A DNA stretch of 30,330 nt. Source: Candidatus Omnitrophota bacterium (lineage in GTDB: Bacteria; Omnitrophota; Gorgyraeia; Aquiviventales; Aquiviventaceae). How positions within the stretch are numbered: the first letter of the stretch is position 1; the number at the start of each line of letters is the position of its first letter. The DNA lies in contig JACPAW010000141.1 of assembly GCA_016180605.1 (NCBI GenBank), positions 1-30,330 on the forward strand, written 5' to 3'. The position numbers and the translations under genes were made by a program. The notes under the pieces are model-generated. The model made no database searches, was not told where the DNA came from, and was given only the letters and a program-made list of their open reading frames with translations. Shown in pieces: positions 1-30,330 of the stretch.

Positions 1-76
1 GCCGCAGAGGATGAGCGAGAACCTTCAGGAAGGCGGTTTTGATGAGGTGGGCTTGGTTTGTCTGCGCTATAGCTAT
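1..76 (-). CDS. 5' fragment of a second ArsR/SmtB-family regulator, running off the left edge; no canonical start codon (ATA candidate)
   Basis: Minus-strand frame reads IAIAQTNQAHLIKTAFLKVLAHPLR, matching the ArsR N-terminal helix (compare KADFLRALSYPIR in the neighbouring ArsR). SD AGGAG at 90-86; in-frame TAG at 91-89. Not in the supplied ORF track. Confidence 0.6.
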   Translation of the reverse strand, partial: MAIAQTNQAHLIKTAFLKVLAHPLR

Positions 77-90
77 AGGTGTATACTCCT

Positions 91-132
91 ATATTCACAT
101 ATTAGCATATAATAGGGAAACAACCCTGTCAA
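91..132 (-). promoter_or_regulatory. sigma70-type promoter with overlapping imperfect palindrome (candidate ArsR operator)
   Basis: TTGACA (132-127), 17 nt, TATGCT (109-104). ATATTCACATATTAGCATAT (91-110) matches its own reverse complement at 14/20 positions. Confidence 0.65.
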
Positions 133-168
133 GAGTTAACGACACGGGAGAGGGTAGAATGAGGGCCA

Positions 169-513
169 TCAGTCCTTGCCGAGGGTGGCCAGGACGCGTT
201 CGGATTCCTTGAATTTCTTGCGCAGAATGACCGCAATGGGCCGCAAGATTTTGAAGATGTCGTGGTCTCGGATGGCGTAGTAGACGGTCGTGCGCTCTTG
301 ATGGGAAGTAAGAATTCCTGCTTCCCTAAGGGCAAGCAGGTGCCGGGAGAGCGTGGACTGCTCCACTTCCAGCGATTTGACGAGGATACCGACGCTCTTT
401 TCTCCGTGCTTGAGGGCCTCGATGATCTTCAGGCGAATGGGGTAGCTTAAAGCCCGAAGGAAGTCCGCCTTGACCTTATAAACCATATCTTCCATCAGAC
501 CCTTATCCTTCAT
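169..513 (-). CDS. ArsR/SmtB-family winged-helix transcriptional regulator
   Basis: FLRALSYPIRLKII...EKSV...VEQSTLSRHLLALREAGIL...TVYY motif pattern. Start at 513 or a downstream Met; no Cys metal site is visible. Confidence 0.9.
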   Translation of the reverse strand: MKDKGLMEDMVYKVKADFLRALSYPIRLKIIEALKHGEKSVGILVKSLEVEQSTLSRHLLALREAGILTSHQERTTVYYAIRDHDIFKILRPIAVILRKKFKESERVLATLGKD

Positions 514-520
514 CACTTCC

Positions 521-533
521 TTAGGGGCTCTTA
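521..533. repeat. 13-bp copy of the MITE terminal repeat plus TTA target (possible scar)
   Basis: TTAGGGGCTCTTA is identical to 25173-25185. Confidence 0.5.
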
Positions 534-2573
534 AACCCGGGCGACGGTTCGCGCAAACAGGCGGATAAGCAAGCGGGAGAAGAAAAGCGAAGCGAAGGTA
601 ATAAATATCGAGAGTTCTTGTATGCCGTTAAACACCACACCGGTGATATCCAGATAGTGGATCCTTCCCTGCCTTAAGTGGATCAACGATTGTTTCCAGA
701 AACGCTGCATCGATCGGCGCGTCCACGTCAAAGAGTGGGAACAAGGATTCCACCGCTTCAACCATAAAAGCAACCGGGAAGGAATGGGATTCGACAGCGG
801 CGGCACGTGCGGCATATTTCGGTACAGCACCCCTACCGCTTGCTGGTAGGCATGCTGAATCTCAGAAACGCGCATCCGCCGCCATCCTCGAACACTCGAA
901 GGAAGCCGTTGCAGCTCCTCAACGACGCGCTGTTCAAGGACAGAGCGCTTGCGCGTCTGCAACCAAACCTCCTCCATCTCCAGGGCTAATCGCGGCCAGA
1001 GCCTGGCGTAGCGCCAGAAGTCACAAAGCCGGTGTTTCAGGTACCTCCAGGGAGATTCGATCGGAAATCCAGGCCGGCGTTCCTTCCGCGCTTTGAGGCG
1101 TACGAAGCCGTGGATCATCGGATGACCTTGCTCGACCTCCCAGGAATTCTTATACCAGATAAAGTTGGCGAAAACCGCCCAGTAGTTCTCGGGATTCACG
1201 CGCCAGAGGATCCGTTTCATGTTCTTCAGGCTGTAGAAGCGCTTCCAGGCTTCGTTGTAGGCCTGCGTCCATTCTTCACGGGACATCTTAGGATGCCGCG
1301 TCGTCGCATGGAAGGAGTCGTAGCGATTCAAATCGGCGTCCAATTCAACTCCTTGTCGTACTAATACGCTGTGGTCCTGAGAACCCGGCAGCGGAGTGAG
1401 CATGAAAAAAGAGGCCTGCTCTGGACCCAGATCTTCTATGAGCTGGTCGATGTCCTGGCGAACGGAGGAGAGGGTATCGAACGGAAACCCGATGATATAG
1501 GCCGCATGCGTATTAATCCCGGCCTGCCGATAGGCCTCAAAGAGGGCACGGAAATTCTCAAGTTTATTCTGACGCTTCCCGGCCGCTTCCAGGTTCTTGG
1601 GATTGAGACTCTCCAGCCCAATGAATACCTGGGAACAACCCGCAGCTTTGGCTTTCTCAATGAAACGAGGCAGTTTGTAGGACTGCGTGTCCGCTTGCAC
1701 CATAAAACCAATGTGGATTCCCTCTTGCTGCCGCAGCCGGATTAACCCATCCAGAATCGCTTCCCAGTACTTGTTCCGGCAGAAATTATCATCCGTGAAG
1801 AAGTAAGAACCGATGCGATGGTGGTGGTAGTTTTCCCGAATGGCCTGAAGCAGTCGCTCGACATCACGAAACCGCATCACTCGACCTTGGACATTGATGA
1901 CGGTGCAGAACGAGCAGTTGAAAGGACAACCACGCCCGCAGTCTAAAGTGCTGAAATTCGGTGAGACAAAACGTTTGGCATAGGGTTTGCTGATCCTGGG
2001 AAGAGGAGCGGCTTGAAGCGCAGGAGGTTCCCGCAGAAAATTATATATCGGATTCAGTTTTCCGTCGACCGCATCCCGTAGAATCGCTTCCCAGCGGCCC
2101 TCGATTTCTCCAGCCACAACGCTTACTCCGGCATCCAACAGTGCTTTGATTTCAGATGGCAACTCGGGCAGCATCGCTAGAGAGCCGCTGACATGAAACC
2201 CGCCGATTAAAACATCGATTTTACCCTTACGAAACTCCATGGCTAAATCGTTTGCCCGCGCAAACTGGTTGCTCTGCACCCCCACCAAACAAACGATTGT
2301 TTTGGTGTCGCGCCGGCGGCTACGCCTTAAGATGCCCGACACATCGACTCGTTGCACCGTTTCATCGATGAGCTTGATCTGCCAGTGAAGCCTGGAACCT
2401 AGAACCCCACGCTGACGCACATCCTCCGTTAATCCATAGAGGCAGGTCAACGTGTTGCTGGGCAGCACCCCTTTCCAATATCGGATCACATAGCCCTGCT
2501 CGTCGTACTTCGAGGGCTTGATCAGATAGATGGCCAGTCGTCTAACGCTAAGACTTCCGGAATCACGCGTCAT
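531..2573 (-). CDS. Cobalamin-binding-domain radical SAM protein (class B methyltransferase-like), substrate unknown
   Basis: GRGCPFNCSFC (CX3CX2C), FFTDDNF, VFIGLES, AAYIIGFPFD, FFMLTPLPGS; N-terminal B12-binding-like region (VLIGGFHVSG). Start moved to ATG 2573 because the longer ORF overlaps the upstream gene and spans a -10 element. Confidence 0.85.
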   Translation of the reverse strand: MTRDSGSLSVRRLAIYLIKPSKYDEQGYVIRYWKGVLPSNTLTCLYGLTEDVRQRGVLGSRLHWQIKLIDETVQRVDVSGILRRSRRRDTKTIVCLVGVQSNQFARANDLAMEFRKGKIDVLIGGFHVSGSLAMLPELPSEIKALLDAGVSVVAGEIEGRWEAILRDAVDGKLNPIYNFLREPPALQAAPLPRISKPYAKRFVSPNFSTLDCGRGCPFNCSFCTVINVQGRVMRFRDVERLLQAIRENYHHHRIGSYFFTDDNFCRNKYWEAILDGLIRLRQQEGIHIGFMVQADTQSYKLPRFIEKAKAAGCSQVFIGLESLNPKNLEAAGKRQNKLENFRALFEAYRQAGINTHAAYIIGFPFDTLSSVRQDIDQLIEDLGPEQASFFMLTPLPGSQDHSVLVRQGVELDADLNRYDSFHATTRHPKMSREEWTQAYNEAWKRFYSLKNMKRILWRVNPENYWAVFANFIWYKNSWEVEQGHPMIHGFVRLKARKERRPGFPIESPWRYLKHRLCDFWRYARLWPRLALEMEEVWLQTRKRSVLEQRVVEELQRLPSSVRGWRRMRVSEIQHAYQQAVGVLYRNMPHVPPLSNPIPSRLLLWLKRWNPCSHSLTWTRRSMQRFWKQSLIHLRQGRIHYLDITGVVFNGIQELSIFITFASLFFSRLLIRLFARTVARV

Positions 2574-2594
2574 GAGAGAATGAAAGCATGTTTT

Positions 2595-2603
2595 ATTATA
2601 CCA
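2595..2603 (-). promoter_or_regulatory. extended -10 promoter of the radical SAM gene
   Basis: TG-G-TATAAT, 21 nt upstream of ATG 2573; no SD in between. Confidence 0.55.
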
Positions 2604-2662
2604 GGACTTGGGAATGCGAAGATAACGATTGGTGGCGTGGTTGGTTACCTTCACGCAGACGG

Positions 2663-3847
2663 TCAGTTTAACTGGCGCCAACTGAGGACAACTACCTGGA
2701 TGGGATTGCTGTTCCTGGCGGGATTCAGGGCATCATCGTAAATGTTCAAGGCTTCATCGTAGTGGACATCAGCACTTCCCCGAACGATGATTTCGCGGCC
2801 AATCACGGCGCCATAGAGATCGCCGTTGCCGAGGATTTCGACTGTTGCGTCGGGGGCGTTCAACTTTGCAAAAAGATCGGCATCTCCACCCATCGAGACG
2901 CGTAAACCCTTCACATGGAGAGTGAGATTCGTGGGAAGCTTTTCCGCAGTCTCAATTCCTCCCTTTCCAGAAACCTGAATATCCTCTTCCACATACACTT
3001 GGGCAGGTCCGATAAAGACCAGCTTGCCATGTCCTGAAATGCGAATCTCACGAAATCGATAGAGACCACCCTCCAATGCCACCACTTCATGTCCTGAAAT
3101 TAAAAGGCGCCCACCGTCGGGAAGCTGGGGCATCTCTACCGGCTCTAGCGCGGTCCCAACCTCCGCTACACGGACTTCACCCTCAATCCATGACCAGGTC
3201 TTTGATGTCTGCCAGAGGGTTTTCTCCGGATCGCTGCCTGGACCTAAGATCACATCCCCAAGGATGGCGACTCTACCCATGAGAGCCACCGCTTTTCTCT
3301 CATGCCCATTGGTCACAACCTGAAGGTTCCCTCGACTCTCCTTGAGACCGTACGATCCTTGACGCGAGTTGTAGCTATCCACCCTTACTCCCCTTTCGTC
3401 CTCCTCCGTATCATCGCCAAAACTGTCAAATCGGATGGATCGCTCACCTAATACCCCATAGCCAGGACCGGCAACTTTCACCCTCTGGACTATCGCTTCG
3501 ATCGTTCTTGAGGTATAGCCGAAGGCTGTCGGATCGTTTGAGGGGTAAAAACCTGTTGCCCGAACTCTCCACTGAGAAGACTGCGCTGGACCCACCCAAA
3601 TGGAATACCCACCGGAACCGTTTTCAATATCCGTATAGTCCACACCCATGTAATCGGGATCTTCCTTCAGCGAGTGAATCGCCACGTCAAGACCAGCCTC
3701 GCTTAGGTAAAATGCCTTCATCTGATGCCAGTCCCTTAGAGTAGCCCGCTGTGCCACTGTGGAGTAGGTCAGCAAGCCGCCGCTCCAGACCAGCAAGGTT
3801 CCTGCCATCACCAATGAAAATATGAGTGCGCTCCCGTGTCCGTTCAC
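2663..3847 (-). CDS. PilX/PilK-like type IV minor pilin with C-terminal beta-rich domain
   Basis: Short leader then G|SALIFSLVM hydrophobic helix (prepilin-like); KAFYLSEAGL motif typical of PilX N-termini; C-terminal IIVRGSADVHYDEAL. Confidence 0.75.
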   Translation of the reverse strand: MNGHGSALIFSLVMAGTLLVWSGGLLTYSTVAQRATLRDWHQMKAFYLSEAGLDVAIHSLKEDPDYMGVDYTDIENGSGGYSIWVGPAQSSQWRVRATGFYPSNDPTAFGYTSRTIEAIVQRVKVAGPGYGVLGERSIRFDSFGDDTEEDERGVRVDSYNSRQGSYGLKESRGNLQVVTNGHERKAVALMGRVAILGDVILGPGSDPEKTLWQTSKTWSWIEGEVRVAEVGTALEPVEMPQLPDGGRLLISGHEVVALEGGLYRFREIRISGHGKLVFIGPAQVYVEEDIQVSGKGGIETAEKLPTNLTLHVKGLRVSMGGDADLFAKLNAPDATVEILGNGDLYGAVIGREIIVRGSADVHYDEALNIYDDALNPARNSNPIQVVVLSWRQLN

Positions 3848-3907
3848 CCGCCAGTCCCCCTGTCTTTTTCAGGCAAGCAGAGTGAGTTTCTCTCGCACAT
3901 CCAGCGA

Positions 3908-5605
3908 TCAACGCATCGGTACGATGCGGATGGAATCCGCCCCTTTTAAGGGGATGCCAGAAATGGTCAAACCTTCCAGAATGCCTTGCGTGTCTCCTGT
4001 TTGAAACGCGGTCCGTTGGGATTCGAAATGACACACAAGATCCAAGCGGCCATCCGCGTTCACATCCTCTGGCTTACAGAACACCAGGCTCTGTTCCGTT
4101 CCCAGCCGGCCGAACGTCAACGTGCTCTGCTTGACCACCTCCGGTGCCTTAAATCGATTGGTTGATAGGATAGCCACAGGAATCTTTCCCGGACTTTTTG
4201 GATTGATGGGATTCTCAAGCGACCCTGGCTTGATGTCAATGGGAACACTCAGGGGAGCTTGGGTGGGTTGGATGGCATATTGCAATAGCATAAGATCCGA
4301 TTGTCCCTCAACGTTACCCCCTTCCGAAAAGCTCTTCGAGTCACCGACTGCGTAAAGGTAAGACCCAACACGTTGTACTGCCCATGCGACATCATTTTCT
4401 CTGCCACCGTAGTAATGGGTTGAAAAGATCGAACCATCGGCCGGATTCAATTCCAACAAGAACGCGTCTTGCTTGCCGACTCCAAAACTGGAAGTGGTAC
4501 CTACGACGTAGAGTCGCTGGTTCTCCGGCGCGGTGCGGGCATGGTCATTCACGGTAACCCCGTAGGCTTGATCATCCGCTGGCCCACCCCACGTTTTACT
4601 CCATAAGAGATTTCCGGACTCATCATATTTCAGTATGACACCATCCATACCGCCGTTTGGACCATTCTTGATCGTTCCCACCACGTAGAGGTCCACCGCC
4701 GTAGATTGATACCGCTTTGAGGAAACCAGCGCCATTGCTCCACGCCATCCGGGAATAAAACCAGGATGGCTGCGGACCCAGATGAGGTTGCCCACATCGT
4801 CGTATTTCCACAACGCGATTTTCATAGCGTTGGAATCCGTGTAGGGATAATGGGTCATCCCGGCAACGTAGACGTAGCCGTTGAGGTTAGTGGCCGCACT
4901 CCCAAAACTGCTCATGAACCATCCCGTGTTGCCTAACACACGACTCCATCGCAGGGTGCCGGAGCCATCGTACTGGGCAAGAACGGCTGCGTTGTTTGCC
5001 CCGTTGGCCTGCGCGTAACCCGATGCATAGATGTAATGAGAGGCGCCGCTGCGGTCCGGCCCGTAGGTTACCGCTAAGAAGGATTCATTGCCTCGGTAGG
5101 TGAAGAAATTAGGCTTCGCCAACCATTCTGCTCCTCCAACACTGGACCCTGTAGCTCCCGTGAGTGGAAATTTAACCAGCACGCTTTTGTGTTCCTTTCC
5201 CCCAAATCCGTCTTCCGTCTGTGACCAGCTGCGGCCAGCAAAAAAGACTCCCCCTCGAGTTCCCACAACAGAGTCAAATACTTCGCTATTGACGTTGCCG
5301 GAACCATTGGCAACGTGAGGCCAGTAAGCTGTCCACTCCAGCTGCGGCGAACCATCCTTCGAAGAGAGCGTGTAGTGAAGCCCAATGGACTGACCCCTCA
5401 GAAGCGTTTCATCGACTCCGGAGAGATACACATCCGAGGCGTTGTGATAGGAAATTGCCGTTCCACGCTGGTTACCGCTACCCCCGTAAAGTACGGCCTT
5501 CTGAAATTTCACTCCCCCGTTTTCCTCCGCGTTACCGATCAAACCCCCTCCAAAGAAAACGACCGATGCAAAAAGCAGTCTGGCAATGCAAGGTATCCCC
5601 TTCAT
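3908..5605 (-). CDS. Secreted beta-propeller repeat protein with C-terminal IDIKPGS domain
   Basis: Signal-peptide-like N-terminus. Repeated G.VYVAG/LYVVG...KYD.SG.L.W blades. C-terminal IDIKPGSLENPINPKS...DVNADGRLDLVCHF (Ca-binding loop-like). SD GGGAGGG. Confidence 0.75.
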   Translation of the reverse strand: MKGIPCIARLLFASVVFFGGGLIGNAEENGGVKFQKAVLYGGSGNQRGTAISYHNASDVYLSGVDETLLRGQSIGLHYTLSSKDGSPQLEWTAYWPHVANGSGNVNSEVFDSVVGTRGGVFFAGRSWSQTEDGFGGKEHKSVLVKFPLTGATGSSVGGAEWLAKPNFFTYRGNESFLAVTYGPDRSGASHYIYASGYAQANGANNAAVLAQYDGSGTLRWSRVLGNTGWFMSSFGSAATNLNGYVYVAGMTHYPYTDSNAMKIALWKYDDVGNLIWVRSHPGFIPGWRGAMALVSSKRYQSTAVDLYVVGTIKNGPNGGMDGVILKYDESGNLLWSKTWGGPADDQAYGVTVNDHARTAPENQRLYVVGTTSSFGVGKQDAFLLELNPADGSIFSTHYYGGRENDVAWAVQRVGSYLYAVGDSKSFSEGGNVEGQSDLMLLQYAIQPTQAPLSVPIDIKPGSLENPINPKSPGKIPVAILSTNRFKAPEVVKQSTLTFGRLGTEQSLVFCKPEDVNADGRLDLVCHFESQRTAFQTGDTQGILEGLTISGIPLKGADSIRIVPMR

Positions 5606-5644
5606 GGTGATTCCCCTCCCGCGTAACCTTTCCCGACCGGGTAT

Positions 5645-5677
5645 AAAAAATCCCCATCCGAACCACTCGGATAGGGA
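5645..5677 (-). terminator. Intrinsic terminator in the leader of 3908..5605 (riboswitch expression platform)
   Basis: UCCCUAUCCGA-GUGGU-UCGGAUGGGGA (11-bp stem) followed by U6. Confidence 0.85.
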
Positions 5678-5707
5678 CTTCTGCGGTGGTTAAGGCACTT
5701 CCTCTCT

Positions 5708-5797
5708 GTTTCGGCAGCTAGGCTACCTTGGCGCATGCTGTAGGCCCTATGGCTTTGCGACCCTGCCTTTCGGCACCCGCCGCATCGTTTCAGCGGG
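5708..5797 (-). ncRNA. c-di-GMP-I (GEMM-I)-like riboswitch aptamer with divergent 5' half
   Basis: UGCC-GAAA-GGCA hairpin, GGGUCGCAAAGCC junction, AUAGGGCCUA...AGGUAGCCUAGCUGCCG P3 arm. Lies upstream of a terminator and of surface/pilus genes. Confidence 0.75.
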
Positions 5798-5922
5798 CCC
5801 GCCACGATCTGTGGCGCAGGTGTGCTCTTATCGTTCAGAGCTCTTACGAACCGAAAACGCTGAGGGCAGTCTTTGAGGGCAATCAATCACTGAAGGCTTG
5901 TCTGAGGGTTATTACTTCTCCA

Positions 5923-5951
5923 ACCTTACCTGACCCAACAATAAAAAGCAA
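5923..5951 (-). promoter_or_regulatory. candidate sigma70 promoter for the riboswitch-containing leader
   Basis: TTGCTT (5951-5946), 17 nt, TAAGGT (5928-5923). Confidence 0.4.
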
Positions 5952-5970
5952 GAGGGGGGTGAATTCGAAT

Positions 5971-5994
5971 TTCACTCCTTGGTGTAGGCGCCGA
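5971..5994. repeat. 24-bp direct repeat, copy 1 (att-like)
   Basis: TTCACTCCTTGGTGTAGGCGCCGA is 22/24 identical to 12232-12255. Confidence 0.75.
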
Positions 5995-6018
5995 AACCTT
6001 AATCCGCACGCGGCTGTG

Positions 6019-9000
6019 TCAGGGAATTACTTCCATCTGCCCGCCGCGGGTACGGATGCGCCCGACGCCGACAGGATTTGCCGGCGGCACATCGCTGGCG
6101 CGATAACTCAGTGCGTTTGGATCGTTCCAGGGAAAGCCTTGGACGCCAAACTGGAAATTCCCCCGATATACCGATGCCGCAGGCTGCCGGTTCGAATCGG
6201 GCACAAAAGTCAGGCAGCCGGGATTCGCACCGCAGTTGGGTAAGAGTTTCAGCCAGCCGAAACCGAGCGCGATATCCCGGCCATCGGTTGGCGTGCGGAC
6301 CGGAGCTGTGCCTACACGCGCGATGAGATACCAAGGGTTCAGCGTCCATCCCCCATCCGGGAAGTTGTTCACGCCGAACCAGCCCTGTTGGCTTGGCTGA
6401 GTGGGATCGAATACAAAATCGAAAAAGCCGCTGCGGAACCGAATCCAGCCCTTGCCAAGGTTAACCGTGTAGGAACCACTCTGATTCGGCCCGTTAAGGA
6501 CGATCACAAAATCGGACTCATTGAGAATGGCTGGATGTCCGAAATCGTGCGTGCCGAACAGCACGGTCTGACTGGGTTGCGAAAGGTCCGGCTCGAAGCC
6601 TCCGTCAGGTGTCTTCCATCCATACCCCAACGAGATGGGATTCCCCTGAAAACTGCTCCGGCCAGTTTCATCCAGCACCTTGCCCAACGCGAATACTTGG
6701 TAGCCGTATGAGAACAGGCGCGATGCATCGGCATAAGGCCTGATTCCGTAATCCGCGCTGACCGTATTGCTCACTATCCATTTCCCAACTTCCGCACGGG
6801 CTTTGATGCGGACCCGGCCATTCGTGAAATTTCCTAAACCAGGAACAACCCCTCCGGGCACAAGAACCGGTGAGCTGCCAGTTGGATCCGGCGGTATCGA
6901 GCCATCCGTTGAAACGGTGTAGCGGATGATAGCGCCCTCTGTCGGGGTATCGACGCGTATCGTAAGCGGTCCTTGGTATTGTCCTGCAGGTGGGTTAAAT
7001 GCCGGCGCATTCGCAAGTGCCGGTGTTATACCCGAGAAGAGGTAACGCTGCGGAATCGGACTCTGCGGCGTTGAGGGACTCTTCCAATGCAGAAAAATGT
7101 TTCCTCCCCAATCGATATTGTGGAACTCGACTGTAATGGGATATTTGACGCCGGCTTGCAGATTTGCCATTGCATAGAGCGGATCGTTGTTCGTATACGG
7201 CCATAGATCCATTAGTAACTGACCGTTGAGCCAGAAGCGGATGCCATGGCCTGCCGCTGCCCAGAACGTGTAGGGTTCTGAATGCTGCGGTGAAAGCCAT
7301 CCCGTCCACCGTACGCTGAAATGCTCCTCTGGAATAAGCGGATCGGGCCTTCCCTCTCCCCACACGAAGTCGATCGTCGGATCGATGCGTTGGGTACTGG
7401 GTTGGCCGGGCCGCTCCGTCAGTTCTTCGTTGCTGAAATACCTCCCAAGCAGCCCATCTCCCATAGGCGAAGGATTATTGGTGATCGTGTACTGAACCGT
7501 CATCACCGGACTCACGACCGCTCCGTTAAGGCTTACCGCCACGGCCTTCAATACCCAGGTTCCGAGTTGGTCTAAGAGTATGGGACCTGTATAGGCTTGC
7601 CCTACGGTGGCTGAAGGAGCGGTGCCATCGATCGTGTAGCGGATCATGGCCTGAGGACCTGTTGCCCGCGTCAAATGAACGGAGATCGGCCCATCGAAGC
7701 TTCCCGGAGGAGGTGCTGCAATGGGCTGCCCCATCCGACCAGACCTCAGTTGCACCAAATCTACGCTTACGATGGATGGAGGGTGCATCAGTAAAGTGGG
7801 GTTTCTGGCCAGGTTCTCGTCAACCGTACCGTTGCCCAACAGGCCATAGAGGTTTGCGCCCCACGTACGCACATCATAGAGACTCGACATGGCCAAAACA
7901 CCGGTACTGCTGGATACCAATTGGAAAATCCAAGGTATTCCGGGAATGAAAGTCGGTCGCAGTATCGGATCCCAAGGTGCCGTTCCCACTTGACCTGCTC
8001 CTACTTGGCCGAACGTTTTATCTCCCCATCCAAGCAGGCCTCCACCGGCGCTATTCCAGGCCAGGCTGTGAGAGCGTCCAGCAGATATCAGCGAGTAGCT
8101 GACGTAGGGCGATGACCCTATCACGCGAACTGGTGTCGAACGAGCGGTCACGCGGGTTCCGTCTCCTAGCTGTGCTGAAGTATTCCGCCCCCACGCCCAT
8201 ACCCCGCCATCCGAAGCCAGCACGTGGTAGGCGCCTGCCGCAATGGAACGGATGTTCTGCAGACTATTGACACGCACGGGCACGGCACTGAAACTGATAC
8301 CGCCCATACCGAGTTGACCGTAGCTGTTATCCCCCCACGTCCATACCGTACCGTCCGTTTTCAGTGCCACGCTGAAATCATCCCCGGCCGCCAATGCTTT
8401 GACTCCTGAGAAACCGACAATGAGAACCGGTATGGCGCTATCCGTCATCGTTCCATTGCCGAGCTGGCCGGAGCGGTTGTGGCCCCACGTCCATACCGTG
8501 CCATCTGTTTTGATTGCCAAGCTGTGCGTTGTCCCAGCGGCAACGAGACTCACGTTATTCAACCCAGCCACCGGCACCGGTTCGCGCCGATCCGTCGTGG
8601 AATTATCGCCCAACTGGCCGTAACGGTTGGATCCCCACGCCCATACCGTCCCATCCTGCTTGACCGCAAGGCTGTGGGCGCCACCGCCGGCTACTTGCTT
8701 TACTCCATTGAGCCCGCTGACCATCACCGGTTTGGATCGAAATAAAATCGATGGGTGAGCCGGGGAACCATTGCCCAACTGGCCATAACCGTTGTGGCCC
8801 CACGTCCACACACGCCCAAGATGGGTCAACGCCAAAAAGTGGTCGCCTCCTGCAGCGACTTGCACCACCCATTCCTCAGGGAAAATCACATCTGCCGGAG
8901 GTCCCAACAATTCGACGGTATCCACGTAGAATGGCCCAGGCAGCGAGCCGGAGGTCCAAGCCTTGAAATAAAGATCGGTCAGGCGCTCTGAATCTGAGAA

Positions 9001-9453
9001 CACGACATGATCGGATGGTTTAATCGTAAGCGTTTGACAACCCTGACCGGGTGTCAGAATCGGCGTATTGGCATTATAGGCGCTGACATTCGTATCGTTC
9101 TCTCGGCCAAACTGCAAACCGACGAGACCACCTGCTCCACGAATCTGGAACCGAACCGCTGTGATTTGCGAAGCGGGTACCGGATTGTTCCAGTGCAGAC
9201 GCATCGCCCCCCAATTGCGGGGCTGGCCGCTGAAGGAATACTGCCCGGAACAGGGGTTCTGCGGGTCTTGCTCGTTGAAGGTGTTCTTCGTGCAGGTGCT
9301 ACTGCTTGTGTCGCACGACCAGTTTTCCCAAGCAGGGTTCAGACGGTCATCGTAAACGGTGATATCGGCTAAACAATGAGGAGTCGCCCAACCTAAGAGA
9401 GCTGCCCCGATTAGAACCTTAAGTCCTGCACGATGTCCCCCGCTGCTTCTCAT
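6019..9453 (-). CDS. Large secreted multidomain protein: CBM-like domain, 7 RCC1 repeats, Fn3-associated/CHB_HEX_C-like domain, PA14, second Fn3-associated domain, novel C-terminal repeat domain
   Basis: Signal peptide. Seven AAG.HSLA...G.VW.WG.N..GQLG repeats. APPPGSF...IRYTIDGTAP and FNPPAGQY...IRYT motifs. GLLGRYF...RIDPTIDF.W...FSVRWTG (PA14). SD GGAGGGG before ATG 9453. Confidence 0.85.
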   Translation of the reverse strand: MRSSGGHRAGLKVLIGAALLGWATPHCLADITVYDDRLNPAWENWSCDTSSSTCTKNTFNEQDPQNPCSGQYSFSGQPRNWGAMRLHWNNPVPASQITAVRFQIRGAGGLVGLQFGRENDTNVSAYNANTPILTPGQGCQTLTIKPSDHVVFSDSERLTDLYFKAWTSGSLPGPFYVDTVELLGPPADVIFPEEWVVQVAAGGDHFLALTHLGRVWTWGHNGYGQLGNGSPAHPSILFRSKPVMVSGLNGVKQVAGGGAHSLAVKQDGTVWAWGSNRYGQLGDNSTTDRREPVPVAGLNNVSLVAAGTTHSLAIKTDGTVWTWGHNRSGQLGNGTMTDSAIPVLIVGFSGVKALAAGDDFSVALKTDGTVWTWGDNSYGQLGMGGISFSAVPVRVNSLQNIRSIAAGAYHVLASDGGVWAWGRNTSAQLGDGTRVTARSTPVRVIGSSPYVSYSLISAGRSHSLAWNSAGGGLLGWGDKTFGQVGAGQVGTAPWDPILRPTFIPGIPWIFQLVSSSTGVLAMSSLYDVRTWGANLYGLLGNGTVDENLARNPTLLMHPPSIVSVDLVQLRSGRMGQPIAAPPPGSFDGPISVHLTRATGPQAMIRYTIDGTAPSATVGQAYTGPILLDQLGTWVLKAVAVSLNGAVVSPVMTVQYTITNNPSPMGDGLLGRYFSNEELTERPGQPSTQRIDPTIDFVWGEGRPDPLIPEEHFSVRWTGWLSPQHSEPYTFWAAAGHGIRFWLNGQLLMDLWPYTNNDPLYAMANLQAGVKYPITVEFHNIDWGGNIFLHWKSPSTPQSPIPQRYLFSGITPALANAPAFNPPAGQYQGPLTIRVDTPTEGAIIRYTVSTDGSIPPDPTGSSPVLVPGGVVPGLGNFTNGRVRIKARAEVGKWIVSNTVSADYGIRPYADASRLFSYGYQVFALGKVLDETGRSSFQGNPISLGYGWKTPDGGFEPDLSQPSQTVLFGTHDFGHPAILNESDFVIVLNGPNQSGSYTVNLGKGWIRFRSGFFDFVFDPTQPSQQGWFGVNNFPDGGWTLNPWYLIARVGTAPVRTPTDGRDIALGFGWLKLLPNCGANPGCLTFVPDSNRQPAASVYRGNFQFGVQGFPWNDPNALSYRASDVPPANPVGVGRIRTRGGQMEVIP

Positions 9454-9490
9454 CGTCCCCTCCAGGTTGGCCAAACGGCTAGTTATGTCT

Positions 9491-9519
9491 ATTCTTCAAT
9501 AATATTGATAAAATGTCAA
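9491..9519 (-). promoter_or_regulatory. promoter of the RCC1/PA14 gene with TTGA-N7-TCAA palindrome over the -35
   Basis: TTGACA (9519-9514), 17 nt, AAGAAT (weak -10). Palindromes TTGACATTTTATCAA and TCAATAATATTGA (9496-9508). Confidence 0.5.
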
Positions 9520-9571
9520 GTAACAAACGGCGAAGGAACGAAGGAGCTAGTGGCCAGAGAGTGAGGAGCTT

Positions 9572-11206
9572 TTATGCAACGACGTCAGACGTCGGAGCGG
9601 AAGAAGCAGGCAGGATCACCCGTACGGAAGTGCCGATGCCAAACCGGCTGGCGATGTGAATGGCACCCCCATGATTCTGAACGATGTTATGGGCGATGGC
9701 CAATCCAAGACCGGTGCCGTATTCCTTTCTACTGAAGAAAGGATCGAAAATGTGCGCCAGATCTTCTTCGCGAATTCCAATACCGGTGTCCGAAATCTGC
9801 AGGTGTACTTTTCCTTCACTATCCGCCCCCCAAACGGACAGGCTCAGCGTTCCGCCTTCCGGCATCGCTTGAACCGCATTCATCAATAAATTAATGACCA
9901 CTTGCTTCATCTGGGAGGGATCGACAAAAACGGAAGGAGTATCCTCGTAGTGCCGGGCGATCTTGATTTTTCTATCGGCGCATATCCTGGCAAGCAAATG
10001 AACAATCTCCTCGATGAGCATCTTGAGGGAAACCGATTTGGGTTGCAGAGGATGCGGTTTGGCAAAGTCAAGCAACTGCTTGAGGATGTCATTGACTCTT
10101 TCCACTTCGGTAATCACCACGTCCCGAAATTCATGTCGGAATTCCGGCTCGTCATACCGGCTGGGAAGATATTCGGCGAAGATGCGGATTGCGGTCAGCG
10201 GGTTCTTGATCTCATGCGCCATGCCGGCAGCCAACGTGGCCACGGCTTTCATGCGTTCCGCATGAATCAGCTCGTGCCGCATGGTCATGTTTTCCGTGGA
10301 GAGTTCGGCAATGCTCTTGCCGAAGACCGTACGATCGATGAAACGGCTCAATCCATTTCGCAGCGGGTTGAATAAAACGGCCACAGTCAAGCCAGCAAAC
10401 AGCGAACCCACCAAAGAGCTGTAGCCGATAAGCCGCGCCAAAAGCTTTTCCGAGATAATGATAAACGCACCATAGGTTACCGTCAAAAACAGGGTCAGCA
10501 ATGCGTAAAGGGCCGTCTTCCGGATGATCCAATTCAGGCCCAGTATGTCATGCTTCAAAATCAGGTAAGAAGACGTGACCAGGTAAAAGGTCACGCCCAA
10601 ATTCGCCCCCAGCATTGAGGGAAATGCATCCTGAAAGAGAAGCCAGTTGCTCCAGGCCGCCGGCCAGCCAATCCATCCCACCATGAGGAAATACCGAATG
10701 CGCGTTTTCAGCGGCTCCCCTACCCTCTTTATCCGGCTAGCGGCAAAACGAAGAGTCACGATCACGTAATAGACTTCAATCGCGATAAAAACAAGGAGCC
10801 AGACTGTTCCATGCGGATAGAGCGGCAGTGGCGGCTTAGGACGCGGCGTTTCCAGAAATACCTGGTTGGCATTGAGCACGACCAGCAGCGCGCTGAGGAT
10901 ATAGCCAACCACCAAGTGCTTGCGATAAGCATCCCTGCTGTTGAAAAACACCAATGCGAAATGCAGCATGACCGTAGGCACAAAACAAGCAGGATAAAGC
11001 AGAAATTGAACCCACCATAGAACGGCCTCCGCCTGCGTCTGGTGAATGGCAATAAGGGAAGCAGCCGCCCACCAGGAAACAAACAACAAGAGAAATGCAT
11101 AAGCCAGGTGGATCGGATTGCGGGTTCTGCGGGCGAGGATGACAAACGCCAGAATGAACGCAAAGAGCGCGTTGACTAGAAATGTCGCTGCGTATAAGGT
11201 AGGCAT
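9572..11206 (-). CDS. Membrane sensor histidine kinase with N-terminal 7TM region (NtrB-like HisKA + HATPase_c)
   Basis: Multiple TM helices; H-box AGMAHEIKNPLTAI; N-box QVVINLLMNAVQA; G1 DTGIGI; F-box FDPFFS; G2 GTGLGL. Confidence 0.92.
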   Translation of the reverse strand: MPTLYAATFLVNALFAFILAFVILARRTRNPIHLAYAFLLLFVSWWAAASLIAIHQTQAEAVLWWVQFLLYPACFVPTVMLHFALVFFNSRDAYRKHLVVGYILSALLVVLNANQVFLETPRPKPPLPLYPHGTVWLLVFIAIEVYYVIVTLRFAASRIKRVGEPLKTRIRYFLMVGWIGWPAAWSNWLLFQDAFPSMLGANLGVTFYLVTSSYLILKHDILGLNWIIRKTALYALLTLFLTVTYGAFIIISEKLLARLIGYSSLVGSLFAGLTVAVLFNPLRNGLSRFIDRTVFGKSIAELSTENMTMRHELIHAERMKAVATLAAGMAHEIKNPLTAIRIFAEYLPSRYDEPEFRHEFRDVVITEVERVNDILKQLLDFAKPHPLQPKSVSLKMLIEEIVHLLARICADRKIKIARHYEDTPSVFVDPSQMKQVVINLLMNAVQAMPEGGTLSLSVWGADSEGKVHLQISDTGIGIREEDLAHIFDPFFSRKEYGTGLGLAIAHNIVQNHGGAIHIASRFGIGTSVRVILPASSAPTSDVVA

Positions 11207-11214
11207 GAGTGAAG

Positions 11215-11243
11215 TTGATCTTTTATCATTATATCGCTACACT
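11215..11243 (+). promoter_or_regulatory. sigma70 promoter of the XRE-cupin/RR pair, overlapping a divergent -10 for the kinase
   Basis: TTGATC (11215-11220), 17 nt, TACACT (11238-11243). Minus-strand TATAAT at 11233-11228. Confidence 0.6.
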
Positions 11244-11263
11244 AAAAATACAGGTGGGTGAAT

Positions 11264-11818
11264 ATGAAAGGTTTGGGGGAACGCATTCGGATGCTTCGCA
11301 AGAGCCGTGGGCTTACTTTGGCTGCGGTTTCCAAAAAAACGGATATTGACCAAGCAACGCTTAGCCGGATTGAAAACGGCCAAATGACTGGGACATTACA
11401 GTCTCATGCGAAAATAGCCGACGTACTTAGCATCCGGCTGCCGGAGCTTTACGAAAACCTCACAGCCAACAACTCCGAGGGCACGACCAGAGCAAAACAT
11501 ACCGATACGTTCCTTCACGCTAAAGGCACTGTTTCCGAACTTTTGGCCGGTACGAGTCACTTAATGCACACCCGCTTGATGCCCGTGCGGCTGCGCATCA
11601 GGCCGCAGGGCCGGACGGCGACCGAGGAGTATCCAAAACCAGCCGAGCGCTTTATCTACGTATTGAAGGGAACGCTGGAAGTTCGCCTTGGCAAAGGGTC
11701 GCGGACGCTTAAGATGGGTGAAAGCTGGCTGTTTAGCGCTTCCATCCCGCATCACTTCAAAAACCGGTGGGACAAAGAAACATGGGTTTTGTCCGTTATG
11801 ACACCGGCATCCTTGTAG
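11264..11818 (+). CDS. XRE-family HTH regulator with C-terminal cupin domain
   Basis: LGERIRMLRKSRGLTL...QATLSRIENG HTH; EEY...ERFIYVLKG...GESWLFSASIPHHFKN cupin. Confidence 0.9.
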   Translation: MKGLGERIRMLRKSRGLTLAAVSKKTDIDQATLSRIENGQMTGTLQSHAKIADVLSIRLPELYENLTANNSEGTTRAKHTDTFLHAKGTVSELLAGTSHLMHTRLMPVRLRIRPQGRTATEEYPKPAERFIYVLKGTLEVRLGKGSRTLKMGESWLFSASIPHHFKNRWDKETWVLSVMTPASL

Positions 11819-11828
11819 GAGGTCTTCC

Positions 11829-12221
11829 ATGTCAACGGCACAGACCCACAAGAAATCCACGATTCTGATCTGCGATGATGAGGAAGGGGTGAGACGTTCC
11901 TTTAAGCTGATTCTATCCCCAACGTACGATGTGTGCCTGGCCAAGAGCGGACTTGAAGCGCTACGGATGCTTAAAGACAGCGCACCCCTGGCTGTCTTTC
12001 TGGACATTCGGATGCCGAAACGTCACGGACTCGATATCCTTCAACGAATTCGCAAGCTTAAACCTTCCGTCCCCGTCATCATCGTTTCGGGTTATCAGAG
12101 TGTGGATCTGGCCAACGAGGCATTCAAGTGTGGGGCTGTCGACTACATTCCCAAGCCGTTTTCGTCCAAACAGATCCTGAACGTGCTGGAAAAATTGTCG
12201 TCCGGTTCCGGCAAAATTTAG
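11829..12221 (+). CDS. Single-domain response regulator (receiver)
   Basis: LICDDEE, FLDIRMP (phospho-Asp), IIVSG, YIPKPF; no output domain. Confidence 0.92.
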   Translation: MSTAQTHKKSTILICDDEEGVRRSFKLILSPTYDVCLAKSGLEALRMLKDSAPLAVFLDIRMPKRHGLDILQRIRKLKPSVPVIIVSGYQSVDLANEAFKCGAVDYIPKPFSSKQILNVLEKLSSGSGKI

Positions 12222-12231
12222 GTGTCATTTC

Positions 12232-12255
12232 TTTACTCCTTGGCGTAGGCGCCGA
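12232..12255. repeat. 24-bp direct repeat, copy 2 (last codons of the protease gene)
   Basis: TTTACTCCTTGGCGTAGGCGCCGA, encoding ..GAYAKE* on the minus strand. Confidence 0.75.
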
Positions 12256-13195
12256 GGAACTCTCGGATGTGCTTGGAATGGATGGCGAAGTTAAGTCCCT
12301 GCCCCCCGGCCATCGCAGTCGCTAGAGCCACCATCTCCGAATCCCTATTGAGGAGTGGGCCTCCACTGCTTCCGGGATTGATCGCAGCGTCTGTTTGGAC
12401 AATCGTAAAACCCGCAAGCTTTCTTGGACTTAAATGCTCACAGGCCGGGATATTGATTTCCCCTAAATTAAGATCAGCCATGGACCGTACGGCACTGACG
12501 ACACCCCCTGAGATCGAAACGGTAAGACCCCCGGGGTTGCCAATGGCCACGACCTCGATGCCAGGATGCACCGTCTCTTCCTTGGCAAGGCCCAGGTAAT
12601 GAGGGGTGGGGGTGGGAACACGTACTAAGGCAAGATCATAACACGGATTTGTCTTAAGAACCCGCGCGGTAAAAGCACGGGAATGTTCCGGATTGATTTT
12701 TCCTGAGCTATCCGGCAGCAGAACCCGAATTTCGCGCGCGGATCCGACGACATGGTGATTGGTCACGATCAGGCCTTTGCGGCTGACTACCGCACCGCTT
12801 CCTAAACCGAACCCGCCATCATCCTGTTGAATCCCGATGAACGCCACCGCCTGAACGGCCTCGGCCAGAGTATGAGCCATGCCCTCTGCTTTTTGGGCTG
12901 CATGCCCTGCGGCGGCAGCTGGCTTTTTTTCCGAGGAAGAAGGCGTGGACTTATCCTTGGAAGGTACCCGCACAGGCACCGGTGGAGTTTCGTCGACTTC
13001 AATAGAGACGATTTCTTCCGGAGTGAAACTCACCATGCCGCCCTCCATCTGGACCACGACTTCTTGGGCAGAGCGGCGGACCACACGACCAAGCAAATGC
13101 GTGCCGTCCCTGAATCGGATCGTATCCGCAAATGAAAAAGACACGGCTGTGAAAATCAATGGGATCGAAAGATAGAATCGACTGGAAAGCTTCAA
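12233..13195 (-). CDS. Exported trypsin-like (S1C/HtrA-like) serine protease lacking PDZ
   Basis: Signal peptide; TNHHV (His), DLALVRV (Asp), DAAINPGSSGGPL (Ser). TTG start overlaps the stop of the upstream ATPase. Confidence 0.88.
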   Translation of the reverse strand: MKLSSRFYLSIPLIFTAVSFSFADTIRFRDGTHLLGRVVRRSAQEVVVQMEGGMVSFTPEEIVSIEVDETPPVPVRVPSKDKSTPSSSEKKPAAAAGHAAQKAEGMAHTLAEAVQAVAFIGIQQDDGGFGLGSGAVVSRKGLIVTNHHVVGSAREIRVLLPDSSGKINPEHSRAFTARVLKTNPCYDLALVRVPTPTPHYLGLAKEETVHPGIEVVAIGNPGGLTVSISGGVVSAVRSMADLNLGEINIPACEHLSPRKLAGFTIVQTDAAINPGSSGGPLLNRDSEMVALATAMAGGQGLNFAIHSKHIREFLGAYAKE

Positions 13196-15045
13196 CGCAA
13201 CTCCGGGGGGACAACGCGGATTAATTCTTCCAAACTCGTTTCTCCTTTACCCACCAGCTGCCAGCCCGACTGCCATAAGGTAAGCATCCCGCGGGATACG
13301 GCCGACTGCCGAATTTGAGTACTGGCGGTGTGTTTCAAAATCAGAGAACGAATGTGGTGATCCATGACCAAAAGCTCAAACACTCCGGCACGGCCGTGAT
13401 AGCCGGTGGCTTGGCATTTCCGGCAGCCGCGCGCATGCCCCAGTGGCACGGTCGCCATGGAAGCAGGAACGGAGAGGCCCATCTGGGTCAATGTCACCGG
13501 ATCCACCGAAGAGAGGGTGCGACATTCTTCGCATAGCTGCCGCATCAAGCGCTGGGAAAGGATTCCAATCAGTGTCGAGCAAAGAAGAAACGGCTCAATC
13601 CCTAAGTCCATCAGGCGCGTAATACCGCTTGCCGCATCATTGGTGTGCAATGTGGAAAGCACCAAATGACCCGTCAATGCCGCTCGCACAGCCAGATTGG
13701 CTGTCTCTTGATCGCGGATTTCGCCGACCATGACGATATCCGGATCGTGGCGAAGAACCGAGCGCAAGCCTGTGGCAAACGTCAGCCCGGTCTTGGAATG
13801 CACTTGGATCTGGGTTAAACCCGAAAGCTCATGTTCCACCGGATCCTCAATGGTGACAATATTCACGCGCCCGGTGTTCAGTTGTGTCAAAAAGGCATAA
13901 AGGCTCGTGGTTTTTCCGGAGCCGGTTGGCCCGGTGACGAGCAACAATCCTGTCGGCTTGTTCAGAAGCGTCAACAGACGTTCCTGTTGATCCGGTGTAA
14001 ATCCAAGCTGCGCGATTTGGAACATCCGTGCCGGTTCCAACAAGCGTATGGCCAAGCTTTCTCCCCGCGGCGTCGGAAGAACGGAGACGCGAAGATCCAG
14101 CTTGATGCCAGAGCGCTCAAAAAGAATTCTCCCATCTTGCGGCAATCGGTGTTCGGCAATATCGAGGTTGGCCATCACTTTAATGCGGGAGATGACACTG
14201 GCATAAAGCTCTCGAAACTGCGGTGCGGCGGGCACGGCATACAGGATGCCGTCGATCCGCTCCCGAATCCAGGGCCCCTCAGGTCCCACACCCAAATGAA
14301 GATCCGTTGCGCGATTCGTGTAGGCATGGTGGACCATTTGGTTGACCAGCCAGACGATCCCCTCTGATTCTTCTTGGACATCGCCGCTTGCTAGCTTTAT
14401 GGCAGAGGAGGGCTTGGAATGACGCACCCGGTGGGTGACTTCCGCCCCCATCCCGTAGCTTTGGCGTATGGAATCGGAAAGCTTGCCACCGATGACGGCA
14501 ACCGGCAGAAAATCGCAGCCCAAGATCACTTTCAGTTCATCCAAACGCTGTACGTCTAGGGGATCCGCCATTGCCAAGTGCAGGATGCCTTCATGCAGGG
14601 CAAGTGGAATGACTTGATAGCGCTGTGCCACCGATGCGGGGACACGCTGCAATAATTCCGGGTCGATGACCGCGTTCGTTAAATCCACTGTTTTCAGACC
14701 CATCGCGGCATAGAAGCATTGGGCGAAATCGAAGGGCTTCGTGAGATATTCGTCAGCACCCCGCTCGAAGGCCTCTCCCATCGTCTGGCTGTCGTTGAGG
14801 GCGCTGATGACAATGATCCGGGGCCGCTGTTGCAGGAGACTTAGATGGCTCAGTACTTCAAGCCCCGAACCATCGGGAAGCCGTAAATCAAGAAATACGA
14901 TTCCTACTTCGTTGTCGCGCAAATACTCCAGTGCCGCTTTGACCGTGGCCGTTATGACCACATGAAGCCCTTTGTCCTCCAGAAACGCTTTAAGCGCTTC
15001 TGACAATTTAACCTGGTCCTCTACCACCAAAACCACTTTCTCCAT
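13192..15045 (-). CDS. GspE/PilB-family pilus/secretion assembly ATPase with N-terminal receiver domain
   Basis: REC motifs VEDQ, FLDLRLP, ISA, LTKPF. Walker A GPTGSGKTT, Asp box IEDPVE, Walker B DIVMVGEIRD, His box GHLVLSTLHTND, Zn tetracysteine CEEC/CRKC. Confidence 0.9.
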   Translation of the reverse strand: MEKVVLVVEDQVKLSEALKAFLEDKGLHVVITATVKAALEYLRDNEVGIVFLDLRLPDGSGLEVLSHLSLLQQRPRIIVISALNDSQTMGEAFERGADEYLTKPFDFAQCFYAAMGLKTVDLTNAVIDPELLQRVPASVAQRYQVIPLALHEGILHLAMADPLDVQRLDELKVILGCDFLPVAVIGGKLSDSIRQSYGMGAEVTHRVRHSKPSSAIKLASGDVQEESEGIVWLVNQMVHHAYTNRATDLHLGVGPEGPWIRERIDGILYAVPAAPQFRELYASVISRIKVMANLDIAEHRLPQDGRILFERSGIKLDLRVSVLPTPRGESLAIRLLEPARMFQIAQLGFTPDQQERLLTLLNKPTGLLLVTGPTGSGKTTSLYAFLTQLNTGRVNIVTIEDPVEHELSGLTQIQVHSKTGLTFATGLRSVLRHDPDIVMVGEIRDQETANLAVRAALTGHLVLSTLHTNDAASGITRLMDLGIEPFLLCSTLIGILSQRLMRQLCEECRTLSSVDPVTLTQMGLSVPASMATVPLGHARGCRKCQATGYHGRAGVFELLVMDHHIRSLILKHTASTQIRQSAVSRGMLTLWQSGWQLVGKGETSLEELIRVVPPELR

Positions 15046-15176
15046 ATCTCACCTAAAGTATATTAAGGAATCATCACGTATAATAGATTAACTCAAGTAT
15101 ATCTGATCCTGGTAAGAGCTGAGAATCCCTTGCAGGAAGAAAAAATAGCGGCATCACAATCCCAGGGAGGAAGCCA

Positions 15177-15710
15177 ATGGCACCGGAAGCAGAACCACTG
15201 AAAGTCCAAGGATCTCTGAGTCCTCCCTGCCGCTATCCTGTTTTGGCGGCATTGCTCTCTGCCATCTTCCCAGGGCTTGGCCAATGGTATAACGGAGAGC
15301 GCATCAAGGCATTCGCAATCGGCTGCATGTCGATCGGCACTTATGTGGGAATTCTGCTGGCGATCATTGGCCCTAAAGCATCCCACTCATTGCTGACCCT
15401 AGTGCTCTTGGGTATCGTGTACTTGGCCATTTGGATCCCAGCGGTCATGGATGCGTACCAGCGGGCCGCCGGGGTAGCCACAACGGTTTTCTCTAGCACT
15501 TCCTACTGGTATGTCATCGTCATGCTGCTGACCGTAGGCCCTATGGCCTTGCCGCTTTTGTGGCAGAGCCATCGGTTCTCAAAAGCAGCCAAGATTAGCT
15601 ACAGCCTGATCGTCATCGTCGTTGCTTTATGCACCATCGGGCTGATTGTCGTCTTGGCCCCTATCTTGGAGCAGTTCCAAGAAATCATGCCGCAGCTTTA
15701 TTCGCCTTAG
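15177..15710 (+). CDS. Membrane protein of unknown function
   Basis: About 5 hydrophobic segments; AALLSAIFPGLGQWYNG motif common in small membrane proteins. Confidence 0.75.
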   Translation: MAPEAEPLKVQGSLSPPCRYPVLAALLSAIFPGLGQWYNGERIKAFAIGCMSIGTYVGILLAIIGPKASHSLLTLVLLGIVYLAIWIPAVMDAYQRAAGVATTVFSSTSYWYVIVMLLTVGPMALPLLWQSHRFSKAAKISYSLIVIVVALCTIGLIVVLAPILEQFQEIMPQLYSP

Positions 15711-15718
15711 CTTAAGCC

Positions 15719-16510
15719 ATGAATCCTATCTGCCGGAACCTCCTTCTTGCATTTTTATTGCTGCCGGGTGGGTGCGTGCGCAGCAACTTTAACCTGGCCA
15801 CCCAGCGGGAAGAATTCACCCTGACTTCAACGGAAAGAGAAGTGGAGGCGGGTCGTGTAATCGCCCGCCGCGTAGAAGAAGACTTAGGATTAGTAGCCGA
15901 TGAATCCCTGCAGCGGCGCGTGCGCGAAATCGGAGATAAGCTGGCGGCCGTGTGCGATCGAAGGGAGTTAGTTTATTCTTTCGGTGTCGTGAGCGATGAA
16001 GAAGTGAACGCCTTTTCCTTGCCGGGAGGCTACGTGTTCGTCAATGAAGGGCTGGTCAAAAAAGCAAGCTCCGATGATGAACTCGCAGGAGTCATCGCCC
16101 ACGAAATCGCGCACATCACCGCACGCCACGCGGTTAAACGGTATGAAAGCGGCATCGGGATGCAGCTTCTGCAGCTGGCGACTTTGGTAGGACGCCAGTC
16201 AACCGTGGCAAAAGGGTTAAGCGTAGCCGCTCAGGCCGCACAGTTGGCCTATGCCCGGCAGGACGAGCTGGAAGCGGATCGGCTTGCCGTAAAATACTTG
16301 CGCGCAGCAGGTTTCAATGCGGCTGCCATGCTTACTTTTCTGGAAAAACTTCACGGGTTGGATCGGAAAAAACTGCGCTATCTTCCCCGCCACATCGTTC
16401 GTCCCCAGTATGCGCTGACGCACCCCTTCGTTCCGGAGCGAGTCCGCGCCGTAAAAGAAGCTCTTTTCGGCGTTGCGGATTATATCGATTATCTCAATAG
16501 CCCGGACTGA
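15719..16510 (+). CDS. M48-family zinc metalloprotease, probable lipoprotein
   Basis: NAFSLPGG, HEIAH (HEXXH), ELEAD, LTHP; lipobox-like LPGGC. Confidence 0.9.
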   Translation: MNPICRNLLLAFLLLPGGCVRSNFNLATQREEFTLTSTEREVEAGRVIARRVEEDLGLVADESLQRRVREIGDKLAAVCDRRELVYSFGVVSDEEVNAFSLPGGYVFVNEGLVKKASSDDELAGVIAHEIAHITARHAVKRYESGIGMQLLQLATLVGRQSTVAKGLSVAAQAAQLAYARQDELEADRLAVKYLRAAGFNAAAMLTFLEKLHGLDRKKLRYLPRHIVRPQYALTHPFVPERVRAVKEALFGVADYIDYLNSPD

Positions 16511-16530
16511 ATGGCAGCATTACGAAATGT

Positions 16531-16617
16531 TTGGGACATGCTCGCCCCGGCCTCTCGTAAGAGGCGGGCCGGGGGGACAGGAGACGTGGGACATGGAAAA
16601 TCAACAACCTGTCCCCT
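16531..16617. repeat. Intergenic GGGACA(T/G)G short repeats and GC-rich hairpin between convergent genes
   Basis: TGGGACATG twice; GGGGACAGG...CCTGTCCCC inverted pair; CCCCGGCC-TCTC-GTAA-GAGG-CG-GGCCGGGG hairpin. Confidence 0.6.
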
Positions 16618-16660
16618 GCCCCCACGCACGACGGGCATGCTGAATTCCTCCGCATTAGAC

Positions 16661-18085
16661 TTAGGCCGCTGCTAAATCTCGGCGAGGATGAATATGAGAA
16701 TGCCGAATCGCCGCGCGCAGCTCTCCGACGAGAAATAGCGAACCGGTCACCACCACGACGTCATTCGAGGAGGCCACATTGAGAAGATAAGTATACGCAT
16801 CCTTCGAGTCGGACATGACGTGGACATCATGGCAGTAAGGGTACCAGCGCATGGCAAGTTCTGTCGGGTCCATGGCCCGCGGATGAGCACTCTTGGTGCA
16901 GGTTACGCTTACGGCTAGGTGTCCTAGCATTTTTGCAACCTGCTCGATCGCTTTATCTGCGGACATGCCCACTAGAAACTGCAGTGTTTTTCCAGGACAG
17001 AGTTCCATGAGGGTTTCCTGCAGCGCTAAAGCAGCGTGAGGATTATGGGCTCCGTCCATCAGGATCAGCGGTGCTTGCTGGACGACCTCCAGCCTTCCTG
17101 GCCAATCCACATTCGCTAATCCTTTTTCGATAATCCGGTGCGGGATTCCATCGGAAGAAAGCGATTCGATTGCGGCAATGGCAGCAGCCGCATTGAAAGC
17201 CTGATGCCTGCCGACTAAAGGAAGACGAAGCGACTCATAAATGCCGCGCAAACCTGTGACACAGAACTGCAAGCCTTCCCAGTCGTGCGCATGCACGGAA
17301 ACCGTCACATCGCATCCAACCCGCAGCAAGACGGCACCCCGCTCCTGGCAAGCGTTTTTCAATACCCCTTCCACTTCCTCATGCTGCGGAGCGGAAATCA
17401 CCATCTGTCGCGGCTTGATGATCCCTGCTTTTTCTGCAGCAATGGCAGCGATGTCTTCTCCCAACACATCCGTGTGATCCAAATCGATCGGGCCAATGAC
17501 CGCAATGGAGGCTTCGGCCACATTGGTGGCATCCAAACGACCGCCCAAGCCCACCTCGAGGATAGCAATATTCACTTCCCGCTGGGCAAAATAAAGAAAC
17601 GCAGCAGCCGTGAGGAGTTCGAAATAGGTCGGGGTATCTTCTTCCCCTTTTTGACGCATGGGCTCTGCCACCGATTTGACTTGATCGATGACGCAGGCAA
17701 AGGCCTCCGGGGAAATCCAATCCTCGCCGTGTGAAAACCCATCACTCGAAGCTGCAGACTCTATTGCCTGCGCGTCTTGGAAAGCAACCACAGGATGAGC
17801 GAGGGTCATGCGGATGCGTTCCCGCAAATGCTCCAAGTGTGGGGAGGTATACAAGCCAACGGACAAACCGCTTTCCCGCAGCATGGAATACAACAGCGCA
17901 CACAGAGAACCCTTGCCGTTGGTCCCTGTAACCAGGATGGAACGAAACCGACGCTGCGGCTGCCCCAGAGCGCGGCAGAGTCGCTGCATCCGCTCCAGCT
18001 TCACTTGCCGCATGGCAGAGACAAGATGACGCTGTTCGTAGTTGACGAATGAATCCAAATACGCAACAGCCTCCTCATACGTCAT
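16661..18085 (-). CDS. folC: Bifunctional folylpolyglutamate synthase/dihydrofolate synthase
   Basis: VTGTNGKGS, SPHL, TYFE, EVGLGGRLDATN, EKAGIIK, WPGR, DGAHN. Start set at MTYEEA (18085), which has SD GGGAGGG. Confidence 0.95.
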   Translation of the reverse strand: MTYEEAVAYLDSFVNYEQRHLVSAMRQVKLERMQRLCRALGQPQRRFRSILVTGTNGKGSLCALLYSMLRESGLSVGLYTSPHLEHLRERIRMTLAHPVVAFQDAQAIESAASSDGFSHGEDWISPEAFACVIDQVKSVAEPMRQKGEEDTPTYFELLTAAAFLYFAQREVNIAILEVGLGGRLDATNVAEASIAVIGPIDLDHTDVLGEDIAAIAAEKAGIIKPRQMVISAPQHEEVEGVLKNACQERGAVLLRVGCDVTVSVHAHDWEGLQFCVTGLRGIYESLRLPLVGRHQAFNAAAAIAAIESLSSDGIPHRIIEKGLANVDWPGRLEVVQQAPLILMDGAHNPHAALALQETLMELCPGKTLQFLVGMSADKAIEQVAKMLGHLAVSVTCTKSAHPRAMDPTELAMRWYPYCHDVHVMSDSKDAYTYLLNVASSNDVVVVTGSLFLVGELRAAIRHSHIHPRRDLAAA

Positions 18086-18110
18086 GGCATTCGCCCTCCC
18101 ATAAAAGCGT

Positions 18111-18653
18111 TCAACTACCCTGCTGCTGCCGCTTTCGCCAGGCTTCCAGCAAGCGGCGCACATCCCCATCGGCACTGCGGCCCACGAGTGCCCCGACCAT
18201 CAGCAAAAGCGAAAATTGCCAGGCTTCTTCAGGACCGACGACCAGGCCGGATTGTATGTCCTCCGCCCTAGCCATTTTTTGGTCGAAATGCTCAATGGCT
18301 TTCTGCAAGGAATTCTCATAAACATCGAGAGAGGAAAGCGCATGCCGGTATTTGAGCGAAGGAAATTGCACTCCCCGGATCAAAAGAAACGTGGTAATCG
18401 TTTCTTCGCTCATTTTCAGCTCGTCATCAAAGGCAAACCCTTCGAACTGAGGCGAAAAACCCGGCAGCATAATGGCGGGCCGTTCGATTAAAACGTGTCC
18501 TTTGCGAACTACCGTGTCTCCGGCATTCAGCGAAGACTCCGCCAGAAAAACGTATGGCACGGCCGTTGCTTCGAAACTGGATAAATCCGGAAGCCGCAAC
18601 CTCAATAGTTGCGTTTCCTTGCGCGCTTTATCCCAGAGGTTTTCGATATCCAT
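18111..18653 (-). CDS. Hypothetical protein inside the purH-folC run
   Basis: Fills the gap between purH and folC on the same strand; SD-like GAGG before MDIENLW; no family recognised. Confidence 0.75.
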   Translation of the reverse strand: MDIENLWDKARKETQLLRLRLPDLSSFEATAVPYVFLAESSLNAGDTVVRKGHVLIERPAIMLPGFSPQFEGFAFDDELKMSEETITTFLLIRGVQFPSLKYRHALSSLDVYENSLQKAIEHFDQKMARAEDIQSGLVVGPEEAWQFSLLLMVGALVGRSADGDVRRLLEAWRKRQQQGS

Positions 18654-18661
18654 GGCTGCCT

Positions 18662-20209
18662 CTAATGACGAAAATGACGAATCTCGGTAATCCACATCGC
18701 TAAGCCCGCCTTATTTGCAGCAGCGATGACTTCGGCATCCCGGATGGACCCTCCAGGCTGGATCAGAGCCGCAACCCCTGCCTTGGCCAAAAGTTCAACG
18801 CTATCGGCAAAAGGGAAAAAGCCATCGGATGCCGCCACGGCCCCGGATGCGCGCTGCCCTGCTTTATCCAGCGCCAGGCGCACGGATCCGACCCGGCTGG
18901 GTTGCCCCTGGCCGATACCGACCGTGGCCCCTTCTTTGACCAAAACAATCCCGTTGGATTTTACATGCTTGGCAGCCAGCCAGGCAAACGTCAAATCCGA
19001 GCGCTCTTGCGGTGTCGGAACTCTCTGTGTTGCCACGCGCAGGGTGCGCTCTACCCAGCTTACGCGATCCGGCTCTTGGGCCACCCAGCTTCCAAAAAGC
19101 TGACGCCATTCCCATTGCGAAGAAGCAATCAATGGCCAGTCGATCGTCACCACGCGCATATTCGGTTTTTTGGCAAGAACCGCAAGAGCCGCAGGTTCGA
19201 TAACCGGCGCCATCACGACTTCCAAGAAAGTCGCTGTCAATCGAGCCGCCAGCGCTGCATTCACCGGACGATTCAATCCGACAATCCCACCGAATGCCGA
19301 CTCCGCATCGCAGGCAAAGGCGCGCTCATAGGTTTCTTCCACAGTCGCTGCAGTAGCCATGCCACACTGGGAATGGTGCTTAACGATCGCACAGCAAGGA
19401 TTGGAAAATTCCGCAAGACAGCGCAGCGCCGCATCGATATCCAAAATATTATTATAGGACAATTCCTTTCCTTGGATCTGGTGCAGCGTCCCCATACCCA
19501 GGGGAGCTTCTGCCTGGTTCACATACCAGGCACCGCGCTGATGCGGGTTCTCGCCGTAGCGCAAATCCTGCCGCTTGATAAGGGACAAGGAGCATTCTGC
19601 AGGAAGCCCTTTCTCCGAATCAGAACCGGTGCCCTTAAGATAGGTGCTGATTCGATGATCGTAGGCGCTGGTTAGCGAAAACGCGGCGACGGCAAGGGGA
19701 CGGGACTGCTCCTCATCTAACGTACCCTTGCCCGATTGCAGGGCTTCCAGAACGCCCCCATATTGCTGAGGGTCACTGACAACTACTACATGCGCGTGGT
19801 TTTTCGCAGCCGCGCGCAGCAAGGCAACGCCACCAATATCAATTTGTTCCAGCGCCTTAGAAACGGATGCCTCCTTGCGACTTACCGTCTGTTCAAAGGG
19901 ATAAAGATTCACGACCACCAAGTCAATGGTGCCGCTGGAACCGATAGAGCGCATGTGGGCCGGATCATCCCGGCGGGCCAGAATTCCGGCGTGAATCTTC
20001 GGGTGCAGTGTTTTCACGCGCCCATCCAGCAGCTGGGGGGAGGCGGTGAATTCTTCGACCGTCACCACGTGCAATCCATTTTCCTTAAGCAATTTTGCCG
20101 TGCCATCGGAAGCAAGCAGCTCCACTCCCAATAATGCTAAGCCCTTGGCAAACGCCACAAGGCCGCTTTTGTCGTAGCAGCTTAACAGTGCCCGCTTGAT
20201 CGCAATCAT
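18662..20209 (-). CDS. purH: Bifunctional AICAR transformylase/IMP cyclohydrolase
   Basis: RALLSCYDK, GRVKTLHP, VNLYPF, IDIGG, LRYGENPHQ, ELSYNN, IVKH, ASDGFFPF, QPGGSIRD. Confidence 0.97.
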   Translation of the reverse strand: MIAIKRALLSCYDKSGLVAFAKGLALLGVELLASDGTAKLLKENGLHVVTVEEFTASPQLLDGRVKTLHPKIHAGILARRDDPAHMRSIGSSGTIDLVVVNLYPFEQTVSRKEASVSKALEQIDIGGVALLRAAAKNHAHVVVVSDPQQYGGVLEALQSGKGTLDEEQSRPLAVAAFSLTSAYDHRISTYLKGTGSDSEKGLPAECSLSLIKRQDLRYGENPHQRGAWYVNQAEAPLGMGTLHQIQGKELSYNNILDIDAALRCLAEFSNPCCAIVKHHSQCGMATAATVEETYERAFACDAESAFGGIVGLNRPVNAALAARLTATFLEVVMAPVIEPAALAVLAKKPNMRVVTIDWPLIASSQWEWRQLFGSWVAQEPDRVSWVERTLRVATQRVPTPQERSDLTFAWLAAKHVKSNGIVLVKEGATVGIGQGQPSRVGSVRLALDKAGQRASGAVAASDGFFPFADSVELLAKAGVAALIQPGGSIRDAEVIAAANKAGLAMWITEIRHFRH

Positions 20210-21036
20210 CGCTTAGCCCAGGACCGGCGCGAGATGCCCAGCTCTTGCTGGACCTGTTTCCGGAATTCCCTCAGCAGCTTCTTTGAAATCGGTCCAGGAT
20301 GCCCATTTCCGATTCGACGTCCGTCAATGGTCGTCACCGGAAGCACTTCTTTTAAAGTGCTCAGCAAGAAGGCTTCATCGGCATTGTAGAGTTCGTGGCG
20401 TGTCAGGGGCGACTCCAGATAAGGAATTTTCAGTCGTTCCGCAAGCTCCCGAACCACATCGCGCGTAATCCCCGCAAGCAGCCCCAGCGCACAAGCTGGG
20501 GTGATGATGGTCCCCTTCTTTACGATAGCGAAATTGCTGGCAGTGCTTTCGGTCACGGAGCCGATCGTGTCCAAAAAAAGCGCTTCATCGACCCTGCGTA
20601 ATTGCGCATCCATAACGGCTAAGACGCTGCCCAACCGGGCCGAATATTTGGCTTGAGGGTCGATGGACCCAACGCTGAATTTGCGGGCTGGTACTACGGA
20701 AATTCGCACCCCTTGCGCATAGGCTAAAGCCGTCGGGCGGATGGCAGGACAAACCACGATATGCGGGTAAGCCGGCTCGCTTAGTTGCGGGATCAGAGCG
20801 ATCCGAACTACGGCTTCCCGCAAACCGGAGCGTTTTAAGGCATCCCGGATTTTCCGGCTTAAAAGCCTTCGCGGCAGCACCCGGGTGCCCAAGTATTGGG
20901 CGGATCCATAAAGCCGATCCAGATGGTCTTGAAGGCGAAACAGCCCTCCCCCGTAGGCGCGCATGGTTTCAAAGCAGCCGTTGGCAAAGCGTTCCGTAGG
21001 AACGGGACTAAGACGCGGCTCGACGATGGAAGGCAT
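20206..21036 (-). CDS. Class IV PLP aminotransferase, probable 4-amino-4-deoxychorismate lyase (PabC-like)
   Basis: GCFETMR, HLDRL, AKY (PLP Lys), EALFLD..G.VTE...SN, LLAGITR, ADEAFL. Overlaps the 3' end of pabB. Confidence 0.85.
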   Translation of the reverse strand: MPSIVEPRLSPVPTERFANGCFETMRAYGGGLFRLQDHLDRLYGSAQYLGTRVLPRRLLSRKIRDALKRSGLREAVVRIALIPQLSEPAYPHIVVCPAIRPTALAYAQGVRISVVPARKFSVGSIDPQAKYSARLGSVLAVMDAQLRRVDEALFLDTIGSVTESTASNFAIVKKGTIITPACALGLLAGITRDVVRELAERLKIPYLESPLTRHELYNADEAFLLSTLKEVLPVTTIDGRRIGNGHPGPISKKLLREFRKQVQQELGISRRSWAKR

Positions 21037-22609
21037 CGGATGATTGGGATTTGGCTTGAAGGGCTTCGATCAAGGCACCGGCTTTAGCCAACGTCTCGGC
21101 ATACTCTTTCTCCGGGTCCGAGTCCGCCACAATTCCAGCCCCGGTGTAAAAACTTAACGAGTTGCCTTGGATGACCATGGTTCGGATGGCGATGTTTAAA
21201 TCCAATGTGCCATCAAACCCCAAGAAACCAAGCGAGCCGGTATACAACCCGCGCTCGATTGGCTCTAATTCATGAATGATCTGCATGCTGCGGACTTTGG
21301 GGCAACCGGTGATGGTGCCTGCGGGAAAAACAGCCCGTAGGACATCCACCGCATCCATTTCTTTGCGTAGGATTCCGGAGACATCGCTGACAATGTGGAT
21401 CACGTGGGAGTAGTCCTCGAGGGTCATAAACTCAGCGACATCCACCGTCCCATAGGCGCACACTCGCCCGAGGTCGTTTCGGGCAAGGTCCACCAACATC
21501 AAATGTTCCGCACGTTCCTTTTCACTGATGAGCAAGTCGAGGCTGTTGACGAGATCTTGCTGCGCTGTCTTACCACGAGGCCGAGTACCGGCAATGGGCC
21601 GGGTATGAATCCGCGATCCTTGCACGCGCACCAAGCGCTCTGGAGAGCAGCTCACCACCGCCATATCTTGCCATTTCATGTAACACGCAAAAGGCGAGGG
21701 ATTGATTTGTCTTAAGCGCTGGTAAAGCACGGATGGCTCCCCTTGCCAAGGAACGATGAAGCGCTGTGCTAAATTGGCCTGGAAGATCTCTCCGGCTCGG
21801 ATGTATTCCAGCGCATTCAAAACCATTTCTTCAAATTCCATTTGGGTTATGGTCGCGGTCATCGCCTCGGGGGGCATGACCTGCGACCCCGCCATTGCGC
21901 CACGGCCTCCGGCCGTGGGCGGCATGGTGGTGCTGATACCCGCGGGTGGGCGGGATGTCGCCCCCATCGGGGCGTTGTTCGAGGTGCCACGGGCTCTGCC
22001 CGTGGGGCTCCACCATGGAGAAGATTGAAGAAGAGGCGCCTGTTCTCTCAAGCACGCTTGCGCATCACGAAGCCGTTCCAAGGCCAGATGAGCAGCCAGC
22101 GGTTCTGGCTGATGCGGATCGACGACACTGCAAAGCCAGCTGCGCTTCTCAAAATGATCGACCAGGATGACCAAGCGCATTCCCAGCCATAACATCTCAG
22201 GCAGAGCCAGCCCCGATGGCTTTGGGTTCGGCAAGCACTCGATCCAGCGACCGAGCTCATAGCTTAGAAAACCCATTAATCCCAACGACCGGCCAAGCGG
22301 ATCCTCCCGGTGGGGAATTTGGTATCGACGCAGCACCTGCCGCAACGCTTCAAGGGGTTGCGCCCTCCAGCTTTCACTGGCACTGCTGGTCGTTAAGGTG
22401 ATTTCATCGCCTTGAGTTTTCAGCGTCAGCCACGGATCGCAGCCCAGCATAGACCATCGGCCCGTCAAGGGATGGTTTCGCGCGCTATCCAGCCAAATCA
22501 ACCCTCCATCGCAAGCAAATCGGTGGATAAACGCTTCCAGATCGGGACAGCCATCGACGGCGCTGATATAACTCGTAAGGGGTCCGCAGAGAACCGGTTG
22601 GGCTGACAT
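21008..22609 (-). CDS. pabB: Aminodeoxychorismate synthase component I (anthranilate synthase I-like), with in-frame low-complexity insertion
   Basis: WLDSA, GFLSYE, GEIFQANL, NPSPF, SPERL, RPIAGTRPRG, KERAEHLMLVDLARND, GTITGCPK, RGLYTG, GAGIV. Adjacent to pabC-like gene and near folC. Start set at 22609 because the longer ORF begins inside the IS end. Confidence 0.85.
   Translation of the reverse strand: MSAQPVLCGPLTSYISAVDGCPDLEAFIHRFACDGGLIWLDSARNHPLTGRWSMLGCDPWLTLKTQGDEITLTTSSASESWRAQPLEALRQVLRRYQIPHREDPLGRSLGLMGFLSYELGRWIECLPNPKPSGLALPEMLWLGMRLVILVDHFEKRSWLCSVVDPHQPEPLAAHLALERLRDAQACLREQAPLLQSSPWWSPTGRARGTSNNAPMGATSRPPAGISTTMPPTAGGRGAMAGSQVMPPEAMTATITQMEFEEMVLNALEYIRAGEIFQANLAQRFIVPWQGEPSVLYQRLRQINPSPFACYMKWQDMAVVSCSPERLVRVQGSRIHTRPIAGTRPRGKTAQQDLVNSLDLLISEKERAEHLMLVDLARNDLGRVCAYGTVDVAEFMTLEDYSHVIHIVSDVSGILRKEMDAVDVLRAVFPAGTITGCPKVRSMQIIHELEPIERGLYTGSLGFLGFDGTLDLNIAIRTMVIQGNSLSFYTGAGIVADSDPEKEYAETLAKAGALIEALQAKSQSSDAFHRRAAS
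21900..22017. repeat. Cluster of REP-like palindromes inside the pabB coding frame
   Basis: CCACGGCC-TCC-GGCCGTGG (21900-21918), CGCCCC-CATC-GGGGCG (21959-21974), CCACGGGC-TCT-GCCCGTGG (21987-22005); 10/11 inverted repeat at 21923-21933 and 22007-22017. Confidence 0.7.
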
Positions 22610-22618
22610 GGCTGGGTT

Positions 22619-22627
22619 ATTGTAGCA
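22619..22627 (-). promoter_or_regulatory. extended -10 promoter of pabB (near-leaderless)
   Basis: TG-C-TACAAT, 9 nt upstream of ATG 22609; no SD. Confidence 0.5.
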
Positions 22628-22714
22628 TATCGGTGAGCGATGTCGTTTAGAGGCGTGAGGCATATCCGATTTAATCAAGTTCCCATCGTGATGACGGTGT
22701 GAGGGCCGGGCGTC

Positions 22715-23275
22715 TTACGGTAGAGTAAACGCGTTCTCATGCACTTCCTCGAAGCGCTGCAAGCGCCACGTGTAACTCTTGGGCGTGAAGGTCGAGTCTC
22801 CGTACCCCGCACGAATCGCTTCCCACTCGTCTTGGGAAAGAGCCAGGGGCCCCTTCGTTGGCGCTTGGCGGTAACCTTGCATCACCCGTGGAGAGACCGT
22901 ATCAGGGGGCAGCAATTTGGGAACCGGTTCGAAAAGTCTCACGACGGCAAAACGGAGTGACCCGTTTTGTGATCGGCTGCCTTCCAACACCCCGATGCAG
23001 AAGTCGTGCTGCCCCTCAAAGCGGATGAGCGCACGCGTGGGAGCAATGAGTTGGACGGCTTCCAAATTAAACTTCGGCAGAATGCCGAAGGGATAGATTG
23101 AAGGATAGGTGGTGAGCAGCGCGTCCTGGAGGGGGCCGGTCATAATTTCCGTCCACTGAGCGAGGATATCCTCAGCGGTCAGCGGTGCGGATGGCTGTTC
23201 AACGCTTCCAACGCTGCTCACGTTGGCAACCAATACCGCCACTCCGACAAGCCACAGTCGGCGTCGGTGCTTCAT
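22715..23275 (-). CDS. Passenger gene: predicted secreted protein of unknown function
   Basis: Basic N-terminus plus hydrophobic signal (MKHRRRLWLVGVAVLVANV); SD-like GAGGGGG; 15 nt after the transposase stop and inside the TIRs. Confidence 0.75.
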   Translation of the reverse strand: MKHRRRLWLVGVAVLVANVSSVGSVEQPSAPLTAEDILAQWTEIMTGPLQDALLTTYPSIYPFGILPKFNLEAVQLIAPTRALIRFEGQHDFCIGVLEGSRSQNGSLRFAVVRLFEPVPKLLPPDTVSPRVMQGYRQAPTKGPLALSQDEWEAIRAGYGDSTFTPKSYTWRLQRFEEVHENAFTLP

Positions 23276-23290
23276 CGGGCGCTCACCCCC

Positions 23291-24256
23291 TCATGGTGGT
23301 GGCGTAGACGCAGCCAGCGGTACGCGTGACATCCGTTGGCGTGCAACCAAGCTCCGGTAGGGAATGGGGTCAAGAGCCACCGCTTGTTGCACCAGGCGAT
23401 AGAAGAGCTTCCCACGGTAACGGGACAGCCGCCGATTGAACCGGAACGTGAACTCATTGAGGTAGTCATCAAGATGCTCATGCGAGACTCGACCCTGGTG
23501 GATGCCCAAGAGCCAGCGTTTGAGCAGGGCCGCGACCCGATGGACCCGGGGCAGCAGGGTCGAAGCGGTGCGGCCACTGCCGCTGACTTTCCGAGGCCAA
23601 TGGCGGTAGCCATGCTCGACCAAGCCGGGGTAGGCCGTCCAGCCATCTGTGATGACCACCGCTCCAGGAGCGATCACCGCTCAGACGAAACCGACCAGAC
23701 TCTCCGCAGACGCGTCAGGGATTCGGCGCAGATGGATGCGGCCGATGCCACCACCTTGGACTTCAGCCGCTGCCGCGACCAACGCTTTGGTCCGTCCCAG
23801 GTGGCGCTTGCCGCCACCTGGCTCGACACCTCCGAGGTAGATTTCATCCACCTCCACCTCCTCGGTCAATGGTTCCCGGCCTGGGCGAGTCATGGCCCAC
23901 CGCAACTTGTGCAGAATCGCCCACGCCGTCTCGTAGCGACTCAACCCCAGCGTCCGTTGGAGGCCCAAGGCGCTCACACCGCTCTTCTGGTTCGTCACCC
24001 ACCAGATCGCTTGGAACCACACGCGCAGGGGCAGCTGACTGCGATGGAACACCGTCCCCGCCGTCACCGATACCTCATGGCTACAGGCACAGCACTGCCA
24101 GAGGTGCCGACTGGTACGCCAGGCTCGGCTATGGCCACAGCGGGAACAGCGAAAGCCCTGCGGCCACCGCAACTGGGCCAAATACGCCCGGCAGGCGTCC
24201 TCGGTGCGGAAGCGGTCTTCGAACTCCAGCATGGTGCGAGGATACGCTTCGTCCAC
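23291..24256 (-). pseudogene. IS1595-family transposase interrupted by one in-frame TGA
   Basis: Zn ribbon CSRC...CCAC, HTH, VEVDE, ITDGW, LPRVH...LKRWL, YLNEFTFRFNRR. The two ORF-track pieces share a frame and are separated only by TGA (23683-23681) plus one codon. Confidence 0.9.
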
Positions 24257-24302
24257 GGCAGCAGTCTACGACCGAGGATAGCTTGAGTCAATCGGATATG
24301 CC

Positions 24303-24881
24303 TCAGAGGCGTATCAGGTACAGCTTAAGCCTGAGCAACCGAATGTGCTCGCGCAGAGAGCGGATTTCGATGTCGATTTGCCGGGCGTCTTGCATCATTT
24401 CATCCAACTGGGTTTGGTTAAGCCTGGCCTCATCGGAGCCTTGAGAAGCCTGGATGGCTTTGCGCAACTGCGCGATGGATCGCCCGAAGCTCGAGCGCTG
24501 CAAACGCTTCACGCGCAATTCCCCAGAAGCCATGGCAAGGGCTGCATTGAGCTGCTGGCGCTGGGGTTCCAGTTGTTTTTTCGCCTCCGCGATCCTCGCT
24601 TTCACGCTAGCCGCAGCCGCCTCCAAGTCTTTGCGCATTTGAGCAATCGCATGCTCAACGGTTTCCCGTTTCAATGTCAGCTCTTTTTCATAGGTCGCAA
24701 TGCGGCTGAGCAGCTCCTGGTGGCGTTCCAATACCCGGGCGAATTTGGGATCTTGATGAGTGACTTCATTGAGGAGTTGTTCACGGCTGACAGGCGGACT
24801 GCATCCTGCAGTCAAGAAGAGGAGAAAAAGAAAGCTTTGCAGAAGAGCGTGATGACGCTTAAGCTCAAGGCGTCCGTGCAT
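24303..24881 (-). CDS. Coiled-coil lipoprotein of unknown function
   Basis: Lipobox LTAGC after a hydrophobic stretch; heptad-rich E/K/R/Q/A/L sequence. Confidence 0.75.
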   Translation of the reverse strand: MHGRLELKRHHALLQSFLFLLFLTAGCSPPVSREQLLNEVTHQDPKFARVLERHQELLSRIATYEKELTLKRETVEHAIAQMRKDLEAAAASVKARIAEAKKQLEPQRQQLNAALAMASGELRVKRLQRSSFGRSIAQLRKAIQASQGSDEARLNQTQLDEMMQDARQIDIEIRSLREHIRLLRLKLYLIRL

Positions 24882-24890
24882 GAGAAGTTA

Positions 24891-25182
24891 GAGCCCCTAA
24901 CATAATGAGCACACGGCCGCGTTGCGGATGCCAAGCGGCCAGATTCAAGGAACGACGACGCCGGCGTACTGGAATCCAGTACGCCAAGGAGGAGTGACGC
25001 AGAAGATGGCCGCTTGCCACCGCAACCTCCATCGTTTCTCGAATGGGCTGGGCGGACTGGCTTCGCCGCCCTTCGTTGCTCGTCGCTTGCGTACCGCAGG
25101 TGCTTGTACGCTACGCTCCTCGCGCCTCGGGCGGCTCGCCATTGCGCCCAGCGCGGCCATGCGATCATTATGTTAGGGGCTC
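24891..25182. mobile_element. MITE (non-autonomous), 292 bp
   Basis: Perfect 18-bp TIR GAGCCCCTAACATAATGA; TTA on both flanks (3-bp TSD); internal hairpin GGCGTACTGG-AAT-CCAGTACGCC (24963-24985); no credible ORF. Confidence 0.88.
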
Positions 25183-25239
25183 TTATCCTTCTTGCCGCCT
25201 CTGCGCACGGACTGTGCTGAAGCGGTGGCTGTGACTGGA

Positions 25240-26400
25240 CTATTGGATCAAAGCGTAAGAAGGCTCAACGACTGGAGAGCGAACGCCGGTTTGTTCTTCG
25301 CGGTAGGTGAATATTTTCCCCGCGAAATTCCGCAGCGTCCACACTCCGTCCTTTACGCTCACGACGTAATTGGGCATGAGAGGAATCTTACCCCCGCCCC
25401 CTGGGCCATCCACGACGAACGTCGGGACGGCATAACCGCTGGTGTGCCCGCGTAGCTTCTCGATGATCTGCAGACCCGCCGCAACCGGCGTACGGAAGTG
25501 AGCGGTCCCTTTAACCGGGTCGCATTGGTAAATATAGTAGGGTCGAACGCGCGTTTTGAGCAGTTCATGAAAGAGCTTTTTCATGATTGCCGGCCGGTCG
25601 TTGATTCCTTTAAGGAGGACCGTTTGAGAACCCAGCGGGACTCCGCTGTCAGCCAACATGCCGCATGCTTTTCTGACCGCAGGGGTCACCTCTTTTGGAT
25701 GATTGAAATGCAAGCTCATCCAAACCGGTTTATGTTTTTGCAAAACCGCGCACAAAGATTCCGTCACCCGATAAGGCAGGGTTACGGGATTGCGCGTCCC
25801 AATCCGGATAAACTCGACATGGGGAATGCTGCGGAGTTTGGTGATCACCTCATCCAGCCGCTCATCGGAAAGCGTCAAAGGGTCTCCCCCCGAAATGAGC
25901 ACGTCTCGAATCTTTCGGTGCGCCTTGATGTAGTCGATTGCCACATCAATATTGGCCGGTTTACTAAAGCCCGCACTGGTTCCGACGACCCGGCTGCGCG
26001 TGCAGAAACGGCAGTACATGGAGCAGACTTCAACCACGAGCAACAGCACCCGATCCGGGTATCGGTGTACCAAGCCCGGTACTGGCATGTGGCTGTCTTC
26101 TCCAAGCGGATCGATCATGTCATTGGGGCTGAGCCGATATTCTTCTTCAACCGGTACGGCCTGCCGACGAATGGGGCATGTCGGATCATCCGGATCCATG
26201 AGTGCCGCCCAATAGGGCGGAATCCCCATGATGAAGCGCCCGGAGCGGCGCGTGGCCGCCTGCTCTTCGGTAGGGCTTAAACGGATGACCTGCCGCAATT
26301 GTTCCACCGTCTGGATCCGATTAGCCATTTGCCATCGGTACGTTTCCCACTGTTCTTGGGGAACGTCCTTCCATAACGGGATCCGTCGATAGGCTTCCAC
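25240..26400 (-). CDS. KamA-family radical SAM aminomutase (lysine 2,3-aminomutase-like)
   Basis: PGLVHRYPDRVL, CSMYCRFCTR (CX3CX2C), LISGGDPL, HFNHP, QTVLLKGIND, YYIYQCD, GGGGKIP (PLP Lys). SD GGAGG and GTG start. Confidence 0.92.
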   Translation of the reverse strand: MEAYRRIPLWKDVPQEQWETYRWQMANRIQTVEQLRQVIRLSPTEEQAATRRSGRFIMGIPPYWAALMDPDDPTCPIRRQAVPVEEEYRLSPNDMIDPLGEDSHMPVPGLVHRYPDRVLLLVVEVCSMYCRFCTRSRVVGTSAGFSKPANIDVAIDYIKAHRKIRDVLISGGDPLTLSDERLDEVITKLRSIPHVEFIRIGTRNPVTLPYRVTESLCAVLQKHKPVWMSLHFNHPKEVTPAVRKACGMLADSGVPLGSQTVLLKGINDRPAIMKKLFHELLKTRVRPYYIYQCDPVKGTAHFRTPVAAGLQIIEKLRGHTSGYAVPTFVVDGPGGGGKIPLMPNYVVSVKDGVWTLRNFAGKIFTYREEQTGVRSPVVEPSYALIQ

Positions 26401-26412
26401 GGTTAGCCTCCT

Positions 26413-27528
26413 TTAGCCTGAAATTCTCAAGGAGCTATAGGAATCCGCAAACTCCGTGCTTGCGGATGGCTCTTGAGAACAGGTGATCGATCGCTCCGAA
26501 GACCTACAAACATCTGCCCCGCTCCGATAGCGGGCCATTGCCAGTTCGACAATTCGTTGAATCAGCTTATCGTGTGAAAAGCCAGCGGCTTGCGTGGCAA
26601 TAGGAAAATTGCTGTCCAGCGGGCTTAATCCAGGAAGGGGGTTGACTTCCAGGACAAACGGAACGCCGTCTGCACGCAGCCGGATATCGGTACGGGAAAA
26701 ATCGCGGCAGCCCAATGCGCGGTGCGCACGCAAAGCGACTTCCTTTACTCTGGCCATGACCCTACCCTCGATGCGTGCAGGACAAAACAGCTGGGGAGCC
26801 AAGCCCAATGCCTGGTTGCCCTGGAACTCTTTCATCCTCCAAGAGTAGAAAAATTCTCCACCCTGGCGGCAAGTGGAAAAATCGATCTCGATAGGAGGCA
26901 AAACCTCATTGTCAATGACGCCAACGGTCAGCTCAATGCCCTCAATGAATTCTTCCACCAGCACTTCCTGCTGATAGCGATCCGCCACAATGGCGATTTG
27001 CCGCCGAAGGGACGCCTCATCTCCTACGACACTTTCGCGCCAAATCCCAATACTGGAACCCTCGCGATTGGGTTTGACGATCAGTGGAAATCCAAGGGAA
27101 GGATTCAGGGGTGCTTGTGCGATGGCAAATAGCTGCCATGCCGGAGTCGGAATGTCTTCTGCAGCCAAGATCTGCTTGGTCTTGGTTTTATCCAGCGCCA
27201 AGGCCAGCGTGACGCTGTTGGAACCCGTAAAGGGAATATTTAAAGCTTCCAGCACTGCCGGCACCTGGGATTCGCGGTGTTCCCCGTCGTTTCCTTCAGC
27301 AATATTAAAAACAAGGTCTACCGAATGCCTCAGAAACCAATGCGGCAAATCAGGATTGGCTTCCACCAAATGCACGGTGTGACCTGCCGCACGCAGGCTT
27401 TGCGCAATCGCATCGATTGTCATCTGGCTATCGAACTCCGATTCCTGATCCTTAGGGGTCCAATGGAGCCCGCCGGACGGCCTGGAATGGCGCTTGAGAT
27501 TGTAAGTTAATGCGATCGTGTAGTGTAT
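26413..27528 (-). CDS. D-Ala-D-Ala ligase-like ATP-grasp protein 2 (start codon uncertain)
   Basis: IALTYN...SEFD, FNIAEG, RESQVPAVLE, IVKPNREGSSIGI, VEEFIEG.E, SRTDIR, LEVNPLPG. No ATG/GTG/TTG in frame near the start of homology. Confidence 0.8.
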   Translation of the reverse strand: MHYTIALTYNLKRHSRPSGGLHWTPKDQESEFDSQMTIDAIAQSLRAAGHTVHLVEANPDLPHWFLRHSVDLVFNIAEGNDGEHRESQVPAVLEALNIPFTGSNSVTLALALDKTKTKQILAAEDIPTPAWQLFAIAQAPLNPSLGFPLIVKPNREGSSIGIWRESVVGDEASLRRQIAIVADRYQQEVLVEEFIEGIELTVGVIDNEVLPPIEIDFSTCRQGGEFFYSWRMKEFQGNQALGLAPQLFCPARIEGRVMARVKEVALRAHRALGCRDFSRTDIRLRADGVPFVLEVNPLPGLSPLDSNFPIATQAAGFSHDKLIQRIVELAMARYRSGADVCRSSERSITCSQEPSASTEFADSYSSLRISG

Positions 27529-28538
27529 AAGACACCCGCTTCGTCGCGCGGCTTCAACCCATACCGCGTCAAGGCTGCATTTAAAATCCGGTTGATGACC
27601 TGGTAATGTGTCATTCCCCGGGTTTTCGCAATGTAGTTGAAAACATCTTCCGTAGACAAGGAAGGCAAGGGATTGATTTCCAGCACGTAAGGGTGCCCCT
27701 GGCGGTCCACACGGAAATCCACTCGCCCAAAATCGCGGCATTGGACCGCGCGATAGGTCCGCAATGCCAGCTCCTGCATTTTCTCCGCTAGGGTAGGCGG
27801 AATAGGTGCTGGACAAAGATAATCGGAGCCAGTCCGAAGATACGCGAAGGTAAAGAATTTACGGCCAAGGTCTGTGACGCCATCCAACGCGATCTGGACG
27901 ACGGGACAAGTTTCCGGCTCTTCATTCCCCACGATCGCAACGGTGAATTCCTGCCCTTCGATGAATTCCTCGATAAAGATCGTCGATTGCTTGTAGGTAT
28001 CGGTAAGCCAGCGGACTTGCCGGCGAAGCTCCTCGGGTGTGGCGACCAATGACTTTTCGCTTAAACCTTTGCTGGAACCTTCGCAGCGCAGCTTCACAAT
28101 CAACGGAAACGTCAGATCGACTTCCCAGAATTTATCCGGATCGTGAACCTCCAGGTAGCGCGGGGTGGGAATTCCTTCTGCAATCAAGACTTTTTTGGTC
28201 AGGACCTTATCGAGGGTCAGGCCCAAAGTCAGACCATCGGCCCCCACAAAGGGAATCCGCATCATTTCCAACAAGATGGGCACCTGCGATTCGCGATTAC
28301 GGCCTTCGTAGCCTTCTGCAATATTGAAGATGATGTCCACATCCAGTTTGCCCACCTGCTCCAAAAGCTGCCGGGCATTTCCAATGCGCACCACGCCATA
28401 CCCTGCTTCGCGGAAAGCGTTCTCGATGTGGTTGATCGTATCTTCGTGGTCGAATTCTGCATTCACATCTGGTGGATCGCCAGGTTTTGGCACCCACTCG
28501 CTTTTTACGTTATAAGTCAATCCCACCCGCAACGACAT
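27507..28538 (-). CDS. D-Ala-D-Ala ligase-like ATP-grasp protein 1
   Basis: VGLTYN...AEFD, FNIAEG, RESQVPILLE, IVKLRCEGSSKG, IEEFIEGQEF, GRVDFR, LEINPLP. Lacks the GG.S.E N-terminal motif of true Ddl. Confidence 0.9.
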   Translation of the reverse strand: MSLRVGLTYNVKSEWVPKPGDPPDVNAEFDHEDTINHIENAFREAGYGVVRIGNARQLLEQVGKLDVDIIFNIAEGYEGRNRESQVPILLEMMRIPFVGADGLTLGLTLDKVLTKKVLIAEGIPTPRYLEVHDPDKFWEVDLTFPLIVKLRCEGSSKGLSEKSLVATPEELRRQVRWLTDTYKQSTIFIEEFIEGQEFTVAIVGNEEPETCPVVQIALDGVTDLGRKFFTFAYLRTGSDYLCPAPIPPTLAEKMQELALRTYRAVQCRDFGRVDFRVDRQGHPYVLEINPLPSLSTEDVFNYIAKTRGMTHYQVINRILNAALTRYGLKPRDEAGVLYTTRSH

Positions 28539-28565
28539 CCCAACCTCTAAGGCTCTAAATTAAAG

Positions 28566-28593
28566 AAAAAAAGGACCCAGACTTTCTGAGTCC
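28566..28593 (-). terminator. Intrinsic terminator in the 5' leader of the ATP-grasp/KamA operon
   Basis: GGACUCAGA-AAG-UCUGGGUCC (9-bp stem) plus U7, 27 nt before ATG 28538. Confidence 0.8.
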
Positions 28594-28617
28594 CTCGTCA
28601 GAAGTCTTCAATTGTCT

Positions 28618-28703
28618 CACGTCTGATGCGGCAGTCCCTAAAACGTTACGCACAATCCACCGCAGATCGCGCGATCGTTTAAGGACCCAACAATCATCAC
28701 GTG
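28618..28703 (-). promoter_or_regulatory. Structured leader RNA (candidate orphan riboswitch/attenuator)
   Basis: Nested stems CACG-UGAUG/CAUCA-GA-CGUG and GUCCUUAAAC/GUUUUAGGGAC enclose a GAUC-GCGC-GAUC hairpin; no known family recognised. Confidence 0.55.
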
Positions 28704-28831
28704 TTTTCTCATTGCAATATAATTCGTACCATAGTGATTCCTTACTGTCAAGCCTGCTTGCACAAAAATTCAGAAATTTTTTCAACTGTATCCGCTACAA
28801 TGTTATAGTTTTCTCAACTACGAGGTCACGC

Positions 28832-29479
28832 ATGGGCACATTGGTACTCATTCGGCACGGACAATCGCAGTGGAATCTGGAAAATCGATTTACCGGGTGG
28901 GTCGACATCCCACTGACGGACTCCGGGCGCATGGAGGCGCGCCGCGGGGCTGAAATCATCAAGCATCTGAAATTCGACTGCGCTTTTACCTCAGCGCTGA
29001 AGCGTGCGGAAGAAACGCTGCGCATCGTTTTAGAAACGACCCGCCAGACCCATCTTCCCATTGAAAGAGATCCTGCCTTGAATGAGCGCCACTACGGAGC
29101 TCTCCAAGGACTGAATAAAGCGGAATTGGCCAAGAAGTTCGGCGAACAACAAGTCCATATTTGGCGCCGCAGTTATGATGTCGCACCTCCTAAGGACAAA
29201 ACGGAGTGGAATCTCGATGGAAAAAGCGAAAGCTTGAAAGATACCGCAGCGCGCACGCTTCCCTACTTCAAGAAGAGGATTCTTCCTTTGGTGGAATCGG
29301 GAAAAAATGTCCTGGTGGTCGCTCATGGCAATAGTTTGCGTTCCATCATCATGGACTTGGACCGAATGACCAAGGAACAAGTGCTGCAACTGAATATCGC
29401 CACAGGGGCTCCCATCCTCTATGAAATCGATTCCACAGGACGCGTCCTTAAGAAGATCGTGACAGAACTTCCGTCTTAG
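28832..29479 (+). CDS. gpmA: 2,3-bisphosphoglycerate-dependent phosphoglycerate mutase
   Basis: LIRHGQSQWNLENRFTGWVD, LNERHYGALQGLNK, WRRSYD, ESLKDT, VAHGNSLR. SD GAGGT before ATG 28832. Confidence 0.96.
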   Translation: MGTLVLIRHGQSQWNLENRFTGWVDIPLTDSGRMEARRGAEIIKHLKFDCAFTSALKRAEETLRIVLETTRQTHLPIERDPALNERHYGALQGLNKAELAKKFGEQQVHIWRRSYDVAPPKDKTEWNLDGKSESLKDTAARTLPYFKKRILPLVESGKNVLVVAHGNSLRSIIMDLDRMTKEQVLQLNIATGAPILYEIDSTGRVLKKIVTELPS

Positions 29480-29660
29480 CACACAGCAATCAGCACACAG
29501 AGATGGCAAAATAGCAGAGTTCAAGAACCACTCCTTTGGGACAGGGGCCATGAGACATGGGACAAAAAAATCACGACATGTCCCACGCCCCATGTCCCAA
29601 AAGCTTCGTATCGCTCATGTGTCCCATGTCCTCTTCTGAGTGCTGTGTGCTGTTTGCTGA
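29478..29660. repeat. Nested inverted arrays of short repeats (CAGCACA- and GGGACATG-type)
   Basis: AGCACACAGCAATCAGCACACAG (29478-29500) mirrored by CTGAGTGCTGTGTGCTGTTTGCTGA (29636-29660). TGGGACA-type units at 29537-29564 mirrored by CATGTCCCA-type units at 29577-29631. Confidence 0.7.
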
Positions 29661-30329
29661 ACGATAGTTCCTCACATAGTGGTACAAGTATTGCTGTGCC
29701 CAGCCCGCGTAAGAGCCAAAATGGCGGCGAGCGAAAAGATGCATTTTTTTATGCCCCACGCGCCGGTTTCGAAAATAGTAGCGCATGGCACGCTCCATCC
29801 ACACATCTACCGGAAACGCTTCGTAGTGCCCAAGACCAAACAGGGCAACACAGTCCGCTACTTTTTCTCCAACGCCATTGCAGCCTAGCAAAGCACGCTT
29901 GGCACTCTCGTAATCCGCCTGGGCCAGCTGCGAAAGCGGAATCTGGCCATCTGCCACTCGGCGTGCCGTCGCGCGCAGAAAATGAGCGCGGTAACCTAAG
30001 CCCAAGCTGCGCAATTGCCTTTCGGAAGTAGCCGCCAATATTTCTGCAGACGGAAAAGCAAACGTCCGGAATCCATTGAATGCTACCGGTTCTCCGAAAG
30101 CCTGGCAGAGGCGCTCGAGCATTCCTTTAATGCGCTTGATATTATTGAAAGCAGAGCAAATGAAGGAAGCTAGGGTCTCCCAGCCTTCCTGCCTGAGAAT
30201 GCGCAGCCCGCGGTGGTCTTGGATTGCTTGATGGATCTGCGCATCGACGTCGAAGGAATCAAGGATATCGGAGAGTGGCAGATCGAGAGCAAAATAATGG
30301 CGGATGTCTTCAGGATTGACGGAGGCAGC
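29571..30329 (-). CDS. 8-oxoguanine DNA glycosylase (Ogg/OGG1-like, HhH-GPD), 5' end beyond the right edge
   Basis: Frame is open to the window edge and reads GLRILRQEGWETLASFICSAFNNIKRI, then LGLGYRA, GVGEKVADCVALFGL, FPVDVW, YAGWAQQYL. Confidence 0.9.
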   Translation of the reverse strand, partial: AASVNPEDIRHYFALDLPLSDILDSFDVDAQIHQAIQDHRGLRILRQEGWETLASFICSAFNNIKRIKGMLERLCQAFGEPVAFNGFRTFAFPSAEILAATSERQLRSLGLGYRAHFLRATARRVADGQIPLSQLAQADYESAKRALLGCNGVGEKVADCVALFGLGHYEAFPVDVWMERAMRYYFRNRRVGHKKMHLFARRHFGSYAGWAQQYLYHYVRNYRSANSTQHSEEDMGHMSDTKLLGHGAWDMS

Positions 30330-30330
30330 C

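Follow-up and report, generated by a model that had tools for sequence, protein, structure and literature searches.

The closest described relatives of the RNA reported here are the class-I cyclic-di-GMP riboswitches (GEMM-I; Rfam RF01051), to which Vc2 belongs. In Vc2, A47 intercalates between both bases of the ligand, and C92 forms a Watson-Crick pair with one of the ligand guanines. GEMM-Ib and bispecific variants with A at the selector position are filed by Rfam under the same model, RF01051. The selector of Vc2 is G20, and A14 is the corresponding nucleotide in the Geobacter GEMM-Ib riboswitch Gs1761 (PMC6140456). In Gs1761, J1/2 consists of six nucleotides, A9-A14, with A14 directly 5′ of P2; J2/3 is A41 and J1/3 is G74-C75 (PMC6274999). 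Wild-type Vc2 binds c-di-GMP with picomolar affinity, and its G20A mutant binds c-di-GMP at 53 nM and cGAMP at 120 nM; natural A-variants are often bispecific, and one of them, Cbe 1-2, prefers c-di-GMP to cGAMP (PMC6140456). The expression platforms of this class differ in how the terminator is placed. In the Geobacter pilM ON switch the terminator overlaps the aptamer, whereas in the C. difficile Cd1 OFF switch an aptamer and a separate downstream terminator can coexist, with a defined antiterminator between the aptamer 3′ strand and the terminator 5′ arm (PMC9262584). In our literature search, the Omnitrophota were tied to riboswitches by passing mention only.

We analyzed a 30,330-nt stretch of an Omnitrophota genome (hereafter the window) around a putative divergent GEMM-I element that a preliminary description had placed at 5708-5797. 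The search with RF01051 recommended there gave a match at 5836-5710 on the minus strand, with 42.6 bits against a gathering cut-off of 35 (E-value 2.6e-5 for the window, 2.8e-7 for the genome). The alignment spans model positions 1-87 of 87 and contains a 49-nt insertion inside P2, the first hairpin of the model. RF01051 was the sole Rfam family above cut-off within the window; GEMM-I matches number 11 in the source assembly (1.39 Mb, 76% complete) and 409 across 35 genomes of the family. PurH, also encoded in the window, has its best named relative in a Candidatus Omnitrophica MAG, with 64% identity. The earlier span covered only the 3′ two-thirds of the element, and the aptamer is revised here to 5704-5840 (minus strand). 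Judged from its sequence and that of its relatives, 5840-5704 is a complete class-I cyclic-dinucleotide riboswitch aptamer with two variant features, namely an A at the selector position and a P2 turned into a four-way junction by a recurrent hairpin-pair module (Table 1). The element is basically a known riboswitch class preceding surface and pilus-type genes.

The similarity to Vc2 and the RF01051 consensus extends to the three-helix junction, the six-nucleotide J1/2, the GC/GC pairs, A47, C92, the GNRA loop of P2 and the receptor-type loop of P3. In contrast, the window has A at position 20, two extra hairpins (43 nt) in P2, and CAC/GUC in place of AAA/GAC. The 3′ two-thirds show the GEMM-I pattern originally noticed, with the GAAA-capped stem (5774-5765), the CGCAAAGCC junction (5759-5751), the CCUA../..AAGG strands of P3 and the GCUGCCG end (5718-5712) all present. 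The 5′ third, which had been regarded as divergent, aligns canonically once the insert is recognized, and reads CUCUG, AA, CG, AUAAGA, GC, ACA and CCU from 5840 to 5818. The structure model of P1, P2, P3 and the inserted hairpins contains canonical pairs only. P1 had been judged to be about 2 bp long because its real 5′ strand was missed. It comprises 5+2 bp (CUCUG/CAGAG and CG/CG) separated by a 2x3 internal loop, and compensatory changes occur among orthologues, with GUCUG/CAGAC in G041 and G044 and CUGUG/CACAG together with UG/CA in G050. The three-helix junction is therefore backed by covariation in P1 among the orthologues and in P2 and its arms, and by the Rfam alignment for P3. The Rfam-consistent fold lies 10 kcal/mol above the minimum-free-energy fold; such a difference is common for aptamers that rely on tertiary contacts, and it counts as no support. 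The leader sequence is identical in contigs from four groundwater metagenome runs, all of a single study that may include the source sample.

Table 1. Features of the riboswitch leader and the downstream genes. Positions are those of the window; letters are given as RNA for the leader.
Feature	Position	Strand	Evidence and remarks
P1 distal helix, 5′ strand CUCUG	5836..5840	-	Pairs with CAGAG 5708-5704; orthologues GUCUG/CAGAC, CUGUG/CACAG
P1 proximal 2 bp, 5′ strand CG	5832..5833	-	Pairs with C5713, G5712; as in RF03167 consensus P1; G050 UG/CA
J1/2, six nt AUAAGA, last nt A5826 = selector	5826..5831	-	RF01051 consensus position 11 (G); Gs1761 geometry
P2 5′ strand below the junction	5818..5825	-	G5825, C5824 pair with C5757, G5758; then ACA; Rfam alignment and pair counts
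P2 5′ strand C5820 C5819 U5818	5818..5820	-	Pairs with G5762 G5763 A5764
Two-hairpin module, 43 nt	5775..5817	-	Ha 5816-5811/5800-5805, loop 5810-5806; Hb 5797-5791/5776-5782, loop 5790-5783
Hc, distal P2 arm GCC-GAAA-GGC, GNRA tetraloop 5771-5768	5765..5774	-	Three pairs covary
P2 3′ strand A5764 G5763 G5762, GUC, G5758 C5757	5757..5764	-	Rfam alignment, canonical-pair model
A47-equivalent	5756	-	Conserved CGCAAAGC, Rfam alignment; J2/3 A41 of Gs1761
P3 with receptor-type internal loop CCUAC ... CAAGG	5716..5755	-	Rfam; near-identical to P3 of G042, G044 orthologues
J1/3 GC; C5714 = C92-equivalent	5714..5715	-	Rfam alignment; J1/3 G74-C75 of Gs1761
P1 3′ strand: CG 5713-5712, AAA, CAGAG 5708-5704	5704..5713	-	Orthologue comparison, canonical-pair model
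Linker between aptamer and terminator, 23 nt	5681..5703	-	Unconserved among orthologues; can pair with 5830-5818 in MFE fold
Intrinsic terminator: stem 5677-5667/5661-5651, loop GUGGU, U6 5650-5645	5645..5680	-	Hairpin -23.4 kcal/mol
RBS GGGAGGGG 5620-5613, ATG 5605-5603	5603..5620	-	Sequence, ORF list
First gene, 565-aa secreted protein, weak SBBP beta-propeller similarity	3908..5605	-	NCBIfam, CylK propeller matches
Second gene, 394-aa DUF7305 protein, N-terminal hydrophobic segment (PilX-like)	2663..3847	-	PF23981 E 2e-13, translation
Third gene, 716-aa B12-binding-type radical SAM protein	531..2681	-	PF04055; NCBIfam B12/rSAM families all below cut-offs

Two apparent departures from the consensus are resolved by the corrected alignment. 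GCGGCGG (5783-5777), thought to replace the usual GCAAACC, falls within an inserted hairpin, at the end of its loop and in its 3′ strand, and is not an aptamer strand; the equivalent of GCAAACC is GCACACC at 5825-5819, 43 nt further 5′. The change of GGAC to GGUC is real, yet it is no sign of divergence or decay, as GGUC is the regular partner of GCACACC in the family. In a family census, all listed aptamers with GGCACAC have GG(U/C)CGC and all those with GGCAAAC have GG(A/G)CGC.

The selector nucleotide contributes to the choice between c-di-GMP and cGAMP in this class. J1/2 of the window has the same geometry as that of Gs1761, with six nucleotides of which the last is the selector, and Rfam aligns this last base, A5826, with the consensus G (G11, equivalent to Vc2 G20 and Gs1761 A14); we therefore take A5826 as the selector. 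The remaining ligand contacts, A47 (A5756) and C92 (C5714), are kept. The selectors first put forward, U5784 and G5781, both fall inside Hb, a covarying inserted hairpin, in its loop and 3′ strand. The class was rightly recognized, and with a non-canonical selector the specificity may be altered, as first suggested, or relaxed, but the grounds given for this were wrong. A canonical alignment with G at the selector, together with normal c-di-GMP binding, had been said to make the element ordinary; the alignment is indeed canonical, and the selector is A rather than G.

An A at this position is rare in the family. Among 35 family genomes, a pattern search recovered the A selector at two sites (G018:C42 and G041:C141) and the G selector at about 95 sites in 29 genomes. 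The pattern misses the window and G018:C19, both of which have long P2 arms; with these added, A-type riboswitches total four, and about 97% of the family riboswitches keep G. The window riboswitch is the sole A-type within its own genome. Orthologous leaders of the same gene have G in G041, G042, G044 and G050 and A in G018. In a maximum likelihood tree of the 565-aa protein (midpoint root, nine rows), G018 and G041 are sisters (100/100) and the window genome branches outside both. Given this topology, the sequences indicate that the A selector has arisen at least twice within the orthologue group.

What an A selector means for the ligand can be approached from two sides, the pocket and the enzymes that would supply the signal. 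Since A alone is often bispecific, a relaxed pocket is predicted and not selectivity for cGAMP; the pocket would be of the type that binds both c-di-GMP and 3′,3′-cGAMP, and would sense c-di-GMP with relaxed specificity. On the side of the enzymes, Hypr GGDEF proteins are recognized by Ser/Thr instead of Asp at position 348 in addition to GGDEF (PMC6456294). Asp occupies this position in all five GGDEF domains of the window's own genome, one on contig C21 and two each on C24 and C157, and in all 27 of G018, G041, G042, G044 and G050, so that no Hypr GGDEF is found among the 32 domains inspected in six family genomes, the own genome being 76% complete. No SMODS protein was matched in the own genome, where, at 76% completeness, a cGAMP synthase may be missed. 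A search with DncV-like families gave no match; it gave nothing in the controls either and had no positive control, and so carries no information. Across 301 genomes of the phylum, the DNA pattern FKxxN[ST]xxGH returned mostly noise, with two true Ser+GGDEF enzymes (L218, L219), both in another class. Only canonical diguanylate cyclases are thus found in the own genome and its relatives, which makes c-di-GMP the likelier ligand in vivo. On these grounds we consider it reasonably probable that the riboswitch senses c-di-GMP, with lowered affinity.

It is conceivable, though we consider it unlikely, that the element is a true 3′,3′-cGAMP riboswitch of the GEMM-Ib type that reports a cGAMP pathway whose enzyme is not yet recognized. 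With its A selector and an otherwise unchanged pocket, including A47 and C92, it carries the hallmark of the cGAMP riboswitches known from Geobacter. Within the orthologue group the A has two origins, elsewhere in the family it is very rare, P1, receptor and terminator are intact, which argues against decay, and the two Hypr-type enzymes (L218, L219) show that such proteins exist elsewhere in the phylum. The recurrence of A amid about 97% G could reflect selection for another ligand instead of tuning of affinity. Unlike the Geobacter riboswitches, however, the window element belongs to the Omnitrophota, has close orthologues that keep G, and is accompanied by no cGAMP synthase found in its own genome or five relatives. 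The 32 GGDEF domains with Asp include those of G018, which has two A-type riboswitches, and no SMODS protein was matched in the 76%-complete own genome. Nor does an A at the selector by itself confer selectivity for cGAMP, since Vc2 G20A and Cbe 1-2 have an affinity for c-di-GMP that equals or exceeds that for cGAMP.

The second variant feature is the insert in P2. When 5817-5775 are deleted in silico, CCUGCC, GAAA and GGCAGG are joined into a P2 of canonical form, perfectly paired over 6 bp and capped by a GNRA loop. With the insert, P2 becomes a four-way junction consisting of a 3-bp base, the hairpins Ha and Hb, and the 3-bp, GAAA-capped arm Hc. Owing to a UGC repeat at its two sides, the insert can be delimited only to within 3 nt. 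The hairpin CCCGCUG/CGGCGGG that the preliminary description had noted does exist (5797-5791 with 5782-5776); it is part of the insert and not a competitor of the aptamer. In BLAST searches with the leader, the 5′ half together with the insert matched at 73-79% identity in six other genera, and the matches are paralogous riboswitches of the same architecture. In a MAFFT alignment of ten sequences, 93.1% of the cells are paired and two-sided changes are found at 12 of 22 pairs; none of 500 shuffles reached the observed pairing, and 37-54% of the cells were paired in slid controls. We built a covariance model on this alignment, and it yielded about 50 full-length matches of at least 43 bits in 24 of the 35 family genomes. 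Consistently, 97.5% of the cells are paired and compensatory changes occur at 21 of 22 pairs among 30 model-aligned homologues (slid controls, 38-52%), although these counts are inflated by the fitting of the alignment to the model structure. The Hc loops shown among the 30 homologues are all GNRA, which argues that the tetraloop contact has been kept. The window sequence has the GAAA loop (5771-5768), the CCUA/AAGG loop and 3+3 bp that add up to the length of a canonical P2, and the two loops may dock across the four-way junction. The P2 base and Hc arm together would match the 6-bp, GNRA-capped P2 that contacts P3 in this class, and the pocket would then be expected to form despite the insert.

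Considered together, these data leave the original reading of the locus next to no room. It placed a divergent aptamer within 5797-5708, with a 2-bp P1, a selector at U5784 or G5781 and an antiterminator formed by AACCAC and GUGGUU. The agreement of the 3′ two-thirds with GEMM-I and the six-nucleotide complementarity are real, but the alignment is canonical over its full length with 5836-5816 taken as the 5′ strand, positions 5784 and 5781 lie in a covarying hairpin, and the antiterminator is unconserved.

The insert is absent from all five orthologous riboswitches that precede the same gene. The entire P2 of the window, Hc arm and base included, is closer to that of insert-bearing paralogues than to that of orthologues, which makes recombination at least as likely as a fresh insertion. 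By sequence comparison, the insert was therefore probably gained in the lineage of the window, either via recombination with a paralogous riboswitch or by insertion. In the window copy, Ha is mismatched at its base and the loop of Hb has diverged.

Copies of the module also occur outside GEMM-I, where the model gave partial matches to Ha and Hb only. Among the copies examined, those in L192, L200, L202 and C71 of the own genome immediately precede ribosome-binding sites, and one in L202 directly follows a tRNA gene. Another copy lies inside a terminal hairpin of a Moco riboswitch (RF01055, 60.3 bits, with a 50-nt insertion exactly there). The own genome has only about six copies in all, and riboswitches account for four or five of these. 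Model matches, canonical riboswitches included, reach 38 in G023 and 22 in G021, and stand-alone copies are found in several relatives. In this distribution the module resembles the REP/REPIN/BIME repeats, which are short hairpin pairs at many unrelated transcribed sites, gained and lost between relatives. It differs from them in its constant position in P2 of GEMM-I, where its helices covary like those of an RNA domain, and in that none of the roughly six copies in the own genome is next to a Y1 transposase gene. Each of the five genomes checked has Y1_Tnp genes, but no module copy was found within 900 nt of the three such genes of the own genome, where a link between the module and RAYT-type Y1 transposases thus finds no support.

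The module might also have a function of its own as an accessory domain, e.g., as a stabilizer or a platform for protein binding, and provide a second input for the leaders that carry it. Its fixed site in about 50 riboswitches of 24 genomes, with hairpins kept by compensatory changes, fits such a role, as does its presence in a second riboswitch class; in non-riboswitch copies, too, the stems and a portion of the Hb loop (GCAGUG-like) are conserved in sequence. We nevertheless regard an accessory function as rather improbable: the orthologous riboswitches before the same gene do without the module, the copies after the tRNA gene and beside the ribosome-binding sites of unrelated genes look like dispersed repeats, the window copy carries the mismatch and the diverged loop described above, and no partner protein is known. 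Equally speculative is a broader scenario. In it, the module would be an RNA cassette, mobile or spread by recombination, that is specifically directed to peripheral riboswitch helices, such as P2 of GEMM-I and the hairpin of the Moco riboswitch, and to other Omnitrophota leaders, and it would have been co-opted as a four-way-junction domain, e.g., as a protein-binding second input. The recurrent G-to-A change would in addition betray a cGAMP-like signal hidden in the phylum, although no cGAMP synthase is recognized in this family. We consider this scenario a long shot.

Downstream of the aptamer lies an intrinsic terminator, in accordance with the preliminary description. A simple pattern scan missed it and folding found it. 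All five orthologous leaders have kept this terminator, and in thermodynamic folding it forms in every fold with or without the aptamer. We sought an antiterminator in the window and the five orthologous leaders and found no supported one. AACCAC and GUGGUU, put forward earlier, are complementary, but their pairing touches one nucleotide of the terminator 3′ arm and has no equivalent in the orthologues. Pairing of AUAGGG (5750-5745) with CCCUAU (5676-5671) was seen only in a truncated fold of the window, and duplexes between the P2 3′ strand and the terminator 5′ arm are no better than those of shuffled arms. For the best duplex between arm and aptamer in the six leaders, a fraction of 0.14-0.92 of the shuffles is at least as good. 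Thus, no pairing like the defined antiterminator of Cd1 stands out in the window.

In two paralogues (C54 and G018:C19), the 5′ arm of the terminator is the aptamer's own 3′ end, which is the pilM-like ON design. By contrast, the window terminator does not overlap the aptamer, and the two can coexist. Ligand binding would set the frequency at which transcription passes the terminator. Since aptamer and terminator can coexist as in the Cd1 OFF switch, we lean toward ligand reducing read-through, and give an OFF switch about an even chance on this comparative analysis. An ON switch is possible at a clearly lower probability, and it is unlikely that the aptamer exerts no control over the terminator.

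The leader could also be a decaying riboswitch that now acts as a constitutive attenuator only, with the G-to-A change and the insertion as lesions. Two departures from the orthologues in a single aptamer, a terminator formed in all predicted folds, and a weakened P1 in the other A-bearing orthologue (G018) would agree with decay. This is nonetheless very improbable, as every other nucleotide that makes ligand or tertiary contacts is intact, as are P1, the GNRA loop and the receptor, the insert occupies a site used by many conserved riboswitches, and the sequence is fixed in four samples.

The regulated genes are a secreted beta-propeller and a PilX-like DUF7305 protein, as stated at the outset. 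The 565-aa product of the first gene has no Pfam match; its similarity to the SBBP-repeat lipoprotein family of NCBIfam (E 1e-8) is below cut-off, and a CylK propeller is matched at E 3e-10. Orthologues of this gene were found in eight family genomes, and five of them are preceded by an orthologous riboswitch. The third gene overlaps the stop of the second, and the radical SAM gene is possibly in the same operon. Riboswitch, terminator and ribosome-binding site would thus precede an operon whose products are the secreted propeller of the SBBP type, the PilX-like DUF7305 protein and, perhaps, the radical SAM enzyme.

For the biology of the family, the locus offers a natural pair, as orthologous leaders that are nearly identical have either G or A at the selector, which raises the question of whether such flips tune the affinity for c-di-GMP or switch the ligand. 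A GEMM-I riboswitch with a four-way-junction P2 is furthermore a natural experiment on the amount of foreign structure that can be accommodated in a riboswitch arm, and the occurrence of the module in riboswitches and elsewhere makes it a case of structured repeats and riboswitches evolving together. Omnitrophota genomes of 1-2 Mb carry 5-27 riboswitches each. Standard models barely detect the insert-bearing ones, with 42.6 bits in the window and several insert-bearing paralogues scoring under the RF01051 cut-off, which suggests that the very large cyclic-di-GMP regulon of the Omnitrophota is under-annotated by these models.

The GEMM-I riboswitch is very abundant in family f1, to which the window's genome belongs. 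At E ≤0.001, 409 matches to RF01051 were detected in the 35 genomes of this family, all of which were positive, with 1–27 matches per genome in genomes of 0.7–2.2 Mb.

The two-hairpin module inserted in P2 of the window riboswitch was also found outside GEMM-I. A molybdenum-cofactor riboswitch (RF01055, 60.3 bits) at L193:185-377 (G010:C13) carries the same module as a 50-nt insertion in its small CC..GG hairpin, and locus L194 (G021:C84) has the same flanks as L193 and two copies of the module. Stand-alone copies (L202 in G023:C44, L192, L200, and G000:C71:3666-3743 in the window's own genome) are located immediately 3' of a tRNA gene or just 5' of ribosome-binding sites. At locus L195, the module is flanked on either side by a 14-nt direct repeat, CCACAGAACCACAG.

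Other GEMM-I architectures with inserts were observed. A larger class of ~300 nt (G000:C190:3435-3700, i.e., L031, and loci L013, L015, L016, L017, and L018) has the P2 four-way junction seen in the window together with a 70–76-nt insert in P3, which contains a conserved GGGCGAGCGCUGGAGAAGCGCA. The P3 insert and a 5' GGGAGCCGAU are both potential pairing partners of the conserved 3' tail of this class, GCUUCUGAGGGCGCUUUGG ... AUCGAGCUCCC. Within the window's genome there is a second insertion site, where two hairpins are located in the junction strand between GGGA(C) and GCAAAG; contig C66 contains both kinds of insert.

In the family-wide listing of aptamer cores, GCACACC is accompanied by GG(U/C)CGC and GCAAACC by GG(A/G)CGC. 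Both covarying positions appear to be unpaired, and the strict covariation suggests that the middle base of CAAAC makes a non-Watson–Crick contact with the nucleotide preceding CGCAAAG. At the selector position itself, two four-way-junction GEMM-I aptamers have a pyrimidine, C. Two further aptamers in a single MAG, G041 (C141:29-98 and C37:12530-12599) are near-identical, differing by A vs. G at the selector and by one further base, and their flanks differ; they are either paralogues or the product of a mis-binned strain contig.

Ser at the Hypr selector together with a GGDEF motif (FKRINS(T/A)LGH ... VGGDEF) was found in the GGDEF enzymes of L218 (G216:C45) and L219 (G248:C45), from two Omnitrophota genomes of a class other than the window's. 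Judged by these residues, the two enzymes are candidate cGAMP synthases within Omnitrophota.

Features upstream of the window riboswitch and GEMM-I variants in Omnitrophota genomes
Feature	Location	Strand	Sequence	Context
AT-rich palindrome, then C-run	~5940-5978	minus	GUGAAAUUCGAAUUCAC, then C-run and UUGCUUUUUAUU	directly past RCC1/PA14 gene
Four imperfect NCCYTCAR direct repeats	5858-5907	minus	ACCCTCAG, GCCTTCAG, GCCCTCAA, GCCCTCAG	
C-selector aptamer	L019:890-971		..AAAC GC ACACC	G025, different family
C-selector aptamer	L086:209-327		..GAACC GC ACAC	G009
Junction-strand insert	G000:C160 (L006)			
Junction-strand insert	C129 (L010)			
Junction-strand insert	C54 (L007:1744-1811)			second aptamer
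Junction-strand insert	C66			

The NCCYTCAR repeats upstream of the window riboswitch are spaced by 13–17 nt, the last one ~20 nt 5' of P1. When the orthologous leaders were compared, two to three copies of GCCCTCAG were found ahead of each, and a genome search for GCCCTCA pairs ≤30 nt apart returned this site as the sole occurrence in the window's genome. The array could serve as an operator or as an atypical promoter element. Farther upstream, the palindrome is probably the terminator of the RCC1/PA14 gene, in which case the riboswitch and its operon would be transcribed from a promoter of their own.

Follow-up and report, generated by a model that had tools for sequence, protein, structure and literature searches.

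A 24-nt copy of a protease 3' end brackets a native signalling and surface-protein module in an Omnitrophota genome and may mark an old rearrangement

The window, that is, the whole stretch of 30,330 nt of DNA that was analysed, comes from a groundwater Omnitrophota genome, and holds two copies of a 24-nt sequence that lie about 6.2 kb apart. The features of the locus, with coordinates and strand, are listed here from left to right.

2663..5605, minus strand: left-flank operon, a 565-aa protein without Pfam match followed by a DUF7305 protein, a pairing kept in relatives
5710..5836, minus strand: c-di-GMP-I riboswitch, heading the operon of the 565-aa gene and DUF7305
5971..5994, minus strand: left repeat copy, a non-coding relic of the protease 3' end, reading GAYTKE-TGA
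5995..12231, no strand: enclosed 6.2-kb block, two divergent operons plus the 24-nt spacer after the RCC1/PA14 stop
6019..9474, minus strand: RCC1/PA14 protein of 1151 aa, secreted or surface, with RCC1 repeats, CHB_HEX_C/Fn3-associated and PA14 domains and a C-terminal region without assignment
9572..11206, minus strand: histidine kinase with 7TM sensor (HisKA_7TM, HisKA, HATPase_c), with homologues family-wide
11258..11818, plus strand: XRE-type HTH and cupin regulator, with homologues in 18/35 family genomes (G000 counted)
11829..12221, plus strand: single-domain response-regulator receiver (REC), convergent with the protease
12232..12255, minus strand: right repeat copy, the last codons (L)GAYAKE and TAA stop of the S1 protease
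12233..13195, minus strand: S1 serine protease, trypsin-like, PDZ-less, 320 aa, whose start overlaps the REC-PilB stop
12237..12258, plus strand: hairpin with a 9-bp stem and a 4-nt loop, formed by the right-copy palindrome and 3 nt beyond, directly 3' of the REC stop
13192..15045, minus strand: REC-MshEN-T2SSE (PilB-type) ATPase
15719..16510, plus strand: M48 peptidase, the right-hand synteny anchor (PabB-PurH-FolC-tautomerase-M48) common to relatives

Riboswitches also precede the orthologues of the 565-aa/DUF7305 operon in 5 of the 6 relatives examined. On the other side of the block, the stop codons of REC and protease are separated by 11 nt. Contig C20 of the MAG encodes a paralogous S1 protease that is 40% identical. 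A Pfam annotation that covered every gene in and around the block confirmed the cargo described in the initial annotation, namely the RCC1/PA14 protein, the 7TM histidine kinase, the XRE-cupin regulator and the receiver, and revealed no tyrosine or serine recombinase in the block, beside it or on the 30-kb contig.

The two repeat copies, TTCACTCCTTGGTGTAGGCGCCGA at 5971-5994 and TTTACTCCTTGGCGTAGGCGCCGA at 12232-12255, are in the same orientation and identical at 22/24 positions. The right copy encodes the family-conserved Y-x-K-E* terminus, indicating that of the two it is the coding copy that functions. No gene is attached to the left copy, given that on the minus strand a stop lies nine codons upstream and there is no start codon, and it is separated from the RCC1/PA14 stop (6019-6021) by a spacer of exactly 24 nt (5995-6018). 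The initial annotation had reported the match, the GAYAKE* end of the protease and a gene-less GAYTKE* located 24 nt past the RCC1/PA14 stop, and coordinates, frames and family alignment agree with it on each of these. Homology between the two sites ends abruptly on both sides, with none beyond the 24 nt either in the DNA or in any reading frame; a comparison of the protease with positions 5400-7200 (tblastn and blastn) gave a 6-residue/21-nt stretch as its sole match. Such a sudden loss of similarity is expected of a junction scar and not of a paralogue in decay, and a decayed paralogous protease at the left site was ruled out by the same comparison.

The repeat contains a palindrome, TTGGCG-TAGG-CGCCGA, which in the right copy is part of the hairpin that follows REC. 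Folding of a 101-nt stretch with this hairpin gave z = -2.0, and the hairpin may act as a transcript-end element between the convergent REC and protease genes. At the left copy, a canonical terminator was ruled out, since none was found in a minus-strand scan and the folding is like that of shuffled sequences.

In strain GCA_016193205.1, which is 99.4% identical, the left copy matches the right one at 23/24 positions with 21 nt exact. Position 5983 in the left copy is polymorphic, with a T in the present genome and a C in that strain, so one of the two mismatches is a recent SNP and the ancestral identity of the repeats was higher. The initial annotation had taken the two mismatches as the mark of an old event; an old scar is still the favoured reading. 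That a SNP falls exactly at a mismatch position and restores identity is estimated to favour homology over chance approximately 10-fold. The right copy is invariant in 9/9 same-species contigs, and the left copy, which varies between strains, behaves like a neutral relic. There is no divergence step between strains at the block boundaries, and the strain excess SNPs are located at 2100-2700 and 5300-5431, away from the repeat. Both junctions are spanned by contigs of independent assemblies and runs, including Logan contigs (k=31), which rules out an assembly artefact.

A chance origin of the pair is unlikely, at about 0.7-1.8% per window. Within the window the pair is the sole match of at least 22/24, and such a pair appeared in 0/100 dinucleotide shuffles and in 2/300 second-order Markov simulations, while the empirical genome-wide rate corresponds to about 0.018 such pairs per 30-kb window. 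An exact direct match of 21 nt has a calculated chance expectation of about 1e-4 per window. This genome shows a 35-fold enrichment of short repeats that share a contig. It also holds other isolated short direct repeats of obscure origin, and some unrecognised process may thus be generating short repeats locally. A "3'-end duplication" phenomenon shared by the other same-contig short repeats was considered and rejected, given that these are a mixed set of paralogues, tandem repeats and intergenic motifs, of which 0 duplicate a gene end.

The block bears no sign of present-day mobility. In the MAG, which is 76% complete, the search for full-length tyrosine recombinases gave XerC and XerD alone, and that for recombinases of the serine/resolvase type gave none; integrase fragments are present on contig C84 of this incomplete MAG. 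When the MAG itself and three public collections (genome, metagenome and viral contigs) were searched for a recurrent att core, the two known copies were returned and nothing else. This means that there is no attB or attP elsewhere or beside an integrase, and no cognate integrase-bearing element with the same core in the MAG or the public collections; the check suggested in the initial annotation, for the 24-mer at other islands and next to integrases, thus came back negative. Sequencing depth is even across the block in four runs. Among the contigs of these runs, none skips the block to give an empty site, which is weak evidence coming from assembled contigs only, and none contains the circular junction from 12232 to 5994, assembled contigs being prone to drop rare variants. 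All same-species assemblies carry the block, and parts of it are also found in an approximately 91%-identical relative.

The composition of the block does not set it apart either. Its GC content is 0.546 versus 0.534 ± 0.013, its GC3 is like that of the neighbours and its tetranucleotide distance is at the 93rd percentile, all of which are ordinary values, so that a compositional island was rejected and the difference inside versus outside that had been looked for in GC and codon usage did not appear. A transposon or insertion sequence usually leaves a target-site duplication of 2-14 bp and carries terminal inverted repeats and a transposase; here the repeat is 24 nt long, the block ends have no inverted repeats and the block has no transposase. 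Nothing that was found supports a foreign or still-mobile status of the enclosed genes.

The distribution of these genes in relatives points to a native origin. REC follows XRE-cupin in 8/11 family loci, and the unit formed by XRE-cupin, REC and the 7TM kinase is, judging from its family-wide homologues, a module native to this Omnitrophota family. The same four-part module, with the 7TM kinase preceding a giant secreted protein and XRE-cupin preceding REC, occurs in genome G009 at an unrelated site, which suggests that the block travels in one piece from genus to genus; no bracketing repeats were found around this orthologous module. The S1 protease is beside XRE-cupin in 0/11 family loci, so no donor layout was found, and the protease orthologues in relatives have other neighbours.

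With respect to the flanks, M48 is linked to the riboswitch-565aa-DUF7305 operon across about 4-6 kb of other genes in three relatives (G044, G001 and GCA_016196245.1), and the protease stays near M48 in two others (GCA_900218045.1 and G013). These layouts together indicate that both flanks belong to one ancestral neighbourhood with a repeatedly remodelled interior. Indeed, the interval from M48 to the riboswitch is a mosaic that is rearranged differently in each genus examined, and this was seen in place of the empty site predicted by the initial annotation, in which protease and riboswitch would be neighbours. A protease directly adjoining the riboswitch occurs in no relative examined, which is weak evidence given that the relatives are distant: the nearest complete ones share 51-76% protein identity and are not syntenic at this locus. 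Left-junction fragments from closer relatives were sought with the RCC1/PA14 C-terminus, with no matches. The initial annotation had also reasoned that relatives all carrying the block, or a paralogous protease at the left position, would point to duplication and decay; this situation is approached only weakly, in that the alignable genomes all carry the block, and no relative examined has a protease at the position of the left copy.

Several known systems resemble this arrangement. Elements that sit at the 3' ends of protein genes include the CIMEs of streptococcal ICEs at fda and SCCmec at rlmH, in which the element lies between short direct repeats, one of them being the end of the intact target gene; CIMEs have att sites and lack recombination genes. 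The present locus shares with them the flanking short direct repeats, one of which is the end of the intact protease gene, and it differs from them in that no cognate integrase or ICE with this core was found, in its native composition and in the lack of any observed excision or empty site. Xer-dependent IMEX are integrase-less, have direct repeats of approximately 28 nt (dif-like) and rely on host XerC/XerD. Here too an integrase-less block is flanked by direct repeats and the MAG encodes XerC/XerD, but the 24-mer, as judged by eye only, is not like the conserved XerD arm of dif, and it lies in a gene end, not at the terminus.

Homology-facilitated illegitimate recombination (HFIR) is a documented integrase-free route that leaves displaced 3' ends (PMC5361080), as in the T6SS effector-immunity arrays of Vibrio cholerae and in orphan Rhs/CDI 3' regions. 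The arriving DNA uses a conserved upstream gene as its anchor (PMC5361080). The likeness lies in the resident 3' end that is pushed downstream, the absence of a recombinase and the duplicated gene end that brackets the new genes (PMC5361080), and the locus likewise shows a 3' fragment of the candidate anchor gene directly downstream of the insert, with abrupt loss of similarity. Unlike in HFIR arrays, the remnant is just 24 nt long, one event is visible and no array, and the cargo consists of a two-component and surface-protein module, not of toxin-immunity genes; an anchor gene adjoining the inserted DNA was found in no family genome examined.

The reading that we favour, with a probability of roughly 55%, is that the left 24-mer is a scar, formed when an old insertion or rearrangement pushed the original 3' end of the protease out of place. 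The duplicated gene end beside the block gives a geometry that fits insertion next to the 3' end of a gene. In the ancestor of the species, DNA with REC, XRE-cupin, the 7TM kinase and RCC1/PA14 would have landed between the protease and the riboswitch leader. The protease would have retained its intact end at 12232-12255 or acquired one there, and the displaced end at 5971-5994 would now be decaying as non-coding DNA ahead of the promoter region of the riboswitch. The block would then be a native signalling and surface-protein module, relocated within the rearrangement-prone interval between M48 and the riboswitch. One route could be HFIR, in which the DNA would be anchored by homology within the protease or REC-PilB and joined illegitimately at a point 24 nt short of the resident stop; another could be of the Campbell type, in which a circular intermediate would be joined by a single crossover over the shared ~21-24 nt, performed by RecA or by a trans-acting recombinase. 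We infer the joining mechanism and, as neither a pre-insertion genome nor a donor with the protease next to the module was found, also the direction of the event (the block inserted).

The same geometry led the initial annotation to regard the 24-mers as attL and attR, produced by integration into the protease 3' end. In this model the integration is site-specific, by a tyrosine or serine recombinase, and the block is an integrase-less, cis-mobilizable island that was mobilised, or can be even now, by a recombinase encoded elsewhere. Direct repeats do bracket a discrete gene block, one copy does reconstitute a gene 3' end, 21-24 nt is a typical length for an att core, the repeat includes a small palindrome, the module has a different site in another genus (G009), and there are integrase fragments on C84 of the incomplete MAG. 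What stands is the geometry of insertion beside a gene 3' end, and nothing specific to a site-specific, foreign or mobile island was found: block and contig are free of recombinase, the MAG offers XerC and XerD alone, the core is limited to two copies, composition is native, the runs gave even depth and no excision or empty-site junction (in contigs only, hence weak) and the G009 module is not bracketed. Integration of this kind is therefore rather unlikely. A bolder version, in which the block is an integrase-less cassette of sensor kinase, regulator, receiver and giant surface protein that hops via a ~21-nt gene-3'-end core with a recombinase in trans, would explain why different genera have this module at sites unrelated to each other, and is quite unlikely. 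A chance likeness between the protease 3' end and unrelated intergenic DNA, selected by scanning many windows, has on its side the shortness of the repeat, a per-window rate that in a large scan would yield many such pairs and the lack of any corroborating island signal, and it is nonetheless very unlikely, because the 21-nt exact match in the sister strain is far rarer by chance, the alignment of the copies places their stop codons opposite each other, the left copy lies within one of the few stretches between genes and the enrichment of same-contig repeats argues that local repeats here are mostly real.

Another reading leaves the block where it always was and takes the left copy for the last remnant of a recently duplicated second protease gene, or of a tandem segmental duplication, that was formerly located downstream of RCC1/PA14 and was nearly all deleted, or for a short templated break-repair patch. 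The region is a gene-turnover hot spot in the family and the C20 paralogue exists, but no frame beside the left copy has protease-like sequence, two precise events would be required, with a deletion ending 24 nt from a stop, and the relatives examined lack a protease there, making this history highly doubtful. Finally, the 24-mer could be kept for its function, as a hairpin transcript-end or regulatory element at the 3' ends of the protease/REC pair and of the RCC1/PA14 operon. The palindrome, the 9-bp hairpin right after the REC stop and the placement of the left copy 24 nt past a stop codon, with a weak hairpin and a T-rich run downstream of it, would suit such a role. It is extremely unlikely, given that the SNP at 5983 breaks the left-copy stem in this strain, the left region folds no better than shuffles (z = +1.2), the minus-strand terminator scan was negative at the left copy, the MAG has two copies with none elsewhere and the conserved protein terminus already explains the right-copy sequence.

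A scar left by an old insertion or rearrangement thus remains the preferred reading. It reveals no new kind of mobile element or mechanism. If true, it dates and places a single change of gene order in a small-genome, uncultivated lineage of Omnitrophota, in which a two-component and surface-protein module would have been placed between a phospho-regulated PilB/protease operon and an operon controlled by a c-di-GMP riboswitch. This is useful for the annotation of the locus and for following how signalling and pilus/adhesion genes are shuffled at the level of the family.

Direct comparison of positions 5971-5994 and 12232-12255 gives a match at 22 of 24 nucleotides in direct orientation, and no other direct repeat of at least 22/24 occurs within the window. 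The similarity between the copies ends abruptly at both edges. The relevant features are:

5971-5994, minus strand: left copy, reading GAYTKE-TGA, non-coding
12232-12255, minus strand: right copy, last codons and TAA stop of the S1 protease (...FLGAYAKE*)
12233-13195, minus strand: S1 protease, 320 aa, trypsin-like
12237-12258, plus strand: 9-bp hairpin at the right copy, an extension of the palindrome within the repeat (z = -2.0)
5710-5836, minus strand: c-di-GMP-I-type riboswitch

The description of the copies in the initial annotation is borne out: the right one is the protease end, stop codon included, and the left one belongs to no gene and begins 24 nt past the TGA stop of the RCC1/PA14 gene (6019-6021). 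Read in frame, the left copy meets a stop nine codons upstream and lacks a start codon, and is therefore non-coding. The protease orthologues of other Omnitrophota (42-51% identity) all end in F-x-G-x-Y-x-K-(E/D)*, and this common terminus means that the right copy is the native, selected end of the protease.

Dinucleotide-shuffled windows contained no repeat of at least 22/24, and second-order Markov simulation gave a comparable one in 2 of 300 windows. The empirical null counts every unique pair of at least 22/24 outside low-complexity sequence in the MAG (1.39 Mb) and comes to 37, or ~0.018 per 30-kb window. Given these rates, the repeat is unlikely by chance for one window, yet unremarkable across a large scan, which is what a chance match has in its favor. 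Against it stands the left copy of GCA_016193205.1, TTCACTCCTTGGCGTAGGCGCCGA, which matches the right copy at 23/24 with a 21-nt exact core, so that one of the two mismatches reflects a recent SNP of the left copy within the species; all nine same-species contigs carry the right copy unchanged. The two mismatches had been taken to imply an old event; the other one, which swaps the stop codons (TGA versus TAA), is fixed. An identity-restoring SNP at one of two mismatch positions is expected of a decaying duplicate and improbable if the left copy is an unrelated sequence, with an estimated likelihood ratio of ~10. The repeat is thus very probably a genuine duplication, and coincidence is quite unlikely.

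Three further isolated direct repeats of 24-30 nt, matching at 23/24 to 24/24, 1-4 kb apart and ending abruptly, occur in the same MAG (contigs C53:196-225/1297-1326, C34:571-596/4249-4274 and C111:3583-3612/5802-5831). Their placement relative to genes varies, and none is a copy of a gene 3' end. Among the unique short repeats of this MAG, 9 of 37 lie on the same contig, versus 0.26 expected.

The favored reading, with a probability of about 0.55, is that the repeat is an insertion scar, its mechanism left open and homology-facilitated illegitimate recombination (HFIR) being the main integrase-free route. A module would have arrived between the protease and the riboswitch leader, pushing the original last 24 nt of the protease downstream, where they would since have started to decay. 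By HFIR, incoming DNA would anchor in a conserved upstream gene and join illegitimately near the resident 3' end; by Campbell-type insertion, a circle would insert over a shared core via RecA or a recombinase acting in trans. Both predict exactly the observed picture and are inseparable on present data. Displaced 3' ends arising from HFIR are known from T6SS and Rhs loci (PMC5361080), and the displaced end proposed here would be of the same kind. The Campbell-type or att model is comparable to that of cis-mobilizable elements.

The copies had initially been interpreted as attL and attR of an integrated island. The duplicated gene end is real, but nothing else points specifically to that model or to a mobile island, and we consider it unlikely. 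As originally observed, the block between the copies encodes no recombinase, and neither does the rest of the contig. Genome-wide, in a MAG 76% complete, the only full-length tyrosine recombinases are XerD and XerC equivalogs by score, with integrase fragments on one 3.3-kb contig and no resolvase-type enzyme found. The core, which was to be sought at other islands or beside integrases, occurs in the MAG at the two window sites only, and the genome, metagenome and viral collections contain no record with it. The composition of the block is native: its GC is 0.546 (genome mean 0.534 ± 0.013), its GC3 resembles that of its neighbors and its tetranucleotide distance is at the 93rd percentile of equal-sized segments.

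An identical receiver protein is found on nine contigs (two other NCBI MAGs and seven Logan assemblies), all with the same gene order and 99.4-100% identity to the window. In three runs of the source study contigs span both copies, and block depth equals flank depth. No contig skips or circularises the block in four runs, so that the circular junction proposed as a check was not seen, although these are assembled contigs rather than reads and rare forms would escape. The fourth run comes from a different study and contains a relative at ~90-93% identity; parts of the block are present there, one contig covering 5971-6156 among them, and therefore the arrangement is older than that split. Between-strain SNP density does not change stepwise at the repeat; the excess SNPs sit away from it, at 2100-2700 and 5300-5431. 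These hot spots include 16-nt and ~30-nt indel or replacement patches at the junction between the radical-SAM N-terminus and the DUF7305 C-terminus, and the remaining contig differs by 1-3 SNPs per kb.

The nearest complete relatives of this groundwater Omnitrophota MAG belong to other genera, with protein identities reaching 62% for REC-PilB, 51% for the protease and 76% for the 565-aa protein. Three relatives (G044, G001 and GCA_016196245.1) retain the long right-hand synteny to M48 (PabB, PurH, FolC, M48; the tautomerase is seen in GCA_016196245.1), with only ~4-6 kb from M48 to the riboswitch-565aa-DUF7305 operon, filled by PAS kinase, receiver, APS kinase, PAPS reductase, dCache, GT2 and TPR genes. 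In two others the protease is still near M48 with different neighbors: M48, APS kinase, PAPS reductase, a 683-aa gene, protease and ComM in GCA_900218045.1, and M48, HK, REC, REC, REC-PilB, two genes and protease in G013. These arrangements indicate that both flanks belong to one ancestral neighborhood, its interior remodelled in each genus. The empty site suggested for related genomes, with the protease adjoining the riboswitch, was found in no relative examined. The translational overlap of REC-PilB and protease (window 13192-13195) is specific to this lineage; the two are separated by two genes in G013, and G018, G017 and G009 showed no protease within ~4-16 kb of REC-PilB (loci L025-L028 compared).

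Homologues of the XRE-cupin and 7TM kinase occur in 18 and 17 of 35 family genomes, respectively, own genome counted. Of the 11 loci examined, 8 have XRE-cupin and then a receiver; the 7TM kinase is present in three, in two of them directly after XRE-cupin without a receiver. In G050, XRE-cupin, REC and a GAF kinase lie 6-8 kb from its own riboswitch-565aa operon. The best orthologues are in G009 (XRE-cupin 52%, REC 54%, kinase 43%), where the 7TM kinase and then a 2183-aa RHS/SpvB-type secreted protein are convergent with XRE-cupin and then REC, at an unrelated site between UvrD/PilZ and TPR genes and with no bracketing repeats. This distribution and the G009 site indicate a coherent family-native module at sites that differ between genera. 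In the G009 module (L081:5936-16017, contig C42) an SpvB/TcdB-midN/RHS-repeat protein takes the place of RCC1/PA14, which suggests that a large secreted or surface protein, of exchangeable identity, is the usual partner of the 7TM kinase.

A duplication with later deletion, or a patch templated during repair, could also leave two copies, but no resemblance to the protease is found left of the left copy, in DNA or in any reading frame, and we consider this reading unlikely. That the repeat is a functional motif is suggested by its palindrome (TTGGCG-TAGG-CGCCGA) and by the right-copy hairpin, 15 nt beyond the stop codon of the convergent receiver. The left copy has a shorter stem that the strain SNP breaks, its region folds no better than shuffled sequence and the scan called no terminator there, so that this explanation is weak and very unlikely to be correct.

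The 565-aa protein (no Pfam match; 70-76% conserved, far above its neighbors; found in 9 of 35 family genomes) and DUF7305 form an operon with a c-di-GMP-I-type riboswitch upstream in the window and in five of six relatives examined (L052:6527-6609 and 6948-7035, L053:6382-6465, L054:8872-8954, L055:15923-16006, L057:6207-6291); it is in tandem in one relative, and the GGC variant is the best-scoring model for many. A second c-di-GMP-I-GGC riboswitch (L055:11794-11893, in G044) lies directly upstream of the PAS histidine kinase beside M48, which would be a riboswitch-controlled two-component kinase. An intergenic GGGACA...CATGTCCC motif recurs in direct and inverted copies (window 16575-16602, 28859-28886 and 29535-29601), and the C53 repeat holds a related TGTCCC...GTGAC motif; this may represent a dispersed element of regulatory or REP-like type.

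Overall, the observation is confirmed and its earlier interpretation is supported in part. The repeat is an ordinary footprint of genome rearrangement in an uncultivated lineage, unsurprising to a specialist and helpful for annotation.

Follow-up and report, generated by a model that had tools for sequence, protein, structure and literature searches.

A gene in the 30,330-nucleotide window (the whole stretch of DNA analysed here, from an uncultured groundwater Omnitrophota bacterium with a 1.39-Mb genome) encodes a 617-residue protein, P0001, that is probably a competent hexameric ATPase of the GspE/PilB (extension/assembly) class in which a phosphorylatable receiver domain (REC) at the N-terminal tip replaces MshEN_N, the c-di-GMP-binding subdomain. 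The energy for type IV pili and type II secretion comes from PilB/GspE motors, and the routes by which signals reach them are an active question, with c-di-GMP acting through MshEN_N and receivers of the Pil-Chp, PixG and DrdR type acting in trans. The family of P0001 carries a receiver in cis exactly where c-di-GMP normally acts. The gene and its parts are as follows.

13192..15045, minus strand: gene for the REC-T2SSE_N1-T2SSE ATPase, 617 aa (ORF translation, Pfam, AF2)
15049..15125, minus strand: expression signals, a promoter-like site and a Shine-Dalgarno sequence
14701..15045, minus strand: receiver (REC), residues 1-115 (PF00072, E 7.9e-25; PDB receivers up to 6e-14)
14887..14889, minus strand: codon of the predicted phospho-acceptor Asp53 (FLDLRLPD), aligned with the Asp conserved in solved receivers
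14695..14739, minus strand: family-specific junction, residues 103-117, KPFDFxxCFYAAMG(L/I) (alignments, column counts, AF2)
14446..14700, minus strand: T2SSE_N1/MshEN_C subdomain, residues 116-200 (PF05157; PDB alignments to PilB, PilF and GspE begin here)
14377..14445, minus strand: flexible linker, residues 201-223 (AF2 pLDDT below 50 at 207-222; poorly conserved in the family alignment)
13216..14376, minus strand: GspE/PilB-class ATPase (N2 and C-terminal domain), residues 224-610 (PF00437, E 4.5e-123)

The only possible start codon in the reading frame is the ATG at 15045, which is preceded by a Shine-Dalgarno sequence, AGGTGA, 6 nt upstream (15054-15049). A promoter-like TTCTCA-18-TATACT lies at 15125-15096, and the promoter and terminator consensus scan did not rise above the level expected from shuffled sequence. 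A preliminary description made from the DNA letters had proposed that residues 1 to about 115 form an intact receiver, that this is joined directly to the second N-terminal subdomain of GspE/PilB (N1) and that a complete ATPase follows, and all of this was borne out. The three domains were assigned to residues 1-115, 116-200 and 224-610. Pfam Response_reg was matched at residues 5-109, and the residues named earlier were all present (E9-D10, D53 in FLDLRLPD, S81 and K103-P104-F105), as was Y100. In the AF2 model (mean pLDDT 90.1), the receiver adopts a (beta-alpha)5 fold whose alpha5 helix (107-114) runs directly into the N1 strand at 118-121 with pLDDT 87-91, and the sole disordered stretch is 207-222. 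The ATPase contains Walker A (372-379, GPTGSGKT), the Asp box (400-404, EDPVE), Walker B (434-445, DPDIVMVGEIRD), the His box (458-467, TGHLVLSTLH), an RLPQDGR motif at residue 300 and both CxxC pairs of the Zn-binding tetracysteine (CEEC at 505, CRKC at 541). This CxxC...CxxC insert is a feature of GspE/PilB proteins that separates them from PilT, and the NCBIfam PilT profile scored P0001 far lower than did the GspE/PilB profiles. Since P0001 falls below the equivalog cut-offs for both GspE (TIGR02533, 513.2 vs 630.25) and PilB (TIGR02538, 491.6 vs 675.65), it is a member of the class that can be assigned to neither equivalog. The best solved relatives of the ATPase in the PDB comparison were PilF (6f8l) and Geobacter PilB (5zfr/5tsg), with the alignment to the latter beginning at Geobacter residue 74, right after MshEN_N.

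MshEN_N, a bundle of four helices, consists of two 24-residue motifs, RLGxx(L/V/I)(L/V/I)xxG(L/V/I)(L/V/I)xxxxLxxxLxxQ, with a 5-residue joint between them (Wang et al. 2016, PMC5013675). No RLGxx motif was found in P0001 with either the strict or a very relaxed 24-residue pattern, in agreement with the preliminary description, nor did any of the 48 family members match a strict or relaxed MshEN_N motif. There is also no room for the subdomain in P0001, as REC ends at residue 115 and N1 starts at 116. The Pfam 'MshEN' match at residues 116-200 (PF05157, model positions 2-87 of 90, E 2.9e-17) was considered as an argument against a missing module and rejected, since the current model matches N1 only, from GLKTVDL on; in the T2SSE_N model examined in 2016, helices 1-3 of MshEN_N, and with them the c-di-GMP site, were missing (Wang et al. 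2016, PMC5013675). The proposal that the receiver replaces the MshEN module therefore holds for MshEN_N, which is gone, but not for N1/MshEN_C, which is kept and still matched as 'MshEN'. In the closest ordinary PilBs the helix-bundle pattern of this region is retained, the strict RLG motif occurs in 0 of 75, and the motif Arg is mostly missing, so that c-di-GMP binding by the ancestor is unproven. Equally unproven is the earlier suggestion of control by phosphorylation rather than by c-di-GMP, as c-di-GMP might be bound elsewhere or act through a PilZ partner.

P0001 belongs to a small paralog clade of single origin that comprises about 48 clusters. Of 185,579 species genomes about 11 carry it, and most of these are MAGs of groundwater Omnitrophota; the estimate rests on a scan of all species genomes for the junction pattern (10 loci). 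A phylum-wide search found the family in 0 of 300 other genomes, a result that is weak alone, with 10 candidates scored per genome. Searching a representative library with residues 1-235 returned at least 7 true matches, after which multi-REC proteins crowded out distant REC-N1 fusions. The family forms one clade (SH-aLRT 100), sister (96-98) to ordinary MshEN-T2SSE PilBs of Omnitrophota, on a long stem branch of 0.71-0.77 substitutions per site, which makes a changed function possible. Two derivatives without N1, P0129 and P0169, are nested within it. Origin of the family by deletion from a REC+MshEN_N+N1 ancestor was also considered and is unsupported, since the proteins with that full architecture, P0045 and the P0249 group, have their own separate positions within the sister clade.

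Despite an identity of only 43-64% within the family, all 44 aligned members have D10, D53, S/T81, K103 and P104 without exception, and Y/F100 is kept in 43 of 44. The ATPase motifs are kept to a similar degree (K378 in 43/44, E442 in 41/44 and the four Cys in 43-44/44), with a few divergent members carrying degraded Walker or His-box residues. The junction by which REC alpha5 is joined straight to N1 is rigid and highly conserved, and its Cys110 is invariant. Judging from these residues, the receiver looks phosphorylatable, and because D10, D53, S/T81 and K103 never vary among the 44 members, control by phosphorylation is the best-supported reading of its role. A short, rigid and conserved junction of this kind offers a compact system for studying how an N-terminal signal is passed to N1 and the hexamer.

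The genes near P0001 in the window include possible partners in both signaling and export.

12233..13195, minus strand: exported HtrA/DegP-like serine protease, 320 aa, with a signal peptide and without PDZ (Pfam Trypsin_2)
9572..11206, minus strand: 7TM-HisKA-HATPase histidine kinase (Pfam; kinase core)
11829..12221, plus strand: stand-alone receiver, 130 aa (Pfam)

The TTG start of the protease gene overlaps the TGA stop of P0001 (TTGA), and the two genes are described here as co-transcribed and translationally coupled; the NCBIfam DegP/HtrA subfamily match of the protease was below cut-off. The 7TM kinase, 2 kb downstream of P0001, is a candidate phosphodonor, as yet unproven, and the stand-alone receiver may be a branch of the same phosphorelay or a sink for it. 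An imperfect 24-bp duplication (22/24 matches by direct comparison; the repeat search did not list it) brackets the block that holds the kinase and the single REC, which may therefore be later arrivals and not original partners. Downstream of P0001, at 3.7 kb, is a gene for an RCC1/PA14 protein, and a c-di-GMP-I riboswitch lies 7 kb away, inside the window. No PilC/GspF, PilM or pilin gene adjoins P0001, and no platform or pilin gene was found in the 30-kb window.

The same picture was obtained for relatives in about 9 distinct genomic contexts, where no platform, pilin or secretin gene was found beside a family member and, in most, no adjoining kinase. The 'pilus or secretion machine' of the preliminary description can thus not be named, as neither P0001 nor the family contexts have PilC/GspF, PilM or pilin genes adjoining. 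Synteny with the window was confined to L034, L035 and L039, all from one Omnitrophica CG11 genome (17 window proteins searched by tblastn in 18 loci). In L034, the REC-PilB gene closes an operon of overlapping genes (PAS-HK, REC, REC, REC-PilB) and is followed by a 1180-aa kinase, a REC gene, an S26 peptidase and a protease orthologous to that of the window (42% identical). The core of the window's 7TM kinase shares 36% identity with the PAS kinase heading this operon, and the stand-alone receiver shows 31-35% identity to both of the single-REC genes that directly precede REC-PilB in L034. Linkage of the family to kinase and receiver genes is recurrent but not universal, and linkage to the protease was found in 2 of about 9 contexts. 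Two further counterparts were rejected: the 318-aa gene found downstream in L029 does not encode the protease, and the 1180-aa L034 gene, considered as a relative of the RCC1/PA14 protein, is a kinase. Other neighbors of family genes were ECF sigma factors, sucCD, an OmpR-like regulator and giant secreted or surface proteins, the last no more than two genes away from a family member in L029, L030/L031, L032/L033 and L045.

P0001 is an orphan, one of 13 T2SSE ATPases in the source genome. The PilC loci are on other contigs (C14, C5 and C168), and the genome also encodes three secretins, PilM and about 12 HisKA kinases; the pilus cluster on C168 has a REC-HK gene and a REC gene on its own flanks. 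Six small genomes bearing the family were checked and have 7-13 T2SSE ATPases each, showing that these organisms diversify mainly the regulatory tips of their motors.

Given this setting, P0001 most likely serves as an alternative motor under signal control, sharing one of the genome's three PilB-PilC machines, all of which are encoded elsewhere. A histidine kinase, either the 7TM kinase or one of the HisKA kinases of the genome, would phosphorylate D53, and the S81/Y100 switch would then remodel the alpha4-beta5-alpha5 face of the receiver. As alpha5 is continuous with N1, we propose that the REC-N1 unit as a whole would be repositioned or dimerised upon switching. The outcome would be an on/off switch, either of motor docking onto a platform encoded elsewhere or of the ATPase cycle itself. 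In a bolder and improbable version, REC-N1 would be a phospho-controlled docking adaptor that lets the orphan motor take the place of the resident PilB on a PilC/PilM platform used by both ('motor swapping'), converting a type IV pilus machine into an exporter. In these ultra-small, possibly epibiotic bacteria, a kinase signal would trigger export of the co-transcribed protease and of giant adhesins encoded nearby while the cells attach to a host. If true, this would be a natural, cis-encoded swap from second-messenger to two-component control on one motor scaffold.

Export also figures in a rather unlikely alternative to a shared pilus machine, in which P0001 is the dedicated motor of a T2SS-like exoprotein system and the receiver times the export of the HtrA-like protease and nearby giant surface proteins. 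The translational coupling of the protease gene and the retention of its ortholog in the L034 cluster fit this, as do the giant secreted or surface genes near family members, the RCC1/PA14 gene in the window and a GspE profile score slightly above that for PilB. However, no GspF, GspD, GspL or pseudopilin gene adjoins P0001, PilF and PilB, not GspE, are its best matches among solved structures, and the protease is linked in so few contexts; giant genes are moreover common throughout Omnitrophota (PMC10066038), so their proximity may be chance. This alternative agrees with the preferred reading of a receiver-gated motor on regulation and differs in output alone.

The regulatory role itself would be lost if the receiver served for structure or dimerisation, or as a phosphate sink, on an ATPase that is constitutive or regulated by partners, for example by PilZ with c-di-GMP in trans. 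An active c-di-GMP network in the genome (at least 6 GGDEF and 9 PilZ matches, and the riboswitch near P0001) is consistent with such an arrangement, and PilZ-PilB regulation in trans is known in Xanthomonas (PMC8389850) and non-phosphorylated receivers are exemplified by FrzS (PMC1974792). The residues for phosphoryl chemistry and the Ser/Tyr switch are nevertheless invariant or nearly so in a family this divergent, which is unexpected for a purely structural domain, and pseudo-receivers of the FrzS type are without the Asp, unlike the P0001 family; we consider a non-switching receiver improbable. Least probable of all is that P0001 is a degenerating or regulatory-only paralog that drives no machine and forms mixed hexamers with canonical PilBs or titrates partners from them. 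Its orphan location among so many T2SSE paralogs in a 1.39-Mb genome, the long stem of the family, the few members with degraded motifs and the nested N1-less P0129 and P0169 could be read in this way. Every catalytic motif is intact in P0001, however, and likewise in most family members, and the gene has its own ribosome-binding site and a promoter-like site, so that a competent motor gated by its receiver is the reading we retain.

Compared with the c-di-GMP-binding ATPases of the MshE/PilB type (V. cholerae MshE VC0405, P. aeruginosa PA14_29490 and M. xanthus PilB; PMC5013675), P0001 shares N1 and the T2SSE domain with its Zn tetracysteine, as well as the placement of the regulatory module at the extreme N-terminus, ahead of N1. 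The module itself differs, being a 53-residue MshEN_N with two RLGxx...Q motifs in those proteins and a 115-residue receiver in P0001. GspE N1 docks onto the cytoplasmic domain of GspL, a GspL/PilM-type platform. In the V. cholerae EpsE/EpsL pair (PDB 2BH1, 4PHT), the N1 fold precedes a flexible linker, as in P0001. Receivers that act on PilB in trans include PilG/PilH of Pil-Chp (PMC12632253), the PATAN-REC protein PixG/TaxP1 that binds PilB1 in Synechocystis (10.1101/2021.06.11.447907) and DrdR of Xanthomonas (PMC13507683). These act by binding or localisation and provide a functional precedent for gating of pilus assembly by phosphorylation, but all are separate proteins, whereas the P0001 receiver is covalently fused, in cis, through alpha5 to N1.

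Fusions of REC to GspE/PilB-class ATPases have arisen at least 4 times independently. REC-MshEN-T2SSE proteins are listed by Wang et al. 2016 (PMC5013675, Suppl. Table 4), for example Geobacter metallireducens Gmet_3473, which shares an N-terminal receiver and a GspE/PilB ATPase with P0001 and whose MshEN_N is taken from that table. The catalogued architecture has both the N and C subdomains of MshEN, whereas P0001 has REC and T2SSE without MshEN_N. Metagenomic proteins of the full type are P0045 and those of the P0249/P0372 group (Ca. Auribacter fodinae), which are about 700-720 aa long, have a 75-110-residue segment between REC and N1, and nest in the ordinary PilB clade, apart from the P0001 family. 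The perfect RLG motif in this segment of P0045 indicates that REC was there added and not substituted, and P0372, of this full type, heads a complete pilus/T2SS operon. A metagenomic REC-N1-T2SSE protein, P0391, shares the replacement layout, with REC ending about 10 residues before N1 and no MshEN_N. It is an independent fusion, as it has 35% identity, another junction sequence and a branch outside the clade of the P0001 family and its sisters. Its gene lies between a REC-GAF-HK/REC cluster and T2SSF (pilC) and pilin genes, which follow it directly, whereas P0001 is an orphan.

The preliminary description had allowed that the architecture might already be common and characterised. It does have precedents, as REC-MshEN-T2SSE is catalogued and fusions are recurrent, but the literature search returned no paper characterising a REC-fused PilB. 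The practical impact is modest, with the hosts uncultured and the receiver-PilB fusion already in domain catalogues. Since related architectures are known in this way, P0001 is a variant and not a new kind of system. Its natural comparators are the forms with both REC and MshEN_N, the sisters with MshEN only and the derivatives without N1.

The ATPase gene offers a single ATG as a possible start, preceded at 6 nt by a good Shine-Dalgarno sequence (AGGTGA), and its product comprises a receiver (REC), an N1 domain (T2SSE_N1/MshEN_C) and a T2SSE ATPase.

Features of the ATPase gene and its product
13192-15045, minus strand: ORF of the REC-N1-T2SSE ATPase
15125-15096, minus strand: promoter-like site (sequence scan)
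Residues 5-109: Response_reg (Pfam, 7.9e-25)
Residues 116-200: PF05157 'MshEN' (Pfam, 2.9e-17)
Residues 224-610: T2SSE (Pfam, 4.5e-123)

The preliminary description of a PilB/GspE ATPase with a receiver in place of MshEN_N, the N-terminal helix bundle that carries two RLGxx c-di-GMP motifs, was right in all particulars when examined by Pfam, motif scans and an AlphaFold2 model. The PF05157 match (model positions 2-87 of 90, from GLKTVDL onward) represents the N1 part alone, because, according to Wang et al. 2016 (PMC5013675), the Pfam T2SSE_N model that they examined at the time was missing helices one to three and, with them, the binding site. The absence of the c-di-GMP motif was borne out by two scans of the protein, one with a strict motif and one with a very relaxed version of 24 residues, neither of which gave a match, and the solved Geobacter PilB aligns with it from PilB residue 74, directly past MshEN_N. 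The receiver, which had been called intact, has its acidic pocket (E9-D10), phospho-Asp (D53), Ser switch (S81) and KPF lysine and proline (K103-P104), together with Y100. In the AlphaFold2 model, computed from a 70-sequence alignment (mean pLDDT 90.1, pTM 0.74), the receiver has the canonical (beta-alpha)5 fold and its alpha5 (107-114) leads straight to the N1 strand 118-121 at pLDDT 87-91, the sole disordered stretch being the linker 207-222 ahead of the ATPase. The direct joining of receiver to N1 and then to a complete ATPase held for the Pfam borders, the modeled junction and the catalytic motifs, with Walker A, Asp box, Walker B, His box, the RLPQDGR arginines and both CxxC pairs present.

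Among 5.8 billion clustered proteins, the full-length query retrieved about 42 clusters that share all three Pfam domains with the window ATPase (47-64% identity), and a query cut to residues 1-210 added five more, after which the score fell from 178 to 107 bits, a level at which REC alone matched. Those members of this REC-PilB family that have a name come from 'Candidatus Omnitrophica/Omnitrophota' MAGs. When 185,579 species, one genome each, were scanned with the junction pattern KP[FV][DE]FxxCF[YFH], 10 loci were found, mostly in groundwater Omnitrophota MAGs, with a few bins labeled Planctomycetales or Gammaproteobacteria. No member was found among the best 10 candidates per genome in 300 other genomes of the phylum. 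Across 44 aligned members, D10, D53, K103, P104 and Cys110 are invariant, position 81 is S/T in all 44 and Y/F100 occurs in 43; the junction KPFDFxRCFYAAMG(I/L)ETVDL is strongly conserved, and nearly all members retain the ATPase catalytic residues. Even a relaxed MshEN_N motif was found in none of 48 members.

In a tree built from ATPase columns, all members of the family group in a single clade (SH-aLRT 100) whose stem is long (0.71-0.77), with ordinary MshEN-T2SSE PilBs of Omnitrophota as its sister (support 96-98). At least one relaxed MshEN_N motif occurs in 57 of 75 sister proteins; the strict RLG form occurs in none of the 75, the Arg being mostly L, P or I instead, so c-di-GMP binding by the immediate ancestor is not taken as given. 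A passage in Wang et al. (PMC5013675) refers to an earlier study in which altering charged residues, including Arg9, shifted affinity at most about five-fold.

Other fusions were found among the metagenomic protein clusters (P-numbers). Those of type A (REC + MshEN_N + N1 + T2SSE, about 700-720 aa) are placed at two separate points within the sister clade and include P0045, with a perfect RLG motif, and the P0249/P0372 group, which takes in Ca. Auribacter fodinae. Receivers are C-terminal in P0385 and P0327. P0391 (641 aa) has the same REC-N1-T2SSE layout as the window ATPase, with only 35% identity, another junction and a branch outside the family clade, and evolved independently. Receivers were therefore joined to these motors on at least four occasions, and the layout lacking MshEN_N has two or more origins. 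P0129 and P0169 lack N1, the receiver joining the ATPase N2 domain directly, and share the family REC and the tail KPFDFxRCFxAAMG; P0129 falls within the family, so its N1 loss is secondary, and P0169, left off the trees, is linked by the same REC and junction. Odd Omnitrophota PilB architectures also appeared among the family-search matches (P0108, P0116, P0043): MshEN-T2SSE followed by PilZ at the C-terminus (about 703-713 aa), and a protein of 1008 aa in which two T2SSE ATPase modules stand in tandem.

No PilC/GspF, PilM or pilin gene was found in the 30-kb window, where the ATPase gene has the following neighbors.

Neighborhood of the ATPase gene
12233-13195, minus strand: HtrA/DegP-like exported protease, PDZ-less, start overlapping the ATPase stop
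11829-12221, convergent: stand-alone REC
Beyond this REC, before the 7TM kinase: XRE-cupin regulator
9572-11206: 7TM-HisKA kinase
Between the 7TM kinase and the riboswitch: RCC1/PA14 giant protein
5710-5836, minus strand: c-di-GMP-I riboswitch RF01051 (42.6 bits; gathering score 35)
3908-5605: SBBP beta-propeller protein, 565 aa, behind the riboswitch
2663-3847: DUF7305 protein, PilX-like N-terminus, behind the riboswitch

A TTGA overlap couples the protease start translationally to the ATPase stop codon. An imperfect 24-bp direct duplication (22/24; 5971-5994 and 12232-12255), which copies the 3′ end of the protease gene, encloses the genes for the RCC1/PA14 protein, 7TM kinase, XRE-cupin regulator and single REC, genes that could have been inserted later next to the ATPase-protease pair. 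The riboswitch lies directly upstream of the SBBP and DUF7305 genes, so that the neighborhood of an ATPase devoid of MshEN_N is one in which c-di-GMP acts through RNA. The MAG encodes a c-di-GMP network, counting at least 6 GGDEF and 9 PilZ matches, and loss of MshEN_N therefore did not result from loss of c-di-GMP signaling. Elsewhere in the window, an IS1595-type transposase ORF (23681-24256, minus strand; Zn-ribbon and truncated DDE domain) lies amid housekeeping genes.

No partner gene is constant across the family. The sole syntenic relative, Omnitrophica CG11 (loci L034/L039), has a divergent M48 peptidase gene followed by PAS-HisKA kinase, REC, REC and REC-PilB genes with overlapping stops and starts, and downstream genes for a membrane kinase of 1180 aa, a REC, an S26 signal peptidase and, next to the latter, the ortholog of the window protease (L034:14643-15662, 42% identical). 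Other members adjoin ECF sigma/anti-sigma genes and giant PKD/Big proteins (L030, L032), a giant He_PIG/CBM96 protein (L029), an OmpR-like regulator (L036) or sucCD (L037, L044), or lie near an SpvB/TcdB/RHS protein (L045). The latter (L045:11725-18066, Omnitrophota MAG), encoded two genes downstream of the family member, is a 2113-aa SpvB/TcdB-middle/FG-GAP/RHS-repeat protein of Tc-toxin-like shell architecture. P0391 (L047:6329-8254) lies in a pilus operon, between genes for an OmpR-type regulator, REC-GAF-HD, REC-GAF-HisKA kinase, REC and HATPase upstream and T2SSF and an N_methyl pilin downstream, and P0372 comes first in a full ATPase-T2SSF-pseudopilin-PilMNO operon, showing that receiver-tipped motors do serve real pilus/T2SS-like machines.

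In the MAG (1.39 Mb, 76% complete), 13 T2SSE matches exceed the family cut-off and 7 of these belong to the PilB/GspE class, a density unusual for small genomes; five other family-bearing genomes (1.0-1.9 Mb) have 7-13 each. The MAG further encodes PilC pairs on contigs C14, C5 and C168 and a Tad-like pair on C44, along with three secretins, a single PilM and some 12 HisKA kinases. Its complete type IV pilus cluster on C168 (255-11588; PilB, PilC, pilins, PilM/N) is preceded by the gene for a REC-HisKA hybrid kinase and followed by one for a stand-alone REC, and so offers a parallel to receiver control in which receiver and motor are not fused.

With its anatomy, conservation and contextual links directly observed, the window ATPase is best read as a motor of GspE/PilB class that is probably gated by phosphorylation. 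Phosphotransfer to D53 would set off a signal that S81/Y100 and the alpha4-beta5-alpha5 face relay to N1, with which the receiver is contiguous, and platform docking or the ATPase cycle would thereby be controlled. The candidate outputs are pilus assembly on the one hand and, on the other, export of the giant proteins and of the protease whose gene is coupled to that of the ATPase.

Control of PilB by receivers in trans is established, according to reports on Pil-Chp (PMC12632253), PixG/TaxP1 (10.1101/2021.06.11.447907) and DrdR (PMC13507683), and the main Omnitrophota survey (PMC10066038) discusses type-4a pili and not their regulation. Full-text literature searches found no paper characterizing a receiver-fused PilB or GspE. 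Supplementary Table 4 of Wang et al. 2016 (PMC5013675) lists 'REC - MshEN - T2SSE' without functional data, for Gmet_3473 and in beta-, gamma- and delta-proteobacteria. The window family is therefore a real, uncharacterized variant, an orphan paralog of narrow lineage, and not a new category: the catalogued proteins likewise carry a receiver on a motor ATPase, whereas here the receiver substitutes for MshEN_N.

Follow-up and report, generated by a model that had tools for sequence, protein, structure and literature searches.

The window, meaning the whole 30,330-nt stretch of DNA that was analysed, comes from an uncultured Omnitrophota bacterium of groundwater, and the sequencing runs that contain its leader sequence were groundwater DNA runs only. 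The putatively regulated operon occupies positions 25240..28538 of the minus strand and comprises three genes: a Ddl-like ATP-grasp gene (27507-28538 in the ORF call, with the Pfam domain Dala_Dala_lig_C), a second Ddl-like ATP-grasp gene (ORF 26413-27816, ending at 26413) and a lysine 2,3-aminomutase gene of the KamA family (25240-26400). Read from its first start codon, the second ATP-grasp ORF overlaps the end of the first gene by ~300 nt (27507-27816, minus strand). When aligned with the Clostridium subterminale lysine 2,3-aminomutase (PDB 2A5H), the operon KamA scored 460 bits and retained Asp293, Asp330 and Lys337, residues that we take from Frey's work to mark lysine specificity, which points to beta-lysine, made from free lysine, as its most likely product. 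A literature search for a characterised pathway combining KamA with two Ddl-like ligases returned nothing specific. Of 401 Omnitrophota genomes, 153 have an orthologue of the first gene. The operon contains no protease or exporter gene. Directly downstream, also on the minus strand, lie an IS1595-family transposase fragment with a zinc ribbon and a partial DDE domain (23681-24256) and a 192-aa ORF (24303-24881) with a weak OmpR-type winged-helix (Trans_reg_C-like) match.

The leader of this operon lies on the minus strand, between the first operon gene and a divergent gene for a 2,3-bisphosphoglycerate-dependent phosphoglycerate mutase (28832-29479, plus strand, ATG at 28832), a neighbourhood retained in many related genomes. 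Unless stated otherwise, the leader features described below are on the minus strand. The first ATP-grasp gene starts with an ATG at 28538-28536, preceded by the Shine-Dalgarno sequence GAGG at 28547-28544; in two orthologues (L138 and L133), the gene has no Shine-Dalgarno sequence and its ATG follows the leader terminator by 7-9 nt. At the other end of the leader, a -35 box TTGACA (28746..28751), invariant among all aligned leaders, stands 17 nt upstream of an extended -10-like box, TGG-TACGAA (28723..28731), in which TGGTA is invariant; relatives carry TAnnAA there, with the variants TAAGAA, TAGGAA and TAATAA. A simple sigma-70 scan did not call this -10-like box. We infer that the two boxes form the operon promoter and that transcription starts a few nucleotides 5' of an ATG at 28712. 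The conserved linker motif further downstream was inspected as a possible second -35, sigma-54 or ECF box and discarded, as no matching -10 box occurs at the proper spacing.

Conservation and structure of the leader

The leader occurs in ~50 orthologous Omnitrophota loci, always ahead of the Ddl-like/Ddl-like/lysine-2,3-aminomutase operon; these sequences are related, so that their counts overstate their independence. Within the same family, BLAST, protein-anchored searches and a covariance model (R1) recovered the leader in 22 of 35 genomes, each time directly upstream of a copy of the operon; there is one leader per genome, except for one genome (G026) with two, and metagenome contigs contributed ~25 more distinct versions. 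Model R1 had a single match in the genome, at 28607-28716. An earlier note on this DNA, made from the sequence alone, had described a riboswitch-like attenuator matching no class known to its author, and the searches against Rfam agree with it on this point. No family matched the leader when the 30,330-nt window was searched, the sole match at gathering score being a c-di-GMP-I riboswitch aptamer elsewhere in the window (5710-5836, minus strand, 42.6 bits against a gathering score of 35). With the limit relaxed to E = 10, positions 28450-28900 gave only one terminator-like sRNA match (15.6 bits against a threshold of 60), and no match was obtained in 17 orthologous loci. The leader is thus supported as an uncatalogued, conserved and structured element with an intrinsic terminator before the operon.

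The minimum-free-energy fold of the leader has -64.6 kcal/mol (z = -3.24). It contains both the outer and the inner stem named in the earlier note, here pairing 28704-28695 with 28628-28618 and 28688-28678 with 28643-28633. Both correspond to helices of a long hairpin at 28618..28704 that was delimited by the RNAalifold consensus, covariation counts and model R1. The hairpin consists of P1 (28700-28695 with 28628-28623, extended here to 28704/28618), P2 (28688-28678 with 28643-28633) and P3 (28673-28665 with 28657-28649), closed by a 7-nt loop (28664-28658). The last helix and its loop take the place of the GAUC-GCGC-GAUC mini-hairpin proposed in the note, which is not the conserved fold. Among 23 genomes, 94.8% of the cells were paired and 11 of 22 pairs had changed on both sides; none of 500 shuffles did as well as the real alignment, and controls with slid partners gave 25-47% pairing. 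P2 has been fully rewritten in some lineages (GACCGC/GCGGUC, UCAACA/UGUUGA, CGUUGC/GGUAACG); in P1 and the linker motif, the sequence itself is conserved and does not covary. The orthologous leaders thus bear out the conservation and strong covariation of P1-P3 that the note had asked to see. The hairpin is a single rod in which neither a junction nor a pocket is conserved, and its internal loops, which separate P1, P2 and P3, are free to vary. Conservation of unpaired bases is confined to the loop, where it follows the G-G-N periodicity of codons.

Two further pairings were considered and rejected: a pseudoknot joining CGGUG of the P3 loop to CACCG of the linker, since the loop variant UGGCG occurs without compensation in the linker, and a small conserved hairpin in the linker (GUUG/CAAC), which is lost in the window, in L005, in L006 and in others. 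Natural deletion variants without the 5' strand of P2 and without P3 also exist (L126 in genome G010, L095 in G008, and L181). They retain the promoter, a remnant of 3-20 codons of the first small ORF (sORF1, see below) that ends at or beside the NTG of the linker motif, the second small ORF (sORF2) and the terminator.

The intrinsic terminator (28562..28596) is a 12-bp stem-loop (28596-28570), also called as an RNAalifold helix, followed by a U-run, and it is present in 23 of 23 family leaders; the terminator announced in the note just before the first ATG is therefore real. The note had further seen interchangeable strands, and TGGGTCCTT does occur twice, on the plus strand at 28681-28689 and 28571-28579, in the hairpin and in the terminator, but the interchange of strands that it would allow in the minus-strand transcript is specific to the window. 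The longest word shared by hairpin and terminator has 9 nt in only 1 of 46 leaders, that of the window, and 4-7 nt in the other 45, which is the level of shuffled terminators. The second alternative hairpin, ACUUCUGA/UCAGAAAGU, is likewise peculiar to the window. When a ribosome footprint was masked at each sORF1 codon and the RNA refolded, the terminator stayed dominant in almost all leaders. No consistent partner was found for the 5' arm of the terminator in the interval before its 3' arm is made; pairing with the 5' strand of P2 was seen in ~10 of 23 leaders. An antiterminator of this kind, exposed by a stalled ribosome, was rejected: the terminator always forms at equilibrium, and the kinetic proxy gave pairing in only ~10/23. 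There is no conserved RNA antiterminator. Most of what the note observed holds up, but neither its strand-swap OFF switch nor its riboswitch reading is supported: no alternative pairing that would sequester the terminator is conserved, and the leader has two conserved ORFs.

Two small open reading frames in the leader

The long hairpin encloses most of sORF1, which has 24 codons and a TAG stop (28638..28712, MRKHVMIVGSLNDRAICGGLCVTF). Its ATG is invariant within an otherwise variable stretch, and in every complete leader it stands 10-11 nt after the -10-like box and 12 or 15 nt before GTGATG. The frame spans 24-26 codons across leaders and ends inside the 3' strand of P2; the place of the stop is conserved, the codon being mostly TGA, TAG in the window and TAA in two leaders. 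No Shine-Dalgarno sequence precedes the ATG, and sORF1 is probably leaderless or nearly so. In-frame ATG or GTG codons further upstream, inside the -10 region, were rejected as starts, because in 5 of 16 leaders they lie out of frame or run into a stop.

The hairpin loop reads Y-G-N G-G-N G-G-N, with variation only at the N positions and at Y, and thus encodes Cys or Arg followed by Gly-Gly. In the peptide, Gly-Gly is nearly invariant and is followed by Arg, Cys17 alternates with Arg, and the C-terminus is variable. The ratio pN/pS was 0.71 in frame versus 1.05-1.08 in the other two frames, which suggests weak but detectable selection on the peptide. Selection also acts on the RNA fold, as several compensatory stem changes alter sORF1 amino acids. 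Two leaders keep the hairpin with a damaged frame: codon 8 of L130 (genome G007) is an in-frame TGA, and L192 carries one extra base, so that its conserved CUGUGGCGG loop is read as Leu-Trp-Arg. Part of the conservation, that of the loop, therefore lies at the RNA level. In most leaders, the TGA of the NTGA motif lies in the sORF1 frame, and six independent stop-loss or internal-deletion variants (L126, L181, L166, L191, L192 and L095) still have an sORF1, shorter or longer, which ends on this TGA or 2 nt before the NTG. What had been taken for an aptamer thus looks like a translated small ORF.

sORF2 has 21 codons (28555..28620), starts with the GTG of the NTGA motif, reads through the terminator and ends at a TAG 16 nt before the ATP-grasp ATG. 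Among 46 leaders, its start codon is TTG in 31, GTG in 13 and CTG in 2, and never ATG. A Shine-Dalgarno sequence at the normal distance is absent; the GAGG lies ~15 nt upstream. The linker motif NTGA, which can also be read as UUGA-ACAA, is conserved and lies at a constant spacing from the terminator. Codon 3 is CAA or CAG and codon 4, in 34 of 46 leaders, is Leu written with five different codons; position 2 of the second codon is variable, contrary to a coding-type pattern.

Of 50 leaders, 46 have an sORF2 that crosses the terminator, and in 44 it stops between -21 and +16 nt from the gene ATG; in 22 leaders, the sORF2 stop shares bases with the gene start, in the form TGATG or ATGA. Where the gene starts with TGATG, NTG and ATG stand at 10 distinct distances (56-98 nt), and for 8 of these the TGA lies in frame with sORF2 (binomial p ~0.003); long spacers (L002, L018, L129, L096/L203) are bridged by sORF2s of 43-52 codons. 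The gene's own frame is also open across the terminator in ~40% of leaders, and such openness is partly expected, because G+C-rich stems and U-runs rarely hold stop codons. From the frame statistics over the different spacer lengths, we argue that the overlap between sORF2 and the gene start has been selected in the sORF1 family.

The hairpin with sORF1 is limited to this family (f1). In other Omnitrophota families (L096/L203, L097, L113, L109, L102, L104, L187 and L205), a uORF that begins at the TTG motif also covers the terminator and overlaps the gene start. Several families have, in the place of sORF1, a membrane-protein gene (C-terminus ...GLGCKD(I/L)AG...), which in L097, L100, L101, L113, L115, L118, L120 and L205 ends at AGGAGGTAG, just 5' of the TTG motif; through it, the operon may be linked to a channel-like gene. 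A group of AT-rich families (L098-L119) has TTGACA-N17-TG(G/A)TAAAAA, a GGAGG ~13 nt before a TTG(G/A)AAAAA motif and a shared terminator (AAGGGCTC...GAGCCCTT), and their leaders gave no match in Rfam. Frames in the AT-rich families are short, fragmented and often chained through ATGA overlaps, and make a weaker case.

A proposed relay of two uORFs and its alternatives

That a second conserved ORF extends across the terminator as far as the gene start suggests that antitermination is the work of ribosomes and not of a ligand. We propose, with a probability of about 0.5, that the leader is a translation-coupled (ribosome-occlusion) attenuator of the pyrBI/pyrE/ampC type, in which a relay from sORF1 to sORF2 is gated by the hairpin. 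Transcription would begin a few nt 5' of the sORF1 ATG, and the sORF1 mRNA would fold into a hairpin of ~30 bp, the 3' half of which ends 2 nt before the weak start of sORF2 (UUG/GUG/CUG). A ribosome on sORF1 would melt this hairpin and terminate 17 nt before NUGA or exactly on it, whereupon the same or a following ribosome would re-initiate at the NUG and trail RNA polymerase through the terminator. Translation of sORF2 would then keep the terminator hairpin from forming and be passed on to the operon; with sORF1 or sORF2 untranslated, or the ribosome lagging, the terminator would form and the operon would be off. The hairpin may also make the polymerase pause and so bring it into step with the ribosome. 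Candidate signals are translation capacity, amino-acid supply, stalling on the Cys/Arg-Gly-Gly codons and the stability of the hairpin. A ribosome parked over ~27 nt upstream of a terminator is unable to block it; translation that runs into the terminator or beside it does so (PMC4824070). The sORF1 stop in the window, 44 nt from the terminator, is therefore too far away to act directly. sORF2 has a weak start and an ill-spaced Shine-Dalgarno sequence and lies at the base of a stable hairpin, so it plausibly relies for translation on the ribosome that has just opened the hairpin through sORF1.

Four other explanations were weighed against the relay. The leader could combine a leaky terminator with a 5' hairpin that stabilises the mRNA, with no regulation and with ORFs that are by-products of composition or ancestry. 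The thermodynamic dominance of the terminator in the ribosome-masking simulations would fit this account, as would the weak coding signal and the open frames to be expected over GC-rich stems and U-runs. We nevertheless consider it unlikely, as it does not predict a frame kept over 8 of 10 distinct spacer lengths, junctions with overlapping stop and start that recur in independent variants and families, an invariant ATG in a variable stretch, or first genes that in some orthologues lack a Shine-Dalgarno sequence. A protein might control the leader instead, with an antiterminator or repressor, for example an operon enzyme or the neighbouring winged-helix-like protein, binding the hairpin, the UUGA-ACAA motif or both, and the ORFs being incidental. 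Sequence conservation without covariation in P1 and the linker motif, the constant spacing between motif and terminator and the weak Trans_reg_C-like ORF after the operon speak for such a protein. No candidate RNA-binding protein was identified, however, and the first base of the motif varies exactly as in a near-cognate start codon. The invariant ATG, the place of the stop, the NTG that is never ATG and the frame relation between NTG and gene would all stay unexplained, which makes protein control quite unlikely.

That P1-P3 binds a metabolite and so decides whether the terminator forms, the reading closest to the earlier note, has in its favour a conserved, covarying domain with a terminator next to it. 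At the nucleotide level, P1, the upper part of P3 and the loop stay conserved even in a leader with a broken frame (L130) and in one with a shifted frame (L192), and the lack of any matching family would make it a new class. We regard it as improbable: the hairpin is rod-like with freely varying internal loops, its conserved unpaired bases are codon-periodic, alternative pairing to the terminator is not conserved and a loop-linker pseudoknot lacks compensating changes. Moreover, an aptamer would have no use for an invariant ATG or a conserved stop, and variants without the 5' strand of P2 and without P3 retain promoter, junction and terminator. The least probable explanation, in our judgement a very improbable one, is that the sORF1 peptide itself has a function, as a RiPP-like precursor or scaffold on which the ATP-grasp ligases and the radical-SAM enzyme act, with a leaky terminator after its gene. 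A conserved small ORF with a nearly invariant Gly-Gly directly 5' of ATP-grasp and radical-SAM genes would suit a RiPP cluster, in which a terminator after the precursor gene is common. Yet the first gene has orthologues in 153 of 401 Omnitrophota genomes and the sORF1 hairpin occurs in one family only, so that the peptide does not co-occur with the enzymes across Omnitrophota genomes, and variants with a deleted or truncated sORF1 have intact enzymes. The variable C-terminus, the alternation of Cys17 with Arg and the pN/pS of 0.71 also stand against a RiPP, as do the Asp293 and Asp330 of a free-lysine aminomutase in KamA and an operon without protease or exporter.

Within the two-uORF relay, sORF1 could also be a sensing module, either a metabolite-dependent arrest peptide like TnaC and SpeFL or a hairpin gate responsive to ligand or temperature, that controls the handover to sORF2. 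We hold this to be doubtful, but, if true, it would describe a new three-part switch (sensor uORF, relay uORF and embedded terminator) that controls an uncharacterised beta-lysine conjugate pathway in an uncultured phylum. The relay, if it operates, would document translation-coupled attenuation, with a terminator within a uORF that overlaps the gene, in a phylum without a cultured model. It would also tie a beta-lysine/ATP-grasp operon tightly to translational status, which would be a clue to the role of the product. The leader also illustrates how a covarying hairpin can be misread as an orphan riboswitch when its coding potential is ignored.

Comparison with known leader systems

Like the riboswitches in Rfam, the element combines a conserved, folded 5' leader with a terminator downstream, and unlike them it matches no Rfam family, forms a rod-shaped hairpin without a pocket and shows coding-type substitutions. 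Neither a conserved unpaired pocket nor a conserved mutually exclusive pairing was found in it. With the leader-peptide attenuators of trp, his and leu, it shares a short leader ORF, a large hairpin (possibly a pause or anti-antiterminator) and an intrinsic terminator before the operon. It differs from them in that its peptides have no run of regulatory codons, there is no conserved antiterminator helix of the 2:3 kind and the sORF1 stop lies 44 nt from the terminator.

Short 5' ORFs that control a downstream operon without a Shine-Dalgarno sequence are known from the mycobacterial leaderless sORFs (polycysteine attenuators) and from TnaC/SpeFL (bioRxiv 10.1101/834739; PMC9031893). sORF1 has about the same size as TnaC and a few nearly invariant residues close to the stop. 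Unlike the polycysteine attenuators, it has a single Cys codon, which alternates with Arg, and termination here is intrinsic and not Rho-dependent.

The E. coli ampC attenuator serves growth-rate control, with a very short frame or ribosome-binding site beside the leader terminator, the occupancy of which sets readthrough. The AT-rich Omnitrophota families, with frames of 3-7 codons before the terminator, come closest to it, whereas in the window family the terminator lies within an 18-30-codon ORF coupled to the first gene, with a further sORF and a hairpin upstream.

In E. coli pyrBI and pyrE, as here, an intrinsic terminator accompanies an ORF of the leader, being embedded in it (pyrL) or directly following it (rph-pyrE) (PMC5021804; PMC4824070). 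The pyrBI attenuator is suppressed when ribosomes translate the pyrL leader (PMC5021804 and its ref. 4): in both operons, a ribosome close behind RNA polymerase stops the terminator hairpin from forming, and readthrough reflects transcription-translation coupling (PMC5021804; PMC4824070). The Omnitrophota leader differs in having two ORFs in relay, the first within a large covarying hairpin beside the non-AUG start of the second, and in a linker without an evident U-rich, UTP-sensing pause region. Its genes would serve a beta-lysine conjugate rather than pyrimidines, and the sequences are not similar. The leader has both an intrinsic terminator ahead of the first gene and a conserved ORF overlapping that terminator, two of the features that characterise ribosome occlusion, and with moderate confidence, at roughly even odds, we consider the element a new, family-specific variant of translation-coupled attenuation.
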